Of a stretch of 64,000 nt of DNA, positions 1-64,000 are shown one piece after another. Below the pieces are notes generated by a model. The model did no database searches, had not been told where the DNA came from, and was given only the letters and a program-made list of their open reading frames with translations. The first letter of the stretch is position 1; every line of letters starts with the position of its first letter. This stretch comes from Octopus vulgaris (taxonomy: Eukaryota). The position numbers and the translations under genes were made by a program. The stretch lies in NCBI GenBank assembly GCA_951406725.2, contig OX597835.1, positions 10,230,001 to 10,294,000 of the forward strand, in the 5' to 3' direction.

Positions 1-349
1 CGCCGTGGTTAATCCGTTTGTCTGTTCTTGTTTGTCCCCTCTGTGTTTGGCCCCTTGTGGGTAGTAAAGAAATAGGTATTTCGTCTGTTGTTATGTTCTG
101 AGTTCAAATTCCACCGAGTTCGACTTTGCCTTTCATCCTTTCGGGGTCGATAAATTAAGCACCAGTTACGCACTGGGGTCGATATAATCGATAAACGATT
201 TAATCCGTTTGTCTGTTCTTGTTTGTCCCCTCTGTGTTTAGCCCTTTGTGGGTAGTAAAGAAATAGGTATTCCATGGCACACTGGTGTAATGTGAACATC
301 CTTTTTTCTCTATACATTTAGTTTATATCTTTAGTTCAGGTGTACTACT

Positions 350-660
350 AAGTTTTGCCTTATAATGAAACTCTTTTAAGGACATCCGTCGCTGTAACGT
401 TGAAATCGATGCCTCAGTGAGGTCAGCTAAATATGCCATCAAGTACACACTGAAAAGAAATGACCAAGCTGTTGTTTAAATAAACTATGATTACGAAATT
501 AGTCAATATCTAATCAGTTGGTACATTGGACCAGCCGAAGCAGTTGCAGCTATTTTAGGATTGTCACTTCCTGAAAGAGCAACTGCAATAATGAAACAGA
601 AAGTTCATCTTCCAGATGAACGAAGAATTTGGCTCAGAAATGATGAGGATAAATATGGGT
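350..660 (+). mobile_element. Degraded Helitron Rep/helicase fragment (5' part)
   Basis: Broken reading frames give ...CNVEIDASVRSAKYAIKY...EISQYLISWYIGPAEAVAAILG...VHLPDE. This matches the recalled Helitron RepHel motifs HINVEVC..VKSVKY / DEIKQYLDGRYISPPEA / VHLP. Confidence 0.75.
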
Positions 661-678
661 GTCAGTGAAAGACATATA

Positions 679-907
679 CTTTACTTACTTTTTACTCTTT
701 TACTTGTTTCAGTCATTTGACTGCGGCCATGCTGGAGCACCGCCTGTAGTCGAGCAAATCGACTCCGGGACTTATTCTTTTGTAAGCCCAGTACTTATTC
801 TATCGGTCTCTTTTTGCCGAACTGCTAAGTGACGGGGACGTAAACACACCAGCATCGGTTGTCAAGCAATGCTAGGGGGACAAACACAGACACACAAACA
901 CACACAC

Positions 908-964
<57 letters not shown>

Positions 965-1134
965 CATACATACATACAACAGGTTTCTTTCAGTTTCCGT
1001 CTACCAAATCCACTCACAAGGCTTTGGTCGGCCCGAGGCTATAGTAGAAGACACTTGCCCAAGATGCCACGCAGTGGGACTGAACCTGGAACCATGTGGT
1101 TCGTTAGCAAGCTACTTACCACACAGTCACTCCT
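679..1134 (-). mobile_element. tRNA-derived cephalopod SINE with CORE-like domain and internal (TA)n/(CA)n
   Basis: Near-identical copies recur across the window. tRNA-like head GGAGTGGCTGTGTGGTAAG...GGTTCAGTCCC, CORE-like 'ggcaccttgggcaagtgtc', and a (GAGTAAAA)n-type tail. Confidence 0.85.
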
Positions 1135-1139
1135 GAGAC

Positions 1140-1540
1140 GAAATTGACGAAATTCTTTTCATTGCGTGTCAATGATGAAAAACGCCGCCGCCGTGGTGAT
1201 CTCATTCTCGCCCACAACATCATAAGCGGTAAGTGTAACCTCTCGAAAGAGCTGTTCTTCACTCCTGCTCCAGAGCGTCAGCTGCGGGGTCATTCCGAAA
1301 AGCTTTACCTGCGACGATTTCATCTAAATCGAAGGAGAGGAGCTTTCTCCGTCCGGGTTGCGGATTCGTGGAACAAGCTGCCAGAGGAGATGGTGAAGAT
1401 GCCTACGACCGCTTTGTTCAAAGCCTCCCTTGACCTCAAGTGGCCTGAACTCTTTACATGAACACCACCCTGTACTTAACTCCATGTCCCCCTACATGGC
1501 CTTGCTATTTGCTTTTGAGCCAAATTAAGTAACTAACTAA
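1140..1540 (+). mobile_element. CR1-clade LINE 3' end
   Basis: ORF 1144-1461 reads RRRRGDLI...LRGHSEKL...FSVRVADSWNKLPEEMV...FKASLD, typical of the CR1 ORF2 C-terminus. A (taac)n tail follows. Confidence 0.85.
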
Positions 1541-1542
1541 CA

Positions 1543-1752
1543 TGAATTTGCAGAAACATTACTTTGTGCTGAAGTACCCCATGTCTTTCACTTGGAATGG
1601 TAGGAACAAAGAATGGCAAAGAAGCAACCGAGGAAGAAAAAGTTGAAGGCCATTTGAACGGTTTTCAAAGAAGAAACATTCGGTCATGTTTATGTTGTCA
1701 AACCAAAGGTAGAACTGTATTATTTAAGAATTTTATTCCATCAAATACGAAA
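1543..1752 (+). mobile_element. Helitron RepHel fragment (continuation, separated by SINE and LINE insertions)
   Basis: Frameshifted translation ...WNGRNKEWQR...FGHVYVVKPKVELYYLRILFHQIR resembles Helitron 'IGRLYTVHP...ELYYLRLLL'. Confidence 0.7.
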
Positions 1753-1854
1753 TAGTATTTTTTTTTCCTTTGCTTTGACATTTTCAACTTGGAGTTGACT
1801 TGTTGTGACCCAGCGAGTCACGGGTACATATAATATACATACAAAAATGTGCGT

Positions 1855-2273
1855 GTACGTACGTACGTACATGCATACATACATACATGCATACATACAT
1901 ACATACATACATACATACATGCATACATACATGCATACATACGTACATGCATGCATACATACATACATACATACATACATACGTACATGCATGCATACAT
2001 ACATACATACATACATACATGCATACATACGTACATGCATGCATACATACATACATACATACATACATGCATACATACATACATACATACATACATACAT
2101 ACATACATACATACATACATTCATGTATACATACATACGTACATACATGCATACATACATACATACATACATACATACATACATACATACATACATACAT
2201 ACATACATACATACATACATACATACATACATACATGCATGCATGCATGCATACATACATACATACATACATA
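1855..2273. repeat. (TACA)n microsatellite with TGCA/TACG variants
   Basis: Directly visible. It explains the YIHT/MYVC ORFs. Confidence 0.97.
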
Positions 2274-2289
2274 CCGAAACACCTCTTAC

Positions 2290-3157
2290 CCCAGTCTGTC
2301 ATTCTAGTCTTCAAACAGGGAAACAGATCCCTCACAGTCAACTATCGCCCAATCTCAACCCTCCCCATATCATTAAAATGTTTGAAAGGATGGTGAGATC
2401 AAGGATCCCGGAGAGCCACAATCTCCTAAATTCAAACCATCATGGCTTTCGCTGCTGCAGGGACTGTCTAACACAGCTCTTACACCATATCGATGATATC
2501 CTTAAAGCCTTGGGGTCAGGTTCGAACTCATATATATCATATATCTTGACTTCATTAAAGCGTTCGACAGAGTCGACCATAATATCCAACTGTCAAAGTT
2601 GTCAAATGTTGGAATCCGTGGAAAAACTACTGCACTGGATTGAGTATTTCCTGGAGAACAGAACACATCATGTTTTGATCGGTTGAATCCACTCAAGCCC
2701 AGCAAAAGTCACCAGTGGTGTCTCTCAGGGGACTGTCTTGGGTCCGCTTCTCTTTACAGTCTGTATAAACGATATTTCAAGAATCATCAAACAACGCAAA
2801 GTGAAAATATTCGGCGAAAATTTTCCAGAAAATTATTATCGGAGAAGACCAAACTGGACTCCAGTCTGATCTATCTGCTGTAAGTCAATGGACAGACAAA
2901 AACAAAATACGACTAAATGAGAGAAAATTTGAGCTGATGCATTTTGGGAAAAAGACTATGCTAAAACAATCCATATTCCCTTCTTTCAGGGGAATCACTC
3001 ACAGCATCAAATAATATCAGAGACATAAGAGTAATTTTTGACAACAATCTCAGCTGGAATGCCCACATCAACAATAAAGTCGATATAGCTCGTAAGATGA
3101 GTTTCTGGATCCTAAGAACCTTCCGGTCCAGAGAACAAGGTGTCATCATTCCTCTTT
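2290..3157 (+). mobile_element. Degraded CR1/L2-type reverse transcriptase fragment
   Basis: Motifs NYRPIS, HGFR..RDCLTQLL, YLDFIKAFDRVDH and QGTVLGPLLF appear across frameshifts. Confidence 0.85.
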
Positions 3158-3211
3158 ATATAAACACACCAGCATTGTACGTAGTAAAGAAATAAAAATG
3201 TGTCTTATAAA

Positions 3212-3639
3212 ACATCTTTTACTCTTAGTGTTACTCTCTTTTACTCTTTTACTTGTTTCAGTCATTTGACTGCAGCCATGCTGGAGCACCGCCTTTAGTC
3301 GAGCAAATCGACCCCGGGATTTATTCTTTGTAAGCCCAGTACTTATTCTATCGGTCTCTTTTGCCGAACCGCTAAGTTACGGGGATGTAAACACACCAGC
3401 ATCGGTTGTCAAGCAATGCTAGGGGGACAAACACAGACACACAAACACACACATACATATATATACATATATACGACGGGCTTCTTTTCAGTTTCCGTCT
3501 ACCAAATCCACTCACAAGTCTTAGGTCAGCCCGAGGCTATAGTAGAAGACACTCGCCCAAGATGCCACGCAGTGGGAGTGAACCCGGAACCATGTGGTTG
3601 GTAAGCAAGCTACTTACCACACAGCCACTCTTGCGCCTA
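3212..3639 (-). mobile_element. Cephalopod SINE (same family as 679-1134)
   Basis: Sequence identity to the other copies. Confidence 0.85.
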
Positions 3640-3918
3640 TCATAAATTTTATAGGTAAAATATTTTGGGGGGAACGTATAACGATTTATAACATTGTTAC
3701 TGTGGGAAATTATTGCTCTGCTTTGTGCGTTCCGTTCACTCAAAATGGATGCAACTCGTGAAAGAGGGAGAGCCAGGAAGACGTGGGACGAAGCACTAAA
3801 GAAGGACCTCAGTAGGATGACCCTTTGGGACGAGATGACAAAGGGCTGAGATACCTTACACCTTGCTGTGCTCGAAAAGACCCGTCCACCACAGCAGAAG
3901 TGTTAAGGCCACTCCCGC

Positions 3919-4394
3919 GCCGAATAGCTTATTTACAAGGACTTAGGGATTTAAACAAAACAACACCGGTTATCAAGCAGGGACTCACACACACACACAC
4001 ACACACACGTAAACATAGATTGTATGTATGTGTGTATGTATGTATGTATGTATGTATGTACATACGATGGGCTTCTTCCAGTTTCCATCTACCAGATCCA
4101 CTCACAAGGCTTTGGTCGGCATGAGGCTATTGAAGAAGACACTTGCCCATGGTTCCACGTCATGGGACCGAACCCGGAACCATGTGGTTGGGAAGCAAAC
4201 TCCTTATCGCACAGCCAATCCCGCGCCCACACAGCCAAATATGCAAGCAGACACACACACACACACACGCACGCACACGCACAGAGCCAGTGTCCCATAA
4301 AATGCGCTCGTGACAGTGTTAGGTTAAAAGCACCCAGCACGCAGCGTAAAGTGGCTTGTGCGTGCGTGCGTGTATGTGCGTGCGTGCGTGTGTG

Positions 4395-4426
<32 letters not shown>

Positions 4427-4627
4427 CTTGCATATTTGGCGCAGGATTGGCTGTGTGGTAAGTTTGCTTCCCAACTACATGGTTTCGGGTTCGGTCCCAT
4501 GACGTGGAACCATGGGCAAGTGTCTTCTTCTATAGCCTCGTGCCGACCAAAGCCTTGTGAGTGGATCTGGTAGATGGAAACTGGAAGAAGCCCATCGTAT
4601 GTACATACATACATACAATCTATGTTT

Positions 4628-4664
<37 letters not shown>

Positions 4665-4830
4665 TCCCTGCTTGATAACTGGTGTTGTTTTGTTTAAATC
4701 CCTAAGTCCCTGTAAATAAGCTGTTCGGCAAAAGAGATCGATAGAATAAGTACCAGGCATTGTTAAATTAAGCCCTTCACCACAGTGCCCCAGCATGAGC
4801 GTGTCCCAATGACTGAAACCAAAAATAGAA
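3919..4830. repeat. Inverted pair of SINE copies forming a fold-back
   Basis: 3919-4270 is the near-exact reverse complement of 4405-4729. Confidence 0.85.
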
Positions 4831-5654
4831 GACAAGGTGTGTGTGTGTGTGTGTTCATGGATGTATAGACGCAGGCGTCACTGTGTTGCCCCTCGGTCAA
4901 GCAAAAGGGATTTGGTAGACGGAAACTGAAAGAAGCCCGTGTGTATATGTGTGTTCCACCACCGCTTGATAACCGGTATTGATATGTTTAAAAGCGTAAA
5001 GAACCCCTTTGGTCGCACCTAGAAAGTTCCGCTCCGAGGTACAAGTCCGGGCAAGATTTGTTTTATGGAAGACCAGCAGTCGCCCATGCATACAGCCTCG
5101 CCTGTCCTTGCCACCGATGTTATCCAAGGGAAACGCAAAGACTAATATACACCTTGGCACCTGTGACGTCATAACTCATTTGTACAGGTGAGTGAACTAG
5201 AGAAGCGTGAAATAAAGTGTCTTGCTCAAGAACACAACACACAGCCCGGTCCGGGAATCGATCTCACTACATTACGATTGGGAGCCCGACGCTCTAACCA
5301 CTGAGACATGCGCCTTCACTGACGTGTTTACGTACCCGTAACTTGTTCAAATTCCGCCGAGGTCGACTTTGCCTTTCATCCTTTCGGAGTCGATAAATTA
5401 AGTACCAGTTACGCACTGGGGTCGATGTAATCCGTTTGTCTATCCTTGTTTGTCCCTTCAATGTTTAACCCCTTGTGGGTAGTAAAGAAATAGTAACTTA
5501 GTGTTCCGGCAAAAGAAGGCGATAGAATAAGTGCTAGGCTGACAGTGGGGAAATTGGGGAAATCCATTGGTTCGACTAAAATTCTTCTAGGCTGTGCCCC
5601 AGCATGACCGTAGTCTAATGAGTGAAACAAGTAATATATACATATATATATATA

Positions 5655-6266
5655 TAACGTGACGTATTTTTGCCATTTCAATATGGCTAACCCCTAAGGG
5701 TGGATGCTACTGTAGTTTTTAGCCCCAGGAGGACACACTCCTCCAGCTGGCCATAGACACACTATCTGTGTCCTGTCAGTATTTGCAAAGGGAAGTCATC
5801 CTTCCCGTCTTCAACTTATGATACACACGGACTCGAGTATAAGTATAAATGGCAAAAATACGTCACGATGTGTTACCGCTACTGTATATAACTCACTTTG
5901 ATATTTATCATTGTTTGATTTCACTTTTTCAATATCAGCGACAGTAGACGCTGGAAAAAGTATAAGTATTTGTGAAGGAAATCTAATTCTCGGCGACAAC
6001 TATGATTGTCACACGCTGACGAGAGGTCAATACCTCAAAACTCGAGTCCGTGTGTATCATAAGTTGAAGACGGGAAGGATCACTTCCCTTTGCAAATACT
6101 GACAGGACACAGATAGTGTGTCTATGGCCAGCTGGAGGAGTGTGTCCTCCTGGGGCTAAAAACTACAGTAGCATCCACCCTTAGGGGTTAGCCATATTGA
6201 AATGGCAAAAATACGTCACGATGTGTTACCGCTACTGTATATAACTCACTTTGATATTTATCATTG

Positions 6267-6267
<1 letters not shown>
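5655..6267. mobile_element. Penelope-like non-autonomous element with inverted pseudo-LTRs and a hammerhead motif
   Basis: 5658-5838 is inverted relative to 6040-6221. Both ends are flanked by (TA)n. A hammerhead motif sits at 6010-6054. Confidence 0.65.
6010..6054 (+). ncRNA. Type I hammerhead ribozyme motif (G12 mutated, GAAA to AAAA)
   Basis: cacacg-CTGACGA-gagg-tcaata-cctc-AAAA-ctcgag-TC-cgtgtg. Stems I, II and III all pair. Confidence 0.7.
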
Positions 6268-6330
<63 letters not shown>

Positions 6331-6333
<3 letters not shown>

Positions 6334-6493
6334 CGCAGGAGTGGCTGTGTAGTAAGTAGCTTGTTTACCAACCACATGGTTCCGGGTTCAGTCCCACTGC
6401 GTGGCACCTTGGGCGAGTGTCTTCTGTTATAGCCTCGGGCCGACCAATGCCTTGTGAGTGGGTTTGGTCGACGGAAACTGAAAGAAGCCCGTC

Positions 6494-6553
<60 letters not shown>

Positions 6554-6770
6554 GCGTGTATGTTTGTGTGTCTGTGTTTGTCCCCCTAGCATTGCTTGAC
6601 AACCGATGCTGGTGTGTTTACGTCCCCGTAACTCAGCGGTTCGGCAAAATAGACCGATAGAATAAGTACTGGGCTTACAAAAGAATAAGTCCCGGGGTCG
6701 AGTTGCTCGATTAAAGGCGGTGCACCAGCATGGCCGCAGTCAAAATGACTGAAACAAGTAAAGAGAGAAA
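6331..6770 (+). mobile_element. Cephalopod SINE, full length
   Basis: Head aggcgcaggagtggctgtg through tail gactgaaacaagtaaa. Confidence 0.85.
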
Positions 6771-6787
6771 AAGATATATATATATAT

Positions 6788-7375
<588 letters not shown>

Positions 7376-7596
7376 ACGCATCTCCGCCCAGTTTCTACAA
7401 ATAAATACATTCACTTCAACAAATAAACAAAAGCCCGACTGAACATCCCACAACCAAGATCGTGTTTGTGTTTTGACACAACTCTCAAAAAGTTAGGCTT
7501 AATAAAGGCATTAATTGGCAAAAAAATTTTAAAATGTTTAATATTAATAATAGCTAAAAAAGGGAAAAAATGATAATAATGATTTTAAAGACTTAC

Positions 7597-7979
7597 TTTA
7601 ATGCTTTAATTAAGTTGTTGTGGTTATCGTCAAGAAATGTTCTCATGTCCATCGGAATGGACGGATCGGCTAAATTTAAATCGACAATCACATGTTTACC
7701 ATTGTGCACCGTTTCAACACCAAGTGCTTTCTTTTTATTACCGTTGCACCGTCTTTCGAACTGCACAAACTTCATCGTTCCAGATGTGGCCGAAGAACAG
7801 AAGAGAGAAAAGAGGAGAGACCCGTGCCTGTCGCTGTCGCTTCGAAATAAACAGTAATTGCCACCACGATTACGATGACGACCAAAGGTTATCAGTGTGG
7901 TGGTGGTGGTGGTGGTGGTGGTGAACCTGGGAATCACTACTAAAGATGGTAACGATAGTAGCGAGGACACTCGTATCAT
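7597..7979 (-). CDS. FAHD2A: Fumarylacetoacetate hydrolase domain-containing protein 2, first coding exon (conserved part starts at ATG 7775; upstream ATG 7979 may add a mitochondrial presequence)
   Basis: MKFVQF...LGVE...VIVDLNLADPSIPMDMRTFLD resembles the recalled FAHD2A N-terminus (MRLVQF...LGLE...VINLNAFDPTLPKTMTQFLE). The exon ends at a perfect AA|GTAAGT donor (7596-7591). Later exons were not found in the window. Confidence 0.8.
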
Positions 7980-8128
7980 TGCTTTTAATTGCTAGAAATA
8001 ACAGCCTAGTCCTGCTTGTTTTTACAACAATAAGCACATTGACCGGTCACAATAGTTTTTTTTTTTACCGTTTCACATTGAATAAGTGTGTGTCTGTGTG
8101 TCTGTGTGTTTATTATATACGGAGCGAG

Positions 8129-8334
8129 CACGCCGGGCGAAATGCGTTGCCGTATTTTGTCTGCCGTTACGTTCTGAGTTCAAATTCCGCCGAGGTCGAC
8201 TTTGCCTTTCATCCTTTCGAGGTCGATAAATTAAGTACCAGTTGCGCACTGGGGTCGATGTTATCGACTTAATCCCTTTGTCTGTCCTTGTTTGTCCTCT
8301 CTGTGTTTAGCCCCTTGTGGGTAATAAAGAAATA
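8129..8334 (+). mobile_element. Nin-domain SINE, 5'-truncated, with 15-bp target-site duplication
   Basis: tatatacggagcgag at 8114-8128 and 8335-8349 flanks the element. Confidence 0.85.
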
Positions 8335-8369
8335 TATATACGGAGCGAGGTGTACGGCTTGTGCGTGTA

Positions 8370-8580
8370 TACGTACTATACAATCGGGTGTACGTACTAT
8401 ACAATCGGGTGTACGTACTATACAATCGGGTGTACGTACTATACAATCGGGTGTACGTACTATACAATCGGGTGTACGTACTATACAATCGGGTGTACGT
8501 ACTATACAATCGGGTGTACGTACTATACAATCGGGTGTACGTACTATACAATCGGGTGTACGTACTATACAATCGGGTGT
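8370..8580. repeat. 21-bp minisatellite (tacgtactatacaatcgggtg), about 10 perfect copies
   Basis: Directly visible. Confidence 0.95.
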
Positions 8581-8636
8581 TCGTCTGGGTGGGGGGTGGA
8601 TATCGACTTTGTAAATGTGAAACTGCTGCACAATTA

Positions 8637-8637
8637 A

Positions 8638-8692
<55 letters not shown>

Positions 8693-8693
8693 A

Positions 8694-8752
<59 letters not shown>

Positions 8753-8780
8753 ACTACTACTACTACTACTACTGCTGCTG

Positions 8781-8821
<41 letters not shown>

Positions 8822-8858
8822 GCTGCTGCTGCTACTACTACTACTACTACTACTGCTG

Positions 8859-8893
<35 letters not shown>

Positions 8894-8897
8894 GCTG

Positions 8898-8928
<31 letters not shown>

Positions 8929-9150
8929 AACTAATACTACTGCTACTACTACTACTACTACTACTACTAACATCCGACGAGAGCGCAAACAACAACACTG
9001 TTCTCATCACCACCACCACCACCACCACCACCACCACCACCATCATTCTTATTACTACGACTACTAACATTACTGCTACTACTACTACAACTACCAGTAC
9101 AACTACTACTGCGGCTACCCCACCACCACCACCACCACCACCATCACCAT
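8637..9150. repeat. (ACT/GCT)n and (CAC)n trinucleotide tracts
   Basis: Directly visible. They explain the poly-S/L/V ORFs. Confidence 0.95.
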
Positions 9151-9489
9151 CAAAACCTCTATCTAATAAGAAGGCTATGGGTTGGTACAATCAGTTGAGT
9201 GTCTGTCAAAACATCTCCAGCATTTACTAACAGACAGAAGCTTACGTTCTGAGTTCAAATTTTGCCAGGGTCAATTTGGTGTTCCTTCGGTATTGGTCTA
9301 CAGAGCGTTGGTGTGGGGAGACGACATCATTTAACCGCTTTCTTCAGTCCAGCCTCTGCATCTGTCAATTAGCAGGAATGGCGTTGTATACCAATACCGA
9401 AGGCTTGCCATCAGTTTTACCTTTTGTGTTTAGCGACTGATGAAATAGAATACCTGTTGGTAGAGGTATTGAGGGTTATGGGGGGGGGG

Positions 9490-9906
9490 GGCAGTTTTTT
9501 AAAATAATTTCCACGTAATTAAACACTTTTAAACTTCGTATACTGGTAGAATGTGTTTATAAAACATCTTTTTCTCTTGGCTTTATTGAGAAAATTCTAC
9601 AGTTTGTAAGATATTTGTTGTTGTTTTTTTCTTCAATTTCTGAAATTTCAACCAATCAATGACGTCTATTGAGGTGAAAACATTCCGTGCCGTATGAACA
9701 TGTTTAAGAAACAGATTGGGTTTATTTACATTTCTGAAGAAAAATTGATACTCCTCCTCCCACCCCTAACCCTAACCCCAACCCTAACTCTAACCCTTAC
9801 CCTAAAACAGATTGAAATGCAATAGATCGATACTAGGGTCCTAATTATGGGTGACAATTTCATATGACACCGCTAGAAAAAACTGCCGTTCAAACCGAAA
9901 AGATCC
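9490..9906. mobile_element. MITE ending in ...ctgccgttcaaaccgaaaagatcc, with internal (TAACCC)n
   Basis: The terminus is related to the TIRs at 10036 and 11388. Telomere-like hexamers lie at 9765-9803. Confidence 0.6.
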
Positions 9907-10035
9907 TATGTTTGGGTGTCATTATAAGACTGTAAAGGGTTAATACGGAGAAATATACCACGGTATTTAGGCGTCTTTCCGTTTACTAAATACAAATATG
10001 ATAGGATATCACTACGTAGAAGAGTCGAGAATCTG

Positions 10036-11388
10036 GATCTTTCCCCTTTGAACGGCAAATCGAGTAATTAATTTTCTGTAACTAAAACGAAATATACACC
10101 GCCGATAGTTGTTGTTGTTGATAAACAACAGCAGTAATTTTATTCAGCTGAATACACGTTATTGATTGGTTGAAATTACCGAAATAAGACAACTTTAACA
10201 CGAAATAACTTTGAAAATATAAACTTTTCTCAACAACACATAGGCGCAGGAGTGGCTGTGTGGGAAGTAGCTTGCTAACCAACCACATGGTTCCGGGTTC
10301 ACTCCCACTGCGTGGCACCTTGGGCAAGTGTCTTCTGCTATAGCCCCGGGCCGACCAATGCCTTGTGAGTGGATTTGGTAGACGGAAACTGAAAGAAGCC
10401 TGTCGTATATATGTATATATATATAAGTTTGTGTGTATATGTTTGTGTGTCTGTGTTTGTCCCCCTAGCATTGCTTGACAACCGATGCTGGTGTGTTTAC
10501 GTCCCCGTAACTTAGCGGTTCGGCAAAAGAGACCGATAGAATAAGTACTGGGCTTACAAAGAATAAGTCCCGGGGTCGATTTGCTCGACTAAAGGCGGTG
10601 CTCCAGCATGGCTGCAGTCAAATGACTGAAACAAGTAAAAGAGTAAAAGAGAGTAACACTAAGAGTAAAAGATGTTTTATAAGACACATTCTTATTTCTT
10701 TAATACCCACAAGGGGCTACACACAGAGGGGACAAACAAGAACAGACAAACGGATTAAGTCGATTACATCGACCCCAGTGCGTAACAGGTACTTATTTAA
10801 TCGATCCCGAAAGGATGAAAGGCAAAGTTGACTTCGGCGGGATTTGATCTCAGAACGTAGCGGCAGACGAAATACCTATTTCTTTACTACCCACAAGGGG
10901 CTAAACACCGAGGGGACAAACAAGGACAGACAAACGGATTAAGTCGATTACATCGACACCAGTGCGTAACAGGTACTTATTTAATCGATCCCGAAAGGAT
11001 GAAAGGCAAGGTTGACCTCGGCGGGATTTGATCTCAGAACGTAGCGGCAGACGAAATACCTATTTCTTTACTACCCACAAGGGGCTAAACACCGAGGGGA
11101 CAAACAAGGACAGACAAACGGATTAAGTTGATTACATCGACACCAGTGCGTAACTGGTACTTAATTCATCGATCCCGAAAGGATGAAAGGCAAAGTCAAC
11201 CTCGGCGGAATTTGAACTCAGAACGTAACGGCAGACGAAATACGGCTACGCAGTTCGCCCGGCGTGCTAACGTTTCTGCCAGTTCGCCGCTTTTTTATAT
11301 GACACAGTCTACCAGTGTCCGAGTGTTTGAAAGTGTTTAGTTACAAAAAAATTAATTTCTCGATCTGCCGTTCAAAGGGAAAAGATCC
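10036..11388. mobile_element. Non-autonomous DNA transposon with about 53-bp TIRs, carrying nested SINEs
   Basis: ggatctttcccctttgaacggcaaatcgag...taactaaa (10036-10087) is inverted at 11336-11388. It contains a SINE at 10241-10655 and a Nin-SINE trimer at 10692-11290. Confidence 0.75.
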
Positions 11389-11530
11389 GAAAATCTTTCA
11401 TCAGCTGGAACAAATAAATCCTTTATTTTAGTAGGGACAAATTTAATTTACACCGCATTACTAGTAATTAAGTGTTCCGTCGGAAGGCGAAGCAGGTGCT
11501 TGTTGTGGCTTTTTAATTAATTCTCTCATC

Positions 11531-12517
11531 ATGTCACAAAACAGAACTGATTCACTAAAAAAAGAATTTTCCATGGAGATTCTGGAGATGTTTAAAAACA
11601 TTAGAAGGACATTTGGTAAACGTTTGGATAAAGAAGGGGAATTTATACCTAAAGCAAAGGAAAAACTTATTATATCCTCGAAAACATTTTCCTCTAATTA
11701 CGATGTTCACGACGAGATTTTTAAGACTATGTATCGTTCCGTTTCCAATGACAAAGACAAAGCCGAAAATCTGATTTCAATTCTAAAGGAAACCGGCTAT
11801 TCTGACTTGGCTTGTCTCCTCAAGTCGTATTCTGTATTCAAACCTCATTTCCTTTTGTTAATCATCGACGAAAAACAGGACAAGAAGGAAGTTGATGAGT
11901 TAAGTAAACTTTTTGAGTCTATGAAATTTACTGTTGTTGTTAAAACAGTAAATGAATTGGAAAACGATATCAAAAATAAATGTGGTATCGACACAGATGG
12001 TATCTTTTTGCTATTCATTTTGTTTCAGATTGACCGAAAGGAAACCGAATTGTCCGTTGGCAAAATAATTGAACATTTCTGTCCTAAAAACACACCGAAA
12101 TTATTTCTTATTAATAGCGAAAGGGTTACTTCTGAATCTAAGAAAAATAATTCCTCGAACAACGACGATGCTAATAATAATCCAGGGAATACTTCGCAGA
12201 CAGGCAAGTCTTGTTCTACCCGTAGTGGAGAACAAACTGATGGTAGCACCAAGAAGGAGAATTCGGGAAAAAATAGTGGAGAAACAGAATGTTGTGAGAA
12301 AGATGATCTTTTTGTGGTTCGCATTTTTTACGAAGATAATAGCCAGAGTTTCGTTAAGTTTCTGGTTCAAGTTTTCCAAAACTACGCAAAAAACGAAGAA
12401 AACAAACAATTCTACCGTTTTGAACATATGTTGTGTGATATTAATCGCAACTTAAATCAAGGAATGGTTTCTGCTTGTTGGATACCAAAAAAACATTTAA
12501 TTTTTTATGAGCTTTAG
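11531..12517 (+). CDS. Intronless death-fold (CARD-like) plus inactive caspase-like protein (pseudocaspase), 328 aa
   Basis: Long non-repetitive ORF in AT-rich DNA. NLISILKETGYSDLACLL resembles the last helices of a CARD/death fold. LLLIID..EVDELSKLFESMKFTVVV, IFLLFILF and PKLFLINSER follow the caspase p20 pattern. DLFV..SFVKFLVQVFQNYA..MLCDINRNL..KKHLIF follows the p10 pattern. Confidence 0.75.
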   Translation: MSQNRTDSLKKEFSMEILEMFKNIRRTFGKRLDKEGEFIPKAKEKLIISSKTFSSNYDVHDEIFKTMYRSVSNDKDKAENLISILKETGYSDLACLLKSYSVFKPHFLLLIIDEKQDKKEVDELSKLFESMKFTVVVKTVNELENDIKNKCGIDTDGIFLLFILFQIDRKETELSVGKIIEHFCPKNTPKLFLINSERVTSESKKNNSSNNDDANNNPGNTSQTGKSCSTRSGEQTDGSTKKENSGKNSGETECCEKDDLFVVRIFYEDNSQSFVKFLVQVFQNYAKNEENKQFYRFEHMLCDINRNLNQGMVSACWIPKKHLIFYEL

Positions 12518-13057
12518 AAATGTTTAAACGATTGGAGAGGATATCTCGCGGTCAAACTAAACCCTTTGACCAGGTCATAAAAACAAAAAGGTATAATTGT
12601 AGTATTTAACCGATAAAAACAGATTCAATCCAGAGTGATGGATTGCCAGTGCTATTAAATGATTTTTTTTTTTTTTTATCATAGTATGGAAAGAATAAGA
12701 TGTATAATTTTTCTGTATCATTTCTTTTCCTTGTAATGGAAAATCCATCCCTAAATCAACTTTTGTCTTAAATCAGAAATTGAACCCCTCCTATTTAATT
12801 CGTCGTAACTATAATTTTACTTTGTACATTTAATTTGCCAAGTAAGTTTGTCTTGTAGAAAATGTTAATTTAAAGGTATATCGTGACTGGAGGCAATGAA
12901 CTTGTTTGAGCTCTGTTTGAAAATACCCCCCAAAAAAATAAAACAAAAAGGTGACGACGTGTAAAGTGTTACTACAATTATACCTTAATATATTTATATA
13001 TCAATTATAGGTACTACTAGCGAATTATATGTTTATTATATAATTATATATTTATTT

Positions 13058-13443
13058 GGCAATCTTTCGTCTCTAGTAGACCTTTCCGTCGATTTCCGTA
13101 AAAAAAATTTTTTTTTTTACATATGGGCTTGCGGGAACTTTTGAAGTAATGAGAGCGAAAGAGACTAAGAGAAAGCGATTGTATGACGAGGGAAGTTCTT
13201 TTGAAGTTACCGTGCATGGGAAGCATTGATGTACATGTGTGTTTGATGGGGTGTGGGAGACAGACAGTATGTTGTGTAAGTGAAGTGCTTCTGTTAGTAT
13301 GTGTGAAAGAAAGAGATAACTGAAATTTTTTACTCGGTGTATGTGTATGTATATTACTTCAAAAGTTCCCGCAAGCCCATATGTAAAAAAAAAAAAAATT
13401 TTACGGAAATCGACGGAAAGGCTACTAGAGACGAAAGATCGCC
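13058..13443. mobile_element. MITE with about 90-bp TIRs
   Basis: 13058-13150 and 13353-13443 are reverse complements. Confidence 0.85.
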
Positions 13444-14407
13444 ATTTATTTTTTTTGTAAGATTGAGAAAATCGAACTTGTTTGTAAAAAAAGAAACTGT
13501 ACTTGGGACATGAGTTTGCAACCCGGAAGTAAATTTCGTTCTCGCCACCAAATCTGCTTTTGGTTTTATGATGCAAACTGCCTGGGTGGATTTCTGAATT
13601 AAGCATTCTATAAAACCCCTCGACCGTTCCATTCGATCCCCTGACCCCAATGTTTGTTTTGTCTGTCCCTGTATCGTCCCCTCTTTTTCTTAACCTTATA
13701 TGGTGAATAAAGAAATTGTTTTTATTTTGGTGAATTTTCAGAAACTTTTTGCACATTTCTATTCTGCACGTGGGGAATGACATGACTGTAAAAAAAAAAA
13801 TTCGAATTTTGCTTTTTTTAAAAATTGCTCTTTGCTTGGGTCCTCTACAAGAAACTGCTTTGATCACCCTTCTTCTCATACTTTAACTCTTTATACCCTA
13901 TCATGAAGCTGACACCTCACTTATTCCAGGATTGGTAGTTCAGCCACAAGTTGTTGCTGTGTTTTTTTGGGGGTGTTTTTTCTGGATTTACTGAAAACGG
14001 CCCTTTATAGAGATTGCTATTTCATTTGCTTTACAATGACAAAAGTTTTCTACATCACATGTACAAAATAGTGTGAAATATAGACAAACAATAGCCAGTG
14101 AATGTTTTAATATGTCTAATGCTGATGACTCTCCCCAAATATAGCTATATATATATTCATACGAATGTAAAAAAAATTGCACATTTATATATAATATTTT
14201 TCGTATTATGAATTTGATAATGAATCAACAAATTTTGAAATTTTCTGATTCAGTGAGCAAAATCTTATACGGTGTAAAAAAATATTTTATATCAACTTGT
14301 ATCTTGTATTTAAATCTTGTTTGTTAATAAATTCTTATTTACTGAAAAATGGTTGTAGTTGCTGCTGTACTTGAAAATGTAACATCAATGTGGTAAGCTG
14401 AGAAGTT

Positions 14408-14637
14408 TAATCCTTTATAATGTTTAAACCAGCCATATCCAGCCAAAATATTCTACCTGTTTTATGTTCAAACTAGTCAGATATGGTCATTCATAGCTAC
14501 CTCATTGTGTCATTTTTGAAAATAAACAATCACATCATTGAAATCTCAAAGCCATGAAAATGATGCAAGATTAATTTTACATGGTGTAAATACATAAGCT
14601 TTACATTCGACACAATAATCTGAATGCTAAAGGGTTA
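14408..14637. mobile_element. piggyBac-like MITE (TTAA-CCCTT...AAGGG-TTA); related copies at 38727-38951, 44030-44257, 52834-53141 and 60418-60640
   Basis: Shared internal sequence and termini across copies. Confidence 0.6.
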
Positions 14638-14642
14638 GATAT

Positions 14643-14720
14643 ACTCACAAGCACACCTGCACAGGTGAGAAACCATATCACTGTGATATCTGTGGTAAAT
14701 CATACTCTCCCAAAATTAAC
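14643..14720 (+). pseudogene. Isolated C2H2 zinc-finger fragment
   Basis: Translates as THKHTCTGEKPYHCDICGKSYS, a canonical TGEKPY linker plus CxxC. No further fingers follow. Confidence 0.8.
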
Positions 14721-14914
14721 TTCCTATTTCATTGCATTGGGCAAATTAAAAAAAAAAAAAAAGTTGGCTGAAAAGCAGGGATCCAGCCGGAGGGAAGCAT
14801 AAAAGACCCTCATCTTCTGAGAGTCAAATGTAGGAGCTGATATATTATTGTGCCAATTCCCTGCAAATTTTAGCATCTCATTCAACCTCCTGCATCCCAT
14901 CACTTGTGAAAATG

Positions 14915-15383
14915 TATTTCTTTACTACCCACAAGGGGCTAAACATAGAGGGGACAAACAAGAACAGAAAAACGGATTAAGTCGATTATATCGACCCCAG
15001 TGCGTAACTGGTACTTATTTAATCGAAAAGGATGAAAAGCAAAGTCGACCTCGGCGGGATTTGAACTCAGAACGTAGCGGCAGACGAAATACCTATTTCT
15101 TTACTACCCACAAGGGGCTAAACATAGAGGGGACAAACAACTGGTACTTATTTAATCGACCCCGAAAGGATGAAAGGCAAAGTCGACCTCGGCGGGATTT
15201 GAACTCAGAACGTAGCAGCAGACGAAATACCTATTTCTTTACTACCCACAAGGGGCTAAACATAAAGGGGACAAACAAGGACAGACAAAGGGATTAAGTC
15301 GATTACATCAACCCCCGGTTGGAAACTGGTACTTTATTTATCGAACCCCGAAAGGATGAAAGGCAAAGTCGACCTCGACGGAA
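14915..15383 (-). mobile_element. Nin-domain SINE tandem multimer
   Basis: Same unit and junction as the 26327-27995 array. Confidence 0.8.
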
Positions 15384-16880
15384 TGGTCGACAATGGCCCC
15401 AATGTACAGGCTGTCCCAGAATTAACTATTTATTTCAGTTAAATTGGACGATTGAGGGTCTTTCATGCTTCTCTCCAACTGGATCCCTGCCTTTTCAGCC
15501 ATTATTAATTAATTAGGATACCAGAACAAATAGATTTAGGAATGTCGATCTGTTACTGAAATTTTTCATCACGTACTCTCTCTATATATAACTGCAAATT
15601 TCAAATCTATCCTTAGTAGAAACACAATATCAAGACACTTTGTAGTAGAAGACACTTTGCCCAAGGTGCAATGCTAACAGAATGCATTCTTGAAGTTCAG
15701 CTAAACTATTGCTCCATTCTGTGGCTGGAGGAAGAGAAAATGATTTCAGCCAAATTGACAAAAACAGCTGAGTGGAAATAACGTACATTGTCATGGTAGC
15801 AATGAAATATCACTCAGAGTTACTTCCCTTAGAAATAAAAATATTTCCTTCCAACCCGTTTGGAGGTCGTTCTTGTTCTTCTTCGACCAGATCACTTCTA
15901 TAATAATAAAAATGAGATTTTTGTATACAGTGCTCAGGTGCACCACAACTTGTCAGAAAGTGCATATAAAGTACATGCAGTAATATAGAAATGTCTGGAA
16001 AGCGAACAATGTATGAGTCAGATACATGCTTGTGTGTGTATGGAGGGGAGAAAATCAAAGTGTAGTATTGGCGAATCTCAGGAAGCATGGAAGTGTTCTG
16101 TTAGAACATTTTTCCACTTCTCTGATATTGCCTTTGGGGTTTTGGTCCCTTTTTTTTCTCCTCTAGAGTTGTTACATTCACTCGTAAGCAGATTTGCCCA
16201 CAAAACCTCCAGCTTCAACTTTAACGATGAGAACCTTGACCCGGAAGTTCGCTTCCCTCAGACTGGCTTTTTTTCTCCGTCTTGAACACGTCTGCTTCTT
16301 CAATTCTACTTTCAAACGGGTGTTTTGTTGATCCTGTCACCTGTACCACCCAAAAAACTTCCTTCCCGCGACCCCTATGGCATAGCTGTTCCTATTTCAT
16401 TATGTCAACGATGATGATGATAATGTGTGTGTGTGTATGGCACACTTTTTAGCTTGTCTACCAAATCCACTCACGAGGCTTTGGTTGGCCCTAGGCTATA
16501 GTAGAAGACACTTTGCCCAAGGTGCCATGCAGTGGGACTGAACTCAAAACCACATGGTTGGGAATCTTAGTAAATTCAATATTTGTTTATTGTATTAACC
16601 AAGGTGACTCCCTCCACCCACATCCCAGTTCAAAAAATGAGTAATCTGGAAAGAGTTGCCAACTAAAGGTTCTCAAAAGTAAATTTAATTCTATTGAAAA
16701 ACAAAAGCAACTCTATTATCTTAGTGAAAACACTTGTTCAATGAAAATCTGTTGCTGGTTCAAATGAGCCAGGATTTTCTAAGAATAGAAATTCCATTCA
16801 TATGAATCTTCTTTACTTCCTCTCTCTCTCTCTCTCTCTTTGTTTTTTCTTAGTCCCTTGCTGCAACCTATTTTGATAAT

Positions 16881-17012
16881 ATAAGGTTGTCCCAAAAGTT
16901 CGTAGAAAGTCTTGGAAAATAATGGTCTTTATTTTGAGGAATAATTTTTGTTGTTTTTGTTAGTAGAAATTCAATTTTCGCAAGTGTTTACGAACTTTTG
17001 GGACAACCTAAT
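16881..17012. mobile_element. Small Tc1/mariner-type MITE (second copy at 44310-44453)
   Basis: TIR aggttgtcccaaaagttcgta / tacgaacttttgggacaacct, TA-flanked. Confidence 0.7.
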
Positions 17013-17056
17013 ATATTGTTAGTTTTTGTTTTAAAAAATTAGCATTTTTTAATCTT

Positions 17057-17722
17057 ACAACGCGAGATATTCAGCAACAGTACTTTGGAGTAAAGATTGT
17101 TTGCCAACATAACACAGGATTTAGGACGAATGTTGCTGTAATTTAGCCCCAGGAGATATCATCTTCAGCTGGCTATATGACACGATCTGTGTCCTTATAT
17201 TTTTGAATAAGAGAATCCAACACCCTAACTCAGCTCAAAACAATGTGTATCGTGATTTCCGGGTTATTTCCCTTCATCAGCTGGAGACAATGTCTCCTGG
17301 GGCTAAATTACAGCAACATTCATCCTAAACTAGGATTGCCATGTTATGTTGGCAAACAATCTTTACTACAAAGTATTGTTGCTGAATATCTCGCGTTGTC
17401 ATGTTTAAAAATAGTAGTTTTTTAATTTATAGATCAGTGACTAGTTGTCACTTTGAAAACTATATATTTCAAATGGGAATTTGGCAGCGCCACCTCTAGC
17501 CAAACAGTTATTCTGTGCTGATGAAGGGAAATAACCCGGAAATCACGATACACAGATATTGTTTTGAGCTGAGTGGGGGTGCTAGATTCCCTTGTTCGAA
17601 AATATAAGGACACAGATCGTGTCGTATAGCCAGCTGGAGACGATGTCTCCTGGGGCTAAATTACAGCAACATTCGTCCTAAACCAGGACTGCAATGTTAT
17701 GTTGGCAAACAATCTTTACTAC
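17057..17722. mobile_element. Penelope-like element with inverted repeats and hammerhead motifs
   Basis: 17086-17281 is inverted relative to 17518-17720. Hammerhead cores occur on both strands. Confidence 0.65.
17512..17556 (+). ncRNA. Minimal type I hammerhead ribozyme
   Basis: tctgtg-CTGATGA-aggg-aaataa-cccg-GAAA-tcacga-TA-cacaga. Confidence 0.75.
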
Positions 17723-18298
17723 AGTTTTTTTTTTTTTTTTTTTAATCAGCTGGTTATTTCTATCCTGTACAAGTACTTAACATGCCCAGGGCAAGTGTAA
17801 TCTTTGGCCAGAAGTCTCTTGGAATCATTATCACCGACTCGGTGGACAAGGAAAAAGGACAAGGAATTAGGTGGTTCTTCACTTATAGGAAAGAATTATT
17901 TTGTGCAAATTTTTTTGCCCCAACCCTGTGCCTTTTCCAGTCAGTTTTCAGTCTGTACAACCTTGTGTGCTCTTCGTGATGGAGTGGATGCTGGTAGTAG
18001 AGCTAGAGTTTTTCAGTTGTAGATTTGAGTGAAGTAAGAAGAAGAACAAGTTATGAGGGTGGGCTGAAATGTGAACAGACTGACTATGAAGGAGTGATGC
18101 TAGAGCTGTGAAGTCTGGCTTGTATTTATTTCAGATCTCCATATTAATAACTGCATCGTTTCTTTCCAGCTAAACTGAAAATCTCACTGTTCAAAGAAGA
18201 CCTCGAAAGAACTCGTGTCAACTTGTCTTTAAAATCAACAAAGTTTGGCATCGTGGTGTTACTAAATACCTGCAGAAAAATGGTTTAGCCCCATAAGG

Positions 18299-18483
18299 CA
18301 GTGGTTTTCAACCAGGGTTCCGCGGAACCTTAAGGTTCCGCCAGCACAGTCTAGGGGTTTCGCAAGAAGTTACAAAACTGCTAAAATCGGCAGTAATTTT
18401 TAATTCTCCTGTGCAGATACGTCCTCGAGCCAGTGGAATGTTTCCTTGGGGTTCCGCTCCAGCAAAAAGTTTCAAAAGCACTG
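18299..18483. mobile_element. hAT-type MITE with 8-bp TSD
   Basis: cagtg...cactg termini and TSD ccataagg at 18291-18298 and 18484-18491. Confidence 0.8.
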
Positions 18484-18491
18484 CCATAAGG

Positions 18492-20238
18492 ACATTCAAG
18501 CTGATATGGTTGCTACATTAGGGGATGACCATTTCAGCTTTATCAATAGTGCAAATGTGGACAGCTGAATTTTGGAGGATCAGAATCGAAATCGATCAAT
18601 GGAAATTGCAGATTTGTTACCAGTGCCGGTGGCATGTAAGAGAACCTTCCGTTTCGCGACCGTTGCCAGCACCGCCCCGACTGGCCTTGTGCCGATGGCA
18701 CGTAAAAAGCACCATCCGTTCGTGTCCGTTGCCAGCCTCGCCTGGCCCTCGTGCCGGTGGCACATAAAAAGCACCATCCGTTCGTGGCCGTTTGCCAGCT
18801 CTGTCTGGCACCTGTGCGGGTGGCACGTAAAAAGCACCTAATACACTCACGGAGTGGTTGGCGTTAGGAAGGGCATCCAGCCGTAGAAACACTGCCAGAT
18901 TTGACTGGGCCTGATGCAGCCTTCTGGCTTCACAGACCCCAGTTGAACCGTCCAACCCATGCTAGCATGGAAAACGGATGCTAAACGATGATGATGATGA
19001 AAGGAGAATTTTGAAGATGACTCAACGTCTGGAGGTCCTGCAACTGCCATGATTGTGTTTACCACGTGTTAATGGATGGCAGATGATTGACTACAAATCA
19101 ATTAGTCTATGCTATTAGCATCTCCTGTAAAAGAATTGAGAATATTCTTCACAATTGGAAGCAATCCATCGGTTACGGCGATGAGGGTTCTGGTTGATCC
19201 GAATCAATGGAACAGCCTGCTCATGAAATTAACGTGTAAGTGGCTGAGCACTCCACAGACGTGCATCCTTAACGTAGTTCTCGGGGATATTCAGCGTGAC
19301 ACAGAGAGTGACAAGGCCGGCCCTTTGAAATACAGGTACAACAGAAACAGGAAGTAAGAGTGAGAGAAAGTTGTGGTGAAAGAGTACAGCAGGGATCACC
19401 ACCATCCCCTGCCGGAGCCTCGTGGAGCTTTTAGGTGTTTTCACTCAATAAACACTCACAACGCCTGGTCTGGGAATCGAAACCGCAATCCTATGACCGC
19501 GAGTCCGCTGCCCTAACCACTGGGCCATTGCGCCTCCATTCTTCACAATAAAGTTGGCATGATGAAGGTTTCTGCTCAATAGATGCCACATTTTCTGACA
19601 CCTGATCAAAGGTACACCAGGTTGATCACACCATGGGAAAACCTGACATTTTTTTCAGGCAGATCCAGCTGGTATCCTTACCCTGGATGAGTGTTGGATT
19701 CATCACTTTGAGCCAGAGACAATCCATGCAGTGGAAACACCCCTCCTCACCTGCTCCAAAGAAGTCAAAGGTCATTTCATCTGCAGGGACGTTGATGGTC
19801 TCAGTTTTTGGGGATGCAAAAGGCATTACACTCTCAATGGACAGTACTGTGTCAACTTGCTGAGACAGTTACAAAAGACTATCAACACCAAACAACCAGA
19901 TAAACTGGTTGCTCTGGTTGTGTGACTGGCTCTAAACTGGTTGATCATCGTCCCCATTGTCCTGATTTGGCTCCATCTGACCATCATTTGCTCCCCAACA
20001 TGGACAAAACACTTGACTGGGAACCAGTATCACAATGAAGATGATGACCTCCTATCTGCTGTTGATGACCTTTTTTTCGACCAATGCAAAGCTTCTTCAC
20101 CAATAAGATCCAAGCAGTGCAACACCAATGGAAGAAGTGTGTGGACCGCAAGGGAGACAGTGCTGAATCATAAAACCACATTTGGCCACTTTCCATGAGT
20201 ATCTTGGTCAGCCTATGAACTTTCAGCCAACCTCATAT
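18492..20238 (+). mobile_element. Degraded mariner transposase, interrupted by SINEs at 18620-19000 and 19165-19538
   Basis: DECWIHHFEP, QSMQWKHPSSPAPKK, SAGTLMVSVF and PDLAPSD motifs. TIR-like end at about 20210-20238. Confidence 0.85.
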
Positions 20239-20250
20239 TAGTTGTTCACA

Positions 20251-20641
20251 TTTACTCTTTTACGTGTTTCAGTCATTTGACTGCGGCCATGCTGGAGCAC
20301 CGCCTTTAATCGAGCAACTCGACCCCAGGACTTATTCTTTTGTAAGTCCAGTACTTATTCTATCGGTCTCTTTTGCCGAACCGCTAAGTGACGGGGACGT
20401 AAACACACCAGCATCGGTTGTCAAGCAATGCTAGGGGAACAAACACAGACACACAAACACACACATATTCATATATATGACAGGCTTCTTTCAGTTTCCA
20501 TCTACCAAATCCACTCACAAGGCATTGGTCGGCCCGGGGCTATAGCAGAAAACACTTGCCTAAGATGCCACGTAGTGGGACTGAACCCGGAACCATGTGG
20601 TTGGTAAACAAGCTACTTACCACACAGCCACTCCTGCGCCT
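20251..20641 (-). mobile_element. Cephalopod SINE
   Basis: Identity to the other copies. Confidence 0.85.
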
Positions 20642-21437
20642 AAAACTTAGGAATTTCTACATGAAAAACCTACTTAAATAACACATCTTGGTCTAGGATT
20701 AATGCCTGCATTCTCTTCTTATTGATCCTCCCATGCTCTGCTTGAATTATCTGTTGTGTAACATACCAAGTACTCATTTCTTAATCTTTAATCTAATCCT
20801 TAATCATTGCACTGACTTTAATTTTGTTTGTCTTGCCGTTGTTATGAAAAGAAACCCAAAAAAATCACCAAAGATACCCTGCAAAGTGGTCGGCTTTAGA
20901 AAGGGTATCCACCCACAGAAACCATGCCAAAATGGATACTGGAACTTGATGCAGTTGTCTGGGACATTGAATTCTGTCAAACTGACCAACCAAGTTAGCA
21001 TGAAAGGCAAACATCATGTTGATGAAATACACATTTACACACACACACACATTTATTCATGCATAATCATACACATACATGCACACACACACACACACAC
21101 ACACGTATACTCATATATATTATGTGAAAGTGTGCATATGCGTGTGTATATATGAGGTGGTATCAAAAAGTCCCAGACTAGCCAAGCTTATATTTAAGAA
21201 ATGAGGAATTATTTACATTTGACGGATATTTGTCCTCATCTTTGTTGTTAACACATTTCGATTGATATAGCTTCCAGCCTTCATCAGGTGTCTTGGGGAA
21301 ATTTCAAACCTGGGTTCTCATTCCTAAGGTATTTTACGATGCGGGTCACTGCCTGGAATCAAACTCGGAATCTTGGGGTTAGTAAGTAGCCTGCACTCTT
21401 AACCACTACACTATATGCCTGTGACCTGAATAATAAC

Positions 21438-21468
<31 letters not shown>

Positions 21469-21514
21469 TCGAAAAATACCTTAGGAATGAGAACCCAGGT
21501 TCGAAATTCCCAAA

Positions 21515-21560
21515 GACACCTGATGAAGGCTGGAGGGTATATCAGCCGAAACGTTGTGTT
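21515..21560 (+). ncRNA. Type I hammerhead motif within a Penelope-like inverted repeat (21200-21615)
   Basis: gacac-CTGATGA-aggctg...cagcc-GAAA-cg-TT-gtgtt. A degenerate inverted copy lies at 21250-21292. Confidence 0.65.
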
Positions 21561-22376
21561 AATAACAAACAAGATGAGGACAAATATCTATCAAATACAA
21601 ATAATGTAAATATGTTTAATAAAAAAAAAAATAACATCATCTCCTTCGAAATAGTCCCCTTGCACAGCAATACACCAGTGCTGGCATTCCTGCCACTTTT
21701 GATATCCAGCCTGGAAGCTGTTTTTCGTAAGCGACTCCAGGACCTTTTGCGATTTTCTCTGGATCCTTACAATGGCATTAAAATGGCAACCTTTGAGCTG
21801 GATTTTCCTCTTGGGGAAGAGATGGAAGTCTGCAGGTGCTAAATCTAGTGAATAGGACAGGTGGAGAAGTGGTACCATAAGAAACGCAGGAGTGAGGAGA
21901 GCTGAGTGATGGTGCTTCGTCGAGAAGAATCCGATTCTTCATGTTCCACAGATCTGGTCACTTTCACTGAAAATCCGCCTTCAAATGCTCCAAAATATCA
22001 CAGTAGGACTCTCGATTGACAGTCTAGCCCTGGAGGGGATGAATTCTCAATGCACAATGTCAAAAAAAAAACGATGAGCATGCTCTTGGTTGAGCTGCGG
22101 CTCTGCCGTGCCTTCTTTAATTCATGGAGATGATGTCCGTCTTCCATTGTGATGACTGCTGCTTTTGTCTCAGGGGTCGCACCCATAGACCCAACTCTTG
22201 TCACTGGTGATGATCCTTGACATGAAGGCCGGGTCGTCAACAGAGGGCTTGACAGACTTCAACACGATATTCTTTCCGCTCAGTGGTCAGCAGCTGGGGA
22301 ACAAATTTGGTAGAGACACACCACATGTTCGATTCAGATGCTAGATTTGCCTACACGGACCCATACAACGGACCAG

Positions 22377-22748
22377 TGGAGGCGCAATGGCCCAGTGGTT
22401 AGGGTAGCAGACTCGCGGTTTCGATTCCCAGACCGGGCGTTGTGAGTGTTTATTGAGCAAAAACACCTAAAAAGCTCCACGAGGCTCCGGCAGGGGATGG
22501 TGGTGATCCCTGCTGTACTCTTTCACCACAACTTTCTCTCACTCTTATTTCCTGTTTCTGTTGTACCTGTATTTCAAAGGGCCGGCCTTGTCACTCTCCG
22601 TGTCACGATGAATATCCCCGAGAACTACGTTAAGGGCACATGTGTCTGTGGAGTGCCCAGCCACTTCCACGTTAATTTCACGAGCAGGCTGTTCCGTTGA
22701 TTCGGATCAACCGGAACCCTCATCGTCGTAACCGACAGAGTGCTTCCA
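22377..22748 (+). mobile_element. tRNA-derived SINE family 2 (copies at 19165-19538, 40118-40500, 51732-52110, 56168-56540)
   Basis: Head tggaggcgcaatggcccagtggttagg...ggtttcgattccc with A/B boxes. Multiple near-identical copies. Confidence 0.85.
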
Positions 22749-23109
22749 ATCCAACAACAGACCAACATCATTGGTTGTCCTCCAACACTCCCTCGTGCAC
22801 AACCTGATCAATTTTCTCCCCATTTCTGGGGTTGACATTCGTGGCAGATCTTCCAGATCGCTCATCCCTATTCCAGGGACATTCTCCTCCTGTTGAAGAA
22901 GCGCCCGTGCAACTTGAAACATTGCATACAATTTCATTGCTTCGTTGCCGTAAGCTTGCCAAAGCATGCTCAATGTCCCTGTAGCAGACTTTCCAAGTTC
23001 AACACAAAATTTCATGTCGGCTCTTTGTTCCTGCATCCTTCTCGTGACAAAAACTGCAGACTACAGCATACACACGTGATCACAAAAAACACAAATAATA
23101 ATAATAATA

Positions 23110-23480
23110 AACATTGTGTACAGTGCTCAGGTGCACTACAACTCATCTAAAGTGCATATATAATCAGGTGTAGTTTCGACGGATTTCAGAAAGCATGAGG
23201 GCCTTAAAGGATGCAGTGTCATGGCAGTCAACAACTGATGCAGGCAGTTTATTCCATGCTTCAGCAACTCTGAGCGTGAAGAAATGTTTCCGAAAGTCAT
23301 GGGAGCTGTGTTGTTTTCTGACTTTGTAGGCATGTCCACGTGTGTTAGACACATGGAGATCAAAAAGGTGTTCAGTGTTGTTGTTGGTGAGGTGGTTGAC
23401 AACTTTGTGGGCGTTTACCAAGTCCATCGCCAGACGCCGGGGCTTCAGTGAATCCATGCCCAGGGAAACAAGGCGCTCAC
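23110..23480 (-). mobile_element. CR1 LINE 3' end (related fragment at 15905-16100)
   Basis: NTRGHAYKV...FRKHFFTLRVAEAWNKLP. Confidence 0.85.
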
Positions 23481-23654
23481 AACTTGCAAAGTAACCACAG
23501 TGATGTCACTCAGAACACTGCCTCAGGAAGGTCACTGCTAGCTCCCACTGTGCATGCAGTCATGTGCTGCCATCTGTTGGTGCACTTCAGGACTAGTCCG
23601 GTAACTTTTTGATACTAGCTTGGTATGTGTATATATATATATATATATATACAT

Positions 23655-23689
<35 letters not shown>

Positions 23690-23760
23690 CACATATATAT
23701 ATATATAAATAAATGAAAGAATGGAGTTGAACGACGAATTAACAAAATTCCTTTATTTTA

Positions 23761-23843
23761 TTCTCGACATATGTTTCGAAGGCTGCATATTCCTAATTTC
23801 GAAGGAATAAGGGGTGCATTATGCCGCCTTCTCATCAGGAAAA
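23761..23843 (-). ncRNA. Type I hammerhead ribozyme with extended stem II, in Penelope-like element 23705-24305
   Basis: Minus strand: ttttc-CTGATGA-gaaggc...gccttc-GAAA-catatg-TC-gagaa, giving a GUC cleavage site. Confidence 0.75.
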
Positions 23844-24301
23844 ACAAGGAACTTATGTCAGCATCAAGATGAACAAAAACTTTTAGATGACTGCCCACAC
23901 GGAGCTCATAGTGATAATGAGTGTTTCTTTAAAATATTCCGTTATAAGTAGTGACGTCAAAAATGGTTGAATGTAGAAGATCCTAGAAGGTTCAAGGGTT
24001 CAAACAAGGTTGGAGGAGAGGGACCTAAGAATAGGAAGGTGACAGGGTGCAGGTCAAATGAATGGTGATTTTGTTGTTTTCTTTTGTGAATGAGTGCCTA
24101 TGTGTGTGTGTATGTATGTCGTTCAACTCCATTCTTTCATTTATTTGTAATTAAAAAAAACACACAAATTTCCACACGATAGCACGTGATCTCTGCCCTA
24201 GGCATGTAGCTTCAACCGTGTTTTTCTGACGTGAATTTGCTACCCAGGTATCGGTTAACCGAATTATCCATAATAAGATAATTCATTCAACTACTCAATT
24301 A

Positions 24302-24342
<41 letters not shown>

Positions 24343-25219
24343 TATATACCAGATATATATAAACAAAATGAGGATTATATATACAGCCAACCATGACGAA
24401 AATATCAAATCAAAATTTAAATTTTGAATTTTATATATTATATTAATTAATTTTTTCTATGTTTTGGTTTATGTTTTTCACTTCATGATTTGCCTAATAG
24501 TGGTTTTATCTCTAATTTAATATAATATATATATGTATGTATGTATACATACAGAGTGTATACGCAGGTCTGATTCATAGTGAAGCAATAATAAAAATAA
24601 AAGACAGTAAACCAAAGAATCAACTCCAGTGTATTACTGGTACCGTTTTTATTTACCCAGAAAGAAGGACAAAAGGCCAAATTGACTTCAGCGAGATTAG
24701 AACTCAGAATAGCAGCAAGATGCTAATTATCATTAGACACGTAATTTGGTGTTCTACAGTTTTTTGTTTGTCCACCATTCTCACCCTTATAATAATAATA
24801 ATAATAATAATAATAGTAGTAATAATAGTAGTAATAATGATAATGATGATGATGACGGATAAAGAAAACGGGGGTACGTTTCATCATATGAAACCCCGTC
24901 GTTTGCGTCTGGTGTGGATTAGATTTCAAAATGTGGAAGGGCTGATTGATCTCTGATCGTTAGTTGATTGGTTTAATTAATCAGATTGATTGGGAAAAAT
25001 CAACCTATGAAGCAAAACAGAAATGAAGACAAAACATGAAAGCCAAACTATTTATTAATTAATTTTTTTTTGTGGGGGTTTTTTTTTTTTGCTTTTGTTT
25101 TAGTAAGTAGCCCTAGTCCGTCTTTTCTGGTCCACTCCCCACCCCCTCAAATAAAAGTCACACTACTCAACATACATTACACAACATCTACCGTGGGGGG
25201 AATTTATGTTTTGTATCTG

Positions 25220-25258
<39 letters not shown>

Positions 25259-25542
25259 CTCAATTCTGTGGATCAACGCAAAATTTGGGGTTGGAAGAGG
25301 AAGAGGCCAAAGATGAAAGCATAAAAGATTTTTAATTAAAAAATACAGCAAAAACAATTGGACCCAGCATCTGCTTTCAAACGCTTGTAAACTCTGCCCC
25401 ACCATCCACTTCTAAGAAAGTGATCTGAGTTTTTTTTTCTCTCATTAAAATAGATTTTGTTTCAATCTCCCATACACACACACACACACACAATGTGCAG
25501 TGAGAGGCCAAAATTACAATGCTTCAAAACCAGGTTCTGTTG

Positions 25543-26169
25543 TTACTCCTACTCTTTACTCTTTTACTTGTTTCAGTCATTTGACTGCGGCCATGCTGGA
25601 GCACCACCTTTTAGTCGAACAAATCGACCCCGGGACTTATTCTTTGTAAGCCCAGTACTTATTCTATCGGTCTCTTTTGCCGAACCGCTAAGTGACGGGG
25701 ACGTAAACACACCAGCATCGGTTGTCAAGCAATGCTAGGGGGACAAACACACACACGCATATATATATATATATATATACATACATTTATTATATAGAAG
25801 GAGCTTCTACAGGACTAGAACTGTTTCATTCAAGAGAAATCATCAGGAAGCTCCTGATGATTTCTCTTGAATGAAACAGTTCTAGTCCTGTAGAAGCTCC
25901 TTCTATATAATAAATTAATTTTACTCTGCTATGTATTGAGTACCTTATTTACTGTGGTTAACCCCGAATCAACCCGGGACCTACATATATATATATACAT
26001 ATATACGACAGGCTTCTTTCAGTTTCTGTCTACCAAATCCACTCACAAGGCATTGGTCAGCCCGGGGCTATAGCAGAAGACATTTGCCCAAGATGCCACG
26101 CAGTGGGACTGAACCCGGAACCATGTGGTTGGTTAGCAAGCTACTTACCACACAGCCACTCCTGCGCCT
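25543..26169 (-). mobile_element. Cephalopod SINE with a palindromic Penelope-like insert (25787-25984) in its (TA)n tract
   Basis: SINE halves flank a near-perfect palindrome with about 60-bp arms (25787-25914). Confidence 0.8.
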
Positions 26170-26326
26170 ATTGTTGTTCTGTTCTGTTTACATATTGCAG
26201 TGCGAGGCATTCAAAGCTACCATCATTGCTAATTTGAACTGCTTTGGTTGCAGCGAGAACCCAAGTACATCGCATCCAATACTCTCCTCATTACTGAATA
26301 CTTCATGCAAATCATATGCAGCCCAG

Positions 26327-27995
26327 CTAAACACAGAGGGGACAAACAAGGGCAGACAAAGGGATTAAGTTGATTACATCGACCCCAGTGCATAACTAGT
26401 ACTTTATTTATCGACCCCGAAAGGATGACAGGCAAAGTCAACCTCGGTGGAATTTGAACTCAGAACGTAACGACAGACGAAATACCTATTTCTTTACTAC
26501 CCACAAGGGGCTAAACACAGAGGGGACAAACAAGAGCAGACAAATGGATTAAGTTGATTACATCGACCCCAGTGCATAACTAGTACTTTATTTATCGACC
26601 CCGAAAGGATGACAGGCAAAGTCAACCTCGGTGGAATTTGAACTCAGAACGTAACGACAGACGAAATACCTATTTCTTTACTACCCACAAGGGGCTAAAC
26701 ATAGAGGGGACAAACAAGAGCAGACAAAGGGATTAAGTTGATTACATCGACCCCAGTGCATAACTAGTACTTTATTTATCGACCCCGAAAGGATGACAGG
26801 CAAAGTCAACCTCGGTGGAATTTGAACTCAGAACGTAACGACAGACGAAATACCTATTTCTTTACTACCCACAAGGGGCTAAACATAGAGGGGACAAACA
26901 AGAGCAGACAAAGGGATTAAGTTGATTACATCGACCCCAGTGCATAACTAGTACTTTATTTATCGACCCCGAAAGGATGACAGGCAAAGTCAACCTCGGT
27001 GGAATTTGAACTCAGAACGTAACGACAGACGAAATACCTATTTCTTTACTACCCACAAGGGGCTAAACATAGAGAGGACAAACAAGAGCAGACAAAGGGA
27101 TTAAGTTGATTACATCGACCCCAGTGCATAACTAGTACTTTATTTATCGACCCCGAAAGGATGACAGGCAAAGTCAACCTCGGTGGAATTTGAACTCAGA
27201 ACGTAACGACAGACGAAATACCTATTTCTTTACTACCCACAAGGGGCTAAACATAGAGAGGACAAACAAGAGCAGACAAAGGGATTAAGTTGATTACATC
27301 GACCCCAGTGCATAACTAGTACTTTATTTATCGACCCCGAAAGGATGACAGGCAAAGTCAACCTCGGTGGAATTTGAACTCAGAACGTAACGACAGACGA
27401 AATACCTATTTCTTTACTACCCACAAGGGGCTAAACATAGAGAGGACAAACAAGAGCAGACAAAGGGATTAAGTTGATTACATCGACCCCAGTGCATAAC
27501 TAGTACTTTATTTATCGACCCCGAAAGGATGACAGGCAAAGTCAACCTCGGTGGAATTTGAACTCAGAACGTAACGACAGACGAAATACCTATTTCTTTA
27601 CTACCCACAAGGGGCTAAACATAGAGAGGACAAACAAGAGCAGACAAAGGGATTAAGTTGATTACATCGACCCCAGTGCATAACTAGTACTTTATTTATC
27701 GACCCCGAAAGGATGACAGGCAAAGTCAACCTCGGTGGAATTTGAACTCAGAACGTAACGACAGACGAAATACCTATTTCTTTACTACCCACAAGGGGCT
27801 AAACATAGAGGGGACAAACAAGGACAAAGGGATTAAGTTGATTACATCGACCCCAGTGCGTAACTGGTACTTTATTTATCGACCCCGAAAGGATGAAAGG
27901 CAAAGTCGACCTCGGTGGAATTTGAACTCAGAACCTGACAACAGACGAAATACCGCTAAGCATTTCGCCCAGCGTGCTAACGTTTCTGCCAGCTT
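26327..27995 (-). repeat. Tandem array of nine 184-bp Nin-SINE-derived units capped by one SINE head
   Basis: aatacc junctions at 26481, 26665, 26849, 27033, 27217, 27401, 27585, 27769 and 27949. Confidence 0.92.
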
Positions 27996-30900
27996 GCCAT
28001 CCTCTTACACTTTGGTGGCTGTATGTATATGCATGTATAATGGTTTTCCTTATTCAGAGCAATCATGCTTGTGAAGTCAAAGCACAATCACAATGTACGT
28101 ACACACACACACACACACACATATACATACACACACAGGTGACAGCCTGGATTGAAGACGTGAACTTCAATTCAAGCTTTGCTGGGGTGGTTTTCTTCCC
28201 CCGATATTTTTCACGTTTATCAATTTCAGAAACTTGTTAGGAAGAAACCAATTATAAGACTAATATTATTTTTTTTTTTTTTAAATTGAAATCCAAGCTT
28301 GAATCAAAACTCGGAGAAGAAAATAATTTAAAAACTGAACCTCGTTAAAATATTTTTAATTTCCTCCTTTTTATTGAATAATTAGATTCAAGTTGGATCT
28401 GTATCGTCATGTATTGTTTTTCTTACCCGACCCCTGGATGTGGGTTTTAAAACAGCCAACCATGACGAAAGTATCAAGTCAAAACCAATTTGTCACTGAA
28501 TAAATAAAATACGGAGTAAATAAAAGAGGAATTAACAAACAGGTTTTAAAGTTTTCTATTTGTAGATATGTGGATATATGGGGGGGGGGGGAATAGAAAT
28601 ATTGACATGTATCTTGGTTTTTTTTTACATTTGTTTCCTCTTGGAGACTTTTTCTGTGTTGTTGTTGTTGTTCTTCTTCTGTACGAAGACAAGAGGAAAG
28701 ACTGCATATCTGTGTGTGTGCATGTGTGTGTGATGTATATGCACTCAGTGTGTGTGTCAATGTGTGTGTGTGCAAACAGACACACACACACACACGTTCC
28801 CTTGAGTACAACCATTCCAAGAATGCTTCCATTCCTTTGAATTTTAACAACTGATCTGAACACCACAGCTAATTATTGTAGTGTCAGGGTTTATGGTGTC
28901 GGTGCTGACAGAAGTGGTTAAAGTCGAAGATTGTGGTGGCAAGTATATTGTACAACAATAATTCCTTTATGGATGCTGGTGGCGGTGGTGGTGGTGGTGG
29001 TAACATTATGTTAGTGAAGCCAGCAAAGGACAGAGAGGGAGGTGGTGGTGGAGGTGGGAGGGAGGGAGGGAGACTCAATAGAGTCCACTGTTCCAGTCAT
29101 GCGGCAGACAAACTTCTCCACCAAAGTAAACTTTGCTAAAGAATCTTTAAAATCTTTACCAACTTTGCACCATCTTAAAATGTCTGCCCAAATATAAACA
29201 CACACCAAGACATCAGAGTTTCACCCAACACCATTACATTATGTTGTTAAATACCTCCTCATCATCATTGTTTAACGTCCATCTTTCCTTAAACAATGAT
29301 GAGGATGGTGGTGTACACACACACACTTTTACTCTGACGATGGAAGGCGGAGAGCAAAAATATGGAGAACAGTGACCCCTGAAATCAAGTCAAAAACTGA
29401 CTGAATCACATGACAAACCATTGCAATAAGGGATTTCATTTGTTGTTCTTGTTGTTGTTGCTTTTGGATATTGCCACCAAGTCTACAAATTTCTCAGGAA
29501 GGGATTGGTACTTGTCTTATTCCTCCCTAAAGTTTACTGAGTGAGATTACGAAGAGACGTAACTAAATACCAAAAAAATGGACAGAGAATGCTACTCTAC
29601 CCTCTCACCTACCCCACCACCGCTTTTAAGCCCTTAAACAATGGAAAATACTTGCATGAATGTTGGATGTCAAACAGACAAAAGAAAAAAAAGGTCCTTT
29701 TTTTTTATCTGAAGGGTAAATTTCATACTTATTTTCACTTTAGATAAGTAAAGGTAAAAGTTACCTTCTCGAGTCGTGCCAAACTCCTAAGGGTTGTTTT
29801 CCTGGCGTATATATATCCCACCTGGATAGGACGCAGGTCCATCGCAGGATAACTCACTTTTGCAAGCTGAGTGGACTGGAGCAACATGAAATGAAGTGTT
29901 TTGCTCAAGAACACAACGCGCCGCCCGGTCCAGGAATTGAAACCACAATCCTACGACCATGAGTCCAACATCCCTAACCACTAAGCCACACGCCTCCACT
30001 TTGAATAAGGACAAAAACCGTAAGAACTATTAGTCCCTCACACAATAAGATTTCGAATTCCATTATGGAAAGGGGCCAATAGATATTCAGCTCCCGTTTT
30101 ATAAAGGACGAAGGCCGTATCTATGTAAAGGTTTTGAGACATTCATTGATGACATCTGCTGTTTAAGGGTTAATATTAAGAAAGAAGCAGTAAAAGGAAG
30201 AAATCAACCAAATGCTAATAAAAAAAAAAGATGGGTGTGTAGATGGGGGGTGGGGACAAAACAAATGCAAAGGCCCAAAGTAATTGGTACCCTTCCAGTA
30301 ATAAACGAGAAAATGATGTCATTAGGTGGTGGTGGTGTTGGTGTTGGTGTTAGTAGTAGTAGTGTTGAAATTCATTCTGACAATGACAGAGAATGGTCTG
30401 GAATCAGAGCTGATGAAGGAACACATGATTTGCTTTATTGGAACGGAAAGGAATTGGTCAAGTGTCCAAGACTAAAAACTTATACAAGGATTCTAAGATT
30501 CCAAGCAGAACATACGTAACCGAGCATATTACATGCATCTGTGTGTGTGTGTGTGTAAATGTGTGTGCATGTGTGTGTATACGTGTAAATATATATATAT
30601 ATATATATATACGTACATACCCACACACATGTATGCATGATCCTATACATACACGCATTCGTAGACACATTCATACACTCTGACAAACACACACACACAC
30701 ACTCACGCACATATATGCAAGCACACTAACACATGTTGTAAGTCAATTTTTATTTATACAAAACAAAATGTTGATACATACTTGCAATGTAAGAGTGTAA
30801 TGCCACACACACACACACACACACACACACCCATGCACAGTGTCTCACCAATTTTTACCTGTTTATGTTTAAATAACATACCTAGAGCGGAGGTGGGGGG

Positions 30901-31372
30901 AGAGGAGAGAAAAAAAAAAAACCGGAAGAATCTTGTGTGTGTGTGTTTGTGTTTGTGTTTGTGTTTGTATGCGTATTTATACATACATGAATAATATATA
31001 TATATATATATGTATATACATAGTACTCAAACATATACAGAAAGATAGAGATATACAGTAAATATTGGTTGTTAACAGTCAAGAAAGTTTTGTGGTTCTA
31101 ACAGTTACTGTTTATTATACAAGGTTAAGCTAAGATACTAGTCATTAATTTACAGAATTAAGTAGGAGGTGGTGGTGGTGGTGGTGGAGGAGGTGGTAAG
31201 GACAGCATATCAAGATTAGACGTAAGACAAAACATAGGGGTGGGTGGTAGAAGGTGGTTTACTTTTTTGGGGGTTTTTTTTTTTTTTTTGCATATTTCTT
31301 TTTTTCTTGTGTTTAATTTAAATCAAAAAAATTAATGAAACAAAAAAAAAAATCATTAATTAACAAACAACA

Positions 31373-31418
<46 letters not shown>

Positions 31419-31610
31419 TGATGATAATAATTATTATTAATATTATATAGTTGTAATAATAAACAAAACAGGGAGATTACACAGATTGTTTCTTTTCTTT
31501 TCTTTTTTTTTTTTTTTTCCTGGCCTATGGTGGGATGAGGGGAGGGGACAATCAGTTGTTCTCTTTTTCTCTCCCTTCATTTGTTGAGAAAGTGAGGGGG
31601 GGGGGGGGGC

Positions 31611-31775
31611 TTAGTAGCGATTATTGGAACCGTACTGCTGTGCTGCACCTCGGGCAGCGCCAGCAGCGGCATTAGCAGCAGCAGTCTGAACAGTTTCATT
31701 ACGCATGACACCCTGTGCAAATTCCGCTTGGGCCTTCTGGAAGCTAGCTCCAGTGCTACGGTAGACTCGGTGTAC
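31611..31775 (-). CDS. SCAMP: Secretory carrier-associated membrane protein, last coding exon
   Basis: [54 protein letters not shown]. The AG acceptor is preceded by a pyrimidine tract. Confidence 0.95.
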
Positions 31776-31918
31776 CTTTCGAAAAGAGAAGACAAAGAGA
31801 AAAGAATGAGAAAAAAGGAAAAGGGAAAGGCAACGACTAAAACAATTCTGGCATAAATACTACAACAGTTTTGGTGTAAAAAAAGTGTTAAAACAAATTC
31901 AACAATTTCATAAATTGA

Positions 31919-33863
31919 TTAACCCTTTCGTTACTGTATTTATTTTGAGATGTTCTGTGTTTCTTTCAATTATTTTAAATATAACAAAGAATTTAGTAAA
32001 ATAACTTAGTTATCATTAAGCTAGTGTTAGGAACATAAATTGTGACTAAAATTTGGTGGAAGATTTTAATTAAGAACTTTTGGAAATAAGACATTTGTAA
32101 TACAGAGCCAGAGGTGGTTTCAGCCATGTTGGCATCAAAGGGTTAAAAATAGCATGGTGACTTTAACCCTTTTATTATCCTATTTCTGTTGAGATGTTCT
32201 GTGTTTCTTTCAATTATTTTAAATATAACAAAGAATTTAGTAAAATAACTTAGTTATCATTAAACTGGTGTTAGGAACATAAATTGGGACTAAGGTTTGG
32301 TGGAAGATTTTAATTAAGAACTTTTGGAAATAAGACATTTGTAATACAGAGCCAGAGGTGGTTTCAGCCATGTTGGCATCAAAGGGTTAAAAATAGCATG
32401 GTGACTTTAACCCTTTTATTATCCTATTTCTGTTGAGATGTTCTGTGTTTCTTTCAATTATTTTAAATATAACAAAGAATTTAGTAAAATAACTTAGTTA
32501 TCATTAAACTGGTGTTAGGAACATAAATTGGGACTAAGGTTTGGTGGAAGATTTTAATTAAGAACTTTTGGAAATAAGACATTTGTAATACAGAGCCAGA
32601 GGTGGTTTCAGCCATGTTGGCATCAAAGGGTTAAAAATAGCATGGTGACTTTAACCCTTTTATTATCCTATTTCTGTTGAGATGTTCTGTGTTTCTTTCA
32701 ATTATTTTAAATATAACAAAGAATTTAGTAAAATAACTTAGTTATCATTAAACTGGTGTTAGGAACATAAATTGGGACTAAGGTTTGGTGGAAGATTTTA
32801 ATTAAGAACTTTTGGAAATAAGACATTTGTAATACAGAGCCAGAGGTGGTTTCAGCCATGTTGGCATCAAAGGGTTAAAAATAGCATGGTGACTTTAACC
32901 CTTTTATTATCCTATTTCTGTTGAGATGTTCTGTGTTTCTTTCAATTATTTTAAATATAACAAAGAATTTAGTAAAATAACTTAGTTATCATTAAACTGG
33001 TGTTAGGAACATAAATTGGGACTAAGGTTTGGTGGAAGATTTTAATTAAGAACTTTTGGAAATAAGACATTTGTAATACAGAGCCAGAGGTGGTTTCAGC
33101 CATGTTGGCATCAAAGGGTTAAAAATAGCATGGTGACTTTAACCCTTTTATTATCCTATTTCTGTTGAGATGTTCTGTGTTTCTTTCAATTATTTTAAAT
33201 ATAACAAAGAATTTAGTAAAATAACTTAGTTATCATTAAGCTAGTGTTAGGAACATAAATTGGGACTAAGGTTTGGTGGAAGATTTTAATTAAGAACTTT
33301 TGGAAATAAGACATTTGTAATACAGAGCCAGAGGTGGTTTCAGCCATGTTGGCATCAAAGGGTTAAAAATAGCATGGTGACTTTAACCCTTTTATTATCC
33401 TATTTCTGTTGAGATGCTCTGTGTTTCTTTCAATTAATTTTAAATATAACAAAGAATTTAGTAAAATAACTTAGTTATCATTAAGCTAGTGTTAGGAACA
33501 TAAATTGTGACTAAGGTTTGGTGGAAGATTTTTATTCAAAACTTATGAAAACAAGACATATGTACTCAGAGCCAGAGCTGGTTTCAGCCAGGTTGGTATC
33601 AAAAGGGTTAAGAATTGTTTCTCCATTATATATTTTAACCCTTTCGTTACCATATTTATTTTGAGATGCTTTGTGTTTCTTTCAATTATTTTAAATATAA
33701 CAAAGAATTTAGTAAAATAATTTAGTTATCATTCAGTTGGTGTTAGGAACATAAATTGTGACAAAGGTTTGGTGGAAGATTTTAATTCAAAACTTATGAA
33801 AACAAGATCTTTGTACTACAGAGCCAGAGCCGGTTTTGGCCGGGTTGGTATCGAAAGGGTTAA
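31919..33863. repeat. Tandem array of eight piggyBac-like MITEs (244-bp period)
   Basis: ttaaccctt starts at 31919, 32163, 32407, 32651, 32895, 33139, 33383 and 33635. Each unit ends aaagggttaa. Confidence 0.9.
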
Positions 33864-34371
33864 TCTTTTGAATATCAGGAATGAAATTTAAAACCCGTTT
33901 AAAACCTATCACAATTTGATAAAACATTGAAAGAGGTACCTATATTTATAGGGGTACTTAAACAAGATAAACATTTATACAGATTTTTTCCTTTCCTGAA
34001 CTGTGTATACATTTTTTGGAGTGGACTGTATATGCGGGTGTATAACTGCTGAAGATTGTATTATCAAATAGCTGTGTGTGTGTGTGTGTGTATCTATAAA
34101 TATATAGAGAGAGGAATTAATTTTCATTTGTTATTTTATACAGGACTAAAAGAACTATTCCCACAAAGTAGTACAGAAGTGGTGCTTGTGCGTTTTCAGA
34201 CCAGCATATGATTTATATAAAAGAAAATACGATTTAACAAATCAACTGAAATCTGAAACACATGACAACAGCGTCCCTCATATACAAACTCTGCACCCAC
34301 CTCTATGAAGTACAAACAGTTCAATGAGAGAGAAAAATAAATCTAATCTAATGTGTTTACAGAAATATAAA

Positions 34372-34750
34372 TGCCGGTGGCACGTAAGAGAACCATCCGA
34401 ACGTGGCCATTGCCAGCGCTGCCTTGACTGGCCTCCGTGCCCATAGCACATAAAAAGCACCATCCGATTGTGGCCATTGCCAGTCTCGTCTGGCCCTCGT
34501 GCCAGTGGCACGTAAAAAGCACTATCCGATCGTGGCCGTTTGCCAGACTTCCCCTGGCATCTGTGCTAGTGGCACGTAAAAAGCACCCACTACACTCACA
34601 GAGTGGTTGGTGTTAGGAAGGGCATCCAGCTGCAAAAACTCTGCCAGATCAGACTGGAGCCTGGTGCAGCCTCCTGGCTTCCCAGACCCCAGTCGAACCA
34701 TCCAACCCATGCTAGCATGGAAAACGGACGTTAAACGATGATGATGATGA
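34372..34750 (-). mobile_element. SINE/LINE tail family ending (GAT)n on the plus strand, with internal ggcacgtaaaaagcac repeats (copies at 18620-19000, 61098-61368); orientation uncertain
   Basis: Multi-copy identity within the window. Confidence 0.65.
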
Positions 34751-37133
34751 AGGGGAGTGGGGCTATCTAACTCCCTTTCAATAACCATATTCGCTTTTGT
34801 ATTAAAAATGGATAACATTTTTATCCACTCGGTTATTCTTGTTCCATTGTAGCAATATCTCACCATAGATTTTATGACACCAATGTCTCACCATACATTT
34901 ATCGCTTGGACATCACACTTGTCATTAGATAAGTGTCGATGGCTATGGATTCATTTAACAAAGGTAAAAACATACATTAGTGAACATTTGCATATACACA
35001 CAGCGAAAGTGTGCATATATTTTATGAGAAATAGAGATCAAAATTTTAGAAACTTCAGCTTCTAATATATAGAGGGTGTCCCCCCCGAACCAAAACGTAT
35101 ACATACACTAACAGCTAATATTTCAACTTCCAGTACATTCTAGATTTAACTCATTAGAAATAATCACAAGAGCCAGAATAAGCTCAAAGGGAATTTATCC
35201 CAAAGGGTTACTGGAAGTTTGAAAATGCAGTCAAAGTGTAAAGACAATTTGGGAAGGGGTTTCAAAGAGATCCACTCCCGTGATTTACCATAAGTCGTAC
35301 TAGAGATGGAACTGTTCAGAATGTCCACAAGAAATGTTCTGGACATTAATGAGCCCCACAAAAGCAAGAAAGGGTACGAGAAACATATTGACAGAGTTTT
35401 TAAAAAATCTTGTGCAGCAAGCAAGTTGTGAGATAGGAATTTCAAAATCAAGCATCCGTTTGCATTTTGAAGCAGCTATTTAAAGTATACATCCGTTTTC
35501 TTTTTCTATTTTGTGTTTTTTGGCATACTTCATATAAAGATAAATAGTGTTATTACACTATTTCTGTCTCACCAAATTTCACCCACAGGGTATTTGTCAA
35601 GTGAAGATGATGGCAGAAGACACTCGCCCAAAGTGCTGTGCAGGGGAATTGAACTCTGAACGACAGCCCTAATTGCATCCCTTAAATTATACAGCCATGC
35701 CACACACACGAGTGTGTATGTCACATTTTAAAACAGAACATATAATGCTTACATGTATTTCTATAAGAGAACTTTGTATTAATATGTTATTGCTATTTCT
35801 AAAGATGTAAATGTGTATTTAATCCTAACTTTAAACCAAGAACAAATGGAATTTCATACATATATATAAATGAATGCAACTATTTTGATAAATAAATGAA
35901 AATTGCAATATTCATATATTTACAAAATACAAGAGAAGAAAGTAAAATAATACAAAGTCCAAAGTTACAAAGTACAGGCCATGCTGTCAAGGAAGTACAA
36001 ACAGATAATTAAACGAGAGTTGTTAACCCTTTAATGACATTAACTCACACACTCTGACGGGAGTTCATGCTTGCTGGCGTTAGTTTAGTCTTAGATTTAT
36101 TAATTTAGGAACGAGAACTGTAAATGGGGAAAAAGAAAGATTCTACATACCCACTCTGAATATACAGTGGCTGTTACTATGGAAACTGGGATCACTATAT
36201 GATACAAAGTACCCCTAAATCTTCGTTAATGCTTAAAATAATGTTAAACACACCACATACACGCAGACATCTTAAAAATGAATAAACACCAATGTTTTTG
36301 TAAGATTTAACTCTAGAAACAAAATAATGTCATCACAACTCTGTGCAAAAATTATCTACTTTCAATATACTACAGTTTACTTTAAATGTTCACCATGATA
36401 CACCACGTCGTACTTATTCCACACTGTCTCTCTACACAGACTGCAATATTACTAAATAAGCAACGTTTGCACATCCTTATAAAATGTTGATTCGTTGTCA
36501 GAATTACATTTTTTTTTTTCGTTGTTCCCACACCACTAACTCACAGATTCCATCTAAATCTTTTGATTCCACATTCTCTGTGTTTTATGAAAATGGATCG
36601 TTAATTTTATGATCATTCCATCCGAACTTTGTTGAATAATTCTCATCCACTTCCACACACACACACACACACACGATAGCTGCAGTAAGCTTCCCTTTGC
36701 AAATAAGGGCTGAAAAGTTAAAGCAGTGACAGCCCGTTCCCTCCCCTGATTCCCAAACCTTACATCTGAAGAAGCAACCAGCAACATATTCACCATTCTG
36801 GTCCATTTGCGCACGCAGACATGTCCCTACCATTCTAATAAACAGCAGATCTACCTCAACACCAAGATACTTATAGAACTCAGCCTGACAGCAGTTCATT
36901 GCTATTGTCACTTAACCAAATAGTTGTGTGTTTGTATATGTGTGTGTCATTCAAAGACCCTGAGGAAGCACTTTTGAGTTTCCTAAATTTTAAATGGCCA
37001 AGCCATTTTCTTCTGGTCAACAAACCCCAGAACTAACTACATAGAAGGTGAGCCAAAAGTTACTTACCTAAGATATTGTTTTGTTAATAAATTGTTAAAG
37101 TAGTACCAAGTGTGAGTGTTTCAGAGTGTATAT

Positions 37134-37166
<33 letters not shown>

Positions 37167-37280
37167 AATTCAGGGTGAATACTTGATAAATGTAAGCACC
37201 TGTATATGCCAGCTAGTAGCATAGGTGATAGGATATATGTATCAAATGAAATAAGTGAAAAACAGGACACAAAGGATGTT

Positions 37281-37373
37281 GCGGTACATATGTTTCGGGC
37301 TTTATAGAACAACTTATTCTTACATCAGTGCATAATCGAGATAACAGATAGTTCAAAAGCCTTCTTCAGCCGC
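37281..37373 (-). ncRNA. Type I hammerhead ribozyme (inverted partner at 37599-37692, +) in Penelope-like element 37236-37735
   Basis: gcgg-CTGAAGA-aggcttt...aaagccc-GAAA-catatg-TA-ccgc. Confidence 0.75.
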
Positions 37374-37742
37374 GTGCAATTGCTACACCAAAGACTTGTA
37401 TCACATTACAAAAGGTTTGAGAAAAAACATTTGGTATTGTTTATAATGGTAGGTAAACCGAGTACCATTGGGAAAGTATGTTTGTAAATCTTCATCATAG
37501 CCGTACATGGTATTATTAGACTCCAAAACAAATCGTCCATACCGTTTTTTTCACTCGATATTATAATGTGATACAAGTCCTTGGTGTAGCAATTGCACGC
37601 AGCTGAAGAAGGCTTTTTGAACTATCTGTTATGTCGATTATGCATTGATGTAAGAATAAGTTGTTCTATAAAGCCCGAAACATATGTACCGCAACATCCT
37701 TTGAGTCCTGTTTTTCACTTATTTCATTTGATACATATACAT

Positions 37743-37776
<34 letters not shown>

Positions 37777-37880
37777 ATATATATACACACATATATATAT
37801 ACACACATATATATATACACACATATATATATACACACATATATATATACACACACATATATATACACACATATATATAT

Positions 37881-37914
<34 letters not shown>

Positions 37915-39161
37915 GAATATATGCATACATAAACTCACATACAATGAAGTTTGACACACATTACTCAAATTAAACCAAAACCCCGTATTTGAACCCCAAA
38001 GTGAACCCTCAAGCCGGTGGTGATGAGTAAAGTATGAAAGGGTTAACTCAAACAACACAAGCAGCATGCAGTTGCAGGAGAACAACGAGAGTAGTGGTGA
38101 GAGATGGGTTCTCAAAGAAAGCAGCCAAGGTGGAACGGGAGGAGGAGGAGGTCAGGGGTGAGGGAGGTGATTAGTACCTTGTTAGATTACATCGAGGTTT
38201 AGTAAGGGTAGAAGTAGTAGCAAGCAGCAGCTGCAGTAGTAGTAGCGACAATAGCGACAAGAAGAAGACCAGAAAGTAAAAGTGGAAAGGAAAGTTGAAG
38301 AAAATAAATAAAGAAAGAAATAAAATAAACAGATCAACAGATCAGAATTTTCTTCCTTTTAAACTAAAAGAAATTATCAAAATTTAAATGTATTAATAAA
38401 AAATATATATGAAACAAAACAATGAAAAGAAAATCAACTATAAAGGCCAAGCAATCAATTTTTTTTCTAGAAGCAATCATTAGCATCGTTATCGACATGG
38501 CTGAATGGTTTTGATGTCCAGAAACCTGAGGAAAATATCTAAATTTTGATGTCTTAAATGATGAGAATCCATCAGAAATAAAAGTCTGTAGAGAGAGACA
38601 CATAAGCAACCAAAGATGATAGAAATGGTAACAGAAAACAACAGGAACTCTCTAGATTGCTATCCTAATGATTTTGATTTCAAACCCTGCTTTGGCCAAC
38701 GTTGCTTTTTGATACTCCAGTGGTATTAACCCTTTAGTGTTCGCATTATTCTACCAAAATTAATGCTTTTTCATCCACTTTGTTTTGAACTAATCAGGCA
38801 TTATCTTGTAACTATGAGACTTTGATGAGGTAGCTGTTAATTTTTAAAATGATATTGTAGGGTTGGTGTGAGAGACCAGATCTGGCCAGTTTGAACATAA
38901 AACAGGCAAAATACTTTTAGCCGGATATGGCTGGTTTAAATGCTAAAGGATTGAAATTAAATTCTTTCTCATCATTAAGGATTAGTTTAAGTAGCTATAA
39001 CCAGTTTCACTTGCACTTTATACTGGCAGAATCATTAGCATACTGGGCCAAATGCTAAGAGTTCAAATTAAATAAAATAAGTGCCTGTTGAGCACTGAGG
39101 TCCTTGCAAACAATTGGTCCCCTACCCCAAAACGGCAGGCTTTGTACCTATAGTAGAAAGG

Positions 39162-39196
<35 letters not shown>

Positions 39197-39747
39197 AGAG
39201 AGTAACGAAGTGACACAGGCGACACATACTGGACTGCATGCCTAGTACTCTTTACTCTATCCTCTCTGGACTCTTGAGTTCATATCTTGCAGCAGCTGGT
39301 TTTGCCTGATCTCTCGGAACAAGAACCAGGTATGCACTGAAGCTGAATAAATGTATTATGCCTCTCACCAACAAACCCTTAACCCCGTGCCAATGTGAGA
39401 AATTATCATTGAGGCAGTGAGCTGGCAGAATCATTGGCATGCTAGACAAAATGCTTAGCGGTATTTTGCCGGTCACTACATTCTGAGTTCAAATTTCGCC
39501 AAGGTCGACTTTGTATTTCATCCTTTCGGGGCCAATAAAATAAGTACCAGCGAAAGACTGGGGTCAATGTAACCGACTAGTCTAGTCCCCTCTCCCCAAA
39601 TCTCAGGCCTTCAGTAGAAAGGATTATTATTGTTAGCAGCATTTCATCTGTTTTTACGTTCTGGGTTCAAATTCTGCCGAGGTCAACTTTGCCTAATCAA
39701 CTTATCTCCTCCCACAAAATTTCTGCCCTTGTGACAAAATTTGAAAC

Positions 39748-39785
<38 letters not shown>

Positions 39786-42028
39786 CATTAATGCACAACA
39801 GATTAGACTGTTGGAAAAAATTCCAAACAAGTAACCCTAGATGCCAAGAACCTTCCCAAGTATCCTAGATGTCCCCTAATAACAGTTTTATGGAGCTGCA
39901 CTAAACTAGGTCTTATGCCTACTTCTCCTATCCATCTGTTCAAATCTTTAGGAATAGTTCTTCATGCACCTACCTACAGGAATACATTTTACCCACAGTT
40001 TCTCTTAGTAAGCACTTCCCTTTCCTGGTTGTCCTTAATGACAATATCTAGTCAATTAGCCTTCATCACCTGTCTGGATGTATTACCATGTATGTCACAC
40101 AGTATGACCATTTACTGTGGAGGCGCAATGGCCCAGTGGTTAGGGCAGCGGACTCGCGGTCATAGGATCGCGGTTTCGATTCCCAGACCGGGCGTTGTGA
40201 GTGTTTATTGAGCGAAAACACCTAAAGCTCCACGAGGCTCCGGCAGGGATGGTGGTGATCCCTGCTGTACTCTTTCACCACAACTTTCTCTCACTCTTAC
40301 TTCCTGTTTCTGTTGTTCCTGTATTTCAAAGGGCCGGCCTTGTCACTCTCTGTGTCACGCTGAATATCCCCGAGAACTACGTTAAGGGTACACGTGTCTG
40401 TGGAGTGCTCAGCCACTTACACGTTAATTTCACGAGCAGGCTGTTCCGTTGATTCGGATCAACCGGAACCCTCGTCGTCGTAACCGACGGAGTGCTTCCA
40501 AAAAAAAAATGACCATTTACTCTTTTCCTCAGATCATTTCCAGTGTATATATTCATGGCATCACTTTTTCTGGTGGTATTTTATTATTCTAACACAATCT
40601 TCAGTCTCAGTCTTAATCTGGTGCTAAGATTGGGCAACCAGAGATACTGTGATCATTTCTAACTACTCGCAAAATCCAGTTGCTTGTATACAACAGACAC
40701 ACAGAGTTAAAAACAGCATTACTATTGTTGTAACAAGTAGATGGCATGGTTGGATGGTAATGACAAGATCTGATAAGTCAGACAAGCATATTGTGCTTCA
40801 ATATCTCAGTTTCAATATAGTTTTTATGGCTGGATGCTTCTCCTGATGGTTCAAGTACAGGTGTTGTTTTAATACAGGTGTTGTGAGAGACATTCTTAGA
40901 GTTAAAAACAAACAAACTCTAGAAAGTTATTTAACAAAGCATACAACAAAACAAAAAATATTTATAAATTTTGTTGTTTTTCCTGGGTTTTTTTAACCAA
41001 TCATAAACATTCATCGTGTATTTGCAATTATCTTTGCCTGTGATTCGCTGATTTTAATGGGTTTTTAAAACTGTAATAAATCTAAAGATTAGCAACGAAG
41101 ATGTTTAGCTGATTGAAGGAATCTGTAATTCAATTCAGGCCATCACAGAATGGCAGGGGAGAGGGGGGAAAGAAATAGAAAAACAAAAAAGAAAAAGAAC
41201 CTCGTTCAAGATTTCACTGTTGAAAAATCAAAGACTGATTCCAATATGGGACAGAGCCACGAAGGAGACGACAGACAAATGCTTGCCTTCAGCAGCAGCA
41301 GCAGTAGTAGCAGGAGCAGCAGTGTTTCACACAAAATCTAAATCACTATGGTGATTTCTACAAGACGTCTTCACTAATAAACGTTTGTCATTCAGAGTTA
41401 CTACAGCTTAGTGAATAAAGATGCTAAACGCTGTGGATCATCAATCAAGTTTGCAAGTTCAATCCATCATAACGGTACCAAAGTGGCAGGTGTGTGAAGA
41501 AACTTCTTTAACCAACTCAATTATTACAGGTGTAAAAAATTAATATAATATACACTTTAATGGTCTTCATCACATCAAAATATTTTTTTTTTCATTTTTG
41601 AAATCATTATTATTATTATTATTATTATGAACATTTATCATTATAAAAATAATTATTATTACGATGAAACAGCACAACCATCGCAACTGTCTTACAGTAC
41701 CAATTCCAGCTCTTTACATTCAGGGTTCAAATCCTACAGGGTTTATCTTTAGATTTCATCCTCCTAAGGTTAATAAAACAAAGTACCTTCTGCTCAGATT
41801 AGAAATTGCCATTAAATCTTTGACAAGCTGACAGAACGGTTGAATGTTTTGCGTCATATCTTCCTGCTTTCCCTTCTGAGTTCAACTTCTGTCAAGGTCG
41901 ACTTTACCTTTCATCCTTTGGGGGGGTCAATAAAATAAGTACCAGTGAAACACTGGGGTCAAAGTAATCCCTTACCCCCTTCCCCGTGCCAAAATTTGAA
42001 ACATTTATTTATTATCATTATTATTATT

Positions 42029-42063
<35 letters not shown>

Positions 42064-42708
42064 ATCCTTTCTAGTTATTGGAACAAGGCCAGCAATTTTG
42101 AGGAGAGAGAGCAAGTCAACAACCCCCACCACACACACTGCCCACAGTTCAACTGATATTCACTTCATCAACCACAAAAAAAAAACAAAAAAAAAAAACG
42201 AAAGGCTAAGTTGATGTTGATAGGATTTGAACTCAGAACATAAAAAAAAAAATCAGAAGAAAATGCTGCTAAGCGTTTTGTCCAATGTGCAAACGATTCT
42301 GCCAGCTCACCATTTTCACAATAACAACAATAATAATATAACCCTTTTTACTATAGGCACAAGGCCTGAAACTATTGGTAATGGGGTAGTTGATTACATT
42401 AACCCCAGTGGCAGAATTTGAACTCAGAGCATAGTAACGGGTGAAATACCACTAAGCATTTTGTCCAAAGTGCTAACTATTCTGCCAGCTAATAATAATA
42501 ATAATACTTTTTATTATAGGCACAAGGCCTGCAAATTGTGCGGGGAGGAGGACAGTTGATTACATCAGACCCAAAAGGACAAAAAGGCAGGGTTGACCCC
42601 AGTAGGATTTGAACTCGGAACATAAAGAGCCAGAAGGAATGCTACTGAATATTTTGCCCGATGTGCTAACGATTCTGCCAGCTCACCACCACAACAACAA
42701 TAATAATA

Positions 42709-42752
<44 letters not shown>

Positions 42753-42974
42753 GACAACAAGGGTGTTAAGCATTAACAACGAAACCATCTTTTGCGTGTG
42801 TGTGTGCGTGTATATGTGTGTGTGTGCGCGTGTGTGTGAATGCATGTGTGCGTGTATATGTGTGTGTGTGTGCGTGCATGCGTGTGAAGTGGCACCTGAT
42901 GTTTTGACTTTGCAGAGAGCTGAAGTGAGTTGGAGGAGTTAAGACAAGAGAACTCGTTAGAAACTACTTCATAC

Positions 42975-43092
42975 CTTAATAAGCATTAAGATGTTTGCTG
43001 CTGTGTAAACAGTGAGACATAAGGAGACAAGGGTTAGAAACACCCCCAAGCCAGGATGACTACCAAAAACCGACAGGGAAATGAACCAGCCG
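42975..43092 (-). CDS. SCAMP: SCAMP alternative 118-nt exon B (TM4 region)
   Basis: ttttctag|C GWFISLSVFGSHPGLGVFLTLVSLCLTVYTAANILMLIK|gtatga. Same length and phase as exon A. Confidence 0.85.
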
Positions 43093-43190
43093 CTAGAAAA
43101 AGAAATCCACAAATGTAGCAGTTTTGTTTTTATTTGTTGTTATTTTTTTTTTTCTTTTCAAATTTACTAAAATAAATAAAATAAATAATA

Positions 43191-43221
<31 letters not shown>

Positions 43222-44924
43222 TAGGAGACAACGAAGATTCGAATATTTCATTCCTTTGTTGCTGAGACATAAAAAATAAAAGAAAAATAATTTGTTAGAA
43301 GAAAGTGAAATAAAGAAAGAAAAAGAAAGGCAAAAAATAAAAATGAAAAATTTCAAAAGTGTTTATGACGAAAATGTGGAAAAGTTACTAACGAGGGAGA
43401 GAAAAATATATATAATTAGTAAAATAATAAAGAAAAAATCGATTAATTAGAGGTGAATGAGAAGTGTTTCTTTTTAATAATAATAATAATAAAAAAAGCA
43501 CATAAACAAAAGCATGCCACAAACAGGACTCCAAGTAGTAGTAGTAGTAGTAGTAGTAGTAGCAGTAGAAGTAGTAGTAGTAGTAGTAAAGGTTTTGCGT
43601 TCCATCTTCAGCTACTTTTGTATTGCAGTCATCGTAAAGAAACCCCATAAACACAACTTGCTCTGCACTATCGACCCCTTTGCCACTAAGAAAACACCCC
43701 CACCACCAACACAGGTATTTCTTAGCGGAGAAGACTGGTCGATTGGTTCTTAAACAAGGTAAGTTAAAAAAAAAAAAAAAAAAAAAAAAAGGGTGAGAGG
43801 ATTTGAATTTAACAAAAAAAAAAAAAAAAATTTTTTTTTTTTCTTTCAATTTATCAATATTTCGAAACGGGATCATGGAAACAGGGCGGAGAAAAGGGCA
43901 GGTCAATTCCAACATTTGTTATGCTGACCAGAAACAAATAATTTGTAGTCAACGTAGAACTCGAACCTATCCATTCGATTGCACAATTGGAAAGCGAAAG
44001 ACATTGGAGGGCAGCGGTTTTACTGCTTTAGCCCTTTAGTGTTCAGAATACTCTGTTAAATGTAATCCTTTTTCACTCAAATTGTCTTGAATTAATCATG
44101 CATTATCTTATAGCTTTGAGGTTTCAATGATGTGATTATTTATTTCCAGAATGGCATTGTAGGTTAGGAGTGAGAGGCTAGATATCGCCAGTTTGAATAT
44201 AAAACATGTAGAATAATATTGGGCCGGATTTGGCCGGTTTAAACACTAAAGGGTTAAAAAAGACACAGCGGCATTATATTTATTGCTTCAATAATTCACT
44301 GTGACAATTATAAGGTTGTCCCAAAAGTTCGTAGAAAATCTTGGAAAATAATGGTCTTTATTTTGAGGAATAATTTTAGTTGTTTTTGTTAGTACTCGGC
44401 GAGTAAAAATTCAATTTTCGCAAGTGTTTACGAACTTTTGGGACAACCTAATATTAAGGTTAGAAATATTTCATCGAGAGCAAGTTGTGTATGAAGGACC
44501 GAATAATAAAACAAACCCGCACAGAGTTACGAAATATTTACAGCCCCTGTTCAGCAAAGCAGGAAAAAAATGGATTATTATTATTATTATTTTTATTACT
44601 GAACAATAATAATAAAAAAAATAAAAAAAAACCAAAGAAGAAACAATGCTTAAGACTGCAAGACATACAGTAGATAATAATTTTAAGGATGGAAGGATGG
44701 GGGTCACGAGGGTTGAAGGTTGATGGGGGTGGTGTAAATTTGGTTATGGGTAGCAGGAAGCGGTTATTACAAGGTTATTATTCATAAACTGTATTAAATG
44801 TTAAAGAACGACAAACAAAATAAATCAGAAGCAACGAAACGAGGAGGGGGCGGGGCAGCGGAGAGAGAGAACCCTGCAGGGAAACGGGTGTAGGTGCAAC
44901 ACACAAAAAAAAAACAAACTGTAC

Positions 44925-45042
44925 CTTGACAAGTAGTACAAATGTAAATACAGAAATGAAAATAAAAAATATTCCAATAAATATCATGATGAGTCCGACG
45001 GCTATTTGTGAATTGACTGCTGTTATACCACTCAACAAACCA
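44925..45042 (-). CDS. SCAMP: SCAMP alternative 118-nt exon A (TM4 region)
   Basis: cttgcag|T GLLSGITAVNSQIAVGLIMIFIGIFFIFISVFTFVLLVK|gtacag. Confidence 0.9.
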
Positions 45043-45127
45043 CTGCAAGTATAAGGCAAACAGTGAAACAAACAATGCGGTCTCAGTTTTTTTTCGTTTT
45101 TTTGGGGTTTTTTTGGGGGGTTTTTTT

Positions 45128-46255
45128 GGTGTTGTATGCGCTAAAATGATGAGGATGACGATGGTGGACAACTGTTTCCCCTTATAACGGTCATTTTTTT
45201 TGGAGGGTTTTTTTAGTGCTGTATGTGCTAAAATGATGAGGATGACGATGGTGGACAACTGTTTCCCCTTATAACGGTCATTTTTTTTTTTGGTTTTTTT
45301 TTTTAGTGTTGTATGTGCTAAAATGAAGAGGATGACGATGGTGGACAACTGTTTCCCCTTATAATGGTCATTTTTTTTTTGGTTTTTTTTTTAGTGTTGT
45401 ATGTGCTAAAATGATGAGGATGACGAGGATGATGGTGGACAACTGCTTCCCCTTATAACGGTCATTTTTTTTTTGGTTTTTTTTTTAGTGTTGTATGTGC
45501 TAAAATGATGAGGATGACGATGGTAGACAACTGTTTCCCCTTATAACGGTCATTTTTTTTTTGGTTTTTTTTTTAGTGTTGTATGTGCTAAAATGATGAG
45601 GATGACGATGGTAGACAACTGTTTCCCCTTATAACGGTCATTTTTTTTTTGGTTTTTTTTTTAGTGTTGTATGTGCTAAAATGATGAGGATGACGATGGT
45701 AGACAACTGTTTCCCCTTATAATGGTCATTTTTTTGGGGGGGTTTTTTTTTTAGTGTTGTATGTGCTAAAATGATGAGGATGATGAGGATGAGGATGGTG
45801 GACAACTGCTTCCCCTTATAACGGTCATTTTTTTTTTTGGTTTTTTTTTTAGTGTTGTATGTGCTAAGAGGATGAGGATGACGAGGATGATGGTGGACAA
45901 CTGTTTCCCCTTATAACGGTCATTTTTTTTTTGTTTTTTTTTTAGTGTTGTATGTGCTAAAATGATGAGGATGACGAGGATGATGGTGGACAACTGTTTC
46001 CCCTTATAAAGGTCATTTTTTTTTGGGGGGGGGGGGTTTAGTGTTGTATGTGCTAAAATGAAGAGGATGAGGATGATTTTTTTTTTTTAGTGTTGTATGT
46101 GCTAAAATGAAGAGGATGACGATGGTGGACAACTGTTTCCCCTTATAACGGTCATTTTTTTTTTTGGTTTTTTTTTTTAGTGTTGTATGCGCTAAAATGA
46201 AGAGGATGAGGATGACGATGGTGGACAAGTGTTTCCCCTCATATCGGTCATTTTT
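45128..46255. repeat. About 80-bp minisatellite, roughly 14 copies with variable poly-T and GAT/GAC tracts
   Basis: Unit gtgttgtatgtgctaaaatgatgaggatgacgatggtggacaactgtttccccttataacggtcattt. Confidence 0.93.
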
Positions 46256-48951
46256 GGGGGGGTTTTAGTTTTTTTTTTTAAAGGGCACATTGAAAAATGT
46301 AGTCTTAGATATATTACTATCTCACTAAAGTCAGAACGTGACAAACCAAGTCAACAAGGGGAATGACATTAATAATAATAATAATATGTGAAAATATATA
46401 TATATATGTAATGAAATTTTCACTGCACTTGTTAGTTTCAATATCATGTGAGCCAAAGCAGAGATTCTCCTACCTCTCTCTCTCTCCCTCTCTCTCATAA
46501 ATAGATAGATACATAGGTGGATAGATAGATAGATAGACAGACAGACACATAGATAGATAGGTAGATAGATAGATAGGTGGATAGATAGGTAGGTAGATAG
46601 ATAGGTAGGTAGATAGTAGGTAGGTAGGTAGGTAGGTAGGTAGATAGATATCACCAGGATAATATATCCTTTTGAACTCATTTTTGTGATATATATATAC
46701 ATCATCGTTTATATATGTCTGTACATACATATGTATGCATGTATGTATGTATGTATGTGTGTGTGTGTGTGGAATAAATAACACACATACACACAGAGTG
46801 AGCGAGTGAGGTAAGAGAACCTGTACCTTGGCCCATGTCCTATTGAAAGCACAAACGAGATAGTTTAATTGTTCACAAACAGATTCTTTCTTGCTCATAA
46901 CTCTTGACTCACAAAGAGTTCAAAATGCACACACACACACACAAAAAAAAAAAACCCTTTATGAAACAAAAATATTAATTCAGTAAAAAGAAAGAAAACA
47001 ATTTACAGGGGGTAAGGTAAGTAGTTAACAATTCTTTGAAGATGCTTCTCTTTGCATATGCTTCAAAGAGCAGCTATTTCCTTTGCGTGAAATAAGCAGG
47101 TATAACCTCAATACAATTTAGAGTTATATTATTATTACAGCTAACAGGAGAAATGTATTTGCTACTTAAAGTTCCACCAGTTGAAGAGCATAATAATGAT
47201 AATGTGGATTAGCATGCATAAAAAGGAAAAAATCATTCAGACAATACATTCACTCTAAATCTCAATCTTACCAAACTACCATTGAACACAACTAATTCTT
47301 CCTGTCATTATAGAAGATAACAAGGGAAAATAACTTATGGCTGGTCTGTTGAGATTCTTTCCCTTGGATCATTAGTAAGTGATATTTTTTGGAAGCCATT
47401 TATTTTTATTTCATTTTTGGATTTGGTTTGCAAGATTCTTTATGTGAGTTCGTGTGTTGAAGCATATTCTGTTGTGTCTGGGGGTGAATCATTTGCTTTT
47501 TGGGCCTTATAATGTAACACACTCACCGGTAAAATTTCCACTTATTCCTTATTTTTATTTTCCTAATATTTTCGTTGCGTCTTGCAACCTTTTTCAAAAA
47601 GCACAAAAAGAAAATGACTCTCCCCAGACACATTTATTTCTAGTGTTGATTAAAATATGAACAAGAAGTTTAAAATGGTGCCGGGGTGGATGGTGATGTA
47701 GAGTGTATAAAATGAGAAGATAAAATGTTCTATTTTAATCCCGTAGGATTTTACTCCATTTTCATTCACTGGATTTACTAGTTTATGGATTATGTCCTGA
47801 ATGTTCCACTGGATCCAGGACAGAAGGGCCAAGAGGACGTCCCCATCTGTGCACAACTACATGGGCACCTAAAATAATCAACAAAAGCACAGTACCCGCA
47901 ACCAAGTTGCCTTCAACTTTAAGTGACAGATATAGCTTTATTATGCTATTCAAGTGGTGAAACTTTAAGTAGCACACATATCCATCCTGCAGACCATAAG
48001 AAATAATAACAACATATATATATATATTAATTCTGGTTATAAACACTGAGTTAAAACGTGATAGTTCACTTTATTAGACAACAGTAGAATGATCTATCTG
48101 CTGAGGAAGAAGTAAAGTCTAAAATAAATGTGAAATAGCTGGGGCATTTATCAAAAGAGAAGTGTTGCTTCATAAATGCGCATGCGTGCACATGCGTGCG
48201 TGCGCACATAGATATATATATTTCATTTGCTTCATTTCTCCATGCAAGCATGGGTTAAATGTCTAATGTTATTGAGACATTGTATTGAAGCATTGTTTCT
48301 TAACACAAGTAAGCCCTTATGTTTTTCAAGTAAGGAATCTTATTCCACACAGCAATTAACTAAGAGGAGAAATGCCAACAGAACACCACCTTAACAGTGG
48401 GACTTTCAAATAGCATGTGGAAGACACACACACACACAACAGGCATCTCTTTTTTGAAGTCAATCTACTAAGTCCATTCCCAAAGCTTTGGACAGCCCAG
48501 GGCTACAGTAGAAGACATTTGCTCAAGATGCTTTGCAGTGGGACTGAACCTGAATCCACATGGTTAGCAAGTGAGCTTCTTACAACCACGTCTGTGCTTA
48601 TAATAGATATTTCATGATAAGCTAAGAAGCAGTGATTTTCAACTCATGTCAATCATAAATTACTCCAAATTGTTGTCAGAGTATCCACATAAGTGGAGTC
48701 AAGACCAGCTGGTTTGTACTGGCATCAATTCATATTAGTCGTAATAATGAAATCAAACCAAAGAGTAATATTTCGAAATCATTTAATTTCTACATTTCAG
48801 GTCTTCATAATATAGAATAGGAACAAGCATCCGCAACAAAAAAACTCCGAAATGAAAGCATTTTAAAAATATTTTTGAAAGGCTTTAACTTAGGAAGATT
48901 TACATAATGGATGCATTTTCTATCATATATTACTCAGACCCAAAATGTGCC

Positions 48952-48982
<31 letters not shown>

Positions 48983-49148
48983 CTTTTATTTTGGTTGAGT
49001 CAGCCTCTTTCTAATCTGTGTGCCAGCAGGTGAAATTCAGAGCAGCAAGAGGCTGGCTCGACCAAATAAAGTATCTTTAACTTCTATCCAGTTATTGAGT
49101 GCTCTTTTTCCAATAGTTAATACTTAATGGGTATGTGTGTATGTATAA

Positions 49149-49305
49149 GGGACTCTTGCAGTCAAAACTACTAAAATAAACAAATTGTACCGAATGCAAA
49201 ACTTCAAAGCAAGTCATTTAAAAACAGAATTTAAATGACTTGCTTTGAAGTTTTGCCTTCGGTAAAATTTTGTTTATTTTAGTAGTTATGGCCGCATTGG
49301 TCCCT
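49149..49305. repeat. Long palindrome (about 75-bp arms), probably a Penelope-like or MITE remnant
   Basis: caaaacttcaaagcaagtcatttaaa / tttaaatgacttgctttgaagttttg. Confidence 0.8.
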
Positions 49306-49454
49306 CCTAGCGTGCGGTACCTATGAATAATAGTACCCTCTATATAATATAAATAAATATTTTCAAAGTGGAAAAATTTACAAATTTTTCTCTTACGAGG
49401 TTTTTCACGCTAACTACTGATAATTTCTTATAAAGATTTTATCCTTAATTTTAA

Positions 49455-49485
<31 letters not shown>

Positions 49486-49846
49486 GAAGACAAAGAAAGG
49501 AAAGTAATGAGATGGCCAAATGCAAAATTCTTTGAGACGGTGTACGTCCAAATTTTACGACAAGGCCACTCATTTTCATTCTTCCTTAAAAATCCAAATT
49601 AATCTATAAATCAAGTCGTGAGGTGACCCCTACCCAACTGCAAACACAAGACACACTGTAAAAAAAAAACATAAGTGAACATAACAAACACTGCATCAAC
49701 ACAAACAGAAGCAACAACAAAAAGCGAAAAACAACAACAAAACTGCATGCTGAAAACAGTTTGGTCATTATACACCATGTGTGTGTGTGTGTGTGTTTGA
49801 GTGTACGAGGTATATATGTACCCATCTAGAGTATGTGTCAATATAT

Positions 49847-51590
49847 ATAAGGTGGTATCAGAAAGTTCCCAGACCAAATCTTAAAAAAAAAAAATGCTGT
49901 GTTTTAGTAAATAATGTATTTCTTATCTAATTTCTGCTTGGTATGCATCCTCTTTGAAATAATCCCCCCCTGGGGACATAAACAGTAATCTCAACATGTC
50001 TTCCCCACCTCAAAAGCACTGCAGAAACCCCATTTCCTGAAGGCCACATTGTACCCCAGCAAATCCTCTTTCAATGGCATCCACCATGTTGAAACAACAC
50101 CCCTTCACTTTCAGTTTTGTTTTTGGAAACCCAGTGAAGTCACCGAGAGATAGGGTAAGCGAATACGGAGTGTGTGGCAAAACCATTTCGTTTTTCAGTC
50201 AAAAACTACATCTAGATAAAGGTAAGGGCAAGTGGTTTTCATGCTGCAACAACCAACTGTAATTACACTACACCATAGATTTGGGCATTTTCTTATTGTG
50301 AATCTTCTGCCAAATACCTCAGGTAATCACACTACAGTTGGGAGGAACAAATTATTGGTGAAAGGTACCTTTGGCATTAAAAACACGATGAGCCTGGTTT
50401 TCAGTGCATTGCGGATCTGTTTTGCTTTGTTTTTAATCACCGCAAGCTCTTTATTGCTGTTTTGTCTTCAGATTTAACTATAAACCCAAATGTCATCATC
50501 TGTGATAATTCTAAAAGATTAAGTGTCACTCTCTCTTTTACTCTTTTACTTATTTCAGTCATTTGACTGTGGCCATGCTGGAGCACCGCCTTTAATCGAG
50601 CAACTCGACCCCGGGACTTATTCTTTTTGTAAGCCCAGTACTTATTCTATCGGTCTCTTTTGCTGAACTGCTAAGTAACGGGGACATAAACACACCAGCG
50701 TCGGTTGTCAAGCAATGCTAGGGGGACAAACACAGACACACACGCATAAATATATATATGTATACATATATACGACGGGCTTCTTTCAGTTTCCGTTTAC
50801 AAAATCCACTCACAAGGCTTTGGTCGGCCCAAGGTTATAGTAGAAGACACTTGCCCAAGGTGTCACTATTAACATTCCCATGAATCTTAAAGTACATCTG
50901 AAGACACAGCTACTTTTGAAGACTGTCTCATTTGTCAAACAGAGACTAACTTCAAACCAATGCAATAAATGTTCAGATATTCCATATGGTTCTCCAGGCA
51001 GAATCGTAACAGATTCCAACCATTTGAGAGAACTGATGGATTGTTCTGTAAGGGAGAAGTTTACAATTCCCCCCACACTTCTGGTATTTTACTACAGATT
51101 TCTTGCCTTGAAAGCTCATCATCTTAACTCTTTTGTTACTGTATTTATTTTGAGATGCTCTGTGTTTCTTTCAATTACTTTAAATATAATAAAGAATTTA
51201 GTAAAATAACTTAGTTATCATTCAGCTAGTGTTAGGAACATAAATTGTGACTAAGGTTTGGTGGAAGATTTTAATTCAAAAACTTATAAAAACAAGACAT
51301 TTGTACTATAGGGCCAGAGCCGGGTTCAGCCGGGTTGGTATTGAAAGGGTTAAAATGATACCCAACCAATCTATAACACTCAAAGAACCCAAGTCACAAA
51401 TCTTACAAAACACCCCAAGGGTTCCAACAGCACACTCACGGTGCTTCATTCAAAGTCTGATGCAGGAACCCTGCTTGGATTTGGCATCATTGTGAAAAAT
51501 TGCAGAACTCAGTAAGGTTGGCCACCAATAACTGCCAACAGTACAATCACATTTAAGTGCAGTGCAGTAACTTTCTGATAACACCTTATA
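49847..51590 (-). mobile_element. Degraded mariner element with nested SINE and MITE
   Basis: TIRs ataaggtggtatcagaaagtt (49847) and aactttctgataacaccttat (51569). Internal transposase remnants. Confidence 0.7.
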
Positions 51591-53849
51591 TATACGTAAA
51601 ACAATGCGTACATATACATTTGTAGCCCTCTCTCTCTCTCTCTCTTTCTGAAATAAAATTTATATTTATCAGTTTTACCATTTAAACCCTCCTATTTCAT
51701 TGGTTCCTGCTTTCAATATAATATGGAATAGTGGAGGCGCAATGGCCCAGTGGTTAGGGCAGCGGACTCGCGGTCATAGGATCGCGGTTTCGATTCCCAG
51801 ACCGGGCGTTGTGAGTGTTTATTGAGCAAAAACACCTAAAAGCTCCACGAGGCTCCAGCAGGGGATGGTGGTGATCCCTGCTGTACTCTTCAACGCAACT
51901 TTCTCTCACTCTAACTTCCTGTTTCTGTTGTACCTGTATTTCAAGGGGCCGGCCTTGTCACTCTCTGTGTCACGCTGAATATCTCCGAGAACTACGTTAA
52001 GGGTGCACGTGTCTGTGCTCAGCCACTTACACGTTAATTTCACGAGCAGGCTGTTCCGTTGATTCGGATCAACTGGAACCCTCGTCGTCGTAACCGACGG
52101 AGTGCTTCCTATAATATGGAATTCTTTTCACTCAGTGCATGTTTAACGAAGATTTACATCAATTTAGAATATACCATACCGTAAGGTACACGGAAATTGG
52201 CATTCTTTATCCAAAGCTTCTGTCTTAATGTAGACTACACACCACTACCACCTCCACCCTGCTCAATCTTATACTTCTGGAACTTTACATGATGAGCCCT
52301 TTCTTCCCGCTACAACAATGCACCCCCCACACACACCTGGTGATAAAATCTCTGTATCAATTGTCTCGGACAAATAAAGCCTGGGCAGCCCTCCAGCCTT
52401 GCCAGCTCCTGTCCAACTCATGCCAGCATGGAAAACAGAAGCTAGACGACGATGATGAGGACATAAGATCCAAATGTCTGGAACTTACATCCAATGTTGG
52501 TTTCTACAGCAGCAAGCTGATAAATGATAAATCTGCCCCAGAACCATAGATGCTTTCCTTATACACAGAATTTGAACTCAACACAGCCAGCTAATGAACT
52601 GTGATACAACCAGTTAAATGGACTTGAATACATGCAATATTGGTCATAAGTTATGAATCATTACCCCGCCAGTCATCTCAACATACACATATAAAGACCA
52701 AAAAAGGTCATCAGTATTTGATTTTCTCTTGGAGCTAATAGTTTACTTTTTCCATCCTTCCCCACGATGCATCTATTTGACCAGACAAGTGTGTAGTTGA
52801 GATGGGTTTTGAAAACTTCCCTGTTTCCATCTTTAACCCTTTAGTTTTCAGATTGCTCCGTTAAATGTAATACTTTTTCACTGAAAGGTGCAACCATCTG
52901 GTTCGCCAACCCTCAGTCAAAATCGTCCAACCCATGCTAGCATGGAAAGCGGATGTTAAACGATGATGATGATGATGATAGTCATGCATTATCTTATAGC
53001 TTTGAGGTTTCAATGATGTGATTGTTTATTTTTAGAATGACATTGTTGGTTAGGTACGAGAGGCCTGATCTGGTCAGTTTCAATATAAAACATGTAGAAT
53101 ATCTGGGCCGGATATGGCCAGTTTAAACACTAAAGGGTTAAACTTAGATTCACTTCCCTGCCCATCAGTCTAACTTAAGCTGTTACCACAATATTGCTGG
53201 AGCAATAATGATTTTAGCCAAAATGAAGCATATATTTTTCGCATATAGCAAAAAAAAAAATAATGTACCAAATTTTCCATTCTTTGTTTACACAACATAA
53301 ACAAAAAAAAAACTAAGACAAAACTACCCAAAGAGAATGTTTCTACCGGTATATACATTAACTGTTGTTTTATAGACTTTTGTTGATTTTTGAAACAAAT
53401 TCTAAAATCCAAGAAGAGAGGGAAAGAGAGAGCAAGAATGTGTGTGAGTGTGTAATTAAACCAAATTCAATTTGGGGAATAAATTTGGCAGGGTGCGTGT
53501 GTTTCTGTATTGTTGGGTAGCAGAAGGTAAGTAGCTTTTGAGATCAAACAATCAAAACACAAATATACAACAGCTGATACTAAATACAAGGTTAATTAGG
53601 GCCTATCGTTAAGTCTAGGAAGGACGGTGATGGTGAGGGTGATAATATTGAAAATAATGAAAATGAAATAATGATTTCTTTATAACAATAATAAATAATA
53701 ATAAATAAGAGTAATGAAAATAAAATAATAATAATAATAATAATGATGATGATAACAATAACAACAGTTCATCATTGAATGAGTGAAGAAATAAATGAAA
53801 GTTGGAGATTACAAGATGGAGAAAGACAGAAGAGAAGGAAAATGTGGAA

Positions 53850-54840
53850 GGGAAGAAGGGTGAAGGAAATTGGAAGGAAAAAAGGTGAGTCAGAAGGAAT
53901 GGTGGAAGGAAAAAAAAAGGAATTGGAAGGAAAAAGGGTGAAGGAATTGGAAGGAAAAAAGGGTGAAGGAATTGGCAGCGAAAAAAGGGTGAAGGAATTG
54001 GAAGGAAAAAAGGGTGAAGGAATTGGAAGGAAAAAAGGGTGAAGGAATTGGAAGGAAAAAGGGTGAAGGAATTGGAAGGAAAAAGGGTGAAGGAATTGGA
54101 AGGAAAAAAGGATGAAGGAATTGGAAGAAAAAAAGGGTGAAGGAATTGGAAGGAAAAAGGGTGAAGGAATTGGAAGGAAAAAGGGTGAAGGAATTGGAAG
54201 GAAAAAAGGATGAAGGAATTGGAAGGAAAAAAGGGTGAAGGAATTGGAAAGAAAAAAGGGTGAAGGAATTGGAGGGTTATATATTTGGAAGGAAGAAAGG
54301 GGAAAAGAAATGAAAGGGGAAGCAGCTGAGAAGAAAGAGAAGGAATTGAAAGATTGAAGGGTGAAAGAAATGGAAGAAAGAAAGGCAGGAGGAGGAGGAT
54401 CTGGAAAGAAAAAAGGGTGAAGGAATTGGAAGGAAAAAAGGGTGAAGGAATTGAAGGGTTAAGGAGTTGGAAGGAAGAAGGGTGAAGGAACTGGAAGGGG
54501 AAAAGGGCAAAGAAATTGAAGGGTTAAGGAGTTGGAAGGAAGAAGGGTGAAGGAACTGGAAAGGGAAAAGGGCAAAGAAATTGAAGGGTTAAGGTGTTGG
54601 AAGGCAGAAAGGGCAAAAGAATTGAAGTGGGAAGCAGCTGAGAGGATGAAAGGCGAAGGAATTGAAAGGGAGGAGGGCAAAAGAATTAGGAGAGAGAGAA
54701 GGAATTGGAAGGGAGAAGAGTGAAGAAGAGTGAAGGAATTGGATGGAAGAAGAGGAATGATGGAATTGGAAGGCAGAAGAGGAATGATGGAATTGGAAGG
54801 AAGAAGGGTGAAAAATGAATGAAATGAGGAAGGAAGAAGA
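53850..54840. repeat. Polypurine minisatellite (gaaggaattggaaggaaaaaagggt-like unit)
   Basis: Directly visible. Confidence 0.93.
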
Positions 54841-54892
54841 CTGATCAATATTTGGTAGAAGAATTAGAAAAGTAGAACAGAAGCATACTCAC

Positions 54893-54991
54893 ACTGTGAA
54901 ACCTGGAATTCCCAAAGACATGATGACACATGTGCAAAATTGAAAGAAGAATACAAAGAAAAATATGAAGAAATTGAATGAGCTGTCACTC
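54893..54991 (-). CDS. SCAMP: SCAMP exon, 99 nt
   Basis: SDSSFNFFIFFFVFFFQFCTCVIMSLGIPGFT, with ttccag and gtgagt splice sites. Confidence 0.95.
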
Positions 54992-55376
54992 CTGGAAAAG
55001 AAAAGAAGAAGAAAAAAACTTTAGTACAAGGAAAAGACTGGAGTTTGGAATATAGGCAGAAGGTGGTAAATTTTAGGGGGCATGGGTTTGATGGTTACAT
55101 CAATCCCACAATACTTAGAGAGGGATCAACCTTTGAAGGATGAAGGACAAAGATGACCACCAACAGGGACTTGATCTTAGGTCAGCAGAAATATCGTAAC
55201 GCATTAATTTCCAATGTTCTAATAATCGTTTAGATACAAGGCCAGTAAATTTGAGGGGAGGGGGTTAGTCAATATCAACAACCCCAGTATTTGACTGGTA
55301 TTTTATTCTATCGACACTGAAGGGATGAAATAAAGTTGACCTCAACAGGATTTGAACTGAAAATGTAAAGAGCCAT

Positions 55377-55830
55377 AGGTGTAGGAGTGGCTGTGTGGTA
55401 AGTAGCTTGCTAACCAACCACATGGTTCCGGGTTCAGTCCCACTGCGTGGCACCTTGGGCAAGTGTCTTCTACTATAGCCTCGGGCCAACCAAAGCCTTG
55501 TGAGTGGATTTGGTAGACGGAAACTGAAAGAAGCTCATCAATATATATCGTTTAACGTCCGTTTTCCGCGCTAGCATGCCCGATATAGGGCTGCTCCAGG
55601 CTATATCTATATATGTATGTGTGTGTGTTTGTGTGTCTGTGTTTGTCCCCCTAGCATTGCTTGACAACCGATGCTGGTGTGTTTATGTCCCCGTTACTTA
55701 GTGGTTCGGCAAAAGAGACCGATAGAATAAGTACTGGGCTTACAAAAGAATAAGCCCCGGGGTGGAGTTGCTCGATTAAAGGCGATGCTCCAGCATGGCC
55801 GCAGTCAAATGACTGAAACAAGTGAAAGAG
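55377..55830 (+). mobile_element. Cephalopod SINE
   Basis: Identity to the other copies. Confidence 0.8.
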
Positions 55831-55878
55831 CAAAAACAAATGCCACAAGGCATTTTGTCCGACATTCTAATAAACTGA

Positions 55879-56130
55879 AAATGCTTGAGGGCAAAAATGT
55901 TGTTATATTTGATTACTTGAAAAATGCAAAACTTTTGCTGAGATCAATCAAGGGCATTTACTCCCGCAAGCCCCCCCCAAACTCCAAAAATGGGGGATTT
56001 TTGTAAATTTTTTTTACAATAGTGGAGTTTGTAGGGTTTAAGGGAGTAAATGCCCTTGACTGATCTAAGCGAAAATTTCAGGATTTTTGCTAGTAATCAA
56101 ATATAGCAAGATTTTTAGGCCTTAGGCATT
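55879..56130. mobile_element. Fold-back MITE with about 95-bp imperfect inverted arms
   Basis: tcaagggcatttactccc / gggagtaaatgcccttga. Confidence 0.7.
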
Positions 56131-56795
56131 TACAATTTCCACAATTTTTTTTATTTTCACTCTTTAAGGAGCACTCCATCGGTTACGACGATGAGGGTCC
56201 CAGCTGATACGATCAACGGAACAGCTTGCTCGTGGAATTAAAGTGCAAGTGGCTGAGCACTCCACTGACACGTGTACCCTTAACGTAGTTCTCGAGGAGA
56301 TTCAGCGTGACACAGAGTGTGACAAGGCTGGCCCTTTGAAATACAGGTACAACAGAAACAGGAAGAAAGAGTGGGAGAAAGTTGTGGTGAAAGAGTACAG
56401 CAGGGTTCACCACCACGGAGCCTCGTGAAGTTTTAGGTGTTTTCGCTCAATAAACACTCACAATGCCCGGTCTGGGAATCGAAACCGCGATCCTACGACC
56501 GTGAGTCCGCTGCCCTAACCACTGGGCCATTGCGCCTCCACTATTTTCACTCTACCCTAATTCAATAGAAATACAATGCCTCCCAACCAGACACCTCCCA
56601 GAAATCATCCCAAATGGTTTGCCATTTCTGGAGTCTGCCTCCTCCCTGTCATGACAAATAACAAGAGATAAGCAACATCATATTTTTATTTCCCTTTAAT
56701 CATAATTAAAACGTATTTGAAATCATAATTAAAGCATATGCACACACACACACACACACGCACACACAAATATAGGCAGGTACGTATTTACTCAC

Positions 56796-56955
56796 CTGAA
56801 AGCTTTATAGAGGGGTCGGTACCAACAAACAAATGAACATGGAGTGAATAATAAGAACCAGAGTATAGAAAATCCGAATGTATTGGCTCCATCACTTCTG
56901 GCAACCAGATTAGCAAGACTTCCAAGGAAATTTAAGAATAATACAAAAACATACA
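56796..56955 (-). CDS. SCAMP: SCAMP exon, 160 nt (TM1-TM2 and E-peptide)
   Basis: [64 protein letters not shown] is the SCAMP E-peptide. Confidence 0.97.
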
Positions 56956-58509
56956 CTGCAAAAAAAAAAAAGAAAAGATTAATTATAAGATTAATAAAAA
57001 ATTAAAATTTTTCCTTTTTTTTTTTTTCAAAAAAAATTATCTAAATCTTTTGTTTTTAATAATAATGAAATTTGTGGAGAGGGGGTAAGTCGATCACATC
57101 GACCCCAGTATTTGACTGGTACTTATTTCATCAACCCTGAAAGGATGAAAGGCAAAGTTGACCACAGCAGAATTTGAACTCAGAACATTGAGACGGACGA
57201 AATGCCACTAAGCCTTTTTGTCTGGAGTCCTAACAATTATGCCAGCTCACTGACTTAATAATAACAGTCAAGATTAATAATAAACATCAAGAGAGACAAA
57301 ACCAGAAACCAGAATGGAAAAAGGCAGTTTGATTATATGAAGCAAATCCATTAATATTTGAACAGTAATTATTTAGTAGTGGCAACATGTGGTGTGTGGT
57401 CAGTACAAACCAACCCGCAACCCCACCCCACTCAACATCCTGGCCTTGGACCAAGGTCAGAAGTCAACACGAGACAACTACAATTTGAATAATTAATTTA
57501 ATATTTGTTGTCTTTCATAATATTTCTAAATTTTGGTAAAATATTAATAAAAAAAAATTCTTTTATTGCATTTTGATTTACAATGAAGAAAATATGTGCT
57601 GCTGGTTGGGTTATTTACCAAAAAGTAAGGATCAGAAGTCCAGGAATTTAAACTATTTAGCTCCAGACTGGCCTTCACACCCCTGGCAGCATCATTACGG
57701 AACCTGACTGCACTATTTAGCAATAGCTTCACCTCTTCCTCACTCGTAGTATATTCATAATTGGCCACCTGCTCCATATCAATATCACATGATCAACCAA
57801 ACTGTCAGACATTGGTACACATCACTGGTCACAATGCACTTAGCTTTTGAATGATGCCACCTTGCTGGCTAGGTGAACAGACCAACATTCCCTCTGATCA
57901 GATGGCTATTCTATTGCAGGGTTACCCATTTACAGCTCAGTGGAGAGCAGCAATGGGAAGTGAAGTTTTTTTTTTACTCAAGGGCACACTGCATCAGCCA
58001 GTCAGGGAATCAAACCCATGGTTTATCAACTGTGAGTGCAACACCCTAACCACTAAGCCTTAACCTATATCAATACACAGCTCCCATATATTACAAATTG
58101 ATAAAAACTGTATCACTATAACCAAATGGAGGACACTTTTGTAAAACGTTATATGATAAACATGTTATTTTCAATAGACTGATCAATATAACTCAATTAA
58201 CAAATCCATAATTGCATTTATGAGGCTGTGGATGTATGTCAGCTGTATTCATCATACTACTTGGCACTATGTCTGATGGTAAGACTAATAAATTAGTAAA
58301 TGGATTCAATGACAGCTAGCACTTGGTTTCTGACAGTTCTGCCCCAAATCTTTAGAATTGGAGTGGTGGTAATTGTATAACTCAAAACTTCAAGATCAAA
58401 TCATTAGCATTGCTGGTACAATATAATATTTCTAAATTTTCTTTAGCGAAAGACTAACAGCAACAACAATAACAACAGTAATATAACAACAATAATAATA
58501 ATAATAATA

Positions 58510-59005
58510 TGTCTTGGTATAAAAGATGGGCTACAGCAAATATTCTGCTCAATACCACAGATTTACTTGTCAGTTGTTTGACCTTAACCAGTTGAGCATG
58601 TCCCTTAGTGGCTGGCGATATGTGCATCCCTGATCACGAGCAGAAGTAGTGGGGGAGCATCATATCCATGTGTTGAGAGGGATTCTTTGGGGTTTGAATA
58701 ATTCACCTCTGGAAACATGGGTGGTTCTTTCAACATCCTTAAACAACCCTTATTCAGGGACCTTTTGAGCGGGATGGGCTACTCAACCAGAAGAAAATTC
58801 TAACTGGGCCCCACCTGCAAGGTCATGTGCTGTTTATCTTGATATGAGATCACCATGTCGCGCGCATATGGTTGTGATGCATGTGCCTGGTGTACCCTTA
58901 TCAGACGGGTAGTCATGATGGGTATATTGGGCTTCGTATATTTTACCCCAGTGTCACTTTGATAGCATGCACTGCTCTCTCACTCAATAATAATAATAAT
59001 AATAA
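58510..59005 (+). mobile_element. Probable non-LTR retrotransposon 3' UTR inserted in (TAA)n
   Basis: Flanked on both sides by (AAT)n and more GC-rich than its surroundings. Family not determined. Confidence 0.45.
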
Positions 59006-59125
59006 CAGTTTCAAAATGTAACACAAAGTCAGCAAGTTCGGGTGGTTCCCTTGTGTACATACATGCACGCAAACATCAAAACGAAACTTAAAAAACAGAA
59101 AAGAAAAAAAAAAATGGAAACTCAC

Positions 59126-59254
59126 ACATCCATAGGTAGTAAGCAAATTTTACAGTTTTCTGAAATTCAAGAGGAATATCAACGCTGAAATCTTGGTAGA
59201 AGCAAGGTCCAACAGGGAACCATTTCGGCAGTGGTGGCCAGTTGTTCTGTTTGC
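59126..59254 (-). CDS. SCAMP: SCAMP exon, 129 nt
   Basis: [42 protein letters not shown], with tttacag and gtgagt splice sites. Confidence 0.97.
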
Positions 59255-59446
59255 CTGTAAATAGCAAAGAAGGAAACATCAATAGATTCTACGATGAAAA
59301 GTTGCTAAACGTAACATATTTGTCACATGTTGAGGACTCATGAAGGTCGGTCATTCTCATTTTAACCCCTTCGTTACTGTATTTATTTCGAGAAGTACTG
59401 TTTTTCTCTCGATTATTTTAAATATAACAAAGAATTTAGTAAAATA

Positions 59447-59850
59447 TTCAATCTCATTCTGAGATTTAATAATGCTTACTGTCAGTTTTTCGAAATCAGT
59501 GGCAGACGTCACTAGAAAAACTCTTATATATTTGCAAGGCGGCCTTCTCTTTCATCGCGACCTGGTGGTTACCGCCCGTTGACAAGGGACAAAAATCCCG
59601 AAACTAGTCCGAGCGTATCACTCAGGCTTGCGAGGAAGGGATGGCCTCCCTTTGCAAATACTTCAAGGGCACTGAAATGGTGTCTTAAAGCCAGCTGGAG
59701 ACGTCGATCTCCTGGGGCTATAAAGCTACAGTAACACCCCCTCCCCTATGTGGTTAGCCATGTTAAGATGGCTTCTATACTTTACATTATCGAGCGATTA
59801 CTGTTTCAATCTCATTCTGAGATGTAATAATGCTCATTCTGAGATTTAAT
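59447..59850 (+). mobile_element. Penelope-like element (related to the 5655 and 17057 elements) with decayed hammerhead at 59573-59616, nested in a piggyBac-like MITE
   Basis: cgcccg-TTGACAA-ggga..tccc-GAAA-ctag-TC-cgagcg. Shares ccagctggagacg...ctcctggggcta with the related elements. Confidence 0.55.
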
Positions 59851-62156
59851 AAAACTTAGTTATCATTAAGCAAGTGTTAGGAATATAAATTGTGACTAAA
59901 ATTTGGTGGAAGATTTTAACTTATGAAAACAAGACATTTGTTCTACAGAGCCAGAGTTTCAGCCAGGTTGATAACAGAAGGGTTAAGAATTGTTTCTCTA
60001 TTATATATTTTAACCCTTTTGTTACCATATTGCTGTTGAGATGCTCTGTGTTTCTTTCAATTGATTTTAAATATAACAAAGAATTTAGTAAAATAACTTA
60101 GTTATCATTCAGCTAGTGTCAGGAATATAAATTGTGACTAAGGTTTGGTGGTATATCCAGTTTCAGCCGGGTTGGTAACGGAAGGGTTAATGACAACAAC
60201 CAGAAATAGCAGATGACCACCACCATCTTTATTTGCTATTTGCTTTCCAGGCTGGCATGGGTTAGATACAATGAATATGAAAAAATTTAAATGACTCAAT
60301 TGGGGATTGAACCTGTACTGCAGCAGCAGACTTGGGTCACAGGAAAGTAGCATTACTCTATGGTATTTACACAATATTGTTATCGTAGGTGTGGCATATA
60401 GATTTACTCATTATTTAAACCCTTTAGCATTCAAACTGGTCGTATCTGGCCTAAATATTCTGCCTGTTTTGCATTCAAAGCAGCCAGATCAAGCCTCTCA
60501 CACCTACCCTACAATGTCACCCTAAAATTAATCAATCTACATCATGAAAATTTCAAAGTTACATGATAATGCATGATTAAGTGAAAACAATGTGAATGAA
60601 AAAGCTTTACTTTTGACAGAATCTGAATGCTAACGAGTCAAAGATAATTTACTCATTAATCAAACATAAATTGGAATTTTCTTATTTGCAAAAATACTTT
60701 GAAATGTATGACATATCCTAACGATCTTTTTGTTTTAATGTTTGCCTCAACCAAAACGTGGACAAATTGTAGCACTGGAAATGGGTGGAAAAAGAATTAA
60801 GGGCCAGGGTGAAAGCAAACAGCAGCTATTTTGGATTGTAAATATGTGTAAATTACCATCATCATCATCCGTTTCTTTATTACCCACAAGGGGCTAAACA
60901 TAGAGGGGACAAACAAGGACAGACAAACGGTTTAAGTCGATTACATCGACCTCAGTGCATAACTGGTACTTAATTTATCCACCCCGAAAGGATGAAAGGG
61001 CAAAGTGGACCTGGGCGGAATTTGAACTCAGAACGTAACGGCAGACGAAATACGGCTACACATTTCGCCCGGCGTGTTAACGATTCTGCCAGCTCGCCAT
61101 CATCATCATCATCATTTAACATCCGCTTTCCATGCTGGCATGGGTTGGATGGTTATACCGAGAACTGGCAAGCTAGGAGGCTGTACCAGGCTCCAGTCTG
61201 ATCTGGCAACGTTTCGACAGCTGTACGCCCTTCCTAAAGCCAACCACTCTGAGAATATAGTGGGTGCTTTTTACGTGCCACTGGCATGGGAGCCAGTCAG
61301 GTGGCACTGGCAACGACCATGCTCAAATGATGCCTTTTTTACATGGCATGGGCACGTAAAAAGCCCATAAATATAAAAAAAAAAAGAACCTGTAAACTTT
61401 CATTAGCCAAAGCCTAAAACATTTTATTTAACGATAAAATGAATAATGGATATGGCATACCCAGAAGATTAACTAAAAGAGCAATCTTTAATCTCTATTT
61501 ATAATCTCTAATATAAAAACAGTTTAGGGACATAGAGGTTAAGTGGCTTAAATGCTCTCATGGAGACAGCAGAACAAGCCTGCAGAGCAGGTTTTATCTC
61601 TCAGTAGACCACATGTGGTTAGTTTATTCCTTCTCGAGCCATCTCTGGCTCATATGGGCCGGTTTCCCAGTTTCCTTGGCGTATAAGTTCCCCACCTGGA
61701 CGGGACGCCGGTCCATCGCAGGTGAGCTGCAAGATGCAGGAGGAAAGAGTGAGAGAAAGTTGTGGCGAAAGAGTCAGAAGACGTTCGCCAATACCTTCTG
61801 CCAGAGCCACGTGGAGCTTAGGTGTTTCGCTCATAAACACACACATCGCCTAGTCTGAGATTCGAACCTGCATCCGTCGACCGCGAGTCCACTGCTCTAA
61901 CCACTAGGCCATGTGCCTCCACACATATGGTGTAAGGAGTTGAACTTAGTACAGAGAGATAACAAAACAATCACTGGGTATAGAATAACAGACTTGCTTA
62001 CAAAGAGATGATGTACCTATACATGGTCACAGACAGCATAGCACATGGTAAGAAGATGTGTCATTGCTCGTCTTCTTAACCATCAGAAACGGTTACAGCA
62101 ATGTGAGGAATGTAGAACGAAAACAAAAGAAAACAAACATTACAAACAAATTCTAC

Positions 62157-62223
62157 CTTGGAACTGCATGTTGCGCATCTCTTGCTCTTTCCGTTGCAAT
62201 TCTGCTGCTTTTCTTTCCAGTTC
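62157..62223 (-). CDS. SCAMP: SCAMP exon, 67 nt (coiled-coil); the upstream NPF-repeat exons lie beyond the window
   Basis: ELERKAAELQRKEQEMRNMQFQ, with ttaacag and gtagaa splice sites. Phase joins the 129-nt exon. Confidence 0.92.
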
Positions 62224-64000
62224 CTGTTAAAAATAAGAGAGAACTGTGAATGAGTGAGTCTTAAAAAACAATGTCTGAAAAAAAAAGACATCCTGACATT
62301 AGTGACATTAGAAGTGAGAAGATTAGAGAAGAGGAATCTGAGAGACAAAGACAAATCTAATTTATGGCGGTGAAGGGGTTTACCCAGCTTGCCTTTATTA
62401 CAGTTGGTAAGGAGCTGCATTATTTACTGCCAAAATGATTCCCTCGTTTCTTAATTAGGTAACACCTGATTTTCCCACGTAAAACATCACTAAACCACAA
62501 TATACTTGTCTGAAGGTAATTCAAATAACAATGAAAAAAAAACACAAACAGACTGTTGCAGTAAGCAGTGTCAAAAATGGTGAGGTTACTACGCCTCATC
62601 TCAACTTACATTCTGTGAGGCGGTGGAGGGGTTAACACTAATGAATCATCGTCATCATCATTTAATGTCCACTAGCACTATGACCCTGCGTTACCGGGTC
62701 ATAATGCTAGTGCATGCATATACAGCTGCGTACGTGCACACATACATGCGAGTACTGTCCAAATCTTCAACCAATTACTTACAGCTAGCTGGCATTCAAT
62801 TGGCGTATCAAGTTTCGGGCATTTCGATTGGGTTTTGGATAGAAAATTCACAAAAAAGTCACTTCTATTGATTTTTTAATGGCTTTGAGGGATGACTGGG
62901 GAAATGTAAAGATGTGCATGACCACACTTGGACGGTTTTGAATGACCATAGAAAGTGCGAGCCCTCTAACTGAAAAATTGTGGATTTGTAAAAAGGACAT
63001 GCATAAACAGACATTTTGCCGTTTATACATATAGAGACTTTTGCACAGGTCAGATGGGATCTGTAGAAATGGATGTTCTAGGGCCGGATGCCCTTCCTGG
63101 TCACCAAACCTCACCTGTTTCCAGGTAAGGTAATATTTTCCCATGGCCAGACATGAATGCAGAGAATAAACAGATTGAGATTGTATTAAGAAGAGAAGAA
63201 ATAGGATTAGAGAGGTAAAATCATCATCATCAATATATATATATATATATATATATTAATATTTAGCAGAAGTAATAGAGTGACTCAAGGTCTGAAAGTT
63301 TCGTGGGTTGGCACTTATCAAATTAGTTTGATAGATGCCAATACATGGAGTCATTCGGTTGCTTCTGCTATATATTAACAAAAATATACATATACTCGCA
63401 TTTCAAGTTATTTTTCCTGTTTGCACCAATATACTTATATATTTTCTGTCATTTGACTGTGGCCATGCTGGAGCACCACCTTTAATCAAACAAATCGACT
63501 CCAGGACTTATTCTTCATAAGCCTAGTACTTATTCTATTGGTCTTTTGCCAGACCACTAAGTTATGGGGATGTAACAGGAGTGGCTGTGTGGTAAGTAGC
63601 TTGCTTACCAACCACATGGTTCTGGGTTCATTCCCACTGCGTGGCACCTAGGGCAAGTGTCTTCTACAATAGCCTCGGGCCGACCAAAGCCTTGTGAGTG
63701 GATTTGGTAGATGGAAACTGAAAGAAGCCCGTCGTGTATATATATATATATGTGTGTGTATGCTTGTGTATCTGTGTTTGTCCCCCAACATCGCTTGACA
63801 ACCGATAGTGATGTGATTACATCCCCGTAACTTAGCAGTTCGGCAAAAAGAGACCGTGAAAGGTTGTGCATGCCTGAGGTGTCAGGTAATGCTGAGTAAG
63901 TGCTATGGACAGACCATAGATAAGCTCCAGGTTCGGTGATTATGCGAATAAGGAGTCCAACGTCTATATATAGACGGAGTGGTTGGCGTTAGGAAGGGCA

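What the first reader, a model, noticed from the sequence alone, without database searches (positions are those of the whole stretch)
11531..12517. Intronless CARD-like plus catalytically dead caspase gene (possible lineage-specific c-FLIP-like decoy)
Seen: an intact 987-nt single-exon ORF. From known caspase alignments, the p20/p10 secondary-structure motifs are kept in order. Both catalytic motifs are replaced: the SHG position reads ILFQ, and PKLFFIQACRG reads PKLFLINSERV. The substrate-binding loops are shortened. The N-terminal ~100 aa end in a death-fold-like helix pair. The low-complexity linker contains EQTD|G, resembling initiator-caspase cleavage sites such as c-FLIP LEVD|G. Inference: this is a retrocopied or intron-lost pseudoenzyme that could regulate apoptosis or immune signalling by binding an active caspase or adaptor. 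Unlike DED-based c-FLIP, it appears to have a single CARD-like domain.
Basis: partly seen in the sequence, partly recalled or inferred. Interest (0 to 1): 0.8.

Follow-up and report, generated by a model that had tools for sequence, protein, structure and literature searches.

The report
Conserved dead CARD-caspase of octopods
An intact octopus-type gene encodes a heavily eroded copy of a cell-death protease (a caspase) that has lost both catalytic residues yet is kept in other cephalopods such as the argonaut, so it likely works as a non-cutting decoy that restrains its still-active relatives.

Summary
The ORF is real (11531-12517, +, 328 aa). It is a catalytically dead caspase: His is Gln166, Cys is Glu197, and both Arg substrate-pocket loops are deleted. 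Alone it hits nothing in Pfam; the identity rests on three distinct relatives (one from Argonauta hians, two unnamed), all lacking the dyad. The family descends from a tandem array of single-exon CARD-caspases elsewhere in the genome (hhalign 99.2%; tree), not from caspase-8, so it is not a c-FLIP. Being intronless is ordinary here: 56 of 88 caspase matches lie in one frame, and 10 of 39 other caspase ORFs examined also lack His or Cys. Neutral drift would have closed the frame (0 of 1000 simulations). New detail: the CARD-derived domain lacks most of helix 3 in all four members while helix 1 and 4 motifs are invariant, suggesting a one-sided decoy or cap. Transcription and binding are untested. 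Verdict: new variant of a known kind (pseudocaspase), interest 0.5.

The parts
11531..12517 (+). Single-frame coding sequence, 328 aa CARD-derived domain plus dead caspase (P0001)
   Evidence: single copy
11531..11827 (+). N-terminal CARD-derived death-fold domain (aa 1-99), five helices in the model
   Evidence: aligned to Pfam-positive CARDs of the C26 array; model helices H3-31, 38-44, 56-69, 75-87, 91-97; VIA Z 6.2-6.7 to Dronc and caspase-9 CARDs
11582..11599 (+). Helix 1 motif L18-x-M-F-K-N23, invariant in the four dead family members
11663..11695 (+). Shortened helix-3 region (aa 45-55): 10-14 residues fewer than the C26 CARDs; no helix in the model
   Evidence: naming it helix 3 rests on the recalled CARD pattern
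11708..11722 (+). Helix 4 motif H60-D-E-I-F64, invariant in the family
11828..12124 (+). p20-like half (aa 100-198), L1/Arg179 loop deleted
12026..12028 (+). Gln166 in place of the catalytic His
12119..12121 (+). Glu197 in place of the catalytic Cys
12125..12298 (+). Low-complexity intersubunit linker (aa 199-256), pLDDT under 50
   Evidence: 25 of 51 columns identical to P0002
12230..12244 (+). EQTDG, possible caspase cleavage site (untested); QTD aligned in P0002 only
12299..12514 (+). p10-like half (aa 257-328), L3/Arg341 loop deleted; last strand with family-invariant A315 and W317
   Evidence: 46 of 71 columns identical to P0002
7597..7775 (-). Neighbour, not part of the gene: likely first coding exon of a fumarylacetoacetate-hydrolase-family gene, head to head, ATGs 3756 nt apart
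   Evidence: four PF01557 exon matches on the same strand 11-36 kb left of the window; the exon itself has no Pfam or PDB hit; its likeness to FAHD2 is recalled

Best explanation
This is an intact gene for a CARD-derived domain joined to a caspase fold that lacks both catalytic residues, kept across octopods, and it likely acts as a non-cutting decoy that restrains the single-exon CARD-caspases it descends from. Shown: dead dyad, deleted substrate loops, homology to the C26 CARD-caspase array, an open frame kept over about 44% amino-acid divergence, relatives with the same losses. Inferred: the domain would be recruited to the same CARD platform as its active relatives through the conserved helix 1 and helix 4 face (type Ia), could not pass the assembly on because helix 3 (types Ib and IIIa) is mostly gone, and would bring an inert caspase body in place of an active one, so raising the threshold for caspase activation in immunity or cell death.
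For: Dead site: Q166 and E197 at the His and Cys columns; all four distinct members lack both (Q/E, Q/K, C/K, M/no Cys). Caspase identity: family profile vs PDB, 77 sequences at E<=10, the 60 shown all caspases, best 5.5e-8; P0003 hits Pfam C14 at E 5.9e-10; ESM Atlas first hits are caspase clusters at 0.91; model pLDDT 69.9, Foldseek 164 matches at E<=0.001, VIA Z 12.4 to caspase-8 and Dronc. Descent: P0003 links to the window gene (E 8.3e-11) and to the C26 array (E 4.6e-24); family vs array hhalign 99.2% over 265 columns including the N-terminus; family plus array form one side of a 100/97 branch, 99 in a pruned tree. Selection: 0 of 1000 neutral simulations to 56% identity stayed free of stops, mean 11.8 stops; 10 indels against P0002, all whole codons, and core identity (61%, 65%) above linker (49%). 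CARD emphasis: invariant columns 19 of 84 in aa 1-99 against 16 of 151 in the rest (p 0.02; 19 of 74 vs 13 of 147 and 19 of 77 vs 14 of 136 in two other alignments), the reverse of the active array (60% vs 74% mean identity). Interface geometry and INCA capping: passages of PMC11874512.
Against: No expression, localisation or binding data were obtained. Between P0001 and P0002 the N-terminal domain is less conserved (46 of 96) than the caspase halves (59 of 97, 46 of 71), which does not favour the CARD as the main functional part. Many invariant N-terminal residues are hydrophobic and may be core, not surface; the model's coordinates were not inspected. The CARD call for P0001 alone is weak (4 of 500 shuffles as high; Atlas 0.76 with unrelated hits; Z under 8). 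The good model was built on an alignment holding active caspases; the two-sequence model (pLDDT 43) found no caspase at E<=0.001. Branches are long: P0003's grouping with P0001/P0002 fell to 47 in the pruned quick tree, and without P0003 the tie to the array fell to 78. Reported anti-apoptotic roles of dead caspases do not always hold up: PMC3591282 passages saw no effect of csp-2 or csp-3 loss on somatic deaths.
Confidence: 0.5

Rival explanations
1. Allosteric activator in the manner of cFLIP-L or the mosquito decoy CASPS18: the dead caspase body would heterodimerise through its last strand with an active CARD-caspase and switch it on or alter its specificity; cleavage at EQTD|G would tune this.
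For: p10 half is the best-conserved part between P0001 and P0002 (46 of 71); the last strand carries invariant A315 and W317, and C316 replaces the bulky Tyr/Phe/His of the array at the central dimer column (role of that column recalled); precedent in passages of PMC11121540 and PMC4840389.
Against: The linker and its QTD site are absent or short in P0003 and P0004; P0003 and P0004 keep Tyr at the central column; erosion is far deeper than in the C26 members that lost only Cys.
Confidence: 0.2
2. Repurposed scaffold: the protein has left caspase control and uses its new invariant residues (M20, N23, E62, S99, W317) to bind another partner in signalling.
For: 11 of 32 invariant columns hold residues found in none of the 11 array members; single copy on another contig, away from the array; too diverged for the array's profile.
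Against: Both domains and their order are kept full length in all four members; no partner or motif points elsewhere.
Confidence: 0.25
3. A decaying or untranslated pseudogene whose frame is open by luck.
For: Transcription was not shown; the genome holds broken caspase copies (5 of 56 long matches have stops).
Against: 0 of 1000 neutral simulations kept both frames open; full-length relatives with shared motifs, one in Argonauta.
Confidence: 0.05

Closest known systems
cFLIP-L (CFLAR), vertebrate pseudocaspase
   Same: Death-fold prodomain plus full caspase fold without catalytic residues; possible Asp site in the intersubunit linker; c-FLIP-L domain among fold matches (Z 11.5, tied range); top Atlas clusters.
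   Different: One CARD-derived domain, no tandem DEDs; descends from a CARD-caspase array rather than caspase-8; single coding exon; independent origin.
Caspase-12 (CARD-type inflammatory pseudocaspase)
   Same: Inactive or near-inactive caspase proposed to modulate related caspases (PMC11121540 passages); CARD prodomain (recalled).
   Different: Caspase-12 keeps most of the site (SHG or Arg341 changes); here both dyad residues and two loops are gone; unrelated lineage.
Caspase-like decoys of Diptera (Aedes CASPS18) and C. elegans CSP-2/CSP-3
   Same: Inactive duplicates acting on a paralogue (passages of PMC3141678, PMC4840389, PMC3591282).
   Different: Those derive from effector-type or truncated caspases; this one keeps a CARD-derived domain and is shared between genera.
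INCA/CARD17 (CARD-only filament cap)
   Same: A CARD with a defective b surface that is recruited but blocks elongation (PMC11874512 passage); the missing helix 3 here would spoil the Ib and IIIa faces.
   Different: INCA is CARD-only and human; capping here is only a prediction.
Single-exon CARD-caspase array of this genome (C26:33.70-33.82 Mb)
   Same: Same architecture, length and lack of introns; nearest active-looking relatives.
   Different: 8 of 11 members aligned keep His and Cys; they keep the substrate loops and helix 3 region; 20-27% identity to P0001. Its place among caspase-2 / caspase-Y of PMC11463336 was not determined.

Membership tests
Caspase (C14A) fold | p20 and p10 strand/helix order, caspase-like fold | tested here: met
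   profile hits to caspases, hhalign 99.2%, Foldseek and VIA Z 12.4, rmsd 3.0-3.9, 171-172 aligned; model built with active caspases in its alignment
Active caspase | His-Cys catalytic dyad | tested here: not met
   Q166 and E197
Active caspase | P1-Asp pocket (Arg179, Gln283, Arg341 equivalents; numbering recalled) | tested here: not met
   gap, N195, and deleted loop/F266
CARD | Homology to CARD sequences | tested here: met
   through P0003 (E 8e-8 to the array's CARD profile, 0 of 500 shuffles) and full-length hhalign; array members hit PF00619. P0001 alone: no Pfam hit
CARD | Six-helix bundle with helix 3 | tested here: inconclusive
   five helices in the model, 10-14 residue deletion; Z 6.2-6.7 to CARDs and 6.5 to a DED; domain not folded alone
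c-FLIP | Tandem N-terminal DEDs | tested here: not met
   99-residue single domain aligned to CARDs; the 3 DED matches in the genome lie elsewhere
c-FLIP | Paralogue of, and adjacent to, caspase-8 | tested here: not met
   the DED-DED caspase locus is about 13 Mb away (C22:23.3 Mb); P0003 scores E 1.8e-4 there against 4.6e-24 for the array; that caspase was not in the trees
c-FLIP | Binds and regulates an active caspase | not testable with these tools
   needs co-IP and activity assays
Retrogene | Intronless coding sequence | tested here: met
Retrogene | An intron-bearing parent as nearest relative | tested here: not met
   nearest relatives are single-frame CARD-caspases; any intron loss predates the split
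Retrogene | Poly(A) remnant and target-site duplication | tested here: inconclusive
   no direct repeat pair flanking the ORF among 7 families; such marks would not outlast this divergence

The most novel reading that the evidence does not exclude
Cephalopods independently evolved a two-in-one brake on caspase signalling: a one-sided, helix-3-less CARD that caps CARD assemblies (as INCA does) fused to a dead caspase body that occupies the dimer slot (as cFLIP does), kept as one conserved copy to police a fast-evolving, undescribed array of intronless CARD-caspases, within a genome-wide set of dozens of intronless caspases and decoys.
Probability: 0.2. Interest if true: 0.75.

Novelty: new variant of a known kind. 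Interest (0 to 1): 0.5.

Why it matters
Few pseudocaspases are characterised, and none from cephalopods turned up in ten literature searches (listings only). Passages of PMC11463336 report no APAF-1, PIDD or PYCARD in molluscs, so how their CARD-caspases are switched on and off is open; a conserved dead paralogue is a ready bait to find the platform. The gene is invisible to Pfam, so surveys that count caspases by domain would miss it. The session also exposed a large intronless caspase repertoire (51 of 88 matches long and stop-free) with many dyad-less copies, which makes the gene less unique but the system more interesting.

Tried and rejected
Pfam and PDB sequence searches with P0001 alone: nothing significant. 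Two-sequence AlphaFold model: pLDDT 43, no caspase at E<=0.001. Atlas on aa 10-102: 0.76, unrelated bacterial clusters. Further homologue searches with the family alignment and with P0003 found no new members, so range beyond four distinct proteins is unknown and absence from squids is not shown. Sequencing runs: 24 listed, 20 hold the stretch, no RNA holder on record; this is no evidence either way, and no read coverage was obtained, so transcription and UTR exons stay open. Complex prediction of the dead caspase domain with one C26 caspase domain: no answer (scores 0.08 and 0.19, mark 0.34; alignments not used). dN/dS could not be computed: no DNA for the relatives. Trees: one search used 41 rows (A5 without P0006, plus P0005); one search dropped P0006, P0004, L039, L040, L041, both L043 rows and L049, then also P0003; neither had reference caspases or a true root. 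The 39 own-genome ORFs scored for the dyad were my pick from 58 caspase-like ORFs (duplicates, fragments and some near-copies left out), themselves from part of the 88 matches. Earlier-findings look-ups returned nothing. Bryant et al. 2010 (PMC2902568) is not held and is known here only through citing passages. Rejected: retrocopy specific to this gene; c-FLIP orthology; last exon of a longer coding gene (all four members start with Met at the same place).

Full report
Observation. The reading frame is as described: 11531-12517 on +, 328 aa, no stop, between common repeats, one copy in a 2.8 Gb, 227-contig genome. On its own the protein is nearly anonymous: no Pfam or PDB sequence hit. The first independent hint was the ESM Atlas, whose ten best family hits agree on caspases, scores 0.88-0.91 with 137-151 shared features, a level that shuffled proteins sometimes reach.

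Relatives. One homologue came from the word-indexed search (P0002, 341 aa, 50-56% identity, unnamed; its cluster-mate P0006 differs trivially). A full HMMER scan of 1.84 billion representatives gave 4 hits: P0002, P0003 (E 1.4e-17), P0004 (E 1.1e-12) and a true amphioxus caspase (E 6.6e-4). P0004 is a hypothetical protein of Argonauta hians; P0003 is unnamed. All four distinct members start at the same Met, are 290-341 aa long and share 35 invariant columns. P0003 is the least eroded and scores Pfam Peptidase_C14 at E 5.9e-10. A profile of the family hits solved caspases, best E 5.5e-8.

Origin. The genome has 88 Peptidase_C14 matches; 56 cover at least 200 of 233 positions in one frame, 51 of them without a stop, many in tandem arrays. 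One array, C26:33.70-33.82 Mb, holds single-frame CARD-caspases (CARD E 9e-8 to 0.03, C14 E 1e-32 or better, for 4 of 4 tested). P0003 matches these over its whole length (E 4.6e-24) and the window gene next (E 8.3e-11). Family against array: hhalign probability 99.2% over 265 columns, N-terminus included. In a 41-row tree of caspase domains the family is one group (97/94) and family plus array one side of a 100/97 branch; with long rows dropped the latter holds (99) but P0003's tie to P0001/P0002 falls to 47, and without P0003 the tie to the array is 78. In the N-terminal domain P0003 is nearer the family (36 of 91 identical to P0001) than the array (18-26 of 83-84). So the gene is a dead offshoot of an already intronless CARD-caspase lineage; no retrocopy of its own is needed. 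P0001 alone does not beat shuffles against the array's profile (62 of 300): the chain of homology depends on P0003.

Dead site. At the His and Cys columns P0001 has Q166 and E197, P0002 Q and K, P0003 C and K, P0004 M and no Cys. The loops with the Arg179 and Arg341 equivalents are shortened or deleted (numbering recalled, Arg341 and the SHG box also in PMC11121540 passages). It cannot be a protease of the caspase type. Dead copies are common here: 10 of 39 other ORFs examined lack His or Cys, among them 3 of 11 array members with Cys to Tyr. P0001 stands out by age and depth of erosion.

Selection. Two lineages mutated neutrally from this ORF to 56% identity gathered 11.8 stops on average and 0 of 1000 runs had none. 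The 10 indels against P0002 are whole codons; identity is 61% in p20, 65% in p10, 49% in the linker and 48% in the N-domain. This is protein-level evidence; dN/dS was not possible and transcription was not shown.

Structure. With a 41-row alignment AlphaFold2 gave pLDDT 69.9, low only in the linker. Foldseek: 164 matches at E<=0.001, the listed ones caspases. VIA-align: Z 12.4 to caspase-8 and Dronc, 11.5 to c-FLIP-L; the N-domain matches Dronc CARD (Z 6.7, rmsd 3.5, 81 aligned), caspase-9 CARD (6.2) and a DED (6.5). The alignment contained active caspases, so this is not fully independent; the two-sequence model was poor and found nothing, though its helix and strand order was similar. The N-domain has five helices; the stretch matching the array's third helix is 10-14 residues shorter in all four members.

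Mechanism. Invariant columns cluster in the N-domain (19 of 84 against 16 of 151, p 0.02; similar in two other alignments), the reverse of the active array, and sit on helices 1 and 4. In death-fold assemblies helices 1 and 4 form the type Ia face, helices 2 and 3 type Ib, helix 3 type IIIa, and INCA caps caspase-1 filaments because its b surface is defective (PMC11874512 passages). The best-supported reading, inferred and untested, is a decoy that joins the CARD platform of its active relatives, cannot extend it and contributes no activity (0.5). Against it, the pairwise P0001-P0002 conservation is higher in the caspase halves, and many invariant residues may be core. Rivals: activator by heterodimer as for cFLIP-L or CASPS18 (0.2), scaffold with new partners (0.25), pseudogene (0.05). 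The EQTD|G site lies in the intersubunit linker but is not family-wide.

Known kinds. Pseudocaspases are known: cFLIP and caspase-12 (PMC11121540, passages), dipteran decoys (PMC3141678 and PMC4840389, passages), CSP-2/3 (PMC3591282, passages). It works, at most, like these; it is not a member of the c-FLIP family (no DEDs, other parent). Surveys of lophotrochozoan caspases (PMC11463336, passages and 2 of 23 'Octopus' supplement rows; PMC11543851, passages and 2 of 3 supplement rows, one file unreadable; PMC4199593, passages; PMC12052993, passages) showed no such protein in what I saw; unread supplement rows may list the array. Ten searches, seen as listings, gave no paper on a cephalopod pseudocaspase; subscription papers are not covered.

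Verdict. Real, conserved, catalytically dead CARD-caspase of independent origin; new variant of a known kind; interest 0.5.

Noticed in passing
G000:C26:33.70-33.82 Mb (L032-L038): Tandem array of about 20 single-frame CARD-caspase copies with an unusual NTCQ/NTCE catalytic motif; 3 of 11 aligned have Tyr for Cys, others are broken by stops.
   Followed up: partly
G000:C5:54.1-54.5 Mb, C19:7.0-7.1 Mb, C28:6.3-6.4 Mb: Further tandem arrays of intronless short-prodomain caspases; with singletons (L040, L041, L043, L044, L026, L031) several lack His or Cys.
   Followed up: partly
L056:1972-3177 and 4047-5279 (G000:C14:16.246-16.250 Mb): Two tandem single-frame genes (401 and 410 aa) with a CARD (E 1.6e-5, 4.5e-6) followed by about 310 residues of no known family; alternating strand/helix pattern suggests another eroded caspase-like region, but profile scores were not significant.
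   Followed up: partly
G000:C24:38.85-39.06 Mb and C14:75.54-75.63 Mb: Clusters of 11 and 6 CARD-encoding frames, possible adaptors or partners.
   Followed up: no
window 7597-7775 (-): Likely first coding exon of a fumarylacetoacetate-hydrolase-family gene, head to head with the dead caspase; later exons lie left of the window.
   Followed up: partly
window 10688-11239: Three tandem 184-nt copies (91-95% identical) of a common short interspersed repeat, 290 nt upstream of the ATG.
   Followed up: no
window 13081-13421: MITE-like element with long terminal inverted repeats downstream of the gene.
   Followed up: no
P0005 (Branchiostoma belcheri KAI8482183.1): COR-B, caspase and GT4-conflict glycosyltransferase domains in one predicted protein; may be an annotation fusion.
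   Followed up: no
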